Assembly (NCBI GenBank): GCA_963813715.1
Contig: CAWFAK010000016.1
Span: 192,001-256,000 of the forward strand
Direction of reading: 5' to 3'
Source: an uncultured Planctomycetaceae bacterium
Lineage (GTDB): Bacteria; Planctomycetota; Planctomycetia; Planctomycetales; Planctomycetaceae
Length of the DNA: 64,000 nucleotides
Shown in pieces: positions 1 to 64,000 of the stretch. The notes beneath the pieces are model-generated. The model was not told the DNA's origin. It did not search any database and saw only the letters and a program-made list of their open reading frames with translations. The position numbers were made by a program, and so were the translations under genes. Position 1 is the stretch's first letter. Each line of letters opens with the position of its first letter.

Positions 1-3000
1 TCCCGCGGGTCCGAGGCCAGGTTACCCTCGAACACGATGGCCGGATCGATGCGGAACTGCTTTTCCTCGGTCCGCTCTTGGATGATCCCCAAGAAGTGGT
101 CGCGGCGCTCGTCGGGGAGCCAGGCGATCTGGAACGGGTGATTGCCTTCGGTGAGGCCGTTGGAGTCGTTGTAAATGGCTTCGCCGGGGCGGGTGAGCAG
201 GCGGGCAGCGCCGTTCTCTTCGCTCAAGATCAGGTGCGCGTCGCTCTCGCTGCACTGCAGCGCGATCCGCACGCCGATCTGTCCCAGCGTGCTGCGGGCC
301 AGCGAATACGCGCCGCCCAGAGTTTGCGAGCCCAGTAATACGTGCATGCCGAACGCACGGCCCTGGCGGACGAGCCGGTCGAGCAAGAGGTTGGCCGCCT
401 GCGAAAGCTGATCATCCTCGACGAAGAATTCCTGGAACTCGTCGATGATCAGCAGGATTCGAGGCAGTTTCTTGTCTGGCTCGGCGTTGCGAAAACCCTT
501 GATATCCTGCACGCCGACTTTACGGAACAGTTCGCCGCGCTCCTTGAGGATGCCGTCGAGCCGCTCGAGCACGCTGATGCCGAACTCGCGATCGCTCTCG
601 ATGCCGATGATCCGCGCGTGGGGCATCGCGTGGCTGGCGTACGTTTTGAACTCGACGCCTTTCTTGAAGTCGACGAGATAGAACTGCATCTCGTCCGGCG
701 CGTAGTGCAGACCGATGTTCACGATCAGCGTGTGTAAGAGCGACGATTTGCCCGAGCCCGTCTTGCCGGCGATCATCACGTGCTGCGACGTGCCGCTCCC
801 CAGGTTGAGATGCTGCAGCTTGGTGGCGCCGGCGCGGCCGAGGGGGATGTCGACCCCGGCGCGGCTGTCCTGATGCCACAACTGGCCGTTCTTCGGGACG
901 ATCCGCTCGAAGGCCACTTCGACGCGCCGCGCGTCCTTCGACAGCATACCGGACTTTCTCACGATCTCGGCAAAGTCGTTCGCTCGTGGGGGCGTCTCCA
1001 TTCGCACCGGGAAGTGGGCCAACACGGGGTCGCGGAGCACGAAGCGGCCGCCCGCCCAGTCGAACGTGGTCGCGGTCGCCTCGAGGTCGGACTTCTCGAA
1101 GCCGTGCGGCATCGCCTGTCGGCTATCCATGCTGAGCAACGTGTAAACGCCGCACTTGGGCCCGCTGCGGGCGATGCTCAACAGCCGCTGGGCCGCGCCG
1201 TCGCTGAAGCCGGAAGGAAAATTGGCGACGACCAGAAAGCGGTAGGGCTCGGCGACTTCGCCGGCTTGCTCGTTGTATTCCTCGATCGTTTCGTACTCGT
1301 TGCGGAGATACGCTTGAAAGACGTTCTCCATGTGCTCGGAGAGCTCCGTCAGCTTTTCTTCGATGTCGTGCTTTTCGGTCCAGATCCGCTTGGTGATGAT
1401 GAGTTCGTCGTAGTCCGCCAGATGGCTGAAGACGGAAAGCGCCTGCCCGCGGTCGGCCCCGTCGATCATCGTGAAACGGATCTTGCCGCCGGGCAGCGAC
1501 GTCAACAGCCGCAGCATCACTGACTTGATTCCCTCGACGGCGACGTCCCGCCCTTCCCCCTGACATTCCCAGAGCATCGACGCGTGCCCGGGGAACGGCA
1601 GCACGAACGGGACCGCGATCCGCGCCGGATCCGGCTTGAGCGCGGGATCCTCCGACAGGCCGTCGGGAATCTTGGCGAAGTCGACCTCGTAGCTACCGAC
1701 GCGGATCGGCACGCGGACTTCCGTCGGCAGTTTCCAGTCGGCCTCGAGGAACTTGTTCCAGTGCGGCGAGGTCTGGTCGCATTCCTCGCGCCGCTCGGCG
1801 GCCATTTGGAAGAACTTGCTGGTCGCGCCCCGCCACTTTTCGGCCAGCGCTCCGCGGGCCTCCGCCTCGCGCGCCCGCCGCTGCGATGTCTGCTCGGACG
1901 TTTTGCGTCGGGCCGACTCCTGAGTCATTCGGCGTCCGCCGGTCACCTCGCCTTTTTTCTTGCCGAAATCGTCGTCGAGCGCGCCGAGTGCTGCTTCGCG
2001 GCGGCGCTCCACGTCGGCGAGCAGGGCCGGAAACTTCTGTTCGGCTTCGGCCAGGCGAAAGGCTTTTCTGGACTCGGCATCTTCCAGACGTTGCGCCGAT
2101 TTGCTTTCGAGATTGGTCAGCGCACGCTCGCGTTGGGCGGCGACCTCGGCCTGCCGCCGCTCGTATTGCTTCTTGCGCTCCTGCAACTCGGCCTTGGCGA
2201 ACTCGCCCCAGCGACGGTGGGCCGCTTTCAGGTCGGCGGAGGCCTGCTCCAACTGCTCGAAGACAGGGCCGCTCTTCGAGCGGGACATACCGAAGAGGAT
2301 CGAAAGCACGATCAGCACGACCACGGCGGACACCCCGGCGGCCGCAATCTGCCACGTGGTCTGGTTGTTGAGCGCGTCGATCTTGAACATGGTGCGATCG
2401 ACGAAGAGCAGCATCGGCGCAAAGATCGCCAGCCAGACGAAGAGAAAGAGCAGCATCGGCCACCAGCCGCTGAAGAGGCGGGGCAGCGTTTGGCGGCGGA
2501 GGGTCGCCTGGGCGGTCTGGATGGCCGTGGACGCCGCTTGAAACTGGTCCTCGGCCTCCTGGAGATCCTCGGGCTTGCCGACCGCTTCGATTTCTCCCTC
2601 GCCCTGCCACTGGCGACGGTCCTGCATCAGCTCGGTCGTTGCCTTGACGGCCTCGTCCATCTCCCGGCGTTGCTGCGTCAGGCGGTCTTTGGTGCCAGTC
2701 AAGCGTTTCTTGAACGTCTCGTACTGGTATCGCGGGCTATCGTGAGCGTTGTCGTCGAGGACCGAAGTCACCATCCAGCTGGCGTCGGCCTTTTCCTTGT
2801 CGGCGGCCTCTTGCTCGTTGCCGCATTCCAACTCGATCTCGCGCAGCTCGGCCTGCTGCTGCGTGCGGATGGCGTTTTCTTCCTGCTCGAACTGCAGCAC
2901 GAGGGCGGCGCGCGACTGCTCCCACTTTTGTTGCGCTTCCTCCAGCTGCTGGTCGAACTGTGAGCCGATCTTTTTGAGGTGCTTTTGCAGCTCGTATTCG

Positions 3001-3125
3001 GGATCGTCGAAGCTGCTGGTGAACTCGGCCGTGACTTCTTGTTCGGCCGCGGCGCGCTCCTTTGCTGACGCCAGCAGAGCTTCCAACTCGCTTTTCATCG
3101 GAGCGGCAGCGGCCAGTTCCGCCAT
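1..3125 (-). CDS. FtsK/SpoIIIE-family membrane ATPase, EssC/EccC-like (3' end beyond window)
   Basis: Manual translation from ATG 3125 (alt. 3098); the start is in frame with the Walker A codons. It is missing from the ORF track because no stop lies in the window. N-terminal coiled coil, two TM helices, a degenerate ATPase-like domain, then Walker A GKTGSGKS (767-744), YLVDFKKGVEF, Walker B LLIIDEFQE and RQGRAFGMHVLLGSQ. Confidence 0.9.
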   Translation of the reverse strand, partial: MAELAAAAPMKSELEALLASAKERAAAEQEVTAEFTSSFDDPEYELQKHLKKIGSQFDQQLEEAQQKWEQSRAALVLQFEQEENAIRTQQQAELREIELECGNEQEAADKEKADASWMVTSVLDDNAHDSPRYQYETFKKRLTGTKDRLTQQRREMDEAVKATTELMQDRRQWQGEGEIEAVGKPEDLQEAEDQFQAASTAIQTAQATLRRQTLPRLFSGWWPMLLFLFVWLAIFAPMLLFVDRTMFKIDALNNQTTWQIAAAGVSAVVVLIVLSILFGMSRSKSGPVFEQLEQASADLKAAHRRWGEFAKAELQERKKQYERRQAEVAAQRERALTNLESKSAQRLEDAESRKAFRLAEAEQKFPALLADVERRREAALGALDDDFGKKKGEVTGGRRMTQESARRKTSEQTSQRRAREAEARGALAEKWRGATSKFFQMAAERREECDQTSPHWNKFLEADWKLPTEVRVPIRVGSYEVDFAKIPDGLSEDPALKPDPARIAVPFVLPFPGHASMLWECQGEGRDVAVEGIKSVMLRLLTSLPGGKIRFTMIDGADRGQALSVFSHLADYDELIITKRIWTEKHDIEEKLTELSEHMENVFQAYLRNEYETIEEYNEQAGEVAEPYRFLVVANFPSGFSDGAAQRLLSIARSGPKCGVYTLLSMDSRQAMPHGFEKSDLEATATTFDWAGGRFVLRDPVLAHFPVRMETPPRANDFAEIVRKSGMLSKDARRVEVAFERIVPKNGQLWHQDSRAGVDIPLGRAGATKLQHLNLGSGTSQHVMIAGKTGSGKSSLLHTLIVNIGLHYAPDEMQFYLVDFKKGVEFKTYASHAMPHARIIGIESDREFGISVLERLDGILKERGELFRKVGVQDIKGFRNAEPDKKLPRILLIIDEFQEFFVEDDQLSQAANLLLDRLVRQGRAFGMHVLLGSQTLGGAYSLARSTLGQIGVRIALQCSESDAHLILSEENGAARLLTRPGEAIYNDSNGLTEGNHPFQIAWLPDERRDHFLGIIQERTEEKQFRIDPAIVFEGNLASDPR

Positions 3126-3167
3126 CGAATTGTCACTTTCGGATCGAATGCGGGAGGAGGAGAGGAA

Positions 3168-3407
3168 TTATCGAGCGCCTTCGGGGGGGCCGCAGCCGCG
3201 GCGGGCCTGTCCCATCGTTTCGCTCAAGGGGACGGTGGCCTCGATGACCTCATTGAGCTGCTGAATGATCGGCGCGATATGCGCTTCTTCGAGGTTGCGG
3301 CTGGTTTCATCGTCCCAGTTCTGCTTCGCCTCGCGCCAAGAGCGCTCGAGGTAGTCGATTGCCCCGTGCAGCTTTGCCAACGCACCGGAGAATTGTCCGA
3401 CCGTCAT
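3168..3407 (-). CDS. small helical-hairpin protein, WXG100-like (W-D-D)
   Basis: 79 aa, helix-NWDDETS-helix; ATGA overlap with the upstream gene; lies directly before the FtsK gene. Confidence 0.75.
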   Translation of the reverse strand: MTVGQFSGALAKLHGAIDYLERSWREAKQNWDDETSRNLEEAHIAPIIQQLNEVIEATVPLSETMGQARRGCGPPEGAR

Positions 3408-4099
3408 GAGTCCGCCCTCGCGGCGGGTTCGGGAGTGGCCGTCTCGAGCGGCTGGCCCTCAGACGCTTCGCCGCCGGCGTTTTCGGCCGCTGCGGCCTCC
3501 GCGCTGGGCGCTTCGGCCGCCGTGGCCTCGTCGGTTTTGGCAGTCGGAGGAGCAGCGTCCAGCTCGCGCGGGGCGTCGAGATTGATTTCGACGTTGGCGT
3601 TGAGATCAGACGCGGCGCCCCGCTGGAGCTGCGCGTAGTCCTCCAGGGCGGCGATCATGCGGTCGAGCATCATCTTGATTCGCGGCAGCCCCTTGCCGAC
3701 CATCTGTTCGACGCGGCCGACGCGTGCCGTGTATTCATCGGCCGCATGATGTGCCTTGATGCTCCATTGCCGGCAGGCCTGGACCTTCTGTTGGGCCAGC
3801 TCGAGGTTCTGCTTGGCCTTGGCGAGGGCTTTCTTCTCGTCGATGCACTCGGAGCGGTGGCCGGCGACCGTGATCATCGACTTCCGCGTCAGCTGCGTGC
3901 GCGCCTCGGCCACACGATCGAAGCCCGTCCGCACCTGGTTCTGCCAGTACTGCGGACAGTCGTGATCGATCCACTGCAGAGTGCGGTTGATCTCGACGCG
4001 GAGGGTGGTGAGCGCGGCCGCGAGGTCCTCCTCGAACTGCGACACCTTCGGCCGAAACCGCTGCACGGAATCGAGCGAACGGACGTTAGCGCGGGGCAT
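3404..4099 (-). CDS. coiled-coil/helical-bundle protein of the WXG100-FtsK operon
   Basis: 231 aa: about 160 aa amphipathic helical region plus Ala/Glu-rich tail; SD GAGGA before ATG. Confidence 0.8.
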   Translation of the reverse strand: MPRANVRSLDSVQRFRPKVSQFEEDLAAALTTLRVEINRTLQWIDHDCPQYWQNQVRTGFDRVAEARTQLTRKSMITVAGHRSECIDEKKALAKAKQNLELAQQKVQACRQWSIKAHHAADEYTARVGRVEQMVGKGLPRIKMMLDRMIAALEDYAQLQRGAASDLNANVEINLDAPRELDAAPPTAKTDEATAAEAPSAEAAAAENAGGEASEGQPLETATPEPAARADS

Positions 4100-4122
4100 A
4101 ACGGTTCCTCAAGGCCCATCTC

Positions 4123-4144
4123 GAGCGGAGGGTGCAACCCCCCG
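4123..4144. repeat. REP-like palindrome (GAGCGG(A/G)GGG..CCCCCCG family)
   Basis: Related copies at 13657-13677 and 57769-57791 (reverse orientation). Confidence 0.55.
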
Positions 4145-4229
4145 AGATTTTCTTGCTCTGCTTTTTGACTTCGACAGATCTGCTTTTCCGCCGGATCAGT
4201 GAATTAAGGCGCCCAGGCTCGGTTGTGGC

Positions 4230-4502
4230 TTAGCGCTGCTGCATGTATTCCTCGATCCGCTCGGCCTTGCGGAGCAGATACGGAATATGCTGATTGTTGG
4301 CCTCGATGAAGCGGGCGATCATCTTCATGTGACCTTCGAACTCGGTGCGGAACTTGATTTGTTCCTGGTCGCGCCACGAGTTCGTCAGGTCGTTCAGCTG
4401 GTTGGCCATCGCGCTCATCCGTTCCCCCAGCTCGTTGTTGAACTTCTTCAACATCTGGGCAAACCGGCGGAGTTCGGCGGGATCGACAATGGCTTGTGGC
4501 AT
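4230..4502 (-). CDS. WXG100-family (EsxA-like) type VII secretion target
   Basis: 90 aa; N-terminal 'IVDPAELRRFA', central SWRDQEQ (W-x-D variant), two long helices; SD AAGGA. Confidence 0.88.
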   Translation of the reverse strand: MPQAIVDPAELRRFAQMLKKFNNELGERMSAMANQLNDLTNSWRDQEQIKFRTEFEGHMKMIARFIEANNQHIPYLLRKAERIEEYMQQR

Positions 4503-4877
4503 GTTCGTTCCTTATCAACAGAAGACGGCCCGGCTCCCTCGGCGCGAATGAGATGCGTTGGATGTGTCTGGCGAGAGACGGTCTCCGGTCGGGCAGGCGG
4601 AACCTGCTTCGTTCGTGTGAGCCCGCTCAACTCAACTTTACCGCTCACCAAGGGTTGCTTCAAGACGCCTCTCACGATCCGATTGGGGCCAAATCGCATC
4701 GCGAATGGCACCTGCCCGGGCAAAATTTGCCCAAAACGAAGCTCCAAAAAGGGGCTGTTGCCCCCTCCGACCGCAAGTTACGATGGGCCTGGGGCAGTCT
4801 TTGGGCGATGCCTCGGTCGAGCCGTCTCCGCGGGCCCGCGGTTCACGCTTACCGCCGTCTACGAAAGACCTGCGCAG

Positions 4878-5633
4878 ATGCCTCGAACGGCCGCCACGGC
4901 CTATAGTGCCGACCTGGCGTACATCCACGATGCCGGCTTTGGACACGTGGCCGCCAACGCGGCGGTCGAACTGCTCAAACGCTTGCGAAAGAGCCGGAAA
5001 CGCGACTCCCCCGGGCTGGTGATCGATGCCGGCTGTGGCAGCGGGATTCTCTCCCAGGCAGTTTCGGCGGCCGGATACCACGTGCTTGGCTTCGATTACT
5101 CCGAGTCGATGCTGGCACTCGCCCGCAAACGTGCGCCGCGGGCCGTGTTTCGCCGCGAATCGTTTGTGACGGCCGAGCTGCCGCCCTGCATCGCGATTAC
5201 GGCAATCGGCGAAGTCTTCAACTATTTGTTCGATCGGCGAAACCGGGGCAACCTGCTCCCTCGCGTGCTGCGAAAAATGTATCAGGCCCTTGAGCCCGGC
5301 GGCCTGTTGCTGTTCGATGTGGCCACTCCCGGTCGCGTTCCCGGCTCGACGCCGACGCGAGGCTTCTCCGAGGGGCCCGGTTGGACGGTGCTGTATACGG
5401 CGGAGGAGGACCGCCGCCGACTGACGCTCACCCGCACGATCACCAGCTTTTGGAAAGTGGGCGACTTCTATCGCCGTAACCGCGAAGTTCATCGGTTGCG
5501 CCTGTATCCGCGCAGCAGCGTTCTGCAGGAGCTGCGGAGCGCCGGCTTTCAGGTCCGCCCTCTCAACGGCTACAGCCGTTTCCGCTTTCCGCCCGGATGG
5601 GTGGCTTTCGCGGCGACCAAACCGCGCCGCTGA
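4878..5633 (+). CDS. class I SAM-dependent methyltransferase
   Basis: VIDAGCGSG motif I; probable start ATG 4878 rather than the ORF-track start at 4287. Confidence 0.85.
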   Translation: MPRTAATAYSADLAYIHDAGFGHVAANAAVELLKRLRKSRKRDSPGLVIDAGCGSGILSQAVSAAGYHVLGFDYSESMLALARKRAPRAVFRRESFVTAELPPCIAITAIGEVFNYLFDRRNRGNLLPRVLRKMYQALEPGGLLLFDVATPGRVPGSTPTRGFSEGPGWTVLYTAEEDRRRLTLTRTITSFWKVGDFYRRNREVHRLRLYPRSSVLQELRSAGFQVRPLNGYSRFRFPPGWVAFAATKPRR

Positions 5634-5706
5634 ACGGGACGATTCGCGTCAAAAAACGCAAGAATCGAGGCCTTGGAAACGGCCTCCGCGGTCCCTTTCC
5701 GGTGCG

Positions 5707-5735
5707 TTGAGGATGGGCCCCCGACTCCCTATAAT
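5707..5735 (+). promoter_or_regulatory. sigma70-type promoter of gyrA
   Basis: TTGAGG-N17-TATAAT. Confidence 0.6.
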
Positions 5736-5900
5736 TCGTCCTGGCACGGACGTCGAGATTTAGGCCTCTTTGAGCCTTTGGAAACGGGGATTCCACGCGG
5801 CCGCCGGCCGTCCGATCGCAGGGTAGCTGAAGCGGAACAAGGGTCGGCAAAATCGCTTATTCCGGGCTGGCCCGGTGCTGAGCCAACGTAACTTCTGGGA

Positions 5901-8684
5901 GTGACAGTCTTGGCCGATGACGGCGACGGCGATATCGACGAGGGGCTGACGCCCGAGGAAATCCCCACCGGCGCGGGCGATGTCTCTTCCGAGCGGATCA
6001 AGCCGCTCGACATCGAAGACGAGCTGCGCTCGAGCTATCTCAGCTACGCGATGAGCGTGATTATCAGCCGCGCTCTGCCCGACGCCCGTGACGGGCTCAA
6101 GCCCTCGCAGCGCCGCATTCTCGTCGCAATGAACGACCTGAATCTGGGCCCCGCCAGCCAGCGCGTGAAGTGCGCGAAAATCTCGGGAGACACCAGCGGT
6201 AACTACCATCCGCACGGCGAATCGGTGATCTACCCGACGCTCGTCCGCCTGGCCCAGTCGTGGATCATGCGGAACGTGCTGATCGACAAGCAGGGCAACT
6301 TCGGGTCGCTGGCCGGCCTGCCTCCCGCGGCCATGCGGTACACGGAAGCCCGCCTGTCCGCCGTGGCGTCCGAAATGCTCGACGACATCGACAGCGACAC
6401 GGTCGACTATGTCGATTCGTACGACCAGCGCAATCGCGAGCCGGTCGTGCTGCCGTCGCGGTTTCCCAACCTGCTGGTCAACGGCTCGAGCGGGATCGCG
6501 GTCGGCATGGCGACCAGCATCCCGCCGCACAATTTGAACGAAGTCGCCGACGCCGTGATTAAGGTAATCGACGACCCCGAGTGCACGATTGACGACCTGC
6601 TGGAAGTCATGCCCGGTCCCGACTTCCCCACCGGCGGCATCATTTGCGGCCGCGAAGGGATCCGGCAGGGCTATCTGACCGGCCGTTCGACGATCACGCT
6701 CCGCGCGGCCACGCATTTCGAGACCGAGAAAAATTCCGACGTGATCGTGGTCACCGAGATTCCGTATCTGGAAACGCGTGACCGACTGAAGGAAAAGCTC
6801 GAAGACCTGGTGCGGGACGACCGCATCAAGGGCATTTCCCGGATCGTCGACTTCACCGACCGCAAGACGCCCGAGTGGCAGGTGCGGTTGCACATTGTGC
6901 TCAAGCGCGATGCCGACCGCGACGTGATCCTCAACCAGCTCTTCCAGTACTCGACGCTGCAAGTCACGTTCAGCGTGATCCTGCTGGCGCTGGTGGCGAA
7001 CCGCCCGCAAACGATGTCAGTGAAGGCAATCCTGGAGGAATTCCTGCGGCACCGCGTGACGGTGATCCGCCGCCGAACGGAATTCCTGCTGGCGGAAGCT
7101 CGCAAGCGCAAGCACACGGTGGAAGGCCTGCTCATCGCCCAGAGCGAGATCGATAAGGTCATCGCCACCATTCGCTCGGCCGCGAGCCGCGCCGCTGCAA
7201 AAGACGCGCTGCAGGCGATCGACGTGCCGGCGGAGCTGGTCGCCCGCGCCCTGGGCGACATCGGCTTTAAAGACTTTCAGAGCGAAAAAGGGGTCGCGGA
7301 GATTTATCACCTCTCCGCGAATCAGTCGGAAGCCATCGTTTCGATGCAGCTGGGTTCGTTGGCCAACCTCGAGCGAGAAACGCTGCGCGGCGAGCACGCC
7401 AAGCTGCTCGAAAGCATCATCGAGTATTTGCGGCTCCTCTCCGACGAAGCCCATATCCGGGCTCTCGTGCGGCAAGAGATGCTCGAAATCAAGGAGAAGT
7501 ACGGCAACAAACGCCGCACGCAAATCTCCGAAGAAGAAACGACCGAGCTCAATCGCGACGACCTTGTGGCCGAGGAACCGATGGTCGTCACGCTGTCGCA
7601 ACGGGGTTACGTCAAGCGGACGCCGCTGAGCACGTACCAGGCCCAGCATCGGGGCGGCAAGGGCATCACGGGCGTCAAGAGCGATGAAGAGGACGACGTC
7701 AAGCACCTGTTCGTCGCCAGCACGCACGCGTATCTGCTCTTCTTTACCGATCGCGGCCGCGTGCACTGGCAGAAGGTCTACGACCTGCCTTTGCAAAGCC
7801 GGACGAGTCGCGGCCGGGCTATCGTCAACCTGCTGGCGCTGAAGGACGGCGAGGAACGGGTGACGAGTTGCCTGGCGGTCCGCGAATTCACCGACGACCG
7901 CTTCCTGATCATGGCCACCCGCAACGGCACGGTGAAAAAGACGGCCCTCTCCGCCTTCAGCCGCCCGATGAAGGGGGGCATCATCGCGATCAAGCTCGAC
8001 GAGGGGGACGAACTGATCGACGTGCTCAGCGTCTCGGGCGACGACGACGTCGTGCTCGCCACGCGCAACGGCATGTCGATCCGCTTCTCGCACCACGACG
8101 CTCGCCCGATGGGCCGGGCGACGCACGGTGTACGCGGCATCAGCCTGGGCGATCAAGACGCGGTCGCCGGCATGGTCGTTGCTGACTCCATGATGACGCT
8201 GCTTACCGTTTGCGAATTGGGCTACGGCAAACGAACGCCGTTCGGCCAGGCCGCGACTGAAGGGGAGGCAGGTGAACCGGGCGCAGCTGAAGGCGACGAG
8301 GTTGCACTCGACGCCGAAGCCGCGGCTGAGCCCGAAGACGAAACATCCGAAGCGCCGACGGGCGAGACCGAGCCGGCCGAGGGCGAGGAAGGTGAAGAAG
8401 CGGCCGCTTACTCAGGCAACCAGCGTTATCGCCGGCAGCGGCGCGGCGGCAAAGGCCTGCGCGACATTCGCACGACCGACCGCAACGGGAAAGTCGTCGA
8501 CATCGTGGCGGTGGCCGATGATGATGAAGTCATCATGATCACGGCCCGCGGCAAAATTCAGCGGGTCCGCGCCGCCGACATCAGCCAGATCGGCCGCAAC
8601 ACGCAGGGCGTGCGGATCATCCGCCTCGACGACGCGGACACGCTCGTTTCGCTGGCACGGATTCCAGCCAAGATCTCCGAATAA
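5901..8684 (+). CDS. gyrA: DNA gyrase subunit A
   Basis: [26 protein letters not shown] catalytic Tyr, GyrA-box QHRGGKG, C-terminal pinwheel repeats. Start may be TTG 5910. Confidence 0.97.
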
Positions 8685-8842
8685 TCTCTCTATCCCGGAT
8701 AGACGCCGGGCTCCCTGTCCCGATAGATTCGAGAGATTGTTCGTGGGCAACTTTTGGGCCCGCGTCGCGGCAATTCCGGGCTATCCGCGCCTGTTCCACT
8801 CAGCCTCCATGCGGCTGGCCCGCAGAAAGAGATCCCGCCTTC

Positions 8843-9861
8843 ATGGCTTCCCGTTTGATTATCACCGGCGGCTGCGGGTTCATCGGCTCGAACTTCATCC
8901 GCGACCAGTTGGCCCGGTATCCCGAGCAGTCGGTGGTCAACATCGACAAGCTGACGTACGCCGGGAATCCCGAGAACCTGTCCGACGTCGAGCGCGACCC
9001 GCGGTACAAGTTCGAGCGGGGCGACATCTGCGATGCGAAATTCGTCAACTCGGTGATTGGCTCGGGGCCCGTCGACGCGGTGGTGAATTTCGCCGCCGAG
9101 AGCCACGTCGATCGCAGCATTCTCGACTCGGGCCCGTTCATTCAGACGAACGTCATCGGCACCCAGATTTTGCTCGACGCGTGCCGCAAGGCGAACGTCA
9201 AACGCTACGTGCAGGTTTCCACCGACGAAGTTTACGGCAGCCTGGGGCCGACGGGCCTCTTCACCGAAGAGACGCCGATCGCGCCCAACAGTCCGTACTC
9301 GGCCTCCAAAGCTTCCGCCGACCTGCTGGTCCGCGCCTACTGGCACACGTTTCATTTTCCGGCGGTCACCACCCGCTGCTCGAACAATTACGGGCCGTAC
9401 CAATTTCCGGAAAAGATCATTCCGCTGTTCATCGCCAACCTGTGCGAGAACAAGTCGGTTCCCGTCTATGGCAAGGGCGAGAACGTCCGCGATTGGATTC
9501 ACGTGCTCGATCATTGTCGGGGGATCGACGCGGCCCTGCGGAAGGGCGCGACGGCGAGATCTATAACTTTGGCGGCCATCAGGAAATCAAGAACATCGAT
9601 CTCACGCTCACGCTGCTGGAGCTTTTGGGGAAGCCCCAGTCGCTGATCGAATACGTGAAGGATCGGCCTGGGCACGATCTGCGTTACGCCATCGATTGCA
9701 GCAAGGCGGAGCGCGAGCTCGGCTGGAAGCCGCAGGTCGATTTTCGCAACGGCATTCGCGAGACGATCGACTGGTATCTCAGTCATGCGGAATGGGTTCG
9801 CCGTGTGCGCTCCGGCGACTATCTCAAGTATTATGAAGAGCAGTACGGCAATCGGCGGTAA
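8843..9861 (+). CDS. rfbB: dTDP-glucose 4,6-dehydratase (one indel near 9550)
   Basis: [33 protein letters not shown]; the C-terminus ([10 protein letters not shown]) continues in another frame. Confidence 0.92.
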
Positions 9862-9914
9862 CACACGCTGTATCGCCTGACTGTCTTCGCGGGCCAAAAT
9901 TTGGAGCGTCGACC

Positions 9915-11220
9915 TTGAAGATCGCCATGATCGGGACCGGCTACGTCGGGCTGGTCACCGGAACCTGTTTCGCCGAGACCGGCAACGACGTCATTTGCGT
10001 CGATATCGATGCCAAGAAGATCGAAACGCTCCGCCAGGGGCAGATTCCCATCTATGAACCCGGCCTGACGGAACTGGTGCTGCGCAACGCCCGCTCGGGC
10101 CGCCTCAAGTTCACCACCGATTACAAGGAAGCCGTTCCCGCGGCGCACTGCGTGTTTATCGCTGTCGGCACGCCTCAGGGAGACGACGGGTCGGCCAACC
10201 TGACCGGTCTGTGGAAGGTCGTCGAAACGCTGGCTCCCCTCTTGGAAAAGTCGGCGATCGTGGTCATCAAGAGCACGGTGCCCGTCGGGACCAACCGGGC
10301 CGTGGCCGAGCGATTGAAGCAACTTTGCGGTCGCGACGTCGACGTGGCGTCGAACCCCGAGTTTTTGAAAGAGGGAGCGGCGATCGACGACTTCACGAAG
10401 CCCGATCGCGTGGTCGTCGGCATCGACCGCCCGCAAGCCGCCGAAGTTCTGCATGAGCTGCACAAGCCGTTTCTGCGCACCGAGCATCCGTTCCTGGTGA
10501 TGGGATTGGAAAGCGCCGAGATGACGAAGTACGTCGCCAATTGCATGCTGGCGACGAAGATCAGCTTCATCAACGAAATGGCCAACCTCTGCGACCGCGT
10601 CGGGGCCGACATCAACGAAGTCCGCCGCGGCATCGGCCACGATCAGCGGATCGGCTTTTCGTTCTTGTTCCCGGGCGTCGGATACGGCGGCTCGTGTTTC
10701 CCCAAAGACGTGCGAGCCCTGATTTCCGTCGCCCAGGCGAAATCGGTCGGCGCCGAGCATTCTGCAGGCTGTCGACCACGTGAATACGGCGCAGAAAGAC
10801 GTCCTGTTCCAAAAGATCAATCGCCACTTCGAGGGGCAACTCGCGGGTAAGCGGATCGCCATCTGGGGCCTCTCCTTCAAGCCGCGGACCGACGACATCC
10901 GCGAGGCCCCGTCACTCGTGCTGATCGATCGACTGCTCACGGCCAAAGCCACTGTCCTGGCCCACGATCCGGTCGCCCAGGAGAACGTGCAGGCGATTTA
11001 CGGCGACAAGATCACCTATTGCGCGCATCACTACGACACGCTCGACGGAGCCGACGCGCTGGCCATCGTCACCGAATGGAACGAATTCCGGAACCCGGAC
11101 TTCGCCTACCTCAAGCACAAGATGAAGCAGCCGGTGATTTTCGACGGCCGCAATCTGTACGAGCCCAAACGCATGCGTGAGCTGGGCTTCACGTACTCGG
11201 GCATCGGGCTTCATTCTTAG
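9915..11220 (+). CDS. ugd: UDP-glucose/GDP-mannose dehydrogenase (one indel near 10755)
   Basis: [24 protein letters not shown]; the C-terminal domain ([15 protein letters not shown]) is in ORF 10780..11220. Confidence 0.9.
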
Positions 11221-11231
11221 CCGCACATCGC

Positions 11232-13481
11232 CTACGACGTCTTCGCCGTGTTGGTGATCACCGTCTGCTCGTAGACGCGGCTGGCGGCTGCGGTTTCCGC
11301 CGCCTTCGGTGTGGCCGGCGTGCCTGCGCCGCGTTCGTGCTTGCTCCACCACTCTTCGGCTTCTTCCACAGACCAGAGCCCGGCCGTCGGGCAGCGGGCG
11401 AGGAGTTGCGCAAGGTCGCGAGCGGTATGCGGCCGCTTGGTCGCGACTTCTCCAGGCACGACAAGATCGCGTGCTCTAACTCGCTCGAGACGGGTTTGCC
11501 GAGCCGCTGCGAAGGCAGATCGGGAACTGCGCTCACGTGCTGCTGGTACAGCTCGACGATGCTTGTCGCGTCGAAGACCGGCGTGCCCGTAAGCAGGAAA
11601 TAGCCGACCGCGCCGACGGCGTAGAGATCGCTCCGCGCGTCGACCGAGTTCGGGGTCTGAATGGCCTCGGGCGGCATGTAGAGGGGCGTGCCTGTGAGCG
11701 AGTTGGCCGCCGTCATGCCCGATTGCTTTTGCTCGTCGATCGCCTTGACCAGTCCGAAATCGAGCACCTTGACCACGTCCGCGTCGCAGCCCGCGGCGGT
11801 TGAGCATGATATTGGCCGGCTTGATGTCGCGATGCACGAGCCCCAACGTGTGAGCTTCGTAAAGCGATCCACAAATTTGCGTGAGGATGCGAATCACGCG
11901 CGGCTCAGGCTGCGGGCCGTACTTTTCGACGAGGGCCTGCAGGTCGATGCCGTCGAGGAACTCCATCGCGTAGTAGAAGACGCCTTCCGGAGTCCGCCCG
12001 TAATCGTAGATGGCCACCGTGTTGGGATTGTTGAGCTGGCAGGTGAGCTGCACTTCGCGCTCGAATCGCTGAATCGAGGCATCGTTCACCTTGTCGACGT
12101 CGAGCATCTTGATGGCGGTTGGGCGGCGGAGCATGGCATGGTGCCCCTTGTAGACGACGCCCATTGCCCCCGCGCCCATCTTCGCGTCGAGCGTGTATTG
12201 TCCCAGCTGTTTGGCCTCGATTTCGGCTTTCTGGGCCTCGCGACGCAGTCGAGCGACGATCACCGTGAACACGAAGATTGCCAGCGCGCTCACGCCCAAC
12301 AGGATGTACAGAGCCCAAAAAGTCCGCTGCAGGATGATCAGCGGCTGAAACGCCTCGGTCGCGTCGATCTCGGTCGCCACGCCGATGTCGTACTTGGGCA
12401 GCCACGTCCAGGCCCCGACGACCGTCGAGCCTCGATAGTCCCGGTAGCCGTCGACATCGACGCCCGATTTTCCGGCCACCGCGTCCGCCGCCATCCGCGT
12501 CAGCGGCAGTTCCGACCGCCGGACGTTCGGGCGGAATCCAGCCGTCATGTCGCCCTGCGGATCGCGGACCTGCAACGTGACGATCGAATGCGCGTTGGCC
12601 TGATCAGGCAGCAGCCCCAGCAGGATCAAGCCCTCGTCGAAACGGCTGTTGGAGACTAGCAGGCCCGACTTGTCGAAGGCGTAAGTCTCGCCCGTATCGC
12701 CAATGCGTCCCAATTGCATGATCTGCGTGAATTCGTTTTCAGGACGCAACCTCAGGCCGAGCGCGGCGACCACCTGGAAATTCGCGTCGCGGACCGGCGC
12801 GCAAACGAACATGGTCGGCACGCCGGTGCGAATGCGACCCGATTCGTCCTTCATCACGGCGACGCTGGCAAATGGGGGCGAGACGACCGTCTCTCCCTCG
12901 AGGGCCCGGCTGAGGAAGCTCTCGTATTCGGGGATGTCGCTGCGGCCGACGAGATCCTCGTACGACGAAGCGATGATCCGCCGAGTCTTGTCGGCAACCA
13001 GATAGCCAACGGAGCCCTGCGACGAGAGTGCCGGTGCCAGCCGCTTCCGCAGCTGCTGTTGCGCACCTGCGACTGTTTTCGCGTCGACAGCGGCCTGCCC
13101 GGCCTCCGATTGGGCCAGCAGTTGATAAACGCCTTCGCGCACCTGCGGATCGTTGGCGAGCGTGGTCGCATTCGACGTCTGTACCCGCGCCCAACTCTCC
13201 AACATTGCCGACTCGACATTCAACAACGTCTGCAACTGCGACCGCAGGTTGCTCTTCATCGTCGATTCGATGGCGCGGCGGACGCCGAAGGCCAGCACGG
13301 CCAGCAGGACCGTGGCGACGATCGGCCAAATCCAGATCTGCCGTTTGAGAAACACGCCGGTGCGGGTGACCGTGCGGCCGATGCTCTTGGATGCCCAGGT
13401 GATGTTGGGCGAGCGCGGATTGCCCCTCTGCCTCGAGGAGAAAAAGGGGTTCGAGGAGAGAAACGACCTCAGCCAACTCAT
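11232..13481 (-). CDS. membrane Ser/Thr protein kinase with extracytoplasmic Cache-like sensor (two compensating indels near 11790 and 11440)
   Basis: TM-sensor-TM, then [17 protein letters not shown] and GTPLYMPPE lie in shifted frame 11258..11872. Confidence 0.85.
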
Positions 13482-13656
13482 TCTCGACGTCCCCACCCTC
13501 TGCCGCGGATTGCTCGTGTTGCCAACGTACGCCCCAAGCCGTCGCCATCCGGTGCGTACGCTTCGTGGAGGCCCGATTCCAATTGCTGGTTCATCCAAAG
13601 GTCTATTATGACGAATGAGCGCGACCCCGAGCAAAATCAATCGGTCCAAAGAGTCG

Positions 13657-13677
13657 CGCGGGGGGTGAGCCCTCGTG
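13657..13677. repeat. degenerate REP-like palindrome
   Basis: CGCGGGGGGTGAGCCCTCGTG, similar to 57769-57791 and 4123-4144. Confidence 0.4.
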
Positions 13678-13830
13678 CTTCACCCCGATTGCGGCCGTCC
13701 GGCGGTCAAAACAGCTGTAGTGGCGGCCCGTTTGACCCCCTCCTATAATTCGCTGCCCGCCCGTCAGGTCCGTCGATATCTGCAGGCCCGTCGCTATCTG
13801 CCGGGCCCGGCGGTATCAGGAGTTTCCCGT

Positions 13831-14941
13831 ATGAACAGCGAACTTAAGCAGGCTTTTCAGGAGATCAGTCGACGTATCGTCCATCTCCGGGACTCTCTTT
13901 GACTACGATCAGAAGCTCAAACGCGCTGACGAAATCAACCAAACGATGGCGGGGTCCGGCTTTTGGGACGACGCCGACAAGGCCCAAAAGCTCGTCGGCG
14001 AGCTGCGGACTCTCACCAACTCGATCAAGCCCGTCAAAGAACTCTTCTCGCAGTTCGACGATCTCGGCGTGTTGATGGAATTTGCCGAGGAGGATTCTTC
14101 CGGCGACAGCGAGACCGAATTCAAGTCGGCCCTGACGGCCATCGGTCCCAAGCTCGACGCCGTCGAGCTGCAGGCCACGATGTCTGATCCCGCCGACGTG
14201 ATGGGCGCGTTCGTCGCCATTCAAGCGGGCGAAGGGGGAACCGACTCGGCCGACTGGGCCGAGATGCTCCTCCGCATGTACGACCGCTGGGCCGAGGATC
14301 ACGGCTTCGAGCGCGAACTCCTGGAAACGTCGCCGGCCGAAGAAGCGGGCATCCGCAACGCGACATTGGCCATCCGCGGCGATTACGTGTTCGGCCATCT
14401 CAAGGGAGAAACGGGCAACCATCGACTGATTCGCATCAGCCCGTTCGACTCGGCCGGCCGCCGGCACACGTCCTTCGCGGCCGTCGACGTGACGCCCGCT
14501 ATCGATGACGAGACGGTGATCGAAGTCGACTTCGCCAACGATGTCCGCGAGGACACGTATCGCGCGGGCGGCGCGGGCGGCCAGCACGTCAACAAGACCA
14601 GCTCGGCCATCCGGCTCACGCACCTGCCAACAAATGTGGTAGTGCAGTGTCAGAACGAACGCAGCCAGCACAAGAACCGGGCGCTAGCCCGCAAGATGCT
14701 CGTGGCCAAGCTCTATCAACTCGACCGCGAGAAGAAGGCCAAGGAAGCGGCCGACCGTCGCGGACTGAAATCCAAGATCGGCTTCGGCGGCGAAACGATC
14801 CGCAATTACGTGCTGCACCCGGATCAGTTCGTCAAAGACACCCGCACCGGCCAGAAGTCCGGCAATCCCACGAACGTGCTCAACGGCGAACTCGATCCGT
14901 TCATTGAAGAGTATTTGCGTTGGTCGCTGTCGAAGGATTAA
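13831..14941 (+). CDS. prfB: peptide chain release factor 2, programmed +1 frameshift
   Basis: 23 codons end at CTT TGA C (13897-13903) with GGGA just upstream; the +1 frame contains the SPF and GGQ motifs. Confidence 0.96.
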
Positions 14942-14962
14942 CCGGCGCGGCTCGAACAGTGA

Positions 14963-16273
14963 TCATCCCACGCTTTCCGACGAGCGGAAGAATCGCTTGG
15001 ACTTCATTTCCGAGCGGGGGAGCGTGCCCGGGGCGGCCGTCACGATTTCGGCCTGGAAGTGCAGGCGATCGCGGATCGCGTGGCTGACGTCTTCCAGGAG
15101 CGGGCCGGATGCCGCGGCCGTGTGCGGCTCTATGGTGATCTTGATGTGCTGCATCGCGCGGCGCGTCTCCACGTCGATGCGGTACTCCGCAATCTCGGAG
15201 AATTCGCGGAGAATCCCCTCGATGCTTGCGGGGAAGACGTTGTTGCCGCGAATGGTCACCATGTCGTCCAGACGCCCGAGGATGCCACCCGCCAGCCGGA
15301 GCAAATGGCGACCGCAGGGGCAGGGATTCGTGTCGGCGACGACGAGGTCGCCGGTCCGGTAGCGGAAGAGAGGCGAGCCAGTGCGGCCCAAGTTCGTGAC
15401 CACCAATTCGCCTTGGCTGCCGGCGGGCACGGGCTGTTGCGTCGCCGGGTCCAGAATCTCGGCAATGCACTCGGATTCGAGCAAGTGCAGGCCGCCCGGA
15501 TTCTCCGGACATTCGACCGCGAGCGGCCCGACCTCGGTCATGCCCCAGTGATCGAAGACCCGCGCGCCCCAACTCTTCTCGACGACGGCCCGAATGGCCC
15601 GCACGCTGCCTCCCGGCTCGCCGGCGACGATGATCGAACGGACCGAGGTGTCGGCCAAATCGATGCCCTCCTCGGCGGCGACTTCCGCCAACCGCAGCGC
15701 ATAGGTGGGCGTACAGCAGACGACCGTGGCCCGGTTGTCGCGGATCATTTGCAGACGCGCCTGGCTGCTGAGTCCGCCCGCCGGCAGGCAGAGCGCACCC
15801 AGGCGGCTGGCGGCGTCGAAGGCCGCCCAAAACCCGAGAAACGGTCCGAACGAGAACGGAAAGGCGACGACATCTGCGGCCGTTGTCTCCGTGATTTCAA
15901 AGATCTGCCGCCAACACGACGTCACCCAATCCCAGCTCGTCGGTGTGTCGAGCCAGCGGAGCGGAGCGCTGCTCGTCCCCGACGTTTGATGCAGCCGGCT
16001 GTAGCGGTGGACGGATTCGGTGAAATTGGTGCCGTAGGGCGGCGTTGCCTGTTGGTCCTCGAGCAACTCCTTCTTCTGTGTCGTGGGCAACCGTGTCAGA
16101 TCGGCCGGCGCTTGCAAATCCTCCGGCCGGCAGCCGGCGTCGGCGAATTTCCCGGTCCAGAACCGATTGCCGGGGATCACAGCCGCCACCAACTGCCGCA
16201 GCCGTTCGGCCTGATGGCGTTGTAATTGTTCGCGATCGGGCTGAGGCGGTTGGCCGGTCGAACGTTGCGTCAT
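14963..16273 (-). CDS. phenylacetate-CoA ligase (PaaK)-family adenylate-forming enzyme
   Basis: QTSGTS, AGEPGG, DHWGMTE, RYRTGD and GRLDDM motifs. Confidence 0.85.
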   Translation of the reverse strand: MTQRSTGQPPQPDREQLQRHQAERLRQLVAAVIPGNRFWTGKFADAGCRPEDLQAPADLTRLPTTQKKELLEDQQATPPYGTNFTESVHRYSRLHQTSGTSSAPLRWLDTPTSWDWVTSCWRQIFEITETTAADVVAFPFSFGPFLGFWAAFDAASRLGALCLPAGGLSSQARLQMIRDNRATVVCCTPTYALRLAEVAAEEGIDLADTSVRSIIVAGEPGGSVRAIRAVVEKSWGARVFDHWGMTEVGPLAVECPENPGGLHLLESECIAEILDPATQQPVPAGSQGELVVTNLGRTGSPLFRYRTGDLVVADTNPCPCGRHLLRLAGGILGRLDDMVTIRGNNVFPASIEGILREFSEIAEYRIDVETRRAMQHIKITIEPHTAAASGPLLEDVSHAIRDRLHFQAEIVTAAPGTLPRSEMKSKRFFRSSESVG

Positions 16274-16669
16274 GGTGGATAACTGCAGGCGATCGCGCCG
16301 CCATTCCTGATCGTTGACGGCCGTGATGACTCGAGCGCGGGCGCTTCGGGGCTCCGCGGGGCGCCAAAAATCCGTTCACCCGGCACCTTCGTTGAAGATA
16401 CCGCAAACGTGCAAATCCGCACCAGTCGCAGCGTTTTCCAAACGGCGCAACTCTCACGCACAGCAGCCATTTCTCTCCGAGCGGCGGCGTCTGCAGGGCG
16501 AACGCATCGTCAAGCGCTATCACGATTTGGAGTTGTCGTCATCGGCATGCAATTTGGCGCGACTTCGCCAACCCGAATTCTCAAGTCGCTCCACGGGCGG
16601 CGTCGATCAAACCACAACACGGCCGACCGGGGGCCAAGGTCCGTCTGCGAAGACTGGGGAACTTTTTGC

Positions 16670-17507
16670 ATGTCCGCCGACTCCGGCAGAGAACTGTTCC
16701 GTCTCGGTTTTTTGACGGCCATCGAAGTCCCTGACCGCGGCTACGTCGGCGGCCTCTTGGTCACGAACCAGTTTGGCCGCCCGCTCGAATTCCAGTGCAC
16801 GGCGCCGCTCAAGCCGAACCGCACGCAGGAAATCCTCTACGGCCCGACGCTCGTTCCGTATGTGCTCGGCGACCTGATCGGCCGCACGCTGATCGAGAAG
16901 GTCGGCGTCAAGCCGCACATCGTGCTCACCGAACGGCACGAACTGCTCGGCTTGCGCGATCTGGTGGAGATTCCCGTCGCCAGCGTGCACGACATGCCCG
17001 CGAACGGATCGCCGATCGCCGTGGCCGAAGCGTCGACCGCAAGCGAATCGGCCGAGTCCGAGGCGAGCGAGGGGCGCGATGAATTGCGGGCGATGGAGCC
17101 GGTGGTCGTCGACCAACCGTTGGCTGCGGACGCGGACGAGTCGGGCGGCGCTGCCGGGCCTGATTCGCTCGACCTCGATTCTCGAGGCGTCGATTTCCGA
17201 GCCGGCACTCGCGCTCGACAGCGGGACCTCGAACGGTGGATCGCCGGGCAGCGTGCTGGAACCGACTCGCTTGGACGAAGCGGCCGAACGGACGCGCCGT
17301 TCTAAGCGAACGAAAACACCGTCCGAGGATTGCTCGCCAATTCAGCTTGGTCGACAGATGCTGCGGTTTCACAGAGCTCACGCGGGCGACCGTTCGATTG
17401 CCAGCCGTGGAGCCGAGGTCGTGCCCAATAACGCCGATCTACGCGAGCCCTTCGAGCGAGTCCGCGAAGCGCTCGGCGAGACGGCTCGGCTGGGAGGCTC
17501 GCGGTGA
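16670..17507 (+). CDS. conserved hypothetical protein (one indel near 17100-17250)
   Basis: N-terminal [19 protein letters not shown] in ORF 16409..17305; C-terminal [13 protein letters not shown] in ORF 17079..17507; GTGA overlap with the SNF2 gene. Confidence 0.65.
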
Positions 17508-19396
17508 CCGGCGATCCGGTGAGCGACGCAATCATCCAGGTCCAGCATCCGGAGGGCGAACATCCGGAGATTCAACGTCCGGAGGTGGTCGACTCCTCCG
17601 TCGAATGCAGCGAACTGCCGCTGGAGATGGCGACCGACGTCTTTGCCGCCGGCATGAACGGCGCCCTGCGTCGCAGCCCGGCGGTTGAAGCCTCTCCGTC
17701 GAACCTCATCGACCGCGTCGGACTTAACCCGACTTGGCGTCCACAGCGGCCGCACCTCGTGACGTTCCGCCTGCTGTTTCCCGAAGGCGCGGGCTTCCTC
17801 CCGCCCAAGGCGCCGCGTCCGCCCGAAGAAAAACTGCGAACGATCGAGCCGCCCGCCGCCGACACTCCCGAAGCAGAGCCGCGTCGTCCCGGTCGCACGC
17901 GGCTGCGGCCGCCGCAAGACGCCCTGTCGCTGCAGGACCGACTCTTCTACTTGTTGCAGCCGCCGCTCGAGAGCTGGCTGGCCGGGCAAGAGGTGGTGAT
18001 GCCCTTCGAGCCGTTCGCCTTTCAGTACGAGGGGATCGCCTGGCTCTTCTCGCAGAACGCGGCCTTGCTCGCCGACGAAATGGGGCTGGGCAAGACCATG
18101 CAGGCGATTACCGCCATCCGCCTCTTGATGCGCAGCGGCCAGGCCCGACGCGTGCTGTTGATCTGTCCCAAGCCGCTGATTCCCAACTGGCAGCGTGAAT
18201 TCAAGCTGTGGGCGGAAGAGCTGCCGGTGATTCTGTTGGAAGGTGACGCGAGCCGCCGCAAAATGCTCTGGACGATGCCTGGCATCAATGTGCTGATCGC
18301 CAATTACGAGCTGATGTCCCGCGACCTCGAGGAACTGGTCGACGCCGACTTCCCGCGGCTCGACCTGCTGGTTCTGGACGAGGCGCAGCGAATCAAGAAT
18401 CGGGAATCGCGGACGGCCCAAGTCGCACGGTCGATTCCGCGGAGGCGGAGCTGGGCGCTCACGGGAACACCGATCGAGAATCGACCCGAGGAGCTGTCGT
18501 CGCTCTACGAGTTTTTGGAGGTCGTGCCGCCGCGGGCCGACCCGGATCTCAAGCAACTGCAGAAACTCTCGAAGACCTACATCCTGCGGCGCACCAAGGA
18601 TCGGGTGATGACGGATCTGCCGCCGCGCCTCGATCGCGACGAGCACCTCGAGCTGTCGCCCGCCCAGCAGCTCGCCTACAAGACTGCTGAGAAGGAAGGC
18701 GTCATCCACCTCAACGAACTGGGCGACTCGATCTCAGTGCAGCACGTGTTCGAGCTGGTGTTGCGGCTGAAGCAGATCACGAATTTCGACCCGCTCACCG
18801 GCGAGAGCGCGAAGCTCGACCGGCTGCTGGCCGAAATGGAAGAAATTGCCGAGAGCAACGGCAAAGCCATTCTGTTCAGCCAGTGGACCAAGGCGCTCGA
18901 CTGGCTCGACGAGCGGCTCAAACCGTTCGGCCCGCTTATTTACCACGGCGGCGTGCCGACCGCGAAACGCGAACCGGTGCTCAAGCGATTCAAAGAGGAT
19001 CCCGACAGCCACCTGCTCCTGATGAGTTACGGCACCGGGGCCGTCGGGCTCAATCTGCAGTTTGCCGGCTATGTCTTCTTGTTCGATCGCTGGTGGAACC
19101 CGGCCGTCGAGGACCAGGCGATCAACCGGGCCCATCGCATCGGTCAGAAGAACCCGGTGATCGTCACGCGGTTCATCTCGAAAGACACAATCGAAGAGCG
19201 GATCGACACCGTGCTGCGGCAAAAGCGCGAGCTGTTCGCCTCGGTGCTGGGCGACGGAGCAACGACCAACGCCTCGCTCAGCATGTCGGCGGCGGAAATC
19301 TTTGGCCTGTTCGATCTGAAATCGCGCGACGCCCGCGGGATGAAGTCCGTCTCGCCGCCTGAACCGACGAATGGCGAAACCACGGCCGCGGCCTGA
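17504..19396 (+). CDS. SNF2-family DEAD/DEAH helicase
   Basis: [50 protein letters not shown]. Confidence 0.93.
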
Positions 19397-19507
19397 CCGA
19401 CGAGCCGACTGTCCCGCGCGCGGGACTTCCTCGCCCCAGTTCTGCGTTCCTCAAAAAGTGTCCGGACCGGATTCCGACCGACTGCAGTCGGCCCATCATC
19501 GGCTGCC

Positions 19508-19591
19508 GGGGATCCTGTCTCCCTCTAGTGAAAAAGGATCCCCATCACCGCCGGGGATCCTTTGTCATCCCCGCCGGGAACAAAGATCCCC
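19508..19591. repeat. two tandem GGGGATCC...GGATCCCC stem-loops
   Basis: Inverted repeats at 19508-19543 and 19553-19591. Confidence 0.55.
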
Positions 19592-19618
19592 ACCAGACAA
19601 TTCTTGACCAGTCAGCTC

Positions 19619-19705
19619 GGGTGGCACTGGCGGCTTGTCCGCCAGTGGGCTTTCCGGTTCATTAGGTCCGAAGGACCGCTGGCGGACGAGCCACCAGCAA
19701 CACCC
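19619..19705. repeat. REP doublet (GGGTGGCACTGGCGGCTTGTCCGCCAGTG family)
   Basis: 29-nt left arm identical to 53207-53235; degenerate inverted right arm at 19677-19705. Confidence 0.85.
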
Positions 19706-19762
19706 CCGCCTCATTGCGAACAGGCGGCGGTCGCAGCGACGTCCCAAATTCACCGGGATACG

Positions 19763-19943
19763 CTCGATGAAACAACGTGTCCCGTCCCGATCCCGTCCCC
19801 ACCGCCACTTGCGACGGCATTGGGTCAACTACTTTGGTGGGTCAACTACCTAGTGAAACAAAATGCCCCGACCCACCGACCAACCTCTTTTCGCCTCCCA
19901 CATTCTCTCGATGTTTCTCGATGAAACAACGTGTCCCGTCCCG
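19763..19943. repeat. 27-bp perfect direct repeat pair CTCGATGAAACAACGTGTCCCGTCCCG
   Basis: Copies at 19763-19789 and 19917-19943; partial TGTCCCGTCCC copies at 20027-20055. Confidence 0.85.
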
Positions 19944-20070
19944 TCGTTGGTCCAAAGTCCCGCGGTCCAAGGTCCAAAGTCAGGATTGCGAGCCTCTGGT
20001 TTTCGACCTTAGACCTTGGACTTCCTCGTGTCCCGTCCCAATCTGTCCCGTCCCGACCTGCGACCGGGCG

Positions 20071-20122
20071 TTGGGTCACGAATTTCGTGGGTCATCCTCA
20101 TGAGAAAAAATTCGTGACCCAA
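20071..20122. repeat. 15-bp perfect inverted repeat TTGGGTCACGAATTT...AAATTCGTGACCCAA
   Basis: Arms at 20071-20085 and 20108-20122; a degenerate relative at about 19820-19875. Confidence 0.75.
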
Positions 20123-20266
20123 CCCCCAGTGTTTCTCCCTATGCCATTCCGCTCTACGCCATTCCGCTCAACCCCGATGCGCAAAGAGTCCGCTCTCTCC
20201 ATTCAGCCACAAAAACGGGATCCGTCCAAGATCAGTTTTCGCGGAATCCAGGATGACGACGCGGAT

Positions 20267-20386
20267 GGGTGGCCGGGCCGGACGCTCCGCAAGGCGGAAG
20301 CCCCGGACCATCGGCTAACCTGCGGGCGTCGCAAAAGACGCATCTCTCGCCGGGGGCTTCCGCAAGGCGGAGCGCCCCCGCCACCC
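20267..20386. repeat. REP doublet (GGGTGGC...TCCGCAAGGCGGA...GCCACCC family)
   Basis: Inverted arms at 20267-20306 and 20351-20386, each with an internal CCGCAAGGCGG hairpin. Confidence 0.7.
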
Positions 20387-20411
20387 GGCCGGATTACAGT
20401 CGCAAGCATCA

Positions 20412-20978
20412 TCAGCCGGGACCCAGCTCGCAGCGGAGCCACGCTCGGGCATACGCCCAGTGGCGATTAGCGGTGGCCCGCGAGATCCCCAACATCTCGG
20501 CTGCCTCGTCGATCGAACAGCCGGCAAAGTACCGTAGCTCGACAGCCCGAGCCGCCTCCGGCTCCTCGGCAGCAAACCGCGTGAGCGCCTCATCGAGGGC
20601 CAGAATCTTCTCCGAGGTCGGCGCAACGGCCGGCTCGGCATCGTTGAGCGAAACTCGCTCCAATCCGCCGCCGTGCTTGATCCGCGATTTTCGCCGGGCG
20701 TTCTCGACCAGGATTCGCCGCATGGCCTCGGCGGCCGCCGCAAAAAAATGGGCCCGGCCGTCCCAGTGTTGTGCCTCTTTGTCCCCCGAGCCGACGAGCC
20801 GCAGATACGCCTCATGCACGAGTGCCGTCGCATCGAGCGTCTGCCCCGGTTTTTCGGCGGCCATTTTCCCCGCTGCGAGTCGCCGCAGCTCGTCGTACAC
20901 GCGCGGCAGCAGTTGCTCCGCCGCTTCGGAATTACCGTCGATCATCGCGTGCAGAAGGTGTGTAACGTCGTTCGGCAT
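20412..20978 (-). CDS. ECF sigma factor, TIGR02999/planctomycete kinase-associated type
   Basis: DVTHLL..LLPRVYDELRRLA..GQTLDATALVHEAYLRLV..HFFAAAAEAMRRILV..WAYARAWL. Confidence 0.93.
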   Translation of the reverse strand: MPNDVTHLLHAMIDGNSEAAEQLLPRVYDELRRLAAGKMAAEKPGQTLDATALVHEAYLRLVGSGDKEAQHWDGRAHFFAAAAEAMRRILVENARRKSRIKHGGGLERVSLNDAEPAVAPTSEKILALDEALTRFAAEEPEAARAVELRYFAGCSIDEAAEMLGISRATANRHWAYARAWLRCELGPG

Positions 20979-21063
20979 TGCAGTCGTCAGGTATCGTAGG
21001 GCGAGCTGCCATGCCAGCTTGCCGTGTCCGCGAAATCGGCGCTGTGCCTCGGATTAAACTACA

Positions 21064-24000
21064 TCAGTGGGAACCGCGCCAGGTCACGGGGCAATTCGTT
21101 TCGAGATCAAAGTCCGGCCAGTTCTGCCGAATCCAGTCGGCTGCGTCGTGCACGGTGTGGAGCCGCCTCGACGTCGCGTTCGCATTTGGACTTTTTTTAG
21201 CCGCAGTATCCGGCGCCAAAAAGACTTGGGCGCCATTATGGAAGACCAACTCCTCAAATCGTTGCAGGAGGCATTCACACTGATCATCTACGCAAGCGGG
21301 ATGGGATAACAGTTGCGCCAACGGGCGGGGCGACACAACGGACCTCGCGACATCGATGCAATGCGGCAACTTATCATCCCAGCCGGACGGATACGAATGA
21401 AACGAAATATAGTTGAGCAAATCTTGCACTGCTGCTATCGAGAGACGGTCTCGCGACCGAGTATCCAAGTGCGGTGCAAGCAGCCCCAAGGCGTCCCAAG
21501 CCCGATTCGCACTGTCGCCAACCTCGATATCTCGGATCGAAAGCAAACGACTCCAGAAGTGTCTGACTTGCGAATCCTGGAGTCGCGGCGCCAGGCAAGT
21601 AACCCGCTAATCGCGAAGCGGTAGGTAGCGTCGCGGGCTGCTGCATTGTCCTCGATTGGCTTCTCCAGAATTCGGATGAGAGTGTCTCCGGCCTGTCTTG
21701 CTTCGGCCAGCGCCAATCGTGGTGCCAACGCGGCGAGCCCATCACCCACAGCAGGACTTCCCCAAGCCTCTACGAGTAGCGCGCGAGTCTGCATGACGGC
21801 AAGCAAAGCGTGCCACGCTTCGGACGCCTGCGTGGGAGTAAGCCGCGGAGCTAATGTGGTTATCCCGCCGGCTCCAATGTTCGGTGACCGCTCGATCATC
21901 GCGATAACTCGCTTGCAACCAATTGGATTGCACCTGCATCCAGTCGTGCCGATAGAGCTTTTAGTCCCTCGCAGATTTCGGGGTCCCTGGACGCGTCTGA
22001 GTTCTTCGCACGTGATATTAAGAGGGTGAACGCCCTCTCCACGTCTTCTTTCTCAACGCGTGACGCGACTCCGGCGAACTCCGCGGTTGCGCCTACGGAC
22101 GAACTCTTGAGCCGCGACATCACCTCCTGAATTACGCGTCGGAGCTCTTGCTGATCCAGTTTCGAGACCAACGCGGCCAAAGAGTTGGAGTCGACGTAGG
22201 TTATTGCACGCCCTTCTCTAAGCTCGGCAGTGCACGCGATGAATGCACGTTTTGCCTGTTGTGGATTAAGCCGGGGAGCAAGCCACTTTATGGCGCGATC
22301 GTTGCGCGCCCATGTACGGCGACTCTGGGAGAACCCGGATGAGCGCGTCCAAAACGAGGTCCACCTGCGCGGGTTGCAGATGCAAGGAGAGGGTCGACAG
22401 GGCTTTGCCTGAAAACAGAAATACGTATTGCCCCGACTCGTTGGTCTCTCGATTGCGTCGTTCTCCCAGAATAGGAATTAAGGCGTCCCAGCCGCGCTTG
22501 ATCTGTCGAGAATCGACCCGAGGTATTAGTGCCGCAAGTATTGATACCGCCCCAACAACGCAACCTGTCGCATGCGTTTTCCGAAGCACTGCAATCGAGG
22601 CATCGCCGGCACGTGCCGCTTGTTCTGGGCTGAGTCGTTCCGAGTACAGCTGCACCGCTTCTCCGAGACTGTGCCATGTCCCATCATCTGTTGACCGTTC
22701 GAGGATCAGCAGCAATGGTTCGACGCTTAACTGCACAATCTGTCGCGAATCTTTGCGAGTCGCGGCAAATGAAGTAAATTCGCCAAATCGATCACCGAGT
22801 TTATTGATCGGATTACTAAGGTACGCGCAGCTCTCTTCCCAAGCGGGTAAATCGGCCGAGCCTAGTGCCATGGCAAGCCAACACGCGGCTATGCGGATTC
22901 TCGGGTCGGCGGCCCTATCGCGCTGCTTGGATGAAAGGATTTTGCTCGCTTCTGCATACCCGGTCGGGCTTAGTCCAACGCACGACTGAATCACTCGTTC
23001 CGCACGACGTGCGACCCTGAAAGCAGTTTCTGGATTGTCCAACGCAATTTCGAGCACGCGCATTTTCAACGGAGATTCTGGGATGGCCGACCAATCGACG
23101 AAGCTGCGCAACTCGCCCGGGCTTTCGCCGCTCCCGGAGAACCCGATTGGACGCAACAGGCCGTACGCCAGTTGACGCTCGGCTTGATCTCGCTGCGCCG
23201 CCTCGTCCTTCAAAGCTTTGTCTTTTGCGTCACGATCTTTGGTAGCTTGCTCGAGCGCCTCGACAGCTCGCTCCTTCGATACGTCTGCAGCCTGCTCGGC
23301 TCGCCTCGCCCGGAACAGACCCCACGTTGTTCCGCCGATCCCGACGAGAAGCACGGCTCCGATCGCGGCCAGCGCGATCACTGGCCCTCGGTGTTTCCGC
23401 GCGAACTTCCGTATCCGATACGCCGCCGAAGGCGGCGAGGCCTCTACCGGCTCGTCATTGAGATATCGCAGCACATCCGCCGCGAAGGCGTTGGCCGTTT
23501 CGTAGCGGCGGTTGCGGTCTTTTTCGAGGGCCTTCATGGCGATCCAGTCGAGGTCGCCGTGGAACATTTTTGAGAGCTTGGCTGGCTCGGTTTTGCGTTG
23601 GGCGGCGATCGAGGGGAGCGCGTCGCCCGACTGGCTCAGGCGGAGGCTTGGTTTCGGCGGCTCTTCTTCGCGGATGATTTTGAGCAGCTCGTCGTAGGCG
23701 GCCTTGGCCAGGCGCTCTTTGTTGAAGGGGGTCGAGCCGGTGAGGAGTTCGTACAAGAGCACGCCGAGCGAATAGATGTCGCTGCGGGTGTCGATGTCGA
23801 GGCCGCTCATTTGGGCCTGCTCGGGGCTCATGTAGAGCGGCGTGCCGATCATTTGGGCGTAGCGGGTGTAGATCGTGCGTTCGGTGAGCGGCTGGTAGAG
23901 GGCCTTCGCGACGCCGAAGTCGATCACCTTCACCACCGGGCGGTCGTCGTGCAGCGTGATCAGCACATTCGACGGCTTGACGTCGCGGTGGATGATGCCT

Positions 24001-24602
24001 TTGAGATGGGCGTGCTGAATGGCGTTGCAGACCGGCACGAAGAGTTCCAGGCGCTCGCGGGGCGTGAGCTGGGCCTGGTCGCAGTACTCGGTGATCGGGA
24101 TGCCGCGGACGAGTTCCATCACGAAGTAAGGACGGCCGCTATCGGTCGTGCCGGCGTCGAGCACGCGGGCGATGTTCGGGTGGTCCATCAGGGCCAGGGC
24201 CTGCCGCTCGGCCTCGAAGCGGGCGATCACGTCGCGGGTGTCCATCCCCGGCTTGATGATCTTGAGGGCCACCTTGCGGCGGATCGGCTGTTGCTGCTCG
24301 GCGACGAAGACGAGACCGAATCCTCCCTCGCCGATCTGCTCCATCAGCTTGTAGGGGCCGATGGTCGAGCCGACCTGCTCGCGAATCGGCTCGCCAAGCC
24401 GCGTGGTGGCGATGGCCGCGGCCATTTTGTCGAGGGGCCCGCCCGATTCGCCGTAGGCGCAAAGCAGATCTTCGACGCGTTTTTGCAGAGGGTCGTCACC
24501 CTGGCAGGACCGCACGACGAACGCCGCCCGCTCGTCCGGATTCTGAATGTCGAGCGCGGCAAGAAAGATGCCTTTGGCGTCTTTCGGTGTGTCCGACATC
24601 AC
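21064..24602 (-). CDS. Ser/Thr protein kinase with TM segment and HEAT/ARM-like repeat C-terminus (about 3 indels; possible pseudogene)
   Basis: GEGGFG, VALKIIK, HRDVKPSN, DFG, GTPLYMSPEQ. LAPRL-type helical repeats continue through ORFs 21896..22180, 21435..21899 and 21064..21546. Confidence 0.8.
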
Positions 24603-24827
24603 TGGCCCCGCTGTCGAAGCGTCTTCAATTCAGCCTGCTCGAGCTGCACCGCAGCACGATCTGAGGAGGACAAAAAGGGCTTCCTATCATGACATGCGAC
24701 GAACGGGGCCGAAACGTCTCAGGAAATTTTGAAGATTTCGACTGGGGACGAATCCGCCACGCCATTCGGCGATCGGGAGCAAAAATTCACGTTTTGCTGA
24801 GATGGGCGCGCCGGCCGGGTTTTGGGA

Positions 24828-24870
24828 TAACACGGCGCTGAGTTAACACAGCGCTGAGTTAACACGGCGC
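24828..24870. repeat. 16-bp tandem repeat TAACAC(G/A)GCGCTGAGT x2.7
   Basis: Directly visible; each junction forms GTTAAC; about 30 bp upstream of the PAP2 gene. Confidence 0.8.
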
Positions 24871-24902
24871 GAGGGCACGAAGGAGTTTGCGGAGCAACGG
24901 AC

Positions 24903-25617
24903 GTGTGGGGCCGGATCAACAAATATCTGCGCGGCTCGTCGGGCGACGAGCGCTCCCAGTTGGTCCGTTTGCTGATCATTTTTTTGGGGACCTGGGCGTT
25001 CCTGGCCTTGGCCCACGAGATGCGCGCCGGCGCCACGCAAAGCTTGGATGAACGCGTGATGCGGGCCGTCCGCCGGTCCGACGATCCGGGCCTCCTCATT
25101 GGTCCGGCGTGGGTGCAGGACACGGCCCGCGACATCACGGCGCTCGGCGGCTACTCGGTCCTGATTCTGCTCGTTGCGATAACGGCCGGCTTTCTGCAAT
25201 TGCACGGTAAGCGGGGCGAAACGCGGTTTCTCGTGGGCGCGGCGGTCAGCGGCTACTTCGTCGGCATGCTGCTCAAGGCTTATTTCGTCCGCCCGCGGCC
25301 CGACGTGGTCCCGCAGCTCGAAATCGCCTACCAGACGAGCTTTCCCAGCGGCCATTCGATGATGTCAGCCATCATCTATCTCACCTTGGGCACGCTTTTA
25401 ACGCAGTTCGCCGGCAACTTGCCGCGGCTTCGGATTTATTTCTTGCTGTGCGCGCTGTTCCTGACCGGCATCGTCGGCGTCAGCCGCGTCTACCTGGGTG
25501 TGCACTATCCCACGCGACGTACTGGCCGGCTGGACGGCCGGACTGGTGTGGGCCAACCTCTGCGCGCTGGTCGCGGCGCGGCTGCAACGACGGGGCATGA
25601 TCGAGGAAGAAATCTGA
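24903..25617 (+). CDS. PAP2-family membrane phosphatase (one indel near 25515)
   Basis: K..RPRP, SFPSGHS and SRVYLGVHYP motifs; the shifted frame continues DVLAGW... to TGA 25615-25617. Confidence 0.85.
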
Positions 25618-25620
25618 GCG

Positions 25621-25691
25621 AGTCCAAGGTCGCCGACGCTGAGGTCTCTTCCGACCTTGGACTTTGGACTTTGGACATTGGACCTTGGACT
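25621..25691. repeat. GAC(C/T/A)TTG heptamer array with inverted AGTCCAAGGTCG arm
   Basis: Five-plus 7-mers at 25653-25691; the same motif occurs at 19949-20022; lies between convergent genes. Confidence 0.75.
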
Positions 25692-25698
25692 CTCTTCA

Positions 25699-26358
25699 TC
25701 AGAGCTCCGTCCGGTGTCGGATGATTTCGCCTTCGATCAGGTAGACCACGTCTTCCGCGATGTTGGTGGCGTGGTCGGCGACGCGTTCGACGTGGCGCGA
25801 GGCTGAGAAGAGGTGTAGCAGCGGCTCGATGTAGGCGGGGGTTTCTTTCATCCGCCGCAGGATTTCCTCGATGATCTCGCGATTGAGGCGATCGACGGTT
25901 TCATCGCGGCTGCAGACGCGGCGGGCCAGGCCGCTATCCATTTCAACGTAGGCATCGATACTGTTGCGGAGCATTTCGCCGGCGATTCCGGCCATTTCCT
26001 TGAGGTTGGCCGGCGCGTAAACCTCGGGCCACGTCACTAGCCCGCAGGCCCGCTCGGCAATGTGGACGGCCAGGTCGGCCACCCGCTCCAGCTCATTGGC
26101 GATCTTGAGCACGCTGCTGATGCGGCGGAGGTCGGTCGCTACCGGCTGGTGCATCGCGAGGATCTTGAGGCATTCTTCCTCGATCCGCACGTCCCACTCG
26201 TCGATCTCGTCGTCCTTGACCGACATCGCGCGGGCCCGATCGTAGTTGGGCTCGGCCAATTCGTCGACCGCTTGATGGACCATCTCCTCGACCATGGCGC
26301 ACATCGACAAAATGTCGTGGTGCAGGTCGTCCAGTTCGCGCGCCAGGTGTTTGGTCAT
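25699..26358 (-). CDS. phoU: phosphate signalling complex protein PhoU
   Basis: HQPVATDLR, ELERVADLA, ERVADHATNIAE; last gene of the pst operon. Confidence 0.95.
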   Translation of the reverse strand: MTKHLARELDDLHHDILSMCAMVEEMVHQAVDELAEPNYDRARAMSVKDDEIDEWDVRIEEECLKILAMHQPVATDLRRISSVLKIANELERVADLAVHIAERACGLVTWPEVYAPANLKEMAGIAGEMLRNSIDAYVEMDSGLARRVCSRDETVDRLNREIIEEILRRMKETPAYIEPLLHLFSASRHVERVADHATNIAEDVVYLIEGEIIRHRTEL

Positions 26359-26374
26359 GGACTTTCTGAAATTC

Positions 26375-27208
26375 CTAGCCGAAGCGGCCGGTGACGTAGT
26401 CTTCGGTTTGTTTCTGGCCGGGGCGGGTGAACATTTTGGGCGTGGCGTCGATTTCGATCAGGTGGCCGTGATTGAAGAAGGCCGTGCGATCGCTGACGCG
26501 GGCCGCCTGTTGCATGTTGTGCGTGACGATCACGATCGTGTAATTCTGCTTCAGCTCGAAGATCAAGTCTTCGACGCGGGCGGTCGAGGCCGGGTCGAGC
26601 GCCGAGGCCGGCTCGTCCATCAGCAGCACGTCGGGGTCGGTGGCTAGCGCCCGGGCGATGCAGAGTCGCTGCTGTTGACCGCCCGAGAGTTCCAGCGCGG
26701 AATCGGCGAGCCGATCTTTGACTTCGTCCCACAACCCGGCCCGGCGGAGACAGGCTTCGACGAGTTCGGTGAGCGATTTGGAGCTGCGTCGACCGGCCAC
26801 GCGCGGTCCATAGGCCACGTTCTCGAAGACCGACTTGGGAAAGGGAGTCGATTTCTGGAAGACCATGCCCACCCGTTTGCGGAGGGCGACGACGTCGATG
26901 GTCGGATCGTAAATGTCGGTGCCTTCGAGCATCACCTGGCCGGTCAGCCGGGTCCCCTCGATGATGTCGTTCATGCGGTTGAGAGTCCGCAGAAACGTGC
27001 TCTTGCCGCAGCCGGAGGGGCCGATGAGCGCGGTCACCGAACGCTCGGGGATCGACAGGGTGACGTCGAAGAGGGCCTGTGCGTCGCCGTAGTAGAAGGA
27101 GAGATTTCGCGCTTCGAGCTTCGTCTTCAGCCCGATCTTGGGATCGGGGGGCAGTCCGGCTTGGGCCGCCGCCCGGTCGTTGATGATTGTCGAAAGCCCG
27201 TTGAGCAT
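26375..27208 (-). CDS. pstB: phosphate ABC transporter ATPase
   Basis: [38 protein letters not shown]; start ATG 27208. Confidence 0.95.
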
Positions 27209-27225
27209 GGGTTGGTCGCCTTGTG

Positions 27226-28245
27226 CTACCAGCGAGTTTTTCGCTGCATCCGCGCGCGGATCACGCTGGCCGCGATATTGAAGACCTGCAGCAGGCCGAG
27301 CAAGACCAGAATGGCGGCCGCCGCCACATGACGGTATTCCTGCTCCGGCCGCGAAATCCAGTTGAAGATCAAAACGGGCAGCGCCGTGAACGAATCGAAG
27401 GGCGCCTCGGCCAGTCCGCCCGGGTGTTTCACCACGTCGACCGGGGACTCGATGCCCCCCGGCGTGTTGGCCAGGTAAACGGCGGCCCCCACCACCAAAA
27501 GGGGCGCCGTTTCGCCGATCGCGCGGGAGACCGAAAGGATCACGCCCGTGATAATTCCGGGCGTCGCGGCGGGCAACAGCTGGTGGCGAATGGTCTGCCA
27601 GTGCGTCGCGCCGAGCGCGTAGGAGGCCTGCCGCAGCGATGAAGGGACGGCTCGCAGCGCCTCGCGGGTGACCACAATCACCATCGGCAAAATCAACAGG
27701 CCCAGCGTCAGTCCGCCGGACAAAACCGTGCGGCCAAACGGCAGTGGGATATCGATGTGCACACTGGCCAAGCCGATCTCGAGCACCTTGGGTCGGCCCT
27801 GGAAGGCCCCGAACATTTTCACGAAGACGGCCATTCCCAAAATGCCGTAGACGATCGAGGGGACGCCCGCCAGGTTCGACAGGTTGATTTCGATCAGCGT
27901 GCGGAGCCAGCCTTTCTTTTCGTACTCTTCCAGAAAGATGCCCGCACCGACGCCGACCGGCACCGCAAACAGCGTGGCCAGCGTGACGAGCCAAGCGCTC
28001 CCCAACAGGCCGGCGAGAACGCCCGCCTCCGCTGGGTGACGCGAGTCGTAGTGAGTGAGAAACGACCACGACAGCCAGCCCGCTCCCTGCCACAGCACGC
28101 CGCCCAACAAGACGATCAACACGCCCAGCCCAAACCAGGCGGAGACCGCGCACGCTCCGGCAAACCCCCGGTTGACGAGGTCCGCCCGCGCGGACGCATC
28201 GGTCCGCGGGCGGCTCACTCCCAGTCCCGGTGCGGCGGCGCTCAT
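27226..28245 (-). CDS. pstA: phosphate ABC transporter permease PstA
   Basis: [24 protein letters not shown]. Confidence 0.93.
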
Positions 28246-29264
28246 TGATACGTCTCTCGGTAGCGGCGCATCACCAGGTGCGACAGCAAGTTCATCGCCA
28301 GCGTCACCGCGAACAACGTCATCGCGACGGCGAACAGGGCCTTGAAGTCGAGGCTCTGATGCGGCTTGTCACTGAAGCTGACATTCACGATGTAGGCGGT
28401 CATCGTTTCGACGCTGCGGAGCGGATTGAGCGTGAGGGCTGGCGTCTGTCCGGCCGCGATCGCCACGGCCATCGTTTCGCCAACGGCCCGCGAAATTGCC
28501 AACAGGAAAGAGGCCAGGATGCCCGAGAGCGCGGCCGGCACGACCACCCGCGTCGAGACGTGATACTTGGTGGAACCGAGGGCGTAGGCGGCCTCGCGGA
28601 GAGCTTGCGGCACCGACCGCAGTGCGTCTTCGCTCAGCGAGGCGACAATCGGAATGATCATGATCCCCACGACGATCCCGGCGCTGGCCGCGTTAAAGAT
28701 CTGCACGTCCCAGCCAAAGAGTCCGGTCAGCACGGGCCGCAAGAGGTAGGGCGTGATAAAAACCAGGGCGAAGTAGCCAAAGACCACGGTCGGAATCCCT
28801 GCCAGGATCTCGAGAATCGGCTTCACTTTGTTCCGCGTGCGGGGCGATGCGTATTCGCTCAGGTAGATCGAACCGGCCAGACCAATCGGCAGTCCGATCA
28901 GCGCGGCGATCCCCGCGACCAGAAACGTGCCGCACAACAGGGGCAAGATGCCGAAATGCCGGTCGGAAAACTGCGGCGTCCAGCGAGTCTCCGTGAAGAA
29001 CTGCCACGGCGACACGAGTTGAAAGAAGGCCTCGTGCGGCGGAACGGCAATCAGCGTTTCGGTCACCAGGACGTAAATGATGCCGACTGTCGTGAGGATC
29101 GAGGCCATCGCGCACGCCAACAGGATCAGGCGAATGGCCTGTTCGCGGGCGCGAACCAGCGACGAGCGCCGAATCAGTCCGTGTGGATTCGCCGGCGCGA
29201 GTTTGGCGGCCAGTCGCTCGGCCATCGGTGATTCGGCCCCGCGGTCCGTTAGAGGGCTTGGCAA
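28242..29264 (-). CDS. pstC: phosphate ABC transporter permease PstC
   Basis: [22 protein letters not shown]. Confidence 0.93.
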
Positions 29265-29277
29265 AAGTTGGGCAATC

Positions 29278-30328
29278 CTAGAACGCGCCGGCCGCGGTGC
29301 GCGTCAGCTGGGCGCGGGCTTTGGCATACTCGGCCGGTGGAAGCGGCAGGGAGTGCACCTCCGCGGCCAATCCCGGACCGCGGTCGAGATAGAAGTTTAA
29401 ATACTCCACGACCTCCCGGCGACACAAAGCCCGCCGGTTGACGTAGAGAAACAGCGGACGCGACAGCGGCGCATATTCTCCGCTGGCGATCGTGGCTTCG
29501 TTCGGCACGATCGCGGCGGATGGGTTTGAGCCAGCCGCAATCGGGACGGCCCGCACGGCCCCGCGGTTGAGCACGGAGTAAGCGTAGCCGAAATAGCCCA
29601 AGGCGCCGGTGTCTCCTTCCACGCCTTGCACCAGGAAATTGTCGTCGGAGCTTTGCTGGAAATCGGTCCGACAGTCTCCCCGTTTGCCGCAAATCACTTC
29701 GGTGAAGTACTCGAACGTGCCCGAGTCGGTGTCCGGGCCATAGAGCAGGATTTTGGTCGCCGGCCACGCCGGATCGATCTCGTTCCAAAAGCTGACGCGG
29801 CTGCCCGACTCCCAAATTCGCTTGAGCTGGGCGACGGTGAGTGCGCGGCACCAGGTGTTTTGTGGATTCACAACCACAGTCAGGCCGTCGAGTGCGACTT
29901 TCAGCTCGAGGTAATCCACGCCGTTCTGTTTGCAGGCAGTGATTTCTTCGGGCTCGATCGGCCGCGAGGCGTCGCAGATGTCGAGCTCGTCCACGTCGAA
30001 TCGCTTGAAGCCCCCGCCGGTACCGGCTCGGCCCAACGTCACCCGCACCTGACGATGCAGCTTGAGGAACTCCTCGGTCACCGCTTGCGTAATCACATAA
30101 ACGGTGCTCGATCCGTCGATGGTGATCGGGCCGCGTAGCGTTTGACCAGTCGCCGCCCGCTTTTCCGCGTCGGCTCGCGATCGACTGTCAGCCTCGGACC
30201 GATCCGCCTGCGAGACTGCTCCGGACGTCGGATCCGCATCTCGGATTCTGACATCCGCTGACGAACCCCGCGAAGGCGGCGAGGACGGCGAGTTGCAATC
30301 GGAAATTGACGACGGGCGAAGGCGACAT
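29278..30328 (-). CDS. pstS: phosphate-binding lipoprotein PstS (one indel near 30240)
   Basis: ATG 30328 gives the signal peptide ...[14 protein letters not shown]; the shifted frame continues [20 protein letters not shown] and YAPLSRPLF. Confidence 0.88.
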
Positions 30329-30599
30329 GCGAGCCTCGATCATCGTCCGCCGTGGTTAAGAAAGAATGAAGAGACCGCCCGCCGACTGTCCGCTCGCACA
30401 CGAAAATTTAACTTTTGTCATCCGTTTTTGAGGGTTTTTACTTTGACTTACAAGTGTTCATGCGGTCTGATCGCAGGCTTGAGGGCGGAAGGTTCGGTTG
30501 AAGAGGAGGAGTCCTAAGCGGTTTCTGTGGAAGTTTTTGCGCTGGTTTTTTGCCAGCCGGGGTCGGTGTGGTCTTCTTACCAAGTAGGGGGGACGCAGT

Positions 30600-31898
30600 A
30601 TGCTGCGACACAAAAAGTCGGGGTTTACACTGATCGAGCTTCTTGTCGTCATCGCCATCATTGCCGTCTTAATTGCGCTTTTATTGCCAGCCGTGCAGTC
30701 GGCCCGGGAGGCGGCACGTCGCACCCAGTGCCGAAACAACCTCAAGCAAATCGCGCTGGCGGAACACAATTATCACGATATCAGTCAGAGGTTCACCCCC
30801 GCTCTCGACTTTCGCTGGGGTGACTACACGCCGAACGGACCCTGCTTCTGCACGGGCGTCATCTGCATCGGCTGTCTCAACGAGCACTTCGCCGGAGAGC
30901 GTTTGCTGCCGTTCCTGGAGGCCACCACTGTTTACAGCAGGATCTGCTTTAACAGCCCGATGTTTCCTCCCTGCTGCGAGCACCCAAGCAAAATCTATTG
31001 CTGCTTCAGCTGCCTCTGGAACTGTTCGGCGAACGGCCGAAACACGAAGGTCGGCCCTTATCCGGGCAAGAACATCAGCAATCCGTGCCTCGATCCGTGC
31101 AGCTCCACGCGTCCCGGCGCGGCAGTGATCCCGGCGTTTGTTTGCCCGTCGGCCCCGCGCGTCAACAACCCCTTCGTCGAGACGATCTCGCTTTCCTGCA
31201 AGTGCTACTATGGCGGCTGCGCGATCAGCGGCCAAAAGTGCGCCTTCCCTCCGGTATTGGCCGGTGCCAGCGACTACGAGCCCAACGGCGGCTACGCGTC
31301 GACTACCGTTAACTGCCTTAACTGCAAATGCCTCACGAACAAACAGTACCTGCCGCTCGGCGGCGCGTACTTGTTCCAGAACTGCAGCCAGCCGGAAATC
31401 AACCGGCTGGGTCCCATTAGCGTGTGGGAGGCAGGTGTGCCGATCGACAACATCGTAGACGGGACGTCCACCACTGTGCTGTTTGCCGAAGTGGCCGGCC
31501 GGCCGGACTTCTGGGTCCGCGGAGTTAAAATGACTCGCGCTCAAATCGCCGCCCCCGTTCCCGCCGGCCTTGGGGACGCCGCGACCGGTCCGGGCAACGT
31601 TCCCCCGTCCAACTGGGGCGGTTGCTGGGCCTGCACGGATAACGTCTTCATTACCAACCAGGGGACGAACCTCCAAGGGCTGCCGTATACGTACGTCTAC
31701 AACTCCGGCACGCCCGTCTGCTTCCTCAACTGCATCAATGTCGGTGGGCTTAACTGGTACGCGTTCCACCCCGGCGCAGTCGGCATTGCGCTGTGCGATG
31801 GTTCGGCCCGCATGATCAGCGAAAACACGGGCTTGACCGTGCTCTGCCGCATCATGAGCTATCGCGGCCACAAGCCGGTGACCGACAGCAGCTTCTAG
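30600..31898 (+). CDS. DUF1559 prepilin-type (N-methylation + H-X9-DG) protein, Cys-rich
   Basis: [49 protein letters not shown]. Confidence 0.93.
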
Positions 31899-31952
31899 TC
31901 CTCGTCGAGGGCCCATTCGGGCGATTCGTTGATTCGTTTCACCGGTTTCTCT

Positions 31953-31987
31953 CCCAGGCTGGGATGGATCTTCCATCCCGGCCTGGG
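31953..31987 (+). terminator. strong intergenic stem-loop between the DUF1559 gene and its partner
   Basis: CCCAGGCTGGGATGGA-TCT-TCCATCCCGGCCTGGG, followed by GCCGTTTT. Confidence 0.55.
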
Positions 31988-32027
31988 GCCGTTTTGACTT
32001 GCGCCTCGTTCTTGCGGAGACTCGACC

Positions 32028-32633
32028 ATGTTTTCTCTCCCGCGGTTTGCGGGTCATTCATTCCAAATTGTGCTGGCTTGTTTCGTCGTCGCGAGCACAT
32101 TGGCCGGGTGCAGCCGGCAAAAGAGTGACACGGAGGCCGTCGACCAGTTTTTCCTGGACAACCCCAAGGCCAAACGCCAGACCATCGGCAAGTTCGCCGG
32201 CCATGTGACAATCGACGGGATGCCGCCCGACAAGGCGGCCGGCCAGTTGTTCGTGTTGCTCAACGATGCGGAGCATCCCGTGCGGCTGCCGCCCCGATTC
32301 GTCGCCTGCAACGAAGACGGCACTTTTGCCTTCACGACTTACCTGGCAGGCGACGGTGTCCCCGTCGGCAAGTACGTGATTGAGTTCGCGCAATTGAAAC
32401 TCCCCCGTGGGGGACGCGGCCGCGCCGCGAGTGGCATTGCGCGAATGTACGGACAGCCCGACGGACTCAAGAATCTCTACAGCGATCCGGAAAAGAATCT
32501 GAGCGACCCCAACCTGATCGTGACTGTCGAATCCCCCGGCCGCACCGATTACGAATTCAATCTGCAGGTGGCCGGCAAAGACGCAGTCGCGGCCCCGGGG
32601 AAACTCGCAGCAGTAAGCATCCCCACGCTTTAA
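32028..32633 (+). CDS. lipoprotein with carboxypeptidase-regulatory-like beta fold (DUF1559 partner)
   Basis: LAGC lipobox, G.VTIDG.P, DG.F..TTY..GDGVPVGKY, YSDP; typical neighbour of DUF1559 genes. Confidence 0.8.
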   Translation: MFSLPRFAGHSFQIVLACFVVASTLAGCSRQKSDTEAVDQFFLDNPKAKRQTIGKFAGHVTIDGMPPDKAAGQLFVLLNDAEHPVRLPPRFVACNEDGTFAFTTYLAGDGVPVGKYVIEFAQLKLPRGGRGRAASGIARMYGQPDGLKNLYSDPEKNLSDPNLIVTVESPGRTDYEFNLQVAGKDAVAAPGKLAAVSIPTL

Positions 32634-32709
32634 TCCGGCTGGGGTGACGAACGGGTGGCGGTTCTCAGCAAAACCGCGGCGGGCGCTCGTCAGCAGGCGC
32701 GAGGCGACC

Positions 32710-33516
32710 TTAGAAGATGTGCCCTTCCTGGGGACCGTCTTTGGTCAGCGTCAGGATTTCGGGGCCGTCGTCGGTCATCAGGATCGTGTGCTCGAACTGG
32801 GCCGACAGGCTGCCGTCCTTCGTCCGCACCGTCCACTTGTCTTTGTGATCGAGCACCGTCTCCCAGGTGCCGACGTTGAGCATCGGCTCGATGGTGAAGC
32901 AGACGCCGGGCGGGATCAGTTCGCCCACGTTGTTGGGGTGCGGGAAGTGAGGGATGCCCGGATCCTGGTGGAATTGTCGGCCGATCCCGTGCCCTTGGTA
33001 CTCCTTGACGACGGCAAAGCCCTCGGCCTCGGCGTGCTCGGAGATCGCCGCACCAATGTCGATCACCCGGCCATTGGGCTTGATCGCGCGGATGCCGCGA
33101 TAGAGACAGTCGAAGGTCACCTGCACGAGACGGCGGGCGGTGTCGGACACATTGCCGATGAGAAGTGTCTCGGACTGATCGCCGTACCAGCCGGCGACGA
33201 TCGTCGTCAGGTCGACATTGATGATGTCCCCGTCGCGGAGCACCGTTTTATCGGGAATCCCGTGGCAGACGACTTCGTTGATGCTCGTGCAGATGCTCTT
33301 GGGAAAGCCCTGGTAGCCCAGGCACGCCGGGATGTGGCCGTGATCGAGCGTGTATTCGTGGACAAGCCGATCGAGCTGAGCAGTCGTCACGCCGGCGACG
33401 ACCTTCGGGCGGATGAAGTCCAACAGCTGGGCGTTGAAGCGGCCCGCGGCGCGGAGCCCTTCGCGCTCGGATTCGTCATAAATCGGAATGGCCGGGGCGG
33501 AACGCTTTCGACGCAC
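32710..33516 (-). CDS. map: type I methionine aminopeptidase
   Basis: [33 protein letters not shown]; start estimated at GTG 33516. Confidence 0.93.
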
Positions 33517-33640
33517 GACGACTGGTTCTTTATCCGGATCGTTTATGATGGTCTCAAACCGCTGGTTCGCAGCCTTGCCAATTGTCGTGATCGCGGCGGT
33601 CAAGTTCAACTCGTTTGTCCCGCTTTGAAGCTGATCCTTC

Positions 33641-34431
33641 GTGACTCGTCGCGCGCCACGCAAGCAAAAACAATCCGCCTTGATGGGCAACCACCAGCGG
33701 TGCTGGATCTGGGGCCGCCTGCCCGTGATGGAAACATTGGAAGCGGGCCGTTGGCGTCCGCTGGAAATCCGGCTCGACGAACGGCTGCCGGCCGCAGGAA
33801 CGCGACGAGGTCCTGCGGCACGCGGAGCGGCTGGACGTGCACTGCGACTTTCGAGCCTGCGGCGGCGCTCGAGCGCTTGTGCCGTTCTGGCGAGCATCAA
33901 GGTTACCTCGCCAAGATGCCCCCCTATCCGTATGAAGATGCGGACGATCTTCTCCAGTCACGCCCACCTGTTCCGTTTTATATCGTCTTGGACGCCATCC
34001 AGGATCCATTCAATTTTGGCGCCGTTCTGCGGAGCGCGGACGCCTTTGGCGTGGATGGCGTGTTTGTTGGCGCGACGCAGCAGGCGGAAGTTTCGAGCCT
34101 GGTCGTGAGGGCCTCCTCGGGAGCCGTCAATCACGTGCGTCTCGCCCGCGTCGATGAATTGCCGACGTGGATCGCGCGGCTCAAGGCCGAGGGCGTACGC
34201 GTCGTCGGCACGGCACCGGCGGCGCGGCGTGACGTCTCGCAAGTCGATCTCCGCGGCCCGACGGCACTCGTTCTGGGTAATGAGGCGGTCGGAATCCGCC
34301 CGCAGATTCTAGAGCTGTGCGACGAGCGCGTCGCCATTCGCCAGCACGGCCGAGTGGGCTCGCTGAATGCGGCTGTGGCAGCCGGGATTTTGTTCTACGA
34401 GGTTGCGCGGCAGCGCACGCGGCGTGTCTAG
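33641..34431 (+). CDS. SpoU/TrmH-family (RlmB-like) RNA methyltransferase (indel near 33800)
   Basis: N-terminal [12 protein letters not shown] in ORF 33641..34108; [20 protein letters not shown] and SLNAAVA in the 34431 frame. Confidence 0.82.
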
Positions 34432-34488
34432 ACGCCGCAGGTTCTGAGACTCTCGGCCGCTGACTTTGTTCCGCCGCGGCTGGTCGGG

Positions 34489-35403
34489 GTGGAAATGAGT
34501 TGCCGCGTCGCGCATGCTCAACTTGTGGCAGTCCACCTGAGAAATCCTCATAGCATTCTCGCGACGTTCGCGAGGCGGCCCGAAGCGGTCATCGACGTGC
34601 GATTGCCCGCGGGACCGGCGTCGGACGCGTGGCGGGACGTCGAGCGTTTGGCGCGGGAATATCGCGTCCCGGTCGTCCGCGGCGCCACGCACGGCGAGCG
34701 GGTCGGTCGCCGCGGCCAGCGCGAGGCGGAGGGAGGCCGTGGGGGAATTGCCGAAGCGACCGTCAAGGAACACCCCGAGGTGCCGCTGGAAGTCTTGTTC
34801 GGCGTCGACTCGCCCGCGAGCGGGCAGGCCGACAGTGTTCAGGACAACGGTGTCCCGGACAACGGCGCTCAAGACAGCGTCGCCCAAGACACCGGCGGGC
34901 GGCGCTCGGGCCATCGGCTTTGGCTGGCCCTCGATCAACTGCAAGACCCGCACAACGTCGGGGCCATCTTTCGCACGGCCGCCTTCTTCGGTATCGCCGG
35001 CATCCTGCTGACGCGCGATCGGTCCGCTCCGCTCAACGGCACGGTTTATGACGTCGCCTCCGGAGCGCTCGAGGTTGTTCCTTTTTCGCACCCGGCGAAC
35101 CTGAGCCGCGGCCTCGAGATCGCCAAGGCTGCCGGCCTGTGGGTGCTGGGGGCTTCGGAGCATGCAGAGCAGGATGTGTGCGCCGTCGATCGCGATCGCT
35201 CGTGGCTCTTGGTGTTGGGCAATGAAGAGCGCGGCTTGCGGCGTTTGACACTCGACACCTGCGACGAAACATGCCGCCTGACCGCGCGGGGCGAGATCGG
35301 CTCGCTCAACGTGTCCGTCGCCGCCGGTGTGCTGATGGCCCTGCTGTCGCCCGGAACCGGCCGTGACCAAAGTCCGCTGGCGGGCAAGCCGCGACTCGAC
35401 TGA
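34489..35403 (+). CDS. SpoU/TrmH-family (RlmB-like) RNA methyltransferase
   Basis: QDPHNVGAIFRTA, GNEERG, SLNVSVA. Confidence 0.88.
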   Translation: MEMSCRVAHAQLVAVHLRNPHSILATFARRPEAVIDVRLPAGPASDAWRDVERLAREYRVPVVRGATHGERVGRRGQREAEGGRGGIAEATVKEHPEVPLEVLFGVDSPASGQADSVQDNGVPDNGAQDSVAQDTGGRRSGHRLWLALDQLQDPHNVGAIFRTAAFFGIAGILLTRDRSAPLNGTVYDVASGALEVVPFSHPANLSRGLEIAKAAGLWVLGASEHAEQDVCAVDRDRSWLLVLGNEERGLRRLTLDTCDETCRLTARGEIGSLNVSVAAGVLMALLSPGTGRDQSPLAGKPRLD

Positions 35404-35711
35404 GCTCGCCGAAGCCCAGTGCCACCCGGCTGAGCCGCCTGCCTGCCGCTACAAACGTGTCCCGCTATAAACGCGACAATCGGCGCATCCGGATCAACCG
35501 GACTGTCCCTCGGCAGGCCACGTGCCTCCGAACGGCAGGCGGGCTGCTTTGGCGCCGTGCGGGTCAAAAACTACCAGGAACGGGCGCACCCTACGACCGT
35601 TGCCGTCGTAAAGGTGGCCTCTCTTCAGCCTCTGTCTCGGCGCCCCTTGGTTGACGGCCACAAGCCATGGCATAGCCTTCCCTTCGGATTGTCCCGCGGA
35701 TTGGCCCAAGC

Positions 35712-37304
<1,593 letters not shown>

Positions 37305-37418
37305 CGGCTGCAAATTGCGAACGCTCGTCGCGGACGGGAACAGGCGCCGTTTAGAATGGGTGAGCTGCATTCCGACGGAGCCCGATCCTCGAACGCCGGC
37401 CTGGGAGACGCCTTTCAC

Positions 37419-39087
37419 GTGGAGCCGCATCCGCTTCGCTTCCTCCGCAATCTCGGTCGCAGCGGCGAGATTGCCGCGGTCTTCGTCAAGCACGGCTTCG
37501 GCGACGTCGTGGACCGCATCCGCATGCAGCGCTACGTGCCGCTGGGGCCGTCGCGTCATTCTGCGGCAGCCGACCCTGTCCGACGTTCACGAATCGCGGG
37601 CGCGTCGCTTTCGCCGGGCACTCGAAGACCTGGGTCCAACATTCGTGAAGTTCGGCCAGGTGCTCAGCACGCGTGCCGACCTGATCCCGCTCGACGTGAT
37701 CGAAGAGCTCCGGTTGTTGCAGGAGCACGTACGGCCCTTCCCCTACGAGGAAGCGATCGCGACGGTCGAGCGGGAGCTGGGACGGCCCGCCACGGAGCTG
37801 TTTGCCGTCTTCGACCCGAAGCCCATCGCCTCGGCATCGCTCTCGCAGGTCCACAAGGCGATCGGCCACGACGGCCGGGTGCTGGCCGTCAAAATCCGCC
37901 GGCCCAACGTGCCTCGCGAGGTCGAGCGCGATCTGTCGTTGATGACCGAGCTGGCGCTCTTGATCCAGAACCACATTCCCGAAGCGGACGTCTTCGATCC
38001 GGTGGGGCTCGTCAATCATTTTGCCCGCACGATCCGTCGCGAGGTCAACTTCTCCCGCGAGGGGCGAACCGTCGAGGAGTTTTCCCGTTTCTTTCGCAAC
38101 GATGCCACGCTCGTCATCCCCAAGGTGCACTGGGATCTGACCGCCGAGGCCGTGTTGACGATGGATTTCGTCGAAGGCTGCCGCATCGACGACCGGGTGA
38201 CGCTGGACGGTTTGGGCATTCAATCGCCGTTTCTGGCGGCCAACGGCGCGCGGATCTTCATGAAGATGGCGTTCGAGATCGGCGTATTTCACGGCGATCC
38301 GCATCCGGGGAACATGCGCGTCCTGCCCGACGGCACCATCTGCCTGCTCGATTTCGGCATGGTCGGCATCCTCGACGACGACAAACGCGAGCTCTTGGTC
38401 GATCTGTTCGTGGCCGTGCAGCGGCATGACGTCGGCCGCGCGGTCGAGCTGGTGCTCGCGCTCGGTCAGCCCTTTCGCCCGATCGATAGACCGTTGTTGC
38501 GGGCCGACGTTCGCGACTTCATCGAGAATTACTACGGCGTCCCGCTCGAGCAGTTGCACGTCGGCCGGATGCTGACGGACTTTGCAGCCGTCATGCTCCA
38601 TCACGGGATTCGCTGCCCGGCGGACCTGATGTTGTTGATCCGCTGCCTGGTGACGCTCGAGGGGGTGGGGCGGAGCCTGGACCCCGCCTTTAACCTGGCC
38701 GCCCACTTGGCGCCGTTCGTCGAGCGGATCGTGTCCGAACGTTACAGCCCGCGGCACATGGTCGACGGATTCCTCGACGAGTCGCGCAAGCTGGCCCAAC
38801 TGGCCCGCGACGTGCCGCACTACGTGGGGCGCTCGCTGGAGAAGCTCAGCAAGGGCGAGTTGCGCGTACAGTTCGAGCACACCGGTCTCGATCGGCTGAT
38901 GACCGAACTCGATCGATCGAGCAACCGGGTGGTAATTGGACTCGTCGTGTCGGCGTTGATCCTGGCCTCGTCTCTGGCGCTCCGCACCGGGTCGGAATCG
39001 GTCTGGTTTTCCGTTCCGCTATTCGTTTTGTCGAGTTTGCTGGGAATCTGGCTGATTTACGGAGTTTTCCGTAGCGGCCGATTGTGA
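37419..39087 (+). CDS. AarF/ABC1/UbiB-family kinase (indel near 37540)
   Basis: [39 protein letters not shown]-terminal TM pair; GTG 37419 with SD GGAG. Confidence 0.88.
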
Positions 39088-39456
39088 CGGCACCCGCTGA
39101 CGCTCGCGAATTGCCGGGTCTGACGGATTTGCCGACGCGGACTGCCAACCGCGCCGTTGAGAGGCCGTCAAGCGACCATCAGCAGTTTCACCGACGCCCG
39201 CGCTGTCGATGCCGTCAAGCAACTGCTGCTTTCTTGGCACGCACGCAGGCGCCTCCGTGTGGCGATTTCGCCGCGCCCGGTTTGGCCGCGCGTTGACGCG
39301 GGGCAACGTCCTCGCACGATCACGCGGTGTTCGGCAAATCGCGCCAATTGCAATTTTGCGAAGCGCCAACCGCGACCTATGCTTGCGATAACATAGGTAA
39401 AAAAAATCCCATCCCGCTCTCAACCACTTGCGGAGGCAGCTCGCCGGAGGTAAGCC

Positions 39457-39630
39457 ATGAAAAGCTTGATTCGGTTCTTTACAGACGACAGCGCTGCAAC
39501 CGCGGTTGAGTACGCGGTGATGTTGTCGTTGATCCTGATGGCGGTCTTCGCGACCGTTGCAGCTCTCGGCGGGAATCTGAGCGCCAAGTACACGAGCATC
39601 GAGACTCAGATCACGGCCCACGGCGGCTGA
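39457..39630 (+). CDS. Flp/Fap family type IVb pilin (57 aa)
   Basis: MKSLIRFFTDDSAATAVEYAVMLSLI...; SD GGAGG; below the ORF-track length cutoff. Confidence 0.9.
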   Translation: MKSLIRFFTDDSAATAVEYAVMLSLILMAVFATVAALGGNLSAKYTSIETQITAHGG

Positions 39631-39711
39631 TCGTTAGCGGGTTCGCTCGTTAACGTTCGCCGCGCTGAGTGTTTGCAGCACGCGAGCGCCGCGAGCGCGA
39701 TCGAACGGTCG

Positions 39712-40452
39712 ATGACTGTTGACTGTTACATTGCCTTGGGTGGCAACGTCGGCGACGTCGAGCAGAATTTCCGCGCGGCCCTGGCCGGCCTGGCGGCCAC
39801 CTCTGGGGTCGACGCGGTTTCTCTTAGCCCTGTCTTTCGCACCCAGCCGGTCGGGCAATGGGCAGGGCGCGAATTCTTGAACGCGGCCGCCCGGGTCGAC
39901 ACGAGCCTCGAGCCGTTGGCTCTGCTCGAGCTGCTGCAGGAGCTGGAACGCCGGGCCGGACCCCGGACCGGTCCGCGGTGGGGACCGCGAGCTCTCGACC
40001 TGGATTTGATCTTTTACGGCGATCGGACCATCGACGATCCGCGCCTGCAAGTTCCGCATCCCGCGAGTTGGTATCGACGATTCGTGCTCGACCCGCTGGC
40101 TGAAATCGCCGGCGACGTGTCACATCCGACCAAAACGCGCACGGTGGCTGAGCTGCGCGAGCGTTTGCTCCGCCGCCCATTGCGACTGTCGTTAGCGGGG
40201 GCATCCCGCTCCGCTCGTGAGAGGCTCCGTCGCATTCTGGGAGGACCGGGCATTGAAATCGGCCATTGGGCCGACCAACCGGGGCGAGCGGGAGCGTCGG
40301 CCGACCCGGAATTGCTCGCGTGGCTGGGGCCGTCGGACGACGAACCGGAACTTCAGTTCAGCTCTTTGCCCGCGTTGCCGCGACTCGACGCTTCCGGCAC
40401 GACCGATCCGGTCGGGTTCTTGCGCGACGTGTTGCACTCGGCGCTGGGCTAA
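39712..40452 (+). CDS. folK: 2-amino-4-hydroxy-6-hydroxymethyldihydropteridine diphosphokinase with C-terminal extension
   Basis: YIALGGNVG, FLNAA, RWGPRALDLDL, VPHP..RRFVLDPL. Confidence 0.9.
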   Translation: MTVDCYIALGGNVGDVEQNFRAALAGLAATSGVDAVSLSPVFRTQPVGQWAGREFLNAAARVDTSLEPLALLELLQELERRAGPRTGPRWGPRALDLDLIFYGDRTIDDPRLQVPHPASWYRRFVLDPLAEIAGDVSHPTKTRTVAELRERLLRRPLRLSLAGASRSARERLRRILGGPGIEIGHWADQPGRAGASADPELLAWLGPSDDEPELQFSSLPALPRLDASGTTDPVGFLRDVLHSALG

Positions 40453-40467
40453 GCCGCGAAGCGACGA

Positions 40468-40497
40468 TCGAGATCGTCACGGTCGAGATCGTCACGG
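40468..40497. repeat. 15-bp tandem duplication TCGAGATCGTCACGG x2
   Basis: Directly visible between convergent gene ends. Confidence 0.75.
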
Positions 40498-43382
40498 TGT
40501 GCTAGACGGTCGCAGGCGGAGCGGGTTCAAAAAACCGGACATGGGGGACACGCGCTGGGCGTCCGGGCGCTCGAACGGGGGATCGGACTCGCGGGCCGCG
40601 CGAATCGTGGCGACCTGGTGGGGGATCACCTGCAGGTCGTCGAACAGCACCTCGCCCATGCCGTGCAGCGTGAGAGTCAGCGTGTAGGGCCCATCCGCGC
40701 GGACCTCGCGGAGTGTTTGGAAGCGCTGCCAACCGCTTTTCTCAGTGAAACGCAAGGCGCCGAGCATCCGGTCGATGTTGTCGTGCACGGTGATTCCGTC
40801 GAGGCTGTGAGCCGGCGGCGCGATGACTTTCACCCAACCGCTCACGTGCAGGATCTGTCCACGGCGGACCATCATCGCCGGGCTGGTGACTGCGACCGGC
40901 GGCTTGGTGATGATCTCCGGCGCGTCGATTCCCGTGACGGGAATGGCGATGAGGCGTAGCGACGATTTTCCCTTGTGCGGGGAGGGATAGGTTTCAGCCC
41001 TGACACTAACCCCTTCGGTCGGGTGCTGCGATTGCGTCCAGCCGGCCAGGATGGCCCGCTTGTTCTCGAAGTCTCCCGAGGGGAGCCGGTTCTCCTGGGG
41101 GTTGTCTGCCGTCCGTCCCAGCCGCTGGATGAGACGGTGGTGATCGGGCAAAGTCTGGAAGCAGACCGTGTACGGGCTGGTGATCGGGCCGTATTCGCTC
41201 TGGGTGACCGATTCATTCCAGTACGCGTATTGCAGCACGCGTAAGGCCTGCATGCAGTCGCCGGCCGCGTCCCGAGCTTTCTCGAAATCTTTCCCCTGGA
41301 TGGCCCATTCAGCCTTCTGCAGGGATTGCTCGGCGCCGGAGATCAGTCGCAGACTGTCAGGTTGAGCGGCGCCCAGCTGCGTCAGCTCCGCATCGACCTT
41401 GCGCACGCGCTCGAGCTTGGCTTTGGCCAAGTCGATCGAAATCCGGCACTCGCCGGCGCGATCTGCCGAATATGTTCCTCGACCTGGTCTTTCCACCCGC
41501 TGTCCGACGACACAAGAATAATCGCCGTCTGATCGAACTTCGGCAGCGTCACCAGGTAGTTCCCGACCGTCTTCTGTTTGGCGAGGGACAGCAGTCCGGT
41601 CGTCTTCAGCTCCCAAAAACGGGCCGTTTCGGACGGTTCGGGGATCAGTACCTTGGCGTCTTTTGCGGCGAGCTTGCCCGGCACGTACTGCGCGTCATGA
41701 GCGGGCCACGAGGCGACGACCAGCTTATAGCCGGGAGCTTGAAAGACGGTCGCGACCATTTCGGTCGGCATCAGCTTCTTGTTCTTGGCTTGCGTGTCGG
41801 CCTCGGCCAGGTTCTGGCGGACCGACCGTTCCAGGTCGCTGGCATCGCGGGGGAAATCGACGAGCTTTCGGGTCGGCTTCGGAAGTTTTTCGTCGACTCT
41901 GAAGGTGACGGCCTCGGCGAGGTTGGCCGTCGCCAAGAATGGTTCGATCAGCCCCAACTCGAGATTGAGCTGGGCGATCTGCAACCGTCGTTCGACGGCT
42001 CCGACGGCGTTGCTTTCCAGCGAAGTGCGGCTCCAATATCCGAATCCGCGGCAGCCCGCCATGATGGCCGAATACAACTGCAGCCGGATCTGTTCCGGCT
42101 CGAGCACGGCTGGGGCCATTCGAAACTCCGTCCGCCAGTCGTTCATGTTGGGAGCCGCTTCGGTCTGGATCCAGGTGAAGAGATACGTGCCGGGATTCGC
42201 GAGACGCGAGCGCTCCATCAGCCAATTGCGATAGTCCTTGAGCGTGAAGGACGTCCCGAAGACGTGGCGGCTGGTGCCGAGCATCGAGACGTAGCGCGAA
42301 TAGCCGCGCTCGTCCTCCACCACGTCGATCAGCGTGGGACGCCGCAGCCGATAATCGTGAGCCCGCAGCTGTTCGAGCCGCGCCATCACGTCTTCCCGAT
42401 CCTGCGACGACATCCAGGTGCCGAGATACCACAGCAGGATCTCGGGGGACTCGTACGCGCACGGCGTGGCCCGGACGCCCTCGGCCGAGAGTTGCTCGAC
42501 CGGCGCCGGGTCGGTGGGGGGCTCGGCAGCCGCAAAGATCCCGCGCTGGCGGAGCGCCGCGAGCCGCACGTGGTCCTTGGCGCTACGGACATAGACCGTG
42601 TTGACATGCAGTTGTTTGAAGGTCTCCAGATCCTCGGCATGGTCGATGACCATCACGGCCAGTCTCGGCCGGCCGTTGACCTCGAACTGCCCCTGGCGGA
42701 TCGCGGCAATCGGCTGCAAGGGGCGCGGCTGCTCGCGCACGGGCCGCGCTGCGACTTCGATCAATGGCTCGACGCGCGGATCGCTGAGTGCGATTTTCAG
42801 CGGCTCGGGTCCCAGCGGACAGGTGAGCGTCACGCGGTCGACGTAGCTACCCGAAACGTCGAGAGTCTCGGTCCGAAAGCGCCAGCGCAACAGGCGGATT
42901 TCCCGCTTCAACAACTTATCGAGAGGGCCCACCACCAGCTGCTGCCAGCGGCCAGTATCGGAATAGTCCAACCGCTGGTCTTCTTCCTGGATCCAGCTCT
43001 CGAGGGTCTTTCCGCTCTCGGGATCTTTTTGATTCGGAAACACGACGTGCATCAAGAAACGGGCTCCGGGCCGGTTCGCGCGGATCCAGACCGAGGCCTT
43101 GAGTTCGGGGAGCGTTAAACACGGTTTGGCCAGCCAATTGTCGAAGAAGATGGCCGCTCCGTTGCGACTCCCCTCGACCAGGACCTCTTCGCCGGGTCCA
43201 CCGTTATAGCCCCAGTGCGCATCTCGACGGTGCTCGACCTGACCGGGTGCCAGAGAGACTTTCCAGAGAAGCGCATCAGGGGCGGGAGCGGTCCCGTCGC
43301 CACGCGCAGTCACTGCCCAGCGGGGTGCGGCCACAACCGCCCCGCAGAAACAGATGACCCAGACGAGCCGAGCAACCCGCAT
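40492..43382 (-). CDS. large exported hypothetical protein (one indel near 41450), possibly glycoside-hydrolase-like barrel plus C-terminal CBM-like domain
   Basis: Signal-peptide-like N-terminus from ATG 43382; ORFs 41382..43484 and 40492..41616 join; 'LPSGDFEN' CBM-like start. The fold assignment is inference. Confidence 0.6.
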
Positions 43383-43772
43383 CGTGCTGCCGCATCCAAG
43401 GCCGAATCGAACCACGTCTCTGCGTTCGCTAGTCGCGCATTTTTCGTACCGCGCGCGGGCTTCGAGGGCCGGCGCACGGAGCACTCTGGCAAAACGTCAA
43501 GGCGGCCCGCGCAAACGTTGACGAAACGAAACTTCGAGGCCTCCGCGGGCCGCCAAACGTAAGTGGCGGATACTACTGGCTTTTGCACAATCGGCCAAGA
43601 TGAGGCGTGGCGTGCGGAGGACACGACCCATCATCGCCCGCAGTCGTCAAAGTTTCCGTAACTTACGCAGCCCAAAGGGCTTAATGTGGCGACTACTTGT
43701 TTTCGTCCTCGGTCCGGCACAGAATCTGTATCTACTCGATCGACACCAACGTCCCCTCTGACGCGACACAGC

Positions 43773-44048
43773 ATGCAGTCACGCTTGCCGGAAAACCCTC
43801 CCGACGAACTCCCCCGCGAACTCATCGATTTGGCGCGGACCATCGCGTCACTGCCGAACAGTTACCAGAACGAGCTGGAAACCGCTTACGTCCGCGTCGT
43901 CGACGCTGTCCGTCGCCGGCGTCGCATTTTGTCGCTAGTCCAAGAGGCCCTTTCTCAGTTGCGGCTCGACATCAAATACCTGATGTTCGACCTGGAAATG
44001 ACCCGCAAAGAGCGGGACGAGCTTCGCGAGCGACTGGGCGAACTCTGA
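43773..44048 (+). CDS. small coiled-coil hypothetical protein
   Basis: 91 aa; RRRRILSLVQEALSQLRLDIKYLMFDLEMTRKERD. Confidence 0.75.
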   Translation: MQSRLPENPPDELPRELIDLARTIASLPNSYQNELETAYVRVVDAVRRRRRILSLVQEALSQLRLDIKYLMFDLEMTRKERDELRERLGEL

Positions 44049-44073
44049 GTCGGGTTGAGAGCCAAACGCCTCC

Positions 44074-44871
44074 ATGCCGCTCATTCTCTATAAGCTGGGC
44101 GGCAGCCTGCTCACACTCCCGGACCTCGATTCGCGGCTGATGGTTCTCTTCAGGCAGCCGTTGCCCGCTCTGCTCGCGGTCACCGCAAGCCGGCCCGTCG
44201 CGCGGGCACTCCTCGTGGGTGGCGGCCGCACGGCCGACGTCGTTCGCGAATGGGACCGTCGTCATCGGCTGGGAGACCAGCGGTCGCACGACCTGGCCCT
44301 CGCAGCGATGGGCCTCAACGCGCGGCTCGTCAAATCGTTGTTGCCCGCTGCGGAGTGGGCGACGAAAAGGAATTCGATCGGCCGGCCGCGTGCTGGCGGC
44401 CGCGTCGCCGTGCTCGATCCGCAGGCCGTTCTCGACGAAGCCGAACGACAAGCCGCTGCTCGACTGCCCCGCTCTTGGGACGTCACGAGCGATTCCCTCG
44501 CCGCCTTTCTGGCGATCGAGTGGGGCGCTCGGGCGATCGTGCTCGTCAAATCGACGCCGCGCCCCGGCAGAAAAAATGTCCTTGAGGCAGCGCGCCGGGG
44601 CCTGGTCGACAAGCACTTTCCAGAGTTGGCGCCGCGGATTCCGGTCATTGCCTGGGTCAACCTGCGCACCGGCAGCCCTCCGTTGAACGCTGGTTGTGAC
44701 CGCAAATCCAAGAGTGCCGCAACGCCTTGTTTGTCGCAGTGTTCGTTCGCCGATGCTCGTTGCACGCGTGTGAAGGCCGCTCTACACTACCGGCATGGCG
44801 AAGCGTTCTCCGTGGTACAAGGATGGCTTGTCGTTCACATGCACGCAGTGCGGGAATTGCTGCACCGGTGA
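44074..44871 (+). CDS. amino-acid-kinase-fold protein, MfnE/Orf21-like (methanofuran-type cofactor biosynthesis); 3' end uncertain
   Basis: KLGGSL, GGG..AD.VR, LPRSWDVTSDSLAA, VDKHF. The overlap with the next gene suggests the true stop is near 44700. Confidence 0.7.
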   Translation: MPLILYKLGGSLLTLPDLDSRLMVLFRQPLPALLAVTASRPVARALLVGGGRTADVVREWDRRHRLGDQRSHDLALAAMGLNARLVKSLLPAAEWATKRNSIGRPRAGGRVAVLDPQAVLDEAERQAAARLPRSWDVTSDSLAAFLAIEWGARAIVLVKSTPRPGRKNVLEAARRGLVDKHFPELAPRIPVIAWVNLRTGSPPLNAGCDRKSKSAATPCLSQCSFADARCTRVKAALHYRHGEAFSVVQGWLVVHMHAVRELLHR

Positions 44872-45214
44872 GCCGGGTGTCGTGTGGGTCACCGAAGAGG
44901 AACTCGCCAAGATGGCCGAGGTCCGCGGTGAGTCGATCGACGAGGTGCGGAAGAATCACACGCGGCTGGTCGACAAGCGCGTCTCTCTGACCGAGCGTCC
45001 CAACGGCGACTGCACGTTCTTCGACCCGCAAACGCGGCACTGCACGGTCTACGGCGCTCGCCCCGCGCAATGCCGCACGTGGCCGTTTTGGAACTCGAAC
45101 CTCGAGAGCCGCGAGGACTGGAAGAGGACGCAACAGGCCTGTCCGGGAGCCGGACAGGGGCAGTTCTTCCCGCTCGAGGAAATCGAGCGACTGGCGCGCG
45201 TCATCGATATCTGA
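44795..45214 (+). CDS. YkgJ-family Cys-cluster (Zn/Fe-chelating) protein
   Basis: CTQCGNCC, DCTFF, CTVY..RP.QCR.WPFW, CPG. Confidence 0.9.
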   Translation: MAKRSPWYKDGLSFTCTQCGNCCTGEPGVVWVTEEELAKMAEVRGESIDEVRKNHTRLVDKRVSLTERPNGDCTFFDPQTRHCTVYGARPAQCRTWPFWNSNLESREDWKRTQQACPGAGQGQFFPLEEIERLARVIDI

Positions 45215-45224
45215 GAGCCGCGAG

Positions 45225-45431
45225 CTAGGGCTTGCCGCCCATCCGCGACCACATCCACGCGACCAATGCGGCGTGCAGCGCGAAGTGCAGCCAATAGAAG
45301 AACGGGGCTTCGTACCGGTCGATCCATTGGGGAATCGGGCAGGGGGAGCCTTCCGGGCAGTACGTTGCCACCACTCGTTCCGCGTACAGCTCATAGGCGA
45401 TGAAGAGCGTCAGCCCGACTGCGAGCAGCAA
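45225..45431 (-). CDS. small membrane hypothetical protein (start uncertain)
   Basis: Two hydrophobic segments; R.EAPFFYW motif. Confidence 0.45.
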   Translation of the reverse strand: MLLAVGLTLFIAYELYAERVVATYCPEGSPCPIPQWIDRYEAPFFYWLHFALHAALVAWMWSRMGGKP

Positions 45432-45630
45432 TTCGAAGGTTTCGATGGAACCAATCTCGACATGGCATTTTGTTCAGGTAAAATAGTGGCCATTTACGAG
45501 GGAGATAAACGGGAGCTCTCCCAGACTGGATCAACGCCGAGGCGCAAGTCCGCCAAACGGCCCTGTACCGGCTGTCTGGGTTTGATCCCGTGGTTCGGAG
45601 GCCCGGCGAAAAAAGCCCACGCGGAACGAC

Positions 45631-45660
45631 TTGACACTAAGTTCAACTTACCATTACAGT
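45631..45660 (+). promoter_or_regulatory. sigma70-type promoter of the HU/IHF gene
   Basis: TTGACA-N18-TACAGT. Confidence 0.5.
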
Positions 45661-45729
45661 TGAGACACCTCAGCGGGACACAAGTTACCAATGCCGGTCC
45701 GGTCGCATCTCTCGGGGGAGAATCGAAAC

Positions 45730-46083
45730 GTGACCAAAAAAGAAATCGTAAAATCGATTTCCGAAGAGATTGGTCTGACGCAACTCAAAACCAAAGAAAT
45801 CGTTCAGAAGACGTTCGACGCCATTATCGAGACCCTCGTTGCCGACCATCGGATCGAGCTACGCAACTTCGGCGTGTTCGAGGTCAAGAAGCGAGCGGCC
45901 CGCAAAGCGCGCAATCCGCGAACCGGCGAACGCGTGGATGTCGCGGAGAAATGGGTGGTTACGTTCAAACCCGGCAAGGAAATGGAAGAACGAGTTCGCC
46001 AGCTCGAAGAGGCCGCCGCTCAAGAAGCCGCCCGCGCAGCCGCAAATTCCTCCCCAACGCCAGAACCCGCACATCAGGCTTAA
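45730..46083 (+). CDS. HU/IHF-family nucleoid protein
   Basis: [28 protein letters not shown]. Confidence 0.93.
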
Positions 46084-46391
46084 CTTTTCTGCTTGAGCAA
46101 CCGATCTAATAGAAATATGTCGAGTCAACGACCGGGACGAAACTCTAGTCGGTTACCCCAGAACAGACGAGTCGAAGTCCTAAAGCGTTGAAGCGACGAC
46201 GGATCGAATCTCGGGAACCCGCACTCCCGTCCGACGACCCACCAGTTTCCCCGGTTCTCGGGGATAAGCCTCGACTGATCCTTTCGCCAAGTTTCTGTGG
46301 AGCCGAAAGCCCGGCCGTAAGCCGGGCGCGGACGAATTTCGCGCGCCGAGACGACTCGGCCGATGGAATTAATCCGTGGCGGAGGTGGAAG

Positions 46392-46613
46392 ATGCGGAAG
46401 TTCGTGATCACCGCTTCAATCCTGGCTGCAGCGGCGGCGACTCAGGTCGGCTGCTTCGTGCCCATCTACTCGTCCCAACCGGACGTGCGGGCACGGGAGC
46501 TGATCTACCAGTCGGAAAACCTCCGGCACATCCCTGACGTCTGGGAACGGATTTGGGGATTGGACATGCCGGACGTTGAAACTCCGTACCGCACCCACGG
46601 TGGCGTGATTTAG
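46392..46613 (+). CDS. small secreted/lipoprotein (73 aa), planctomycete-type
   Basis: SD GGAGG; QVGC lipobox-like motif; WERIW..DMP..TPYRTHGGVI C-terminus. Confidence 0.8.
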   Translation: MRKFVITASILAAAAATQVGCFVPIYSSQPDVRARELIYQSENLRHIPDVWERIWGLDMPDVETPYRTHGGVI

Positions 46614-46789
46614 TTCAGCTTCGGCTGATCGAACTGGTCCCATTGGGACGGCTTTGGCGCTGCGCCCGTCGTCCGCGCGTCGACTCTGCACTTCCGTCTC
46701 GATCCTTCACCACAAAAAGGTCTCTCTCCTCTAGCGGTTTGCCCTGCCCAGATCGGCTGATATGCTGACCCGCGGAGGATCCTCTTCGC

Positions 46790-47725
46790 GTGAGTCGCCT
46801 CGCCGTCAGGCTCAATCGTCTCGAACTCGCCAATCCCATTTTGGTTGCGTCCGGCACCTTCGGGTACGCACGCGAGATGCAGGCCTTCGTCCCCTTTGCC
46901 AAGCTGGGGGGCGTCATTCCGAAGACGGTCACGCCGTTGCCGCGGTTGGGGAATCCGCCGCCGCGGACAGTCGAGACGGCTGCCGGCCTACTGAACTCGA
47001 TCGGCCTCGATAACGACGGGCTCGACGCGTTCGTCGAAAAGCATCTCCCCTACTTGCTCGAATTGGGAACCGCGGTCCTCGTCAACATCGCCGGAGCGAC
47101 CATCGACGAGTTCGTGGCCATGGCCGCGCGGCTCGATGCGTTTCCGCGAATCGCCGGCCTGGAACTCAACATCTCCTGCCCGAACGTCAGCGGCGGGGTT
47201 GATTTCGGCACCGATTCGAAGATGGCCGCGGACCTGGTGAGGCGCGTGCGGGAAGCCTGCCGGTTCCCGATCGTTGCCAAGCTGACGCCGAACGTCACGC
47301 GGATCGTATCCATCGCACAGGCCGTCGCTAACGCGGGTGCGGACGCCGTTTCGCTCGTGAACACGTTTCAGGGGCTGGCCGTCGATTGGCGGCGGCGGCG
47401 ACCCATCCTGGGAGCCGGCATGGGCGGACTGAGCGGGCCGGCGATCAAGCCGCTGGCACTGCGTTGCGTTTGGCAAGTCGCCCAGGGCGTGCCGGGGCTG
47501 CCGATCATTGGCGTCGGCGGGATTTCTTCGCTCGATGACGTGATGGAGTATCTCGTTTGCGGGGCCTCGGCCATCCAAGTGGGAACTGCCAATTTCTATG
47601 ACCCCGGCGCTGCGCCACGATTGGTCGACGAACTCTCGAAGTTGGTCGAGGCGGAAGGCTGGCCCGATCTCAGTGCGGTGATCGGCACCCTGCGTCCGCC
47701 TGCCAACGTTCCGCCGGCGCATTAA
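46790..47725 (+). CDS. pyrD: dihydroorotate dehydrogenase, family 1
   Basis: [38 protein letters not shown]. Confidence 0.93.
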
Positions 47726-47836
47726 AAGACGTTCAAGAGCCGCGCGAGAGTCCTGGTAAGTCGGGGAAACCTTGCTTGCCGCGCGGGTCGCAATTCGCGG
47801 CCCCCGGGCGATCTGGAGCGCCAAAAGGGGGAAGTT

Positions 47837-47864
47837 TCAACCGTTTTACCCCCCGTGCCGATAA
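47837..47864 (+). promoter_or_regulatory. sigma28 (FliA/WhiG)-like promoter
   Basis: TCAA-N16-GCCGATAA, about 80 bp upstream of the gene at 47942. Confidence 0.5.
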
Positions 47865-47941
47865 TGCCAAATGCACGGGTCCGACCGTATATCTCGCGCC
47901 TCTCTCGGTGGACCCGCGGACTGGTTTGAACGGGGGATGAC

Positions 47942-48748
47942 GTGTCGGCGTTTCGCAAAAGCGTGAGTTCTTTGCGTGCGACCCGCTGTTCGGTTGCGCT
48001 CGCTGCTGCCTGTGTCGCGCTTTGGCTGCCGGGCTGCGCGTGGAGCGAGAAGATCAAGGTCGCGGGCGACGGGTCGCCCGAGTATCAGAATCTGCAGATC
48101 ACTTACGACCTGGCATCAACACCGGATTTGCAGCGTCTCGACCAGCCCGCGCCGATCGTGCAAACCTCGAATGTCGACTCGAAGACTGACTCGGCAACCG
48201 CTGCTCCGACAACGCGCCCCTGGACGAAGCGGCGCGTGCACCTCGAGCTGCAATATCCGTATCCGGGCGTGCATCCTGCCTTCGCGCGGGCCACGCTTCG
48301 CATTGTGTCGGACGTGAAGATCAGCAAACCTGTCCAGCCGCCGGCCGTCGTGGAGTGGAAGGACGCGTTCTCGGGAACGCCCGTCACCTACTCGCAACAC
48401 AGCCCGTCCGGCATGTCGGCGCCTCAGCCGATGACGAAGCCGGAACCGATCGCGCCGCCCGCCAACCTGCCGCCGGAAGAGCAAGAAGAACTGGCCGCCA
48501 CCGAAGAGGTGCTCTACATCGACCTGCCGAAAACGGAGATCGACGCCCTGCTCCGCGAGCTGGCCAAAGAAGACTTCTTCAAGGCCCCCAGCAATCCCGA
48601 CGGCCAATCGCACGTGTTGGTCGTGGTGAATAAGGGCCGCTGCGAAAAGGGCTGGTCACGCGACGAACAGCTCGATCGGCTTGTGGAACTGCTGCGACGA
48701 CACGGCGCGCCTCTGCCGGCGACGGCGCTCGAAGCGAAAAATTCCTAA
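47942..48748 (+). CDS. hypothetical lipoprotein
   Basis: Signal peptide ending LPGC; Pro-rich insertions. Confidence 0.7.
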   Translation: MSAFRKSVSSLRATRCSVALAAACVALWLPGCAWSEKIKVAGDGSPEYQNLQITYDLASTPDLQRLDQPAPIVQTSNVDSKTDSATAAPTTRPWTKRRVHLELQYPYPGVHPAFARATLRIVSDVKISKPVQPPAVVEWKDAFSGTPVTYSQHSPSGMSAPQPMTKPEPIAPPANLPPEEQEELAATEEVLYIDLPKTEIDALLRELAKEDFFKAPSNPDGQSHVLVVVNKGRCEKGWSRDEQLDRLVELLRRHGAPLPATALEAKNS

Positions 48749-48787
48749 CGCCGCAAGAGTCGTGATGCGGCTGGGCGAGTGCGACTG

Positions 48788-49801
48788 TCAGAGCGTGCGG
48801 CCCAGCGCCGTGGCTACCTTGCGGCACTCTTCCATCACCTTGCCAAAGGCCGCCGGCGTGATCGACTGATCGCCGTCACTGAGGGCCGCATGCGGATCCG
48901 GGTGGACTTCCAAGAGTAGCCCGTCGCATCCAACCGCCACGGCGGCCAGCGACATGGGCGAAATCAGCGAGGCGATGCCGGTCCCGTGGCTCGGATCGAC
49001 GACGACCGGCAGGTGCGTTCGCTCGTGCAGATAGGGAACGGTGGCCAGCGGCAGCGTGAAGCGGGTGTGAGTCTCGAAGGTGCGGATGCCCCGCTCGCAG
49101 AGGACAACCTGGTTGTTGCCCTGGTCAAGCACGTATTCGGCGGCGAGCAAGAACTCGTCGATCGTGGCGGCCGGTCCGCGCTTGAGGAGCACCGGCTTCT
49201 TGGTCTCTCCGACCGCTTGCAGCAGGTGATAGTTCTGCATGTTGCGGGCGCCGATCTGCAGCACGTCGGCATACTGGCAGACCAGGTCGACGTGCTGGGG
49301 CGTCATCACCTCGGTGACGACGGCCAGGCCCGTCGCTTTGCGAGCGGCTGCCAGCATCTTCAGCCCCTCTTCCTTGAGTCCCTGGAACGAATAAGGGCTC
49401 GTGCGGGGCTTGAAGGCTCCGCCACGCAGGCCCTTAGCGCCGTACTTCTTGACGGCGATCGCGGACTCCATGATCTGTTCTTCGCTCTCAACCGAGCAGG
49501 GGCCGGCGATGATGCCGATCGAGCCGCAGCCAATCGCCAAATCGAGGGCCCGGACTTGCGTGGGCTCGGGCTTGGCTTCCCGGCTAGCCACCTTGTAAGG
49601 GGCAAGGATCGGAACCACCTTCTCGACCTCCTCGTACGAGGAAAGCACTTCGACGGCTCCATCCCGTTTCGCACCGATTGCCGCAATCACGGTCCGCTCC
49701 GTTCCGACCAGGACGTGCGCTTTCAGGCCCATCGATTCGACGCGTTTGACCATCCGCTGGACCATGTCCTTCGTTGCCGTACTCTTCATCACCACGATCA
49801 T
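48788..49801 (-). CDS. aroF: DAHP synthase (type I-beta, N-terminal regulatory domain)
   Basis: MIVVMK..., [36 protein letters not shown]; start ATG 49801. Confidence 0.95.
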
Positions 49802-49888
49802 GGGCGGGCTTTCCGATGCAAATTGAAGGCCGACGGGACGGCGTTCGCGAACTGCTGAGACGTCGATCTCTGTTTGGCGATGCCTCAG

Positions 49889-49929
49889 GAACAAGAAAGC
49901 CCTGAAACCGACTGGGATTTCAGGGCCTT
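49889..49929 (-). terminator. intrinsic terminator (attenuator) in the aroF leader
   Basis: AAGGCCCTGAAATC-CCAGTC-GGTTTCAGGGCTTT: 14-bp stem followed by CTTGTT. Confidence 0.85.
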
Positions 49930-49954
49930 GGAGTGTTTTCTTTTATGGCTGGAA

Positions 49955-50023
49955 TTAGTTGCCAACGTACTCCGAGAGCCCCGCCTCGCAGGCGCTAAAC
50001 CAATAAAAGTGGAAGCGGGACAT
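49955..50023 (-). CDS. aromatic-amino-acid leader peptide MSRFHFYWFSACEAGLSEYVGN
   Basis: Five aromatic codons within codons 4-9; lies between the promoter and the terminator upstream of aroF. Confidence 0.82.
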   Translation of the reverse strand: MSRFHFYWFSACEAGLSEYVGN

Positions 50024-50056
50024 TTTCGTTCCAGTGGCTGGCTGATTATTTACCCG

Positions 50057-50085
50057 ATGATAAACACCGCGCTTTGGGCGGTCAA
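50057..50085 (-). promoter_or_regulatory. sigma70-type promoter of leader-aroF
   Basis: TTGACC-N17-TATCAT, 34 nt upstream of the leader ATG. Confidence 0.75.
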
Positions 50086-50267
50086 TCTTCCGCTTTCGTT
50101 CAAGTCCCCGCATTTGACGGACCCGGTCCGATTGGAGCGCGTCGCGCGGCTGTAGCGATTTTCCGGTCAATAAGTGGTCGACAATCGACCCGGTTCACCG
50201 CGAAGCAGGTGCCGAAGCTGCGCACGAGCCCTCATTCCCTGCTCACGGTTGTCGTTGCGCTAGCCGC

Positions 50268-50876
50268 TTAACGGCCGAGGAACGACACAACCTGGCCGAC
50301 GTCCACCGGCAAGCTGATGTCGGTCGCGCCGGGGAGTGACGTCACAATCGCCTTGAGGCTGGCCGGCTCGAAGGAAATCCAGTCGCAGCGGGACGCGGTG
50401 CCCGATTCGACCGCCGCTTGGTAAACGGCCTGCAAGTTCGGCCGGTTGCGAACGGTGATCACGTCGCCGGCATTCACGACGATCGACGGCGTGGCGACGG
50501 TGCGGCCGTTCACCTGAAAATGGCTGTGCACGATCCCCTGCCGAGCCTGGGGACGCGTGTGCACGAAGCCGGCGCGGCGGATCACATTGTCGAGCCGCCG
50601 TTCGCACAAGAGCATCAGCGTTTGCCCGGTGTTGCCCTTGGTCTTGCGGGCTAGCTCGAAGTAACGGCGGAGCTGGGCTTCACGGATGCCGTAATAGTGT
50701 TTGATCTTCTGCTTTTCGGCGAAAGCGGCCCCGTAGGTCGAAAACTTCTTGCGCCGGCCGTACATGCCGGGCGGAGTTTCGCGACGCTCATAGGCGCGGA
50801 CGGCCCCTGTGCTTTCGTAGACCATTGCAGCCAAGCGGCGGTTCACCCGCCCCTTCGGCCCCGTATGCCGACCCAT
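50268..50876 (-). CDS. rpsD: 30S ribosomal protein S4 (no Zn-binding Cys motif)
   Basis: TGPKGR, EKQKIKHYYG, ERRLDNVI, RPQARQGIVHSH. Confidence 0.95.
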   Translation of the reverse strand: MGRHTGPKGRVNRRLAAMVYESTGAVRAYERRETPPGMYGRRKKFSTYGAAFAEKQKIKHYYGIREAQLRRYFELARKTKGNTGQTLMLLCERRLDNVIRRAGFVHTRPQARQGIVHSHFQVNGRTVATPSIVVNAGDVITVRNRPNLQAVYQAAVESGTASRCDWISFEPASLKAIVTSLPGATDISLPVDVGQVVSFLGR

Positions 50877-51003
50877 GCCGACCTTCCTTCCCCGAATTCA
50901 CCCGTCTCGAAAAGTTGCGAAACGCCAAATTTAGAGAGCCCCGGCCGCAGTTGCAAGGGCAGGACCGGGGTCAAAACGGCCGGCGGGAACTACAATCCTC
51001 GCC

Positions 51004-51792
51004 ATGAACCTCATCGACACCCACGTCCACCTGGACGAAGAGGCGTTCCGCCCCGATCGTGACGAAGTCGTCGCCCGGGCCGCCGCGGCCGGCGTCGTCT
51101 CGATGATCACCATCGGAATCACTGCCGCCACCAGCCGTGCGGCCGTCGAACTAGCCCAGTCGTCCCCCTCGGTCTACGCCGCGGTTGCCATTCAGCCAAA
51201 CTACGTCTCGCAAGCCGCCCCCGGTGACTGGGAACTGATTCAGGAACTGGCGACACAGCCCAAGGTCGTGGCCGTGGGCGAAACGGGCCTCGATCGCTAT
51301 TGGGACTACGCCCCATTCGACCTGCAAGTCGAGTTCTTTGACAAGCATCTCGAGCTGGCGAAACGGCTCGATCTGCCGTTCATCGTCCACTGCCGGGAGG
51401 CCGAGAGCGACGTCGTCGCCCAATTGCGGCGGGCGGCCGGAGGGGGCCAATTGCGGGGCGTGATGCATTCGTTTGCGGGGGACGCCGAAACCGCCCGTGC
51501 GTGCCTCGAGCTGGGGATGTACATCTCGTTCGCCGGCATGGTGACCTTCAAAAAGAACGATGCCCTGCGAGGCGTCGCCGCCGAAGTGCCACTCGACCGG
51601 CTGCTGGTCGAGACCGACGCTCCCTATCTGGCGCCTACTCCCTTTCGCGGTAAGCGAAACGAGCCCGCGTACGTCCGGAACACGGCCGAGACCCTGGCCT
51701 CCGTCCGCAACCTGAGTCTCGACGAGATCGCCCGGGTCACGACCGAGAACGCCCGACGGCTGTTCGGTCTGCCAGAGCCACGAACGCAGTAA
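51004..51792 (+). CDS. tatD: TatD-family hydrolase/DNase
   Basis: DTHVHL, GETGLD, VHCRE, MHSF, ETDAPYL. Confidence 0.92.
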   Translation: MNLIDTHVHLDEEAFRPDRDEVVARAAAAGVVSMITIGITAATSRAAVELAQSSPSVYAAVAIQPNYVSQAAPGDWELIQELATQPKVVAVGETGLDRYWDYAPFDLQVEFFDKHLELAKRLDLPFIVHCREAESDVVAQLRRAAGGGQLRGVMHSFAGDAETARACLELGMYISFAGMVTFKKNDALRGVAAEVPLDRLLVETDAPYLAPTPFRGKRNEPAYVRNTAETLASVRNLSLDEIARVTTENARRLFGLPEPRTQ

Positions 51793-51938
51793 ACAGTAAA
51801 GCGGTGTCTTTTGTCTTCCGGGATTCGATCTGCCGTCGCCGATCCCAAGTCACTTGGACTCGCCGCAGGCACGGGCGTTGCCTAGAATTCGTCGCTTGAT
51901 AGCCCTGGTTTCCGAGTCAACTGTCGAGGGACTGTGCA

Positions 51939-53174
51939 ATGCGGGTTTTAGCGCGACAGCCGATGCGATTTGCGATCGCTGGGATCGTCCTATTGTCGCT
52001 CGTCGGATTCGTGATCGTTCGCGCGGCCCTCGCGCAGGACACGCCTGCTTCGGAAGATGCCAAAGGCGACAGCGCGAAGGCGCAAGCGAAAGCCGTGGCA
52101 ATGTCGCCCACGACCTACGTCGTGCCGCCCAATGCCACGGTGCCCGAGCTGCTGAAATTTATCTCCAGGATCGACGGCATGCGGCCGGAGCTCGATTCGG
52201 AGACTGACGTCGTCAAGTTCCTCACGATGTCCCGCACGGCGATTCTGAAAGCCTCCGAGAAAGTTCTGGCATCCCGGCCGAACGACGAGCAAGAAGTCAA
52301 CGCGCTCAAAGCCAAGCTGCATGCGTACCAGGTTCTGATCATGGTGGGCACGCCTGACGCGGCCGCCAAGGGACTCAAGTTCGCCGAGGAACTCAAGCAG
52401 GACAAACGGCCCGAGCTGGCGGAGATTGCCGAGGGGGCTTGGTTCGATTTCAAGATGTCGACGGTGCCGGCGCTCGATGCCAAGGAACGCCGGGCGCTGG
52501 TCGACGCCGTCACGGCCGCGCTCCGCAAAAAGCCGCAGTCTTACGCCGAGCTCGCGGAAAATTTCGGCCGGATGCTCGAGGGCCTGGGTGACGGCGAGAA
52601 TGCCGCGGCTGCCTACGGCAGCTTTGGTGAAGTGCTCAGCCAGAACCTGGACAAGAAAATTCGCGACTATGGCGAGATTCTCAAGAACGGAGCCGTCCGG
52701 CGCGCCCGCCTGCTAACCGGCGAACCGGTCAAGGTCGCGGGCAAGACGATCAACGGCAAGCCGTTTGATATCGCCCAGTACAAAGGGAAAGTCATCATCG
52801 TCGATTTCTGGGCGACTTGGTGCGGCCCGTGTCTGGCGGAACTTCCCAACCTCAAAAAGATCTACGAGAAGTATCACGATCGCGGACTGGAAATCGTCGG
52901 CGTCGACCTCGACAACGACGGCGACGCACTGGCCAAGTTCCTGAAGGACAACGACCTTCCCTGGACGATCCTGCACAATTCGGAGCCGAAGAAAACCGAG
53001 GACGAGAAACCGGGTTTCACCGATCCGAACGCGGAGCAATACGGGATCACCGGCATTCCCACGATCATCTTGATCGACCGGAAAGGCAAAGTGATTTCGC
53101 TCGACGCGCGGGGTGAGCAACTGGCCACGCTCGTCGACGGTTTAGTCGGCGGCGACGGCACTCTTCGGAAGTAG
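51939..53174 (+). CDS. exported TlpA-like thiol-disulfide oxidoreductase with helical N-terminal domain
   Basis: Signal peptide; DFWATWCGPC; GIP cis-Pro loop. Confidence 0.88.
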   Translation: MRVLARQPMRFAIAGIVLLSLVGFVIVRAALAQDTPASEDAKGDSAKAQAKAVAMSPTTYVVPPNATVPELLKFISRIDGMRPELDSETDVVKFLTMSRTAILKASEKVLASRPNDEQEVNALKAKLHAYQVLIMVGTPDAAAKGLKFAEELKQDKRPELAEIAEGAWFDFKMSTVPALDAKERRALVDAVTAALRKKPQSYAELAENFGRMLEGLGDGENAAAAYGSFGEVLSQNLDKKIRDYGEILKNGAVRRARLLTGEPVKVAGKTINGKPFDIAQYKGKVIIVDFWATWCGPCLAELPNLKKIYEKYHDRGLEIVGVDLDNDGDALAKFLKDNDLPWTILHNSEPKKTEDEKPGFTDPNAEQYGITGIPTIILIDRKGKVISLDARGEQLATLVDGLVGGDGTLRK

Positions 53175-53206
53175 CCACACGCATTGGTCCGACGGAGCAG
53201 GTCTGA

Positions 53207-53284
53207 GGGTGGCACTGGCGGCTTGTCCGCCAGTGTGCCTTTGGGAAGCGGAGACCACTGGCGGACGAGCCGCCAGTGCCACCC
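53207..53284. repeat. REP doublet (same family as 19619-19705)
   Basis: 29-nt inverted arms at 53207-53235 and 53256-53284, between convergent genes. Confidence 0.88.
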
Positions 53285-53307
53285 CAATCGCTCGCGTCGG
53301 GCTTATT

Positions 53308-54339
53308 TCAGCCGGTCGAGCGAAGCGCCAGGCAGATCAGTCCGGCCAGAACGGCTGTTGTCGGGATCGTGAGCACCCAGGCCCAGACCACGGTCGCCAC
53401 CACGCCCCAGCGGACGGCGGTGAGCCGCTTGATCGAGCCGACGCCGATGATCGCGCCCGTAATCGTGTGCGTGGTGCTCACCGGAATGCCGCCGAAGATC
53501 ACCGCGATTAGCGTCAAGGCCGCCCCGGTTTCGGCGCAGAAGCCGTCCATCGGTCGCAGGTGAATGATCTTCTGCCCCATCGTCTTGACGATCCGCCAGC
53601 CGCCGAGCATCGTCCCCAAGCCCATCGCCAGGTAGCACGACAGCACGACTTCGGTCGGCACATCGGTCGGAGTCTTGAACGCTTTGCCCCCCTGACTTGC
53701 GGCGATCAGCAGCACGAAGATGATGCCCATCGTCTTCTGCGCGTCGTTGCCGCCGTGCCCCAGGCTATAAAACGCGGCCGACACCAACTGGCCGCGGCGA
53801 AAGGTTTTTTCCACGCGGCTCGGGCTGGCCCGATGAAACAGCCACATCACGGTGAAGGCGATCAGCCCACCCAACAGTCCGCCGATGACCGGCGAGAGGA
53901 CGACGAAGGCGGCCACTTTGCCGATCCCGTCCCACTCGAGCGCGTGCCAGCCCCCTTTGGCGAATCCGGCTCCGATCAGACTGAACGTGAGCGCGTGCGA
54001 CGAACTGGTCGGCAACCCCAGGTACCAGGTGAAGAGATTCCACATGATGGCCGACATCAGGGTGGCCGCAATGACGCTATTGTCGACCAGGCTGGGATCG
54101 ATCAGCCCGGTCCCCACCGTCCGGGCGACGCGCAGATGAAAGATGGCGAAGGCCATAAAGTTGAAAAAGGCGGCCCAAACGACCGCCACTCCCGGGCTGA
54201 GCACGCGGGTCGAGACGACGGTCGCAATGGAGTTGGCCGCGTCATGGATGCCGTTTGTGAAGTCGAATACCAGGGCCAGCCCGGCCAAAAGCAAGACGAC
54301 CCACGGCAGCGACAAATAGGGAACGGTCCCAAACTGCAT
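53308..54339 (-). CDS. PiT-family inorganic phosphate transporter
   Basis: NGIHDAANSIAT, GLPTSSSHA, HGGNDAQK, PVSTTH. Confidence 0.92.
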   Translation of the reverse strand: MQFGTVPYLSLPWVVLLLAGLALVFDFTNGIHDAANSIATVVSTRVLSPGVAVVWAAFFNFMAFAIFHLRVARTVGTGLIDPSLVDNSVIAATLMSAIMWNLFTWYLGLPTSSSHALTFSLIGAGFAKGGWHALEWDGIGKVAAFVVLSPVIGGLLGGLIAFTVMWLFHRASPSRVEKTFRRGQLVSAAFYSLGHGGNDAQKTMGIIFVLLIAASQGGKAFKTPTDVPTEVVLSCYLAMGLGTMLGGWRIVKTMGQKIIHLRPMDGFCAETGAALTLIAVIFGGIPVSTTHTITGAIIGVGSIKRLTAVRWGVVATVVWAWVLTIPTTAVLAGLICLALRSTG

Positions 54340-54611
54340 TGTCGCCCAAAAATGCGGCACCGCTCGAGGCTCCTTGGAGGCTGGGGACCGGCCCTTTGAC
54401 GATCGGAATCGGGCGCGGTTCCCAAATTCGTGGCTGGGTGATGGTAGCCGGGGCGGCGCGTCTTTGTCACGCTGGAGCAATTGGGGAAATCGCCCCCGCG
54501 ACACAGCCCGACTCGTTTCGACGAGCCGTCGATTTGTGACGCCCTCGGCCGGAAAGTACGATTCGCCGTTCGATCATCGGCCCGCTGCGGCGCGCCTGCG
54601 GAGAGCTTTGG

Positions 54612-55490
54612 GTGCCTGGTACGCACGGACCGCTGTGGATCGCCGCGATCTATTCGGCCGCGGTGGTGCTGGCGTCACTGGCCGGCGGCTGGTTGCCGCT
54701 GATCATGCGGCTCACGCACACGCGCATGCAAGTGTCGATGAGTTTGTGCGGCGGGCTGATGTTGGGGATCGGCCTGCTGCACATGCTGCCGCACGCGTTT
54801 GCGGCCCTTGGCTCGCTCGATCAGACCGTGCTTTGGATGCTGGCCGGCCTGTTGTCGATGTTCTTCCTGATCCGGGCCTTCCATTTTCACCAGCACGAGG
54901 CGGCGGTGCCGCCCCACGTCCACTCGGCCACTTGTGAGCCTCATTCGCACCATCCGCCCGGACAACTGAGCTGGGTGGGTGTGCTGCTGGGCCTGGGGAT
55001 TCACACGCTGCTCGACGGCGTGGCCCTGGCCGCGGCCGTTGCGGCCGATGCGCAAGAGGGCCATGCCGGGCTGTGGGGCTTGGGCGTCTTTTTGGCGATC
55101 CTCCTGCACAAACCGCTCGACACGGTGCCGATCTCGATTTTGATGCGAGCCCAACACGCGCCCCGCCGGTTGCAGCATGCGGTAAACGTGGGGTTTGCCG
55201 CGCTTTGCCCGTTGGGGGTCGCGCTGTTCTTTCTTGGCTTCAGTCGATTTTCGGAATTTCAGATGTCGTTGGTCGGCTGTGCGCTGGCGTTCTCCGCGGG
55301 CGTGTTCGTCTGCATCTCGCTGGCCGACTTGCTGCCGGAGGTGGAGTTTCACACGCACGACCGCGTCAAGCTCTCGCTCGCCCTTTTGATTGGCGTGGGC
55401 GCGGCATATGCCATCGGCTACTTGGAGCCGGAGGGGCGCACGAAGCGCACGCGCCACGCGGCCGCCGGCGAAGCGCCGCCGTCACACTAG
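54612..55490 (+). CDS. ZIP-family metal transporter
   Basis: LLHMLPHA, His-rich loop, HTLLDG, LHKPLD, DLLPE. Confidence 0.88.
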   Translation: MPGTHGPLWIAAIYSAAVVLASLAGGWLPLIMRLTHTRMQVSMSLCGGLMLGIGLLHMLPHAFAALGSLDQTVLWMLAGLLSMFFLIRAFHFHQHEAAVPPHVHSATCEPHSHHPPGQLSWVGVLLGLGIHTLLDGVALAAAVAADAQEGHAGLWGLGVFLAILLHKPLDTVPISILMRAQHAPRRLQHAVNVGFAALCPLGVALFFLGFSRFSEFQMSLVGCALAFSAGVFVCISLADLLPEVEFHTHDRVKLSLALLIGVGAAYAIGYLEPEGRTKRTRHAAAGEAPPSH

Positions 55491-55502
55491 CGGCCGCTCC
55501 CG

Positions 55503-56198
55503 CTACTTCAGTTCTCGCAGCTTGATGTTCTTGAACCAGCAGGGCGAGCCGTGGTCTTGCAGGCCGATGTAGCCGTGCTTCGGGTGGTCTTTGTAGGCGA
55601 CGTCGAACTTGTGCGGGGTGCCGTTGGGTCGCACGTTGGGCGCGGTGAACTGTGAGAGGTCAATCGAATTGACCTGCTTGCCGTTGAGATCGACGGTGAT
55701 ATTCGGGCCGTCGCACTTGACCTCGATGTGGTTCCACTGGCCGGTCGGCTTGGTCGCGTCGACGAGCGCGGGCGACAAGTCATAGATCGCCCCGGTGGCG
55801 TGGTAACCCTCTTTGATCCCGTCGTCGATGGCCACCTCGATTCCGTTGTAGCCGACGTCCTTGTTCTTTCGCGGCGTGAGCGGATAGGTCCGCACGAAGA
55901 TGCCGCTATTGCACAGGGAGGAGACTTTGAAGTCGCACTTCAGCTCGAAGTTCGAGAATTCCTTGTCGTATACGAGCATATAGGCACCGCAGCGGTGCGG
56001 ATTGATCGCCTCGTGGTCGACGCCCCGGTTGCTGGGTTTGCCGTCGCTCCGCATCCAGCCGTCCAAACTTTTGCCATCGAAGAGCAGCGTCCACCCGGCA
56101 CCCTTTTCCTCGGGAGTTAGCTCGTTGTCCTGGGCACGAGCGACCTGGGTCGAGACGCAGAGCGCAATACCGAGACTGGCGGCTAGCAGGCGCGACAT
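55503..56198 (-). CDS. DUF1080 (3-keto-disaccharide hydrolase-like) exported protein
   Basis: LFDGKSLDGW, NSGIF, GQWN, GYIGLQDHG..WFKNIK. Confidence 0.88.
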   Translation of the reverse strand: MSRLLAASLGIALCVSTQVARAQDNELTPEEKGAGWTLLFDGKSLDGWMRSDGKPSNRGVDHEAINPHRCGAYMLVYDKEFSNFELKCDFKVSSLCNSGIFVRTYPLTPRKNKDVGYNGIEVAIDDGIKEGYHATGAIYDLSPALVDATKPTGQWNHIEVKCDGPNITVDLNGKQVNSIDLSQFTAPNVRPNGTPHKFDVAYKDHPKHGYIGLQDHGSPCWFKNIKLRELK

Positions 56199-56322
56199 GA
56201 TCGGAACTCCCTGAATCCGGCGGAGCGAGACGGCCTTCCCACCACTGCTATCTACACATTCCGGATGCTTTGGTACAACCGTCGCGCGGACGAACGATGC
56301 CTAAAGCTCGGGGAGTCTCCCC

Positions 56323-57719
56323 ATGATCCAGCAAGCCAGTTTGCTGCCGGTCGCATTGTTTCGGGGCGCATTGTTTCAGCGCGCCTTGTTGCCCGTCGCG
56401 CTGCTATCGGTCGCGTTGCTGCCGGTGCTGTTCACGGGATGCCAAGATGCCTCTATCCCGGTGCCGGTCCTGGCGGCCGAGATCGGGGCGGCCAACACCA
56501 GCTCGACGGGTGACGACTGGCCCCGCTGGCGGGGACCCCACGGCGACGGCACCTGGAACGGCCCCAAGCTCTCCGAAAAGTGGCCGGCCGAACTCCCGCT
56601 GCGCTGGCACAAGCCGATCGGCGGCGGATATGCCGGCGTGATCGTGACCGGTAACCACGTGCTGGTGCCCGACCGCCAGACCCTCCCCTTCGAGAACGAA
56701 CGCATCGTCTGCTATGACGCGCGGACCGGCGACGTCCGCTGGACGCACTCCGACAAGCTCACCTACGGTCACCTCGACTACGGGAACGGGCCCCGCGCGG
56801 CAGTGACCGTGTTCGACGGGCTGGTTTATACGCTCGGCGCCACCGGCGTGATGAATTGTCTCGACCTGACGAGCGGCGCCGTTCGCTGGTCGGCCAACCT
56901 GGTGAGCGACTTTGAAGGGCGGATGCCGACGTGGGGCTATGCCGCGTCACCCGTCATCTTTCGGGACACAGTGATCGTTCATCCCGGCTCGGCCAAGGGT
57001 GCGAGCGTTGTGGCCCTCAATCGCCGCACGGGAAAAAAGGTCTGGGCCAGCCTGTCGGATGAGGCCACGTACGCCACACCAATCCTGATCGAGCACGGCG
57101 GCCGCGTGCAGCTGGTCTGCTGGACGCCGTCGCATATTCGCGGGCTCGATGCGGCGACCGGAGAGCCGCTGTGGGAGATTCCCTACGAAGTCACTTACGG
57201 CGTCTCGATCGCCACGCCGGTTTATCACGCGGGCATTCTTTTTGTCAGCGGCTATTGGGCGGGTGCCAAGGCGCTGCGTCTCGATGACGCCGGACGCAGA
57301 GCGACGCTGGCCTGGGAAGACGAGCGGACGCTCCGCGGACTCATGTCACAGCCGCTCTGCCGCGACGGTTATGGTTACCTGCTCGATAAGAACTTCGGTC
57401 TGACCTGCTTCGAGCTGGCGACAGGCAACAAGCTATGGACCGACGACCACCGCGTGACGCCGCGCGATTCCAATCCGCAGGCGACGCTGGTCTGGATCGG
57501 CGACGGCGATCGCGCGCTCTGCTGAACGCGGCCGGCGAGCTGATCCTGGCGCGGCTCAATCCCAAAGGCTACACCGAGATCGCCCGCAGCAAGGTGATCG
57601 GCGACACGTGGGCCCACCCGGCCTACGCCGGCCGTTTCGTCTTTGCCCGGGACGATCACGAGCTGGTCTGCCGCGAACTGCCGGTCTTGGGGCCGTCGCC
57701 GGCACGCGACCAGAAGTAG
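56323..57719 (+). CDS. PQQ-like beta-propeller lipoprotein (indel near 57520)
   Basis: FTGC lipobox, DWPRWRGP, repeated TG..RW blades; C-terminal WAHPAYA in ORF 57435..57719. Confidence 0.85.
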
Positions 57720-57768
57720 TCGCGGTCTACGCCGAAGGCGAACGCTGAAAGCGAATGCTGAAGACCCT

Positions 57769-57791
57769 CGGGGGGCTCACGCCCCCCGCTC
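57769..57791. repeat. REP-like palindrome CGGGGGGCTCACGCCCCCCGCTC
   Basis: Hairpin; related to 4123-4144 and 13657-13677. Confidence 0.6.
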
Positions 57792-57958
57792 TCAGGTGAA
57801 CCGAGCACGGCGCCGCGGCTGCTTTCCAACGCCAACGGGGCTGGCTATATTGCAAAATGTCACCCAGTGAAAAAGTCACCAAGCAGGGCAGAATATCGCA
57901 CATCTGTCGCTGACAGGCCGTTCCCTCCCGCCCCGTTTTCCACCGGAGTTTCACACCG

Positions 57959-58657
57959 ATGTCCAAGCTCTCACTTGCCGTCCGGTTCGCCGCGGCCGCC
58001 TCTCTGTTGCTCCTGTCGTCCGGCTCCCTCTTCGCGCGCGGCGGCCTGTCGAACCAGCAGTCCAAGCTACCTGAAGAAATGCACTGCAATTACCCTCCGA
58101 AGTCGGCGGCCGACAAGGACGGCTGGATTTCGCTCTTCAACGGCAAGGATCTGACGGGCTGGAAGCTCAGCGACAACAGCAAGATTCACGTCGAGGACGG
58201 CAAGATTATCTGCGAAGGCAACGCATCGCACGCCTTCACCGATTGGCAGTTCAAAAACTTCATCTTCGAGGCCGACGTGCAGACCCATCCGCACGCCAAC
58301 TCGGGCATCTACTTCCACACGCACTACCAGGCGAAGGGGTTTCCGAACACGGGCTACGAATCGCAGGTGAACGTGTCGCACCGCGACCCGGTGAAGACCG
58401 GCAGCCTCTATGAAGTCGTGAAACTTTACAAGACGCCGGCCAAGGACAACGAATGGTATAAGCAGACGATCATCGTCGAGGGCAAGCACGTCATCGTGAA
58501 GGTGAACGACGAGGTCGTCGTCGATTACACGGAGAAGCCCGAAGACGCCGCCAAGCGCCGGCAAAAGCTGAGCTGTGGCAGTTTCGCCCTGCAGGCCCAC
58601 GATCCGCGCAGCGTCACCTGGTACAAGAACATCCGCGTGAAGCCGCTGGCCGACTAG
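57959..58657 (+). CDS. DUF1080 exported protein
   Basis: LFNGKDLTGW, ANSGIYFH, FALQAHD..WYKNIRVK. Confidence 0.88.
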   Translation: MSKLSLAVRFAAAASLLLLSSGSLFARGGLSNQQSKLPEEMHCNYPPKSAADKDGWISLFNGKDLTGWKLSDNSKIHVEDGKIICEGNASHAFTDWQFKNFIFEADVQTHPHANSGIYFHTHYQAKGFPNTGYESQVNVSHRDPVKTGSLYEVVKLYKTPAKDNEWYKQTIIVEGKHVIVKVNDEVVVDYTEKPEDAAKRRQKLSCGSFALQAHDPRSVTWYKNIRVKPLAD

Positions 58658-58680
58658 AGCGAACGCAAATCCGGCAAATC

Positions 58681-58720
58681 CGAAGCACGAATGACCCTGG
58701 TCGTTCGTGCTTCGTGTTTT
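58681..58720 (+). terminator. intrinsic terminator between convergent genes
   Basis: CGAAGCACGAATGAC-CCTG-GTCGTTCGTGCTTCG followed by TGTTTT. Confidence 0.75.
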
Positions 58721-61700
58721 ATACGGCCAGGGGTTGCTCGCGAGCCGCCCCTGATTCCCGGCGGCGAAACATCCGCGTGTTAAAGACCAGGTAGAGCACG
58801 CGCAGTACGAGCAGCGACATCACCATCGCTCCGATCACGCCGCCGATGACCACCGTCGCCAGCGGCCGCTGGACTTCCGCCCCCACCCCATCGCTCAGCG
58901 CCATCGGCAGGAAGCCGAGGCTGGCGACCAGCGTCGTCATCAGCACGGGGCGAAGACGCGTGATGGCGGCCTGCGTCACCGCCTCATCGAGGGACAGGCC
59001 GGTCTTCCGCAGCTGCCTTACGCATGACACCAGAATCATGTCGTCGAGCACGGCCACGCCAGACATCGCAATGAAGCCGACGGCTGCCGAAATCGAAAAC
59101 GGCATGTCGCGGAGCCACAGTGCGAAGATGCCACCCACCCAGGCGAACGGAATGCCGGTGAACACGCGGAGCGCGTCGAGCAGGTTGCCGTAGGTCAAAT
59201 AGAGAAGCCCGAAGATCGAGATCAGCACCACCGGCACGACAATCGCCAACCGGAGCTGCGCTCGCTCCAGGTTCTCGAATTGTCCGCCGAATTCGAGGCG
59301 ATAGCGTCCGGCGGGAAGCGAGACCTTTTCCGCCAGCTCGCGCCGTGCTTGGGCGACGAAGCTGCCCAGGTCGCGGCCGCGGACGTTGGCGGTCACCGTC
59401 AAGCGGCGTTGTCCCCATTCCCGCGTGATCGTCGACGGCCCGCTGACCGTCTCGACCTTCGCCAGCCGCGAGAGGGGAATGCGTTCGCCGCTGGGCGTGG
59501 AAATCAGCAGCGACCCGATCGCTTCCGGGCTTTCACGGTAAGCGTCGACGAGCCGCGCGGCCAGAGGAAAGCGGAGTTGCCCCTCCACCACCTCACCCAG
59601 CGGCTTGGCCCCCACGGATTCGATCACGTCGAGCACGGCCTTGGCCGAGATCCCGTACCGCGCCACCTGGTCCTGATCGATCCGGATCTGCAGCATCGGC
59701 TGACCGGTGAGCGGTTCGGCCGCTACGTCGGCCGCGCCGGGTATGCTTCGCAGCACGGCCTCGATCTCGGCCGCTTTCTTGACGAGAACGTCGAAGTCGT
59801 CGCCGAAGAGCTTCACGCCCAGGTCGGCGCGGACGCCGGAAACCATTTCGTTCATCCGCATCTCGATCGGCTGCGAATAAGCCAGCCGCTGGCCGGGCAT
59901 GTCGCGGAGCGTTTTGTCGAGCATCTCCGTGAACTCGGCCTGCGTGCGGGCCTTTTTCCACACGGTCCGCGGCTTGAGGGTGATGAAGATGTCGGTCAGC
60001 TCGACCCCCATCGGGTCGGTGGCGATCTCGGCCGTGCCGACTCGACTCCAGACGTGTTCCACTTCGTCGGGGAACTCGGCCAGGATCGCTCGTTCGATCT
60101 GCGTGTTGTAGCGGATCGACTCGTCGAGATCGGTGCCGGCGAGACGCACGACGCCGATGGCGATCGCCCCTTCCGACAGCCGGGGCACGAACTCGGATCC
60201 CAGATTCGGCGCGATCATGCCGAAGGCCACGATCAGCACGCAGGCGGCCAGGCCGATCACCGCCGGCTTGTGCGTCATGGCGAACCGCAGCACCGGGTAG
60301 TGGATCGCATGGGCCACCCGCATCAGCCACGGCTCGCGCTCGGCGGGCCGCTTGGGAAGCAGAAAGCTCGCCAGCACCGGCATCAGCGTCAGCGAGAGGA
60401 CCATCGAGCCGGCCAGGGCGAAGATCACGGTCAGTGCCATCGGCCGAAACAGCTTTCCCTCGATCCCCTCCAGCGTGAGGATCGGCAGGTAGACGATCAT
60501 GATGATCAATTCGCCGAACATCGTCGGCCGGCGAACTTCGACGGCCGCGTCGCGAATGATCTCGAGCCGGCTTTTTCCGGCGGCGTCCGGCGCGGCCAGG
60601 TGGCGCACGCAGTTCTCGACCATCACCACCGAGCTGTCGACGACCAGTGCCGAAGTCGATCGCCCCCAGGCTCAGCAGGCTGGCGGCGATCCCGAACCGC
60701 AGCATGCCGCTGAAGGCGAACAGCATCGACAGCGGGATGGCCAGGGCCACGATCAGCGCGGCCCGCAGGTTGCCCAGGAAGGCGAACAGCACGGCGACGA
60801 CCAGCAGTCCGCCCTCGAACAGGTTCTTGCGCACCGTCTCGATGACGAAATCGACCAGCTCGGTGCGATCGTAAACGGGGACTACCTTCACGTTGGCCGG
60901 GAGGTGCGTCTCGATCGATTTCAAGCGGTCCTTGAGCGCCCAGGTGACGGTGTGGCTGTTCTCGCCCATGAGCATGAAGCCCAGTCCGAGCACCGCCTCG
61001 CCCGCGTCCGTCGGCGGTCACCGCGCCGCGGCGAATTTCGTGACCGATCGGCCACGTCGGCCACGTCTCCCACGCGGATTGGCACGCCCGCCTTCGCTTT
61101 GACCACGATCTGCCGCAGCGAGTCGACACCGGTGGTGCGGCCCAAGCCTTGGACGAGCAGCAAGCCCCCTTCCCGGTTGATGCTGCCGCCGCCGACGTTG
61201 GCATTGTTCTTCTGGACCGCGTCGATGACCTCGTCGAGGGTCAGGTCGTGCTTGATCAGCCGCTCGGGATCGATGCGGATCTGGTACTGCTTCTCGATAG
61301 CCGCCCCAGCTGTTGATCTCAGCCACGCCCGGCACCGTCCGCAGCGCGGGCCGGATGACCCAGTCGTGCACGGTGCGGAGCTCGCTGGGGCTGCCGCCGG
61401 CGCCGGTCACGACGTAATGAAAGACTTCGCCCAGCCCGGTGGCAACGGGCCCCATCTTCGGCCGGGCGACCGCGGCCGGCAGGTCGACCGATCCCAAGCG
61501 CTCGTTGATCAGCTGGCGGGCGAAATAGATGTCGGTGCCGTCGTCGAACGTGGCCACGACCTGCGAGAAACCGAACTTCGACACGGAGCGGAGCTGTTCC
61601 AGCCCCGGGAAGGCCGCCCAGTCCCTGCTCGATCGGGAAAGTGATTTGCCGCTCGACCTCTTCGGGACCGAGGGCCGGCGCGATCGTGTTGATCTGCACC

Positions 61701-61840
61701 TGCACGGGCGTCGTGTCGGGGAAGGCGTCGACGTCGAGCCGTGTCAGCGAGACGACGCCGGCCGCCGCGGCCGCCGCCACCGCCAGCAGCACCAGCACGC
61801 GGTGCCGCAGTGAGAAATCGATAACGCGGCTCAAGAACAT
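58719..61840 (-). CDS. czcA: CusA/CzcA heavy-metal RND efflux permease (about 5 indels in the 5' third)
   Basis: DAFPD, EEVERQITFPIE, YDRTELV, GAIDFG, RLRPVLMT and EVQRPLATVVIGG, spread over consecutive frames. Confidence 0.85.
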
Positions 61841-62014
61841 GTCGAGTCCAGTCGGGTCAGGCGACTACTCGCGTTCACTCCCCCAATCGTAGTTGAGCGC
61901 CGAAAATGTGCCTAGCCCCTGTTTTCACGCGGTGACGTTGGCCGATCGCTCATCCCGGGAAGAAACGGCCGGCATCGATTACCATGAGCACGACCCCCCC
62001 GAGAGGATGAATCC

Positions 62015-63211
62015 ATGTCGAGGCAATCGCAGGTCCTCACTGATCTGACGGAAGAAATCTGGTTCGACGCTTTCGAGTTGCGCGGATCGGCCGAGCTCAA
62101 ACTGCCCGGCGCTCGCGAATGGGCGATTCGCAAGCGGACACTGCGAGGCGGCCCGTCGGACCACGTGGACGTTGTCGATTTGGATAACGGACTACTCTCC
62201 GTCTCCATCGTGCCGACGCGTGGCATGGGTTTGTGGCGCGGCCGCTTCGCGAACCTGGAGATCGGCTGGAACTCACCGGTAAAGCGGCCGGTGAATCCGT
62301 CGTTCATCGACCTGCACGACCGTAACGGATTGGGGTGGCTGGCCGGATTTAACGAGCTCATGTGCCGTTGCGGACTGTCGTCAAACGGGCCGCCGGGCGT
62401 CGACGTGGTCGAGGCGGCGGGCAAACGCAACGAAACGCCCCTCACCTTGCACGGCAAGATTGCCAATACGCCCGCGCATCGGGTCGAGCTCGCGGCCGAT
62501 TCGGCAGGCAACGGAATGCTCAGTGTCCGCGGCGAAGTGGACGAAGCGTCGATGTTCGGCACCGGACTTCGCCTCGTGACGACTTATGAGACCGCCCCCG
62601 GATCGAATCGCCTGACCATCCGCGACGAGGTTCGTAACCTGTCCGGACGGCCGCTCGAGATGCAGTTGCTGTATCACACGAATTTCGGACCCCCATTCCT
62701 CGATGCCGGGGCCAAATTGGTGCTACCCGTCCGCCAGGCGGCCCCTCGCGATCCCCGCGCGGCCGAAGACTCCAAGACCTGGCAAACCTATCGCGGTCCG
62801 ACGGCCGGCTACACCGAGCAGTGTTATTACGCCGAGCTGATCGGTGACGATCACGAGCAGACGACCGTCCTCTTGCGAAACGGGGCGGGCGACCGCGGCA
62901 TCAGCGTCGAGTATGGCATTCGCTCGCTGCCGTGCTTCACCGTCTGGAAGTGCACGCAGTCCGAGGCCGACGGCTACGTGACCGGCCTGGAGCCAGCCAC
63001 CAATTATCCCAACCTCAAGACCTTCGAGCGCAAGCACGGCCGCGTGATCACGCTTGCTCCCGGACAGACCTACGCCACGCAACTCGCGTTGTCGGTCCAC
63101 CCGACGGCGGCCGACGTTGCCGCGGTCGAGAAGCGAATCACCGACCTCCAGAACCGGGCCCACGCCATCGTGCACGATCAGCCGTTGGCCACGTTTTCGC
63201 CGACGACCTGA
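62015..63211 (+). CDS. aldose 1-epimerase-family (DUF4432-like) protein
   Basis: PTRGMG, LHGKIAN, LYHTNFG, GYVTGLEPAT. Confidence 0.85.
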   Translation: MSRQSQVLTDLTEEIWFDAFELRGSAELKLPGAREWAIRKRTLRGGPSDHVDVVDLDNGLLSVSIVPTRGMGLWRGRFANLEIGWNSPVKRPVNPSFIDLHDRNGLGWLAGFNELMCRCGLSSNGPPGVDVVEAAGKRNETPLTLHGKIANTPAHRVELAADSAGNGMLSVRGEVDEASMFGTGLRLVTTYETAPGSNRLTIRDEVRNLSGRPLEMQLLYHTNFGPPFLDAGAKLVLPVRQAAPRDPRAAEDSKTWQTYRGPTAGYTEQCYYAELIGDDHEQTTVLLRNGAGDRGISVEYGIRSLPCFTVWKCTQSEADGYVTGLEPATNYPNLKTFERKHGRVITLAPGQTYATQLALSVHPTAADVAAVEKRITDLQNRAHAIVHDQPLATFSPTT

Positions 63212-63251
63212 TCGCCGTGACGGATCAGGTGAGGGCGGGGCGCGGAATCGC

Positions 63252-63296
63252 TTGACATCGGAGACAACTTGTCTACACTAGATAGACACGGTGTCT
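63252..63296 (+). promoter_or_regulatory. promoter with two AGACA-N3-TGTCT operators
   Basis: TTGACA (63252) -N16- TACACT (63274); palindromes at 63262-63274 and 63284-63296. Confidence 0.8.
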
Positions 63297-63352
63297 GCTT
63301 GCGGTGAGGATTTGCTCTCGCCAAGCGACGCGAACCAAAGGCTGCTCGGACG

Positions 63353-63739
63353 ATGGCGAAATCTGCTCCCCATGTGACGGATGCCGAGTTCGCGGTGCTC
63401 GCCGCTCTGTGGGACGATGCGGATCGCAGCGCCCGCGAGCTGACGGAGCGGCTGTATCCCACGTGCACGCCGGCCGAAGTGGCGACGGTGCAGAAACTCG
63501 TGCAGAGACTCGAAAAGAAGGGCCTTGTCCGCCGCGATCGCTCAGAGCGCGTGCACCGTTTTTCAGCGGTTCTTCCCCGGACGCAGTTCGCCGGTCAGCA
63601 ACTTTCCCAGTTGGCTGAAAAGCTCTCGGGCGGATCGTTGACGCCCCTGCTCGTGCATCTCGTCGAGAACAATCGGCTCAGCCGCCGCGAGCTGGATGAG
63701 CTGCGTGCGTTGCTTGCCTCTCGCAAAAAGCCAAATTGA
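63353..63739 (+). CDS. blaI: BlaI/MecI/CopY-family repressor
   Basis: TDAEFAVL.ALW, TVQKLVQRLEKKGLV, GSLTPLL.HLV...LS..ELDELR. Confidence 0.9.
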   Translation: MAKSAPHVTDAEFAVLAALWDDADRSARELTERLYPTCTPAEVATVQKLVQRLEKKGLVRRDRSERVHRFSAVLPRTQFAGQQLSQLAEKLSGGSLTPLLVHLVENNRLSRRELDELRALLASRKKPN

Positions 63740-63756
63740 CCGAACGCGAGGTCGAC

Positions 63757-64000
63757 ATGGGAGCGCTCATTCAGTTCGGGCTCGCAAACGCGGGAGCGGC
63801 GGCGTTGCTGGCGATGTGTGTCGCACTCATCACGCGAGTCTGGCGGAATCCGCACCTTGCCCACGCGCTGTGGCTGATCGTGCTCCTGAGACTGGTCGCC
63901 CCGCCGCTGTTCCGGATCCCGGTTTCCTCTCCCGATTGGCTCGCACAGCGAACGCCGGCGGTTCAACCACAAACCGCGAATGAGGGCGAGCTTTCCGTTC
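63757..64000 (+). CDS. BlaR1/M56-family peptidase antirepressor (N-terminal part)
   Basis: MGALIQ...RNPHLAHALWLIVLLRLVAPP directly after blaI; runs off the window. Confidence 0.85.
   Translation, partial: MGALIQFGLANAGAAALLAMCVALITRVWRNPHLAHALWLIVLLRLVAPPLFRIPVSSPDWLAQRTPAVQPQTANEGELSV

Follow-up and report, generated by a model that had tools for sequence, protein, structure and literature searches.

A probable leader-peptide attenuator carrying Phe, Tyr and Trp codons upstream of DAHP synthase in Planctomycetota

Introduction

How might a planctomycete adjust entry into the shikimate pathway to its supply of aromatic amino acids? The question is raised by a short reading frame rich in aromatic codons, followed by a hairpin, which lies upstream of a DAHP synthase (aroF) gene in an uncultured Planctomycetaceae bacterium. 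The window analyzed here is a stretch of 64,000 nucleotides (assembly GCA_963813715.1, contig CAWFAK010000016.1, positions 192,001 to 256,000 of the forward strand), and coordinates given without a prefix are positions within it. An original prediction, made from the letters of the window, had proposed that these elements form a transcription attenuator of the trpL/pheL type, with Phe, Tyr and Trp codons read before DAHP synthase. Comparison with relatives strongly supported this attenuation logic. Judging from sequence and its conservation, we consider the element, with a probability of about 0.8, to be a transcription attenuator of the leader-peptide kind, through which DAHP synthase expression most likely follows how far the tRNAs for Phe, Tyr and Trp are charged.

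Organization of the leader and its gene

Followed along the minus strand from rpsD to the DAHP synthase gene, the locus presents a promoter-like site, a leader ORF, and a hairpin with its U-tract, and then 94 nt before the ATG of the gene. The features are as follows.

50876-50268, minus strand: rpsD (ribosomal protein S4), the gene upstream of the leader
50085-50057, minus strand: promoter-like site TTGACC-N17-TATCAT (-35 box 50085-50080, 17-nt spacer, -10 box 50062-50057)
50023-49955, minus strand: leader ORF, 22 codons and TAA, MSRFHFYWFSACEAGLSEYVGN, from translation
50021-50010, minus strand: segment 1 (codons 1-4), which pairs with 49990-49978 in minimum-energy folds
50014-49997, minus strand: putative control codons 4-9, TTC CAC TTT TAT TGG TTT (F H F Y W F), from translation
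49984-49968, minus strand: segment 2, the putative antiterminator 5′ strand, in the 3′ part of the leader ORF and ending about 10 nt before the stop codon
49935-49920, minus strand: segment 3, the putative antiterminator 3′ strand, made of 5 nt before the terminator and nt 1-10 of its 14-nt 5′ arm
49929-49896, minus strand: intrinsic terminator hairpin (5′ arm 49929-49916, loop 49915-49910, 3′ arm 49909-49896)
49898-49889, minus strand: interrupted U-rich tract UUUCUUGUU, the first three U of which also close the stem
49801-48788, minus strand: DAHP synthase gene, type I-beta (ATG at 49801, stop at 48788), 337 aa with an N-terminal regulatory extension

The positions originally assigned to the promoter, the ORF, the terminator, and the quoted RNA segments were exact when rechecked on the sequence, and the leader ORF with its FHFYWF run was confirmed by translation. 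The gene had been named as DAHP synthase, and its product indeed matched the NCBIfam model NF006421 (3-deoxy-7-phosphoheptulonate synthase) over its whole length with 486.9 bits, well above the cut-off of 335. Since the next ORF downstream sits on the opposite strand, the gene is considered to be monocistronic. The 171-nt leader RNA showed a folding z-score of -3.47 against dinucleotide shuffles.

Short ORFs of this kind are rare in the genome. On both strands of its 7.49 Mb, we found 10 ATG-started ORFs of 8-60 aa that carry at least five aromatic residues in six, which corresponds to 0.00067 per kb per strand, and the leader at 50023-49955 is the only one of the 10 that is joined by a strong terminator and a downstream biosynthetic gene. 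The same genome encodes a second I-beta DAHP synthase (G000:C17:689709-690725, minus strand), 48% identical to the first, and its upstream spacer of about 115 nt holds neither an aromatic ORF nor a terminator. The attenuator is carried by only one of the two I-beta isozymes of this genome.

Attenuators of enterobacterial pheL and trpL are represented in Rfam by the families Phe_leader and Trp_leader. A cmscan search of positions 49000-51000 with E values up to 10 returned no meaningful Rfam family, T-box, Phe_leader and Trp_leader included, and the two matches that were obtained were at chance level: a miRNA model on the hairpin only (E = 0.15) and D12-methyl (E = 0.71).

Occurrence of the leader in other Planctomycetota

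The original prediction had suggested comparing aroF upstream regions across the phylum. Every related genome searched (41 of 41) encodes an orthologous DAHP synthase, and 30 of these loci were retrieved. An aromatic upstream ORF and a terminator precede the orthologue in 24 of these 30 genomes, which were sampled from the class. The carriers fall into four families: f1, with each of the 11 loci from the window's genus as well as further genera, and f3, f7, and f9. Leader and terminator were missing at the remaining six loci (L012, L018, L024, L027, L028, and L029), which counts against the attenuator reading.

A search of named genomes added 80 Planctomycetota loci, giving 110 in all. A looser automatic count, in which some genomes were counted twice, placed a leader and a terminator at 85 of the 110. 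A stricter pass yielded 79 non-redundant cases, from which L060, L070, L078, L081, and L091 were left out as having a mis-assigned hairpin or ORF, leaving the 74 relatives used below; a proper match to covariance model R2 was found in L060, L070, L078, and L091. Cultured carriers include Thalassoglobus neptunius KOR42 (L069) and Planctomicrobium sp. SH661 (L064).

The region was then turned into a covariance model (R1), which was run over 151 Planctomycetota genomes at E ≤ 0.001. Matches came from 39 genomes, among them 6 of 6 additional f1 genomes, and an I-beta DAHP synthase adjoins the match at 11 of 29 fetched loci. In four further families the element lies directly before an I-beta DAHP synthase gene, with the leader runs WGWYFAYYFTF, FFTFGYWF, WKFFYFVF, and WFWFAYF (L122, L129, L130, and L141, respectively). 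At another locus (L124:1501-1612, minus strand, genome G105), a leader with the run FYFGYSYFGW and a terminator directly precede a DAHP synthase of type I-alpha (TIGR00034, 459.6 bits), so that this control logic is also attached to the second class of DAHP synthase, in a different family of the phylum. A Phe-only leader (FFFFSNF) and a terminator were found before one multi-domain open frame at L128:3-1624 (minus strand, genome G054). Its domains are chorismate mutase (8-85), prephenate dehydratase (98-373), and the start of an I-beta DAHP synthase (401-495), which runs off the locus, and the frame may be a three-domain fusion. The remaining, weaker R1 matches were mostly plain terminators.

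In the window's own genome, R1 also matched a Leu-rich leader (LLLNLLLIL, in an ORF of 21 codons) with a terminator before leuA (G000:C16:140088-139954, minus strand; L112), some 52 kb away from the window. This leader has a promoter-like site of its own (TTGACC...TAGACT), and the gene product was identified as 2-isopropylmalate synthase (NF002086, 735.9 bits). A third match in this genome, C8:189773-189874, was rejected, being a plain terminator without a leader. Genome-wide scans for leaders, whether aromatic or of any residue, were noisy, and the aroF and leuA leaders alone stood out among the matches listed.

Control codons and the amino acids they may sense

Phe was present in the aromatic runs of all 74 leaders, Trp in 73, and Tyr in 69, with all three found together in 68. 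A leader run holds on average 2.9 F, 1.8 W, and 1.3 Y, and the order and number of these residues vary freely (FYWF, FYFWF, WWWRFFYF, and YFWQFFTYF, among others). Leader peptides range from 18 to 61 aa (median 35) and are unconserved outside the aromatic run, save where RNA pairing dictates their sequence. The stop codon, by comparison, lies 17-36 nt before the hairpin in 73 of the 74 (median 25.5 nt; 25 nt in the window). Judged by codon content, it is plausible that all three aromatic amino acids are sensed.

Codon content alone cannot show which amino acids are sensed, since the Phe-Tyr-Phe leader of aroR-aroF in Corynebacterium glutamicum responds to Phe limitation and not to Tyr availability, according to the passages of PMC11802643 that treat this operon. 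The planctomycete element might likewise be a genuine attenuator that senses one or two aromatics, for example Phe alone, and carries the other aromatic codons as tolerated passengers. F is indeed the commonest residue of the runs, and the related element at L128 has F as its only aromatic residue. However, W and Y have been kept in nearly every leader while the rest of the peptide has not, and their retention is hard to explain if Phe alone is sensed; we consider such partial sensing unlikely, though it retains a real share of the probability.

The aromatic codons of the 74 runs mostly end in U. TTT accounts for 178 of 214 Phe codons and TTC for 36, and TAT accounts for 70 of 97 Tyr codons and TAC for 27, compared with 29% TTT and 33% TAT in long open frames of this 63% G+C genome. 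The bias could come from rare-codon tuning or from a constraint at the RNA level. The latter would suit a switch read by a protein, an uncharged tRNA, or a small ligand, with the aromatic ORF arising as a by-product of a U-rich RNA motif. Under that explanation, however, it would be difficult to see why F, Y, and W differ in order and in number between leaders while the reading frame, the start, and the distance from stop codon to terminator are kept. The lack of an Rfam match, T-box included, also argues against it, as does the Leu-codon leader before leuA in the same genome, which obeys the same cognate-codon logic. We regard a reader other than the ribosome as highly improbable.

Promoter and gene order

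The promoter claimed at TTGACC-N17-TATCAT is present. It matches 10 of 12 consensus positions and is the sole such site in 48500-51200, where shuffled sequences gave a mean of 0.3, and the leader transcript is predicted to start near 50050. A similar site (TTGAC-N17-20-TAnnnT, within 150 nt upstream of the leader start) was found in 57 of the 74 relatives, the background rate in the genome being 0.0026 per 150 nt, and a promoter-like site between terminator and gene was found in 0 of 74. The 80 nt upstream of the -35 box (50086-50170, minus strand) also looked conserved within the genus by eye, and could hold a regulator site or reflect mere low divergence.

The gene rpsD is adjacent upstream in 15 of the 110 loci, all from the window's genus, and the fetched flank lacks it at 64 of the 74 loci with a leader; the element is therefore assigned to the DAHP synthase gene. 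Although a weak 5-pair stem inside the promoter is the only other terminator-like site in the interval from the rpsD stop (50268) to the hairpin, we reject the alternative raised with the original prediction, that the hairpin merely terminates rpsD while the small ORF is a matter of chance and DAHP synthase is transcribed independently from its own downstream promoter, and give it almost no chance in view of this synteny, the position of the promoter-like sites before the leader and not after the terminator, and the rate at which such ORFs arise by chance. In the window's genus, transcription reading through from rpsD may also end at the leader hairpin.

Terminator and antiterminator

A terminator of 14 bp with a U-rich tail had been claimed, and this was borne out. 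The window hairpin has 14 pairs, 6 of them G-C, and a folding energy of -20.7 kcal/mol; the median among the 74 relatives is -24 kcal/mol. In a MAFFT alignment of 73 sequences, 92.9% of the cells at the stem are paired, 14 of 14 pairs change on both sides, and 0 of 500 shuffles reached this level of pairing, showing that the hairpin covaries strongly across relatives. The U-tract is interrupted in the window, which counts against the attenuator reading.

The antiterminator, proposed as 49981-49969 pairing with 49934-49923, was essentially recovered and slightly extended, to 49983-49969 with 49934-49921. In the window this duplex has a dG of -21.4 kcal/mol (z = -4.0). For a test in each relative separately, the region running from the final aromatic codon to a point just short of the hairpin was paired with the terminator 5′ arm. 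The resulting duplexes had a mean energy of -20.2 kcal/mol and a mean z of -2.66 against dinucleotide shuffles, and 73% of them fell below -1.64. Pairing was also specific to the cognate arm, with -16.8 kcal/mol for a sequence's own terminator arm versus -14.0 kcal/mol for 55 other distinct arms, a value that 0 of 10,000 permutations reached.

When the register was fixed, 68.8% of antiterminator cells were paired in the MAFFT alignment versus 65.2% in shuffles. An alignment fitted to the antiterminator model gave 70.0% versus 65.9% in shuffles and 65.3% after a slide of +1. Changes on both sides were observed in 48 cells of the fitted alignment versus 19.6 expected, and were spread over 6 of 13 antiterminator pairs, no more than in shuffles. 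RNAalifold applied to the MAFFT alignment ending before the 3′ arm gave no consensus structure (energy 0); the subfamilies use different registers. The putative antiterminator is supported by the per-sequence energies and the cognate test, and only moderately by fixed-register counts.

Segment 2 almost copies the terminator 3′ arm in many relatives, which accounts for the peptide endings, such as PGFRA or GISGPG, that keep recurring. At one antiterminator position, 63 of 78 sequences fail to pair (alignment A3, columns 32/130; about 49982 versus 49922 in the window), and in many relatives the copy of the 3′ arm is complete except at that one base. Such a single non-pairing base would keep the antiterminator weaker than the terminator.

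A third helix had also been proposed, in which the control-codon segment 50009-49998 pairs with 49950-49940 and excludes the antiterminator. It can form in the window (-9.0 kcal/mol) but was found in no minimum-energy fold, and it is not conserved: in a test of the genus that left out the near-identical L002, it was absent in 9 other members (z between -0.6 and +1.3), and there was no enrichment across the 74 relatives (mean z -0.24). We therefore rejected it as a conserved element. The helix between 50021-50010 and 49990-49978, referred to as the 1:2 helix, is a candidate for the anti-antiterminator role in this window only. Its duplex energy in the window is -22.0 kcal/mol (z = -1.9), and across 72 relatives it showed no enrichment (mean z -0.36, with 10 below -1.64). 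A 1:2 helix conserved across the planctomycete family was not found.

Switching of the leader and proposed mechanism

The response of the leader to a ribosome was modeled by folding the window transcript up to the terminator loop with a 29-nt ribosome footprint masked, as simple equilibrium folds. The 1:2 helix formed and the antiterminator did not when no ribosome was placed, the antiterminator formed when the A site was on codons 4-8, and there was no antiterminator with the ribosome on the stop codon. Masking the control codons or the stop region, a check put forward with the original prediction, thus made the window leader switch as the classical model requires.

Family-wide results were mixed. 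Among the 74 relatives, the antiterminator was present in 68 stalled folds, in 59 folds without a ribosome, and in 46 folds with a footprint on the stop codon, and 22 relatives were switch-like by footprint masking alone. A terminating ribosome probably blocks the antiterminator sterically, as suggested by the fixed, short distance between stop codon and hairpin. Because switching is mixed in the family, we take the conserved core to consist of the promoter, the aromatic ORF, the antiterminator, and the terminator.

In the mechanism that we propose, RNA polymerase would start near 50050 and a ribosome would load on the leader ORF while transcription is still under way. A shortage of aromatic aminoacyl-tRNAs would halt the ribosome on codons 4-9, where it would cover segment 1 (50021-50010) and free segment 2 (49984-49968). 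The free segment 2 could then pair with 49935-49920 and occupy the first 10 nt of the terminator arm, allowing read-through into the gene. If the tRNAs are charged, the ribosome would reach the stop codon (49957-49955) and cover segment 2 or separate it sterically from segment 3; with the two segments kept apart, the 14-pair terminator would fold, bringing transcription to an end near 49890. In an untranslated leader, segments 1 and 2 would be paired to each other, again with termination as the outcome, a step that applies to this window only.

Metatranscriptomes were also considered, and parts of the stretch occur in 23 runs. Two studies yielded contigs, X1 (49185-50091) and X2 (49229-50151), that bridge the leader, the terminator, and the start of the gene. 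In the same runs, all 30 bins of a 19.9 kb stretch of the window are covered at similar low depth. Given such even, low coverage over about 20 kb, which may stem from DNA carry-over or pervasive signal, the bridging contigs are indistinguishable from DNA, and they show neither transcript ends nor strand. The X1 contig, a single one of low depth, ends at 50091, 6 nt upstream of the -35 box, which is a fragment end. The 23 letters beyond that position in it look like sequencing adapter.

Implications for regulation in Planctomycetota

The original prediction knew of no description of such an element in Planctomycetota, and our search of the literature on attenuation and leader peptides in Planctomycetes and Planctomycetota agrees, as the element was not found described there; the 2010 survey of Lopatovskaya and colleagues may predict attenuators in further phyla. 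One paper (PMC4833913) gives only statistics of leader genes near structural genes in Planctomycetes. The attenuator is apparently unpublished for this phylum and uncatalogued in Rfam.

If confirmed, these findings would mean that classical ribosome-mediated attenuation operates in Planctomycetota, at both aroF and leuA of one genome, and would add an RNA family of at least 70 sequences that stands outside Rfam. The leader would also provide a simple annotation rule for the regulated DAHP synthase isozyme. A leader with codons for three amino acids at the first step of a branched pathway would amount to multivalent control by one sensor.

On account of the unusual cell plan of Planctomycetota, it was at one time argued by some that these bacteria keep transcription and translation apart. 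Since attenuation needs a ribosome close behind the polymerase, the element bears on transcription-translation coupling in the phylum. It is possible, at somewhat less than even odds in our estimate, that a single uncatalogued family of RNA plus peptide gates entry into the shikimate pathway across Planctomycetota and reads the charging of three tRNAs at once, by way of rare Phe and Tyr codons that end in U and are tuned for stalling, in which case its conservation would be genetic evidence for tight coupling.

Comparison with known attenuators

The mechanism is textbook, and a DAHP synthase attenuator counterpart is already known in Corynebacterium (Actinobacteria). The aroR-aroF leader-peptide attenuator of C. 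glutamicum was reportedly described by Neshat and colleagues in 2014. As the relevant passages of PMC11802643 present it, aroR-aroF shares with the planctomycete element a short ORF of aromatic codons before DAHP synthase, and ribosome stalling there raises transcription. In contrast to aroR, which has no Trp in those passages and belongs to another phylum, most planctomycete leaders combine F, Y, and W. On the basis of that description, the resemblance between the two is one of function only.

Enterobacterial pheL-pheA and trpL-trpEDCBA, whose attenuation is summarized in part of PMC11802643, likewise combine cognate control codons with a mutually exclusive antiterminator and terminator, and the position of the ribosome is the signal. 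Unlike them, the window gave no match to their covariance models, its gene acts at the common first step instead of a terminal branch, its control codons mix three amino acids, and its 1:2 pause or anti-antiterminator hairpin is unconserved. Alternative hairpins have been predicted for aroA(I-beta) > tyrA of Thermus thermophilus and aroA(I-alpha) > tyrA of Vibrio in Merino's database, as tabulated in passages and Table 7 of PMC1173090. These entries also place a terminator and antiterminator pair ahead of DAHP synthase, the I-beta type included; they concern other phyla, and the passages in question mention no Planctomycetes.

The leuA leader of the same genome differs in its Leu codons and in the gene that follows. 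It resembles the aroF leader in its promoter-like site, its ORF of cognate codons, and a similar terminator stem of the CCCUGAGA type, all directly before a biosynthetic gene.
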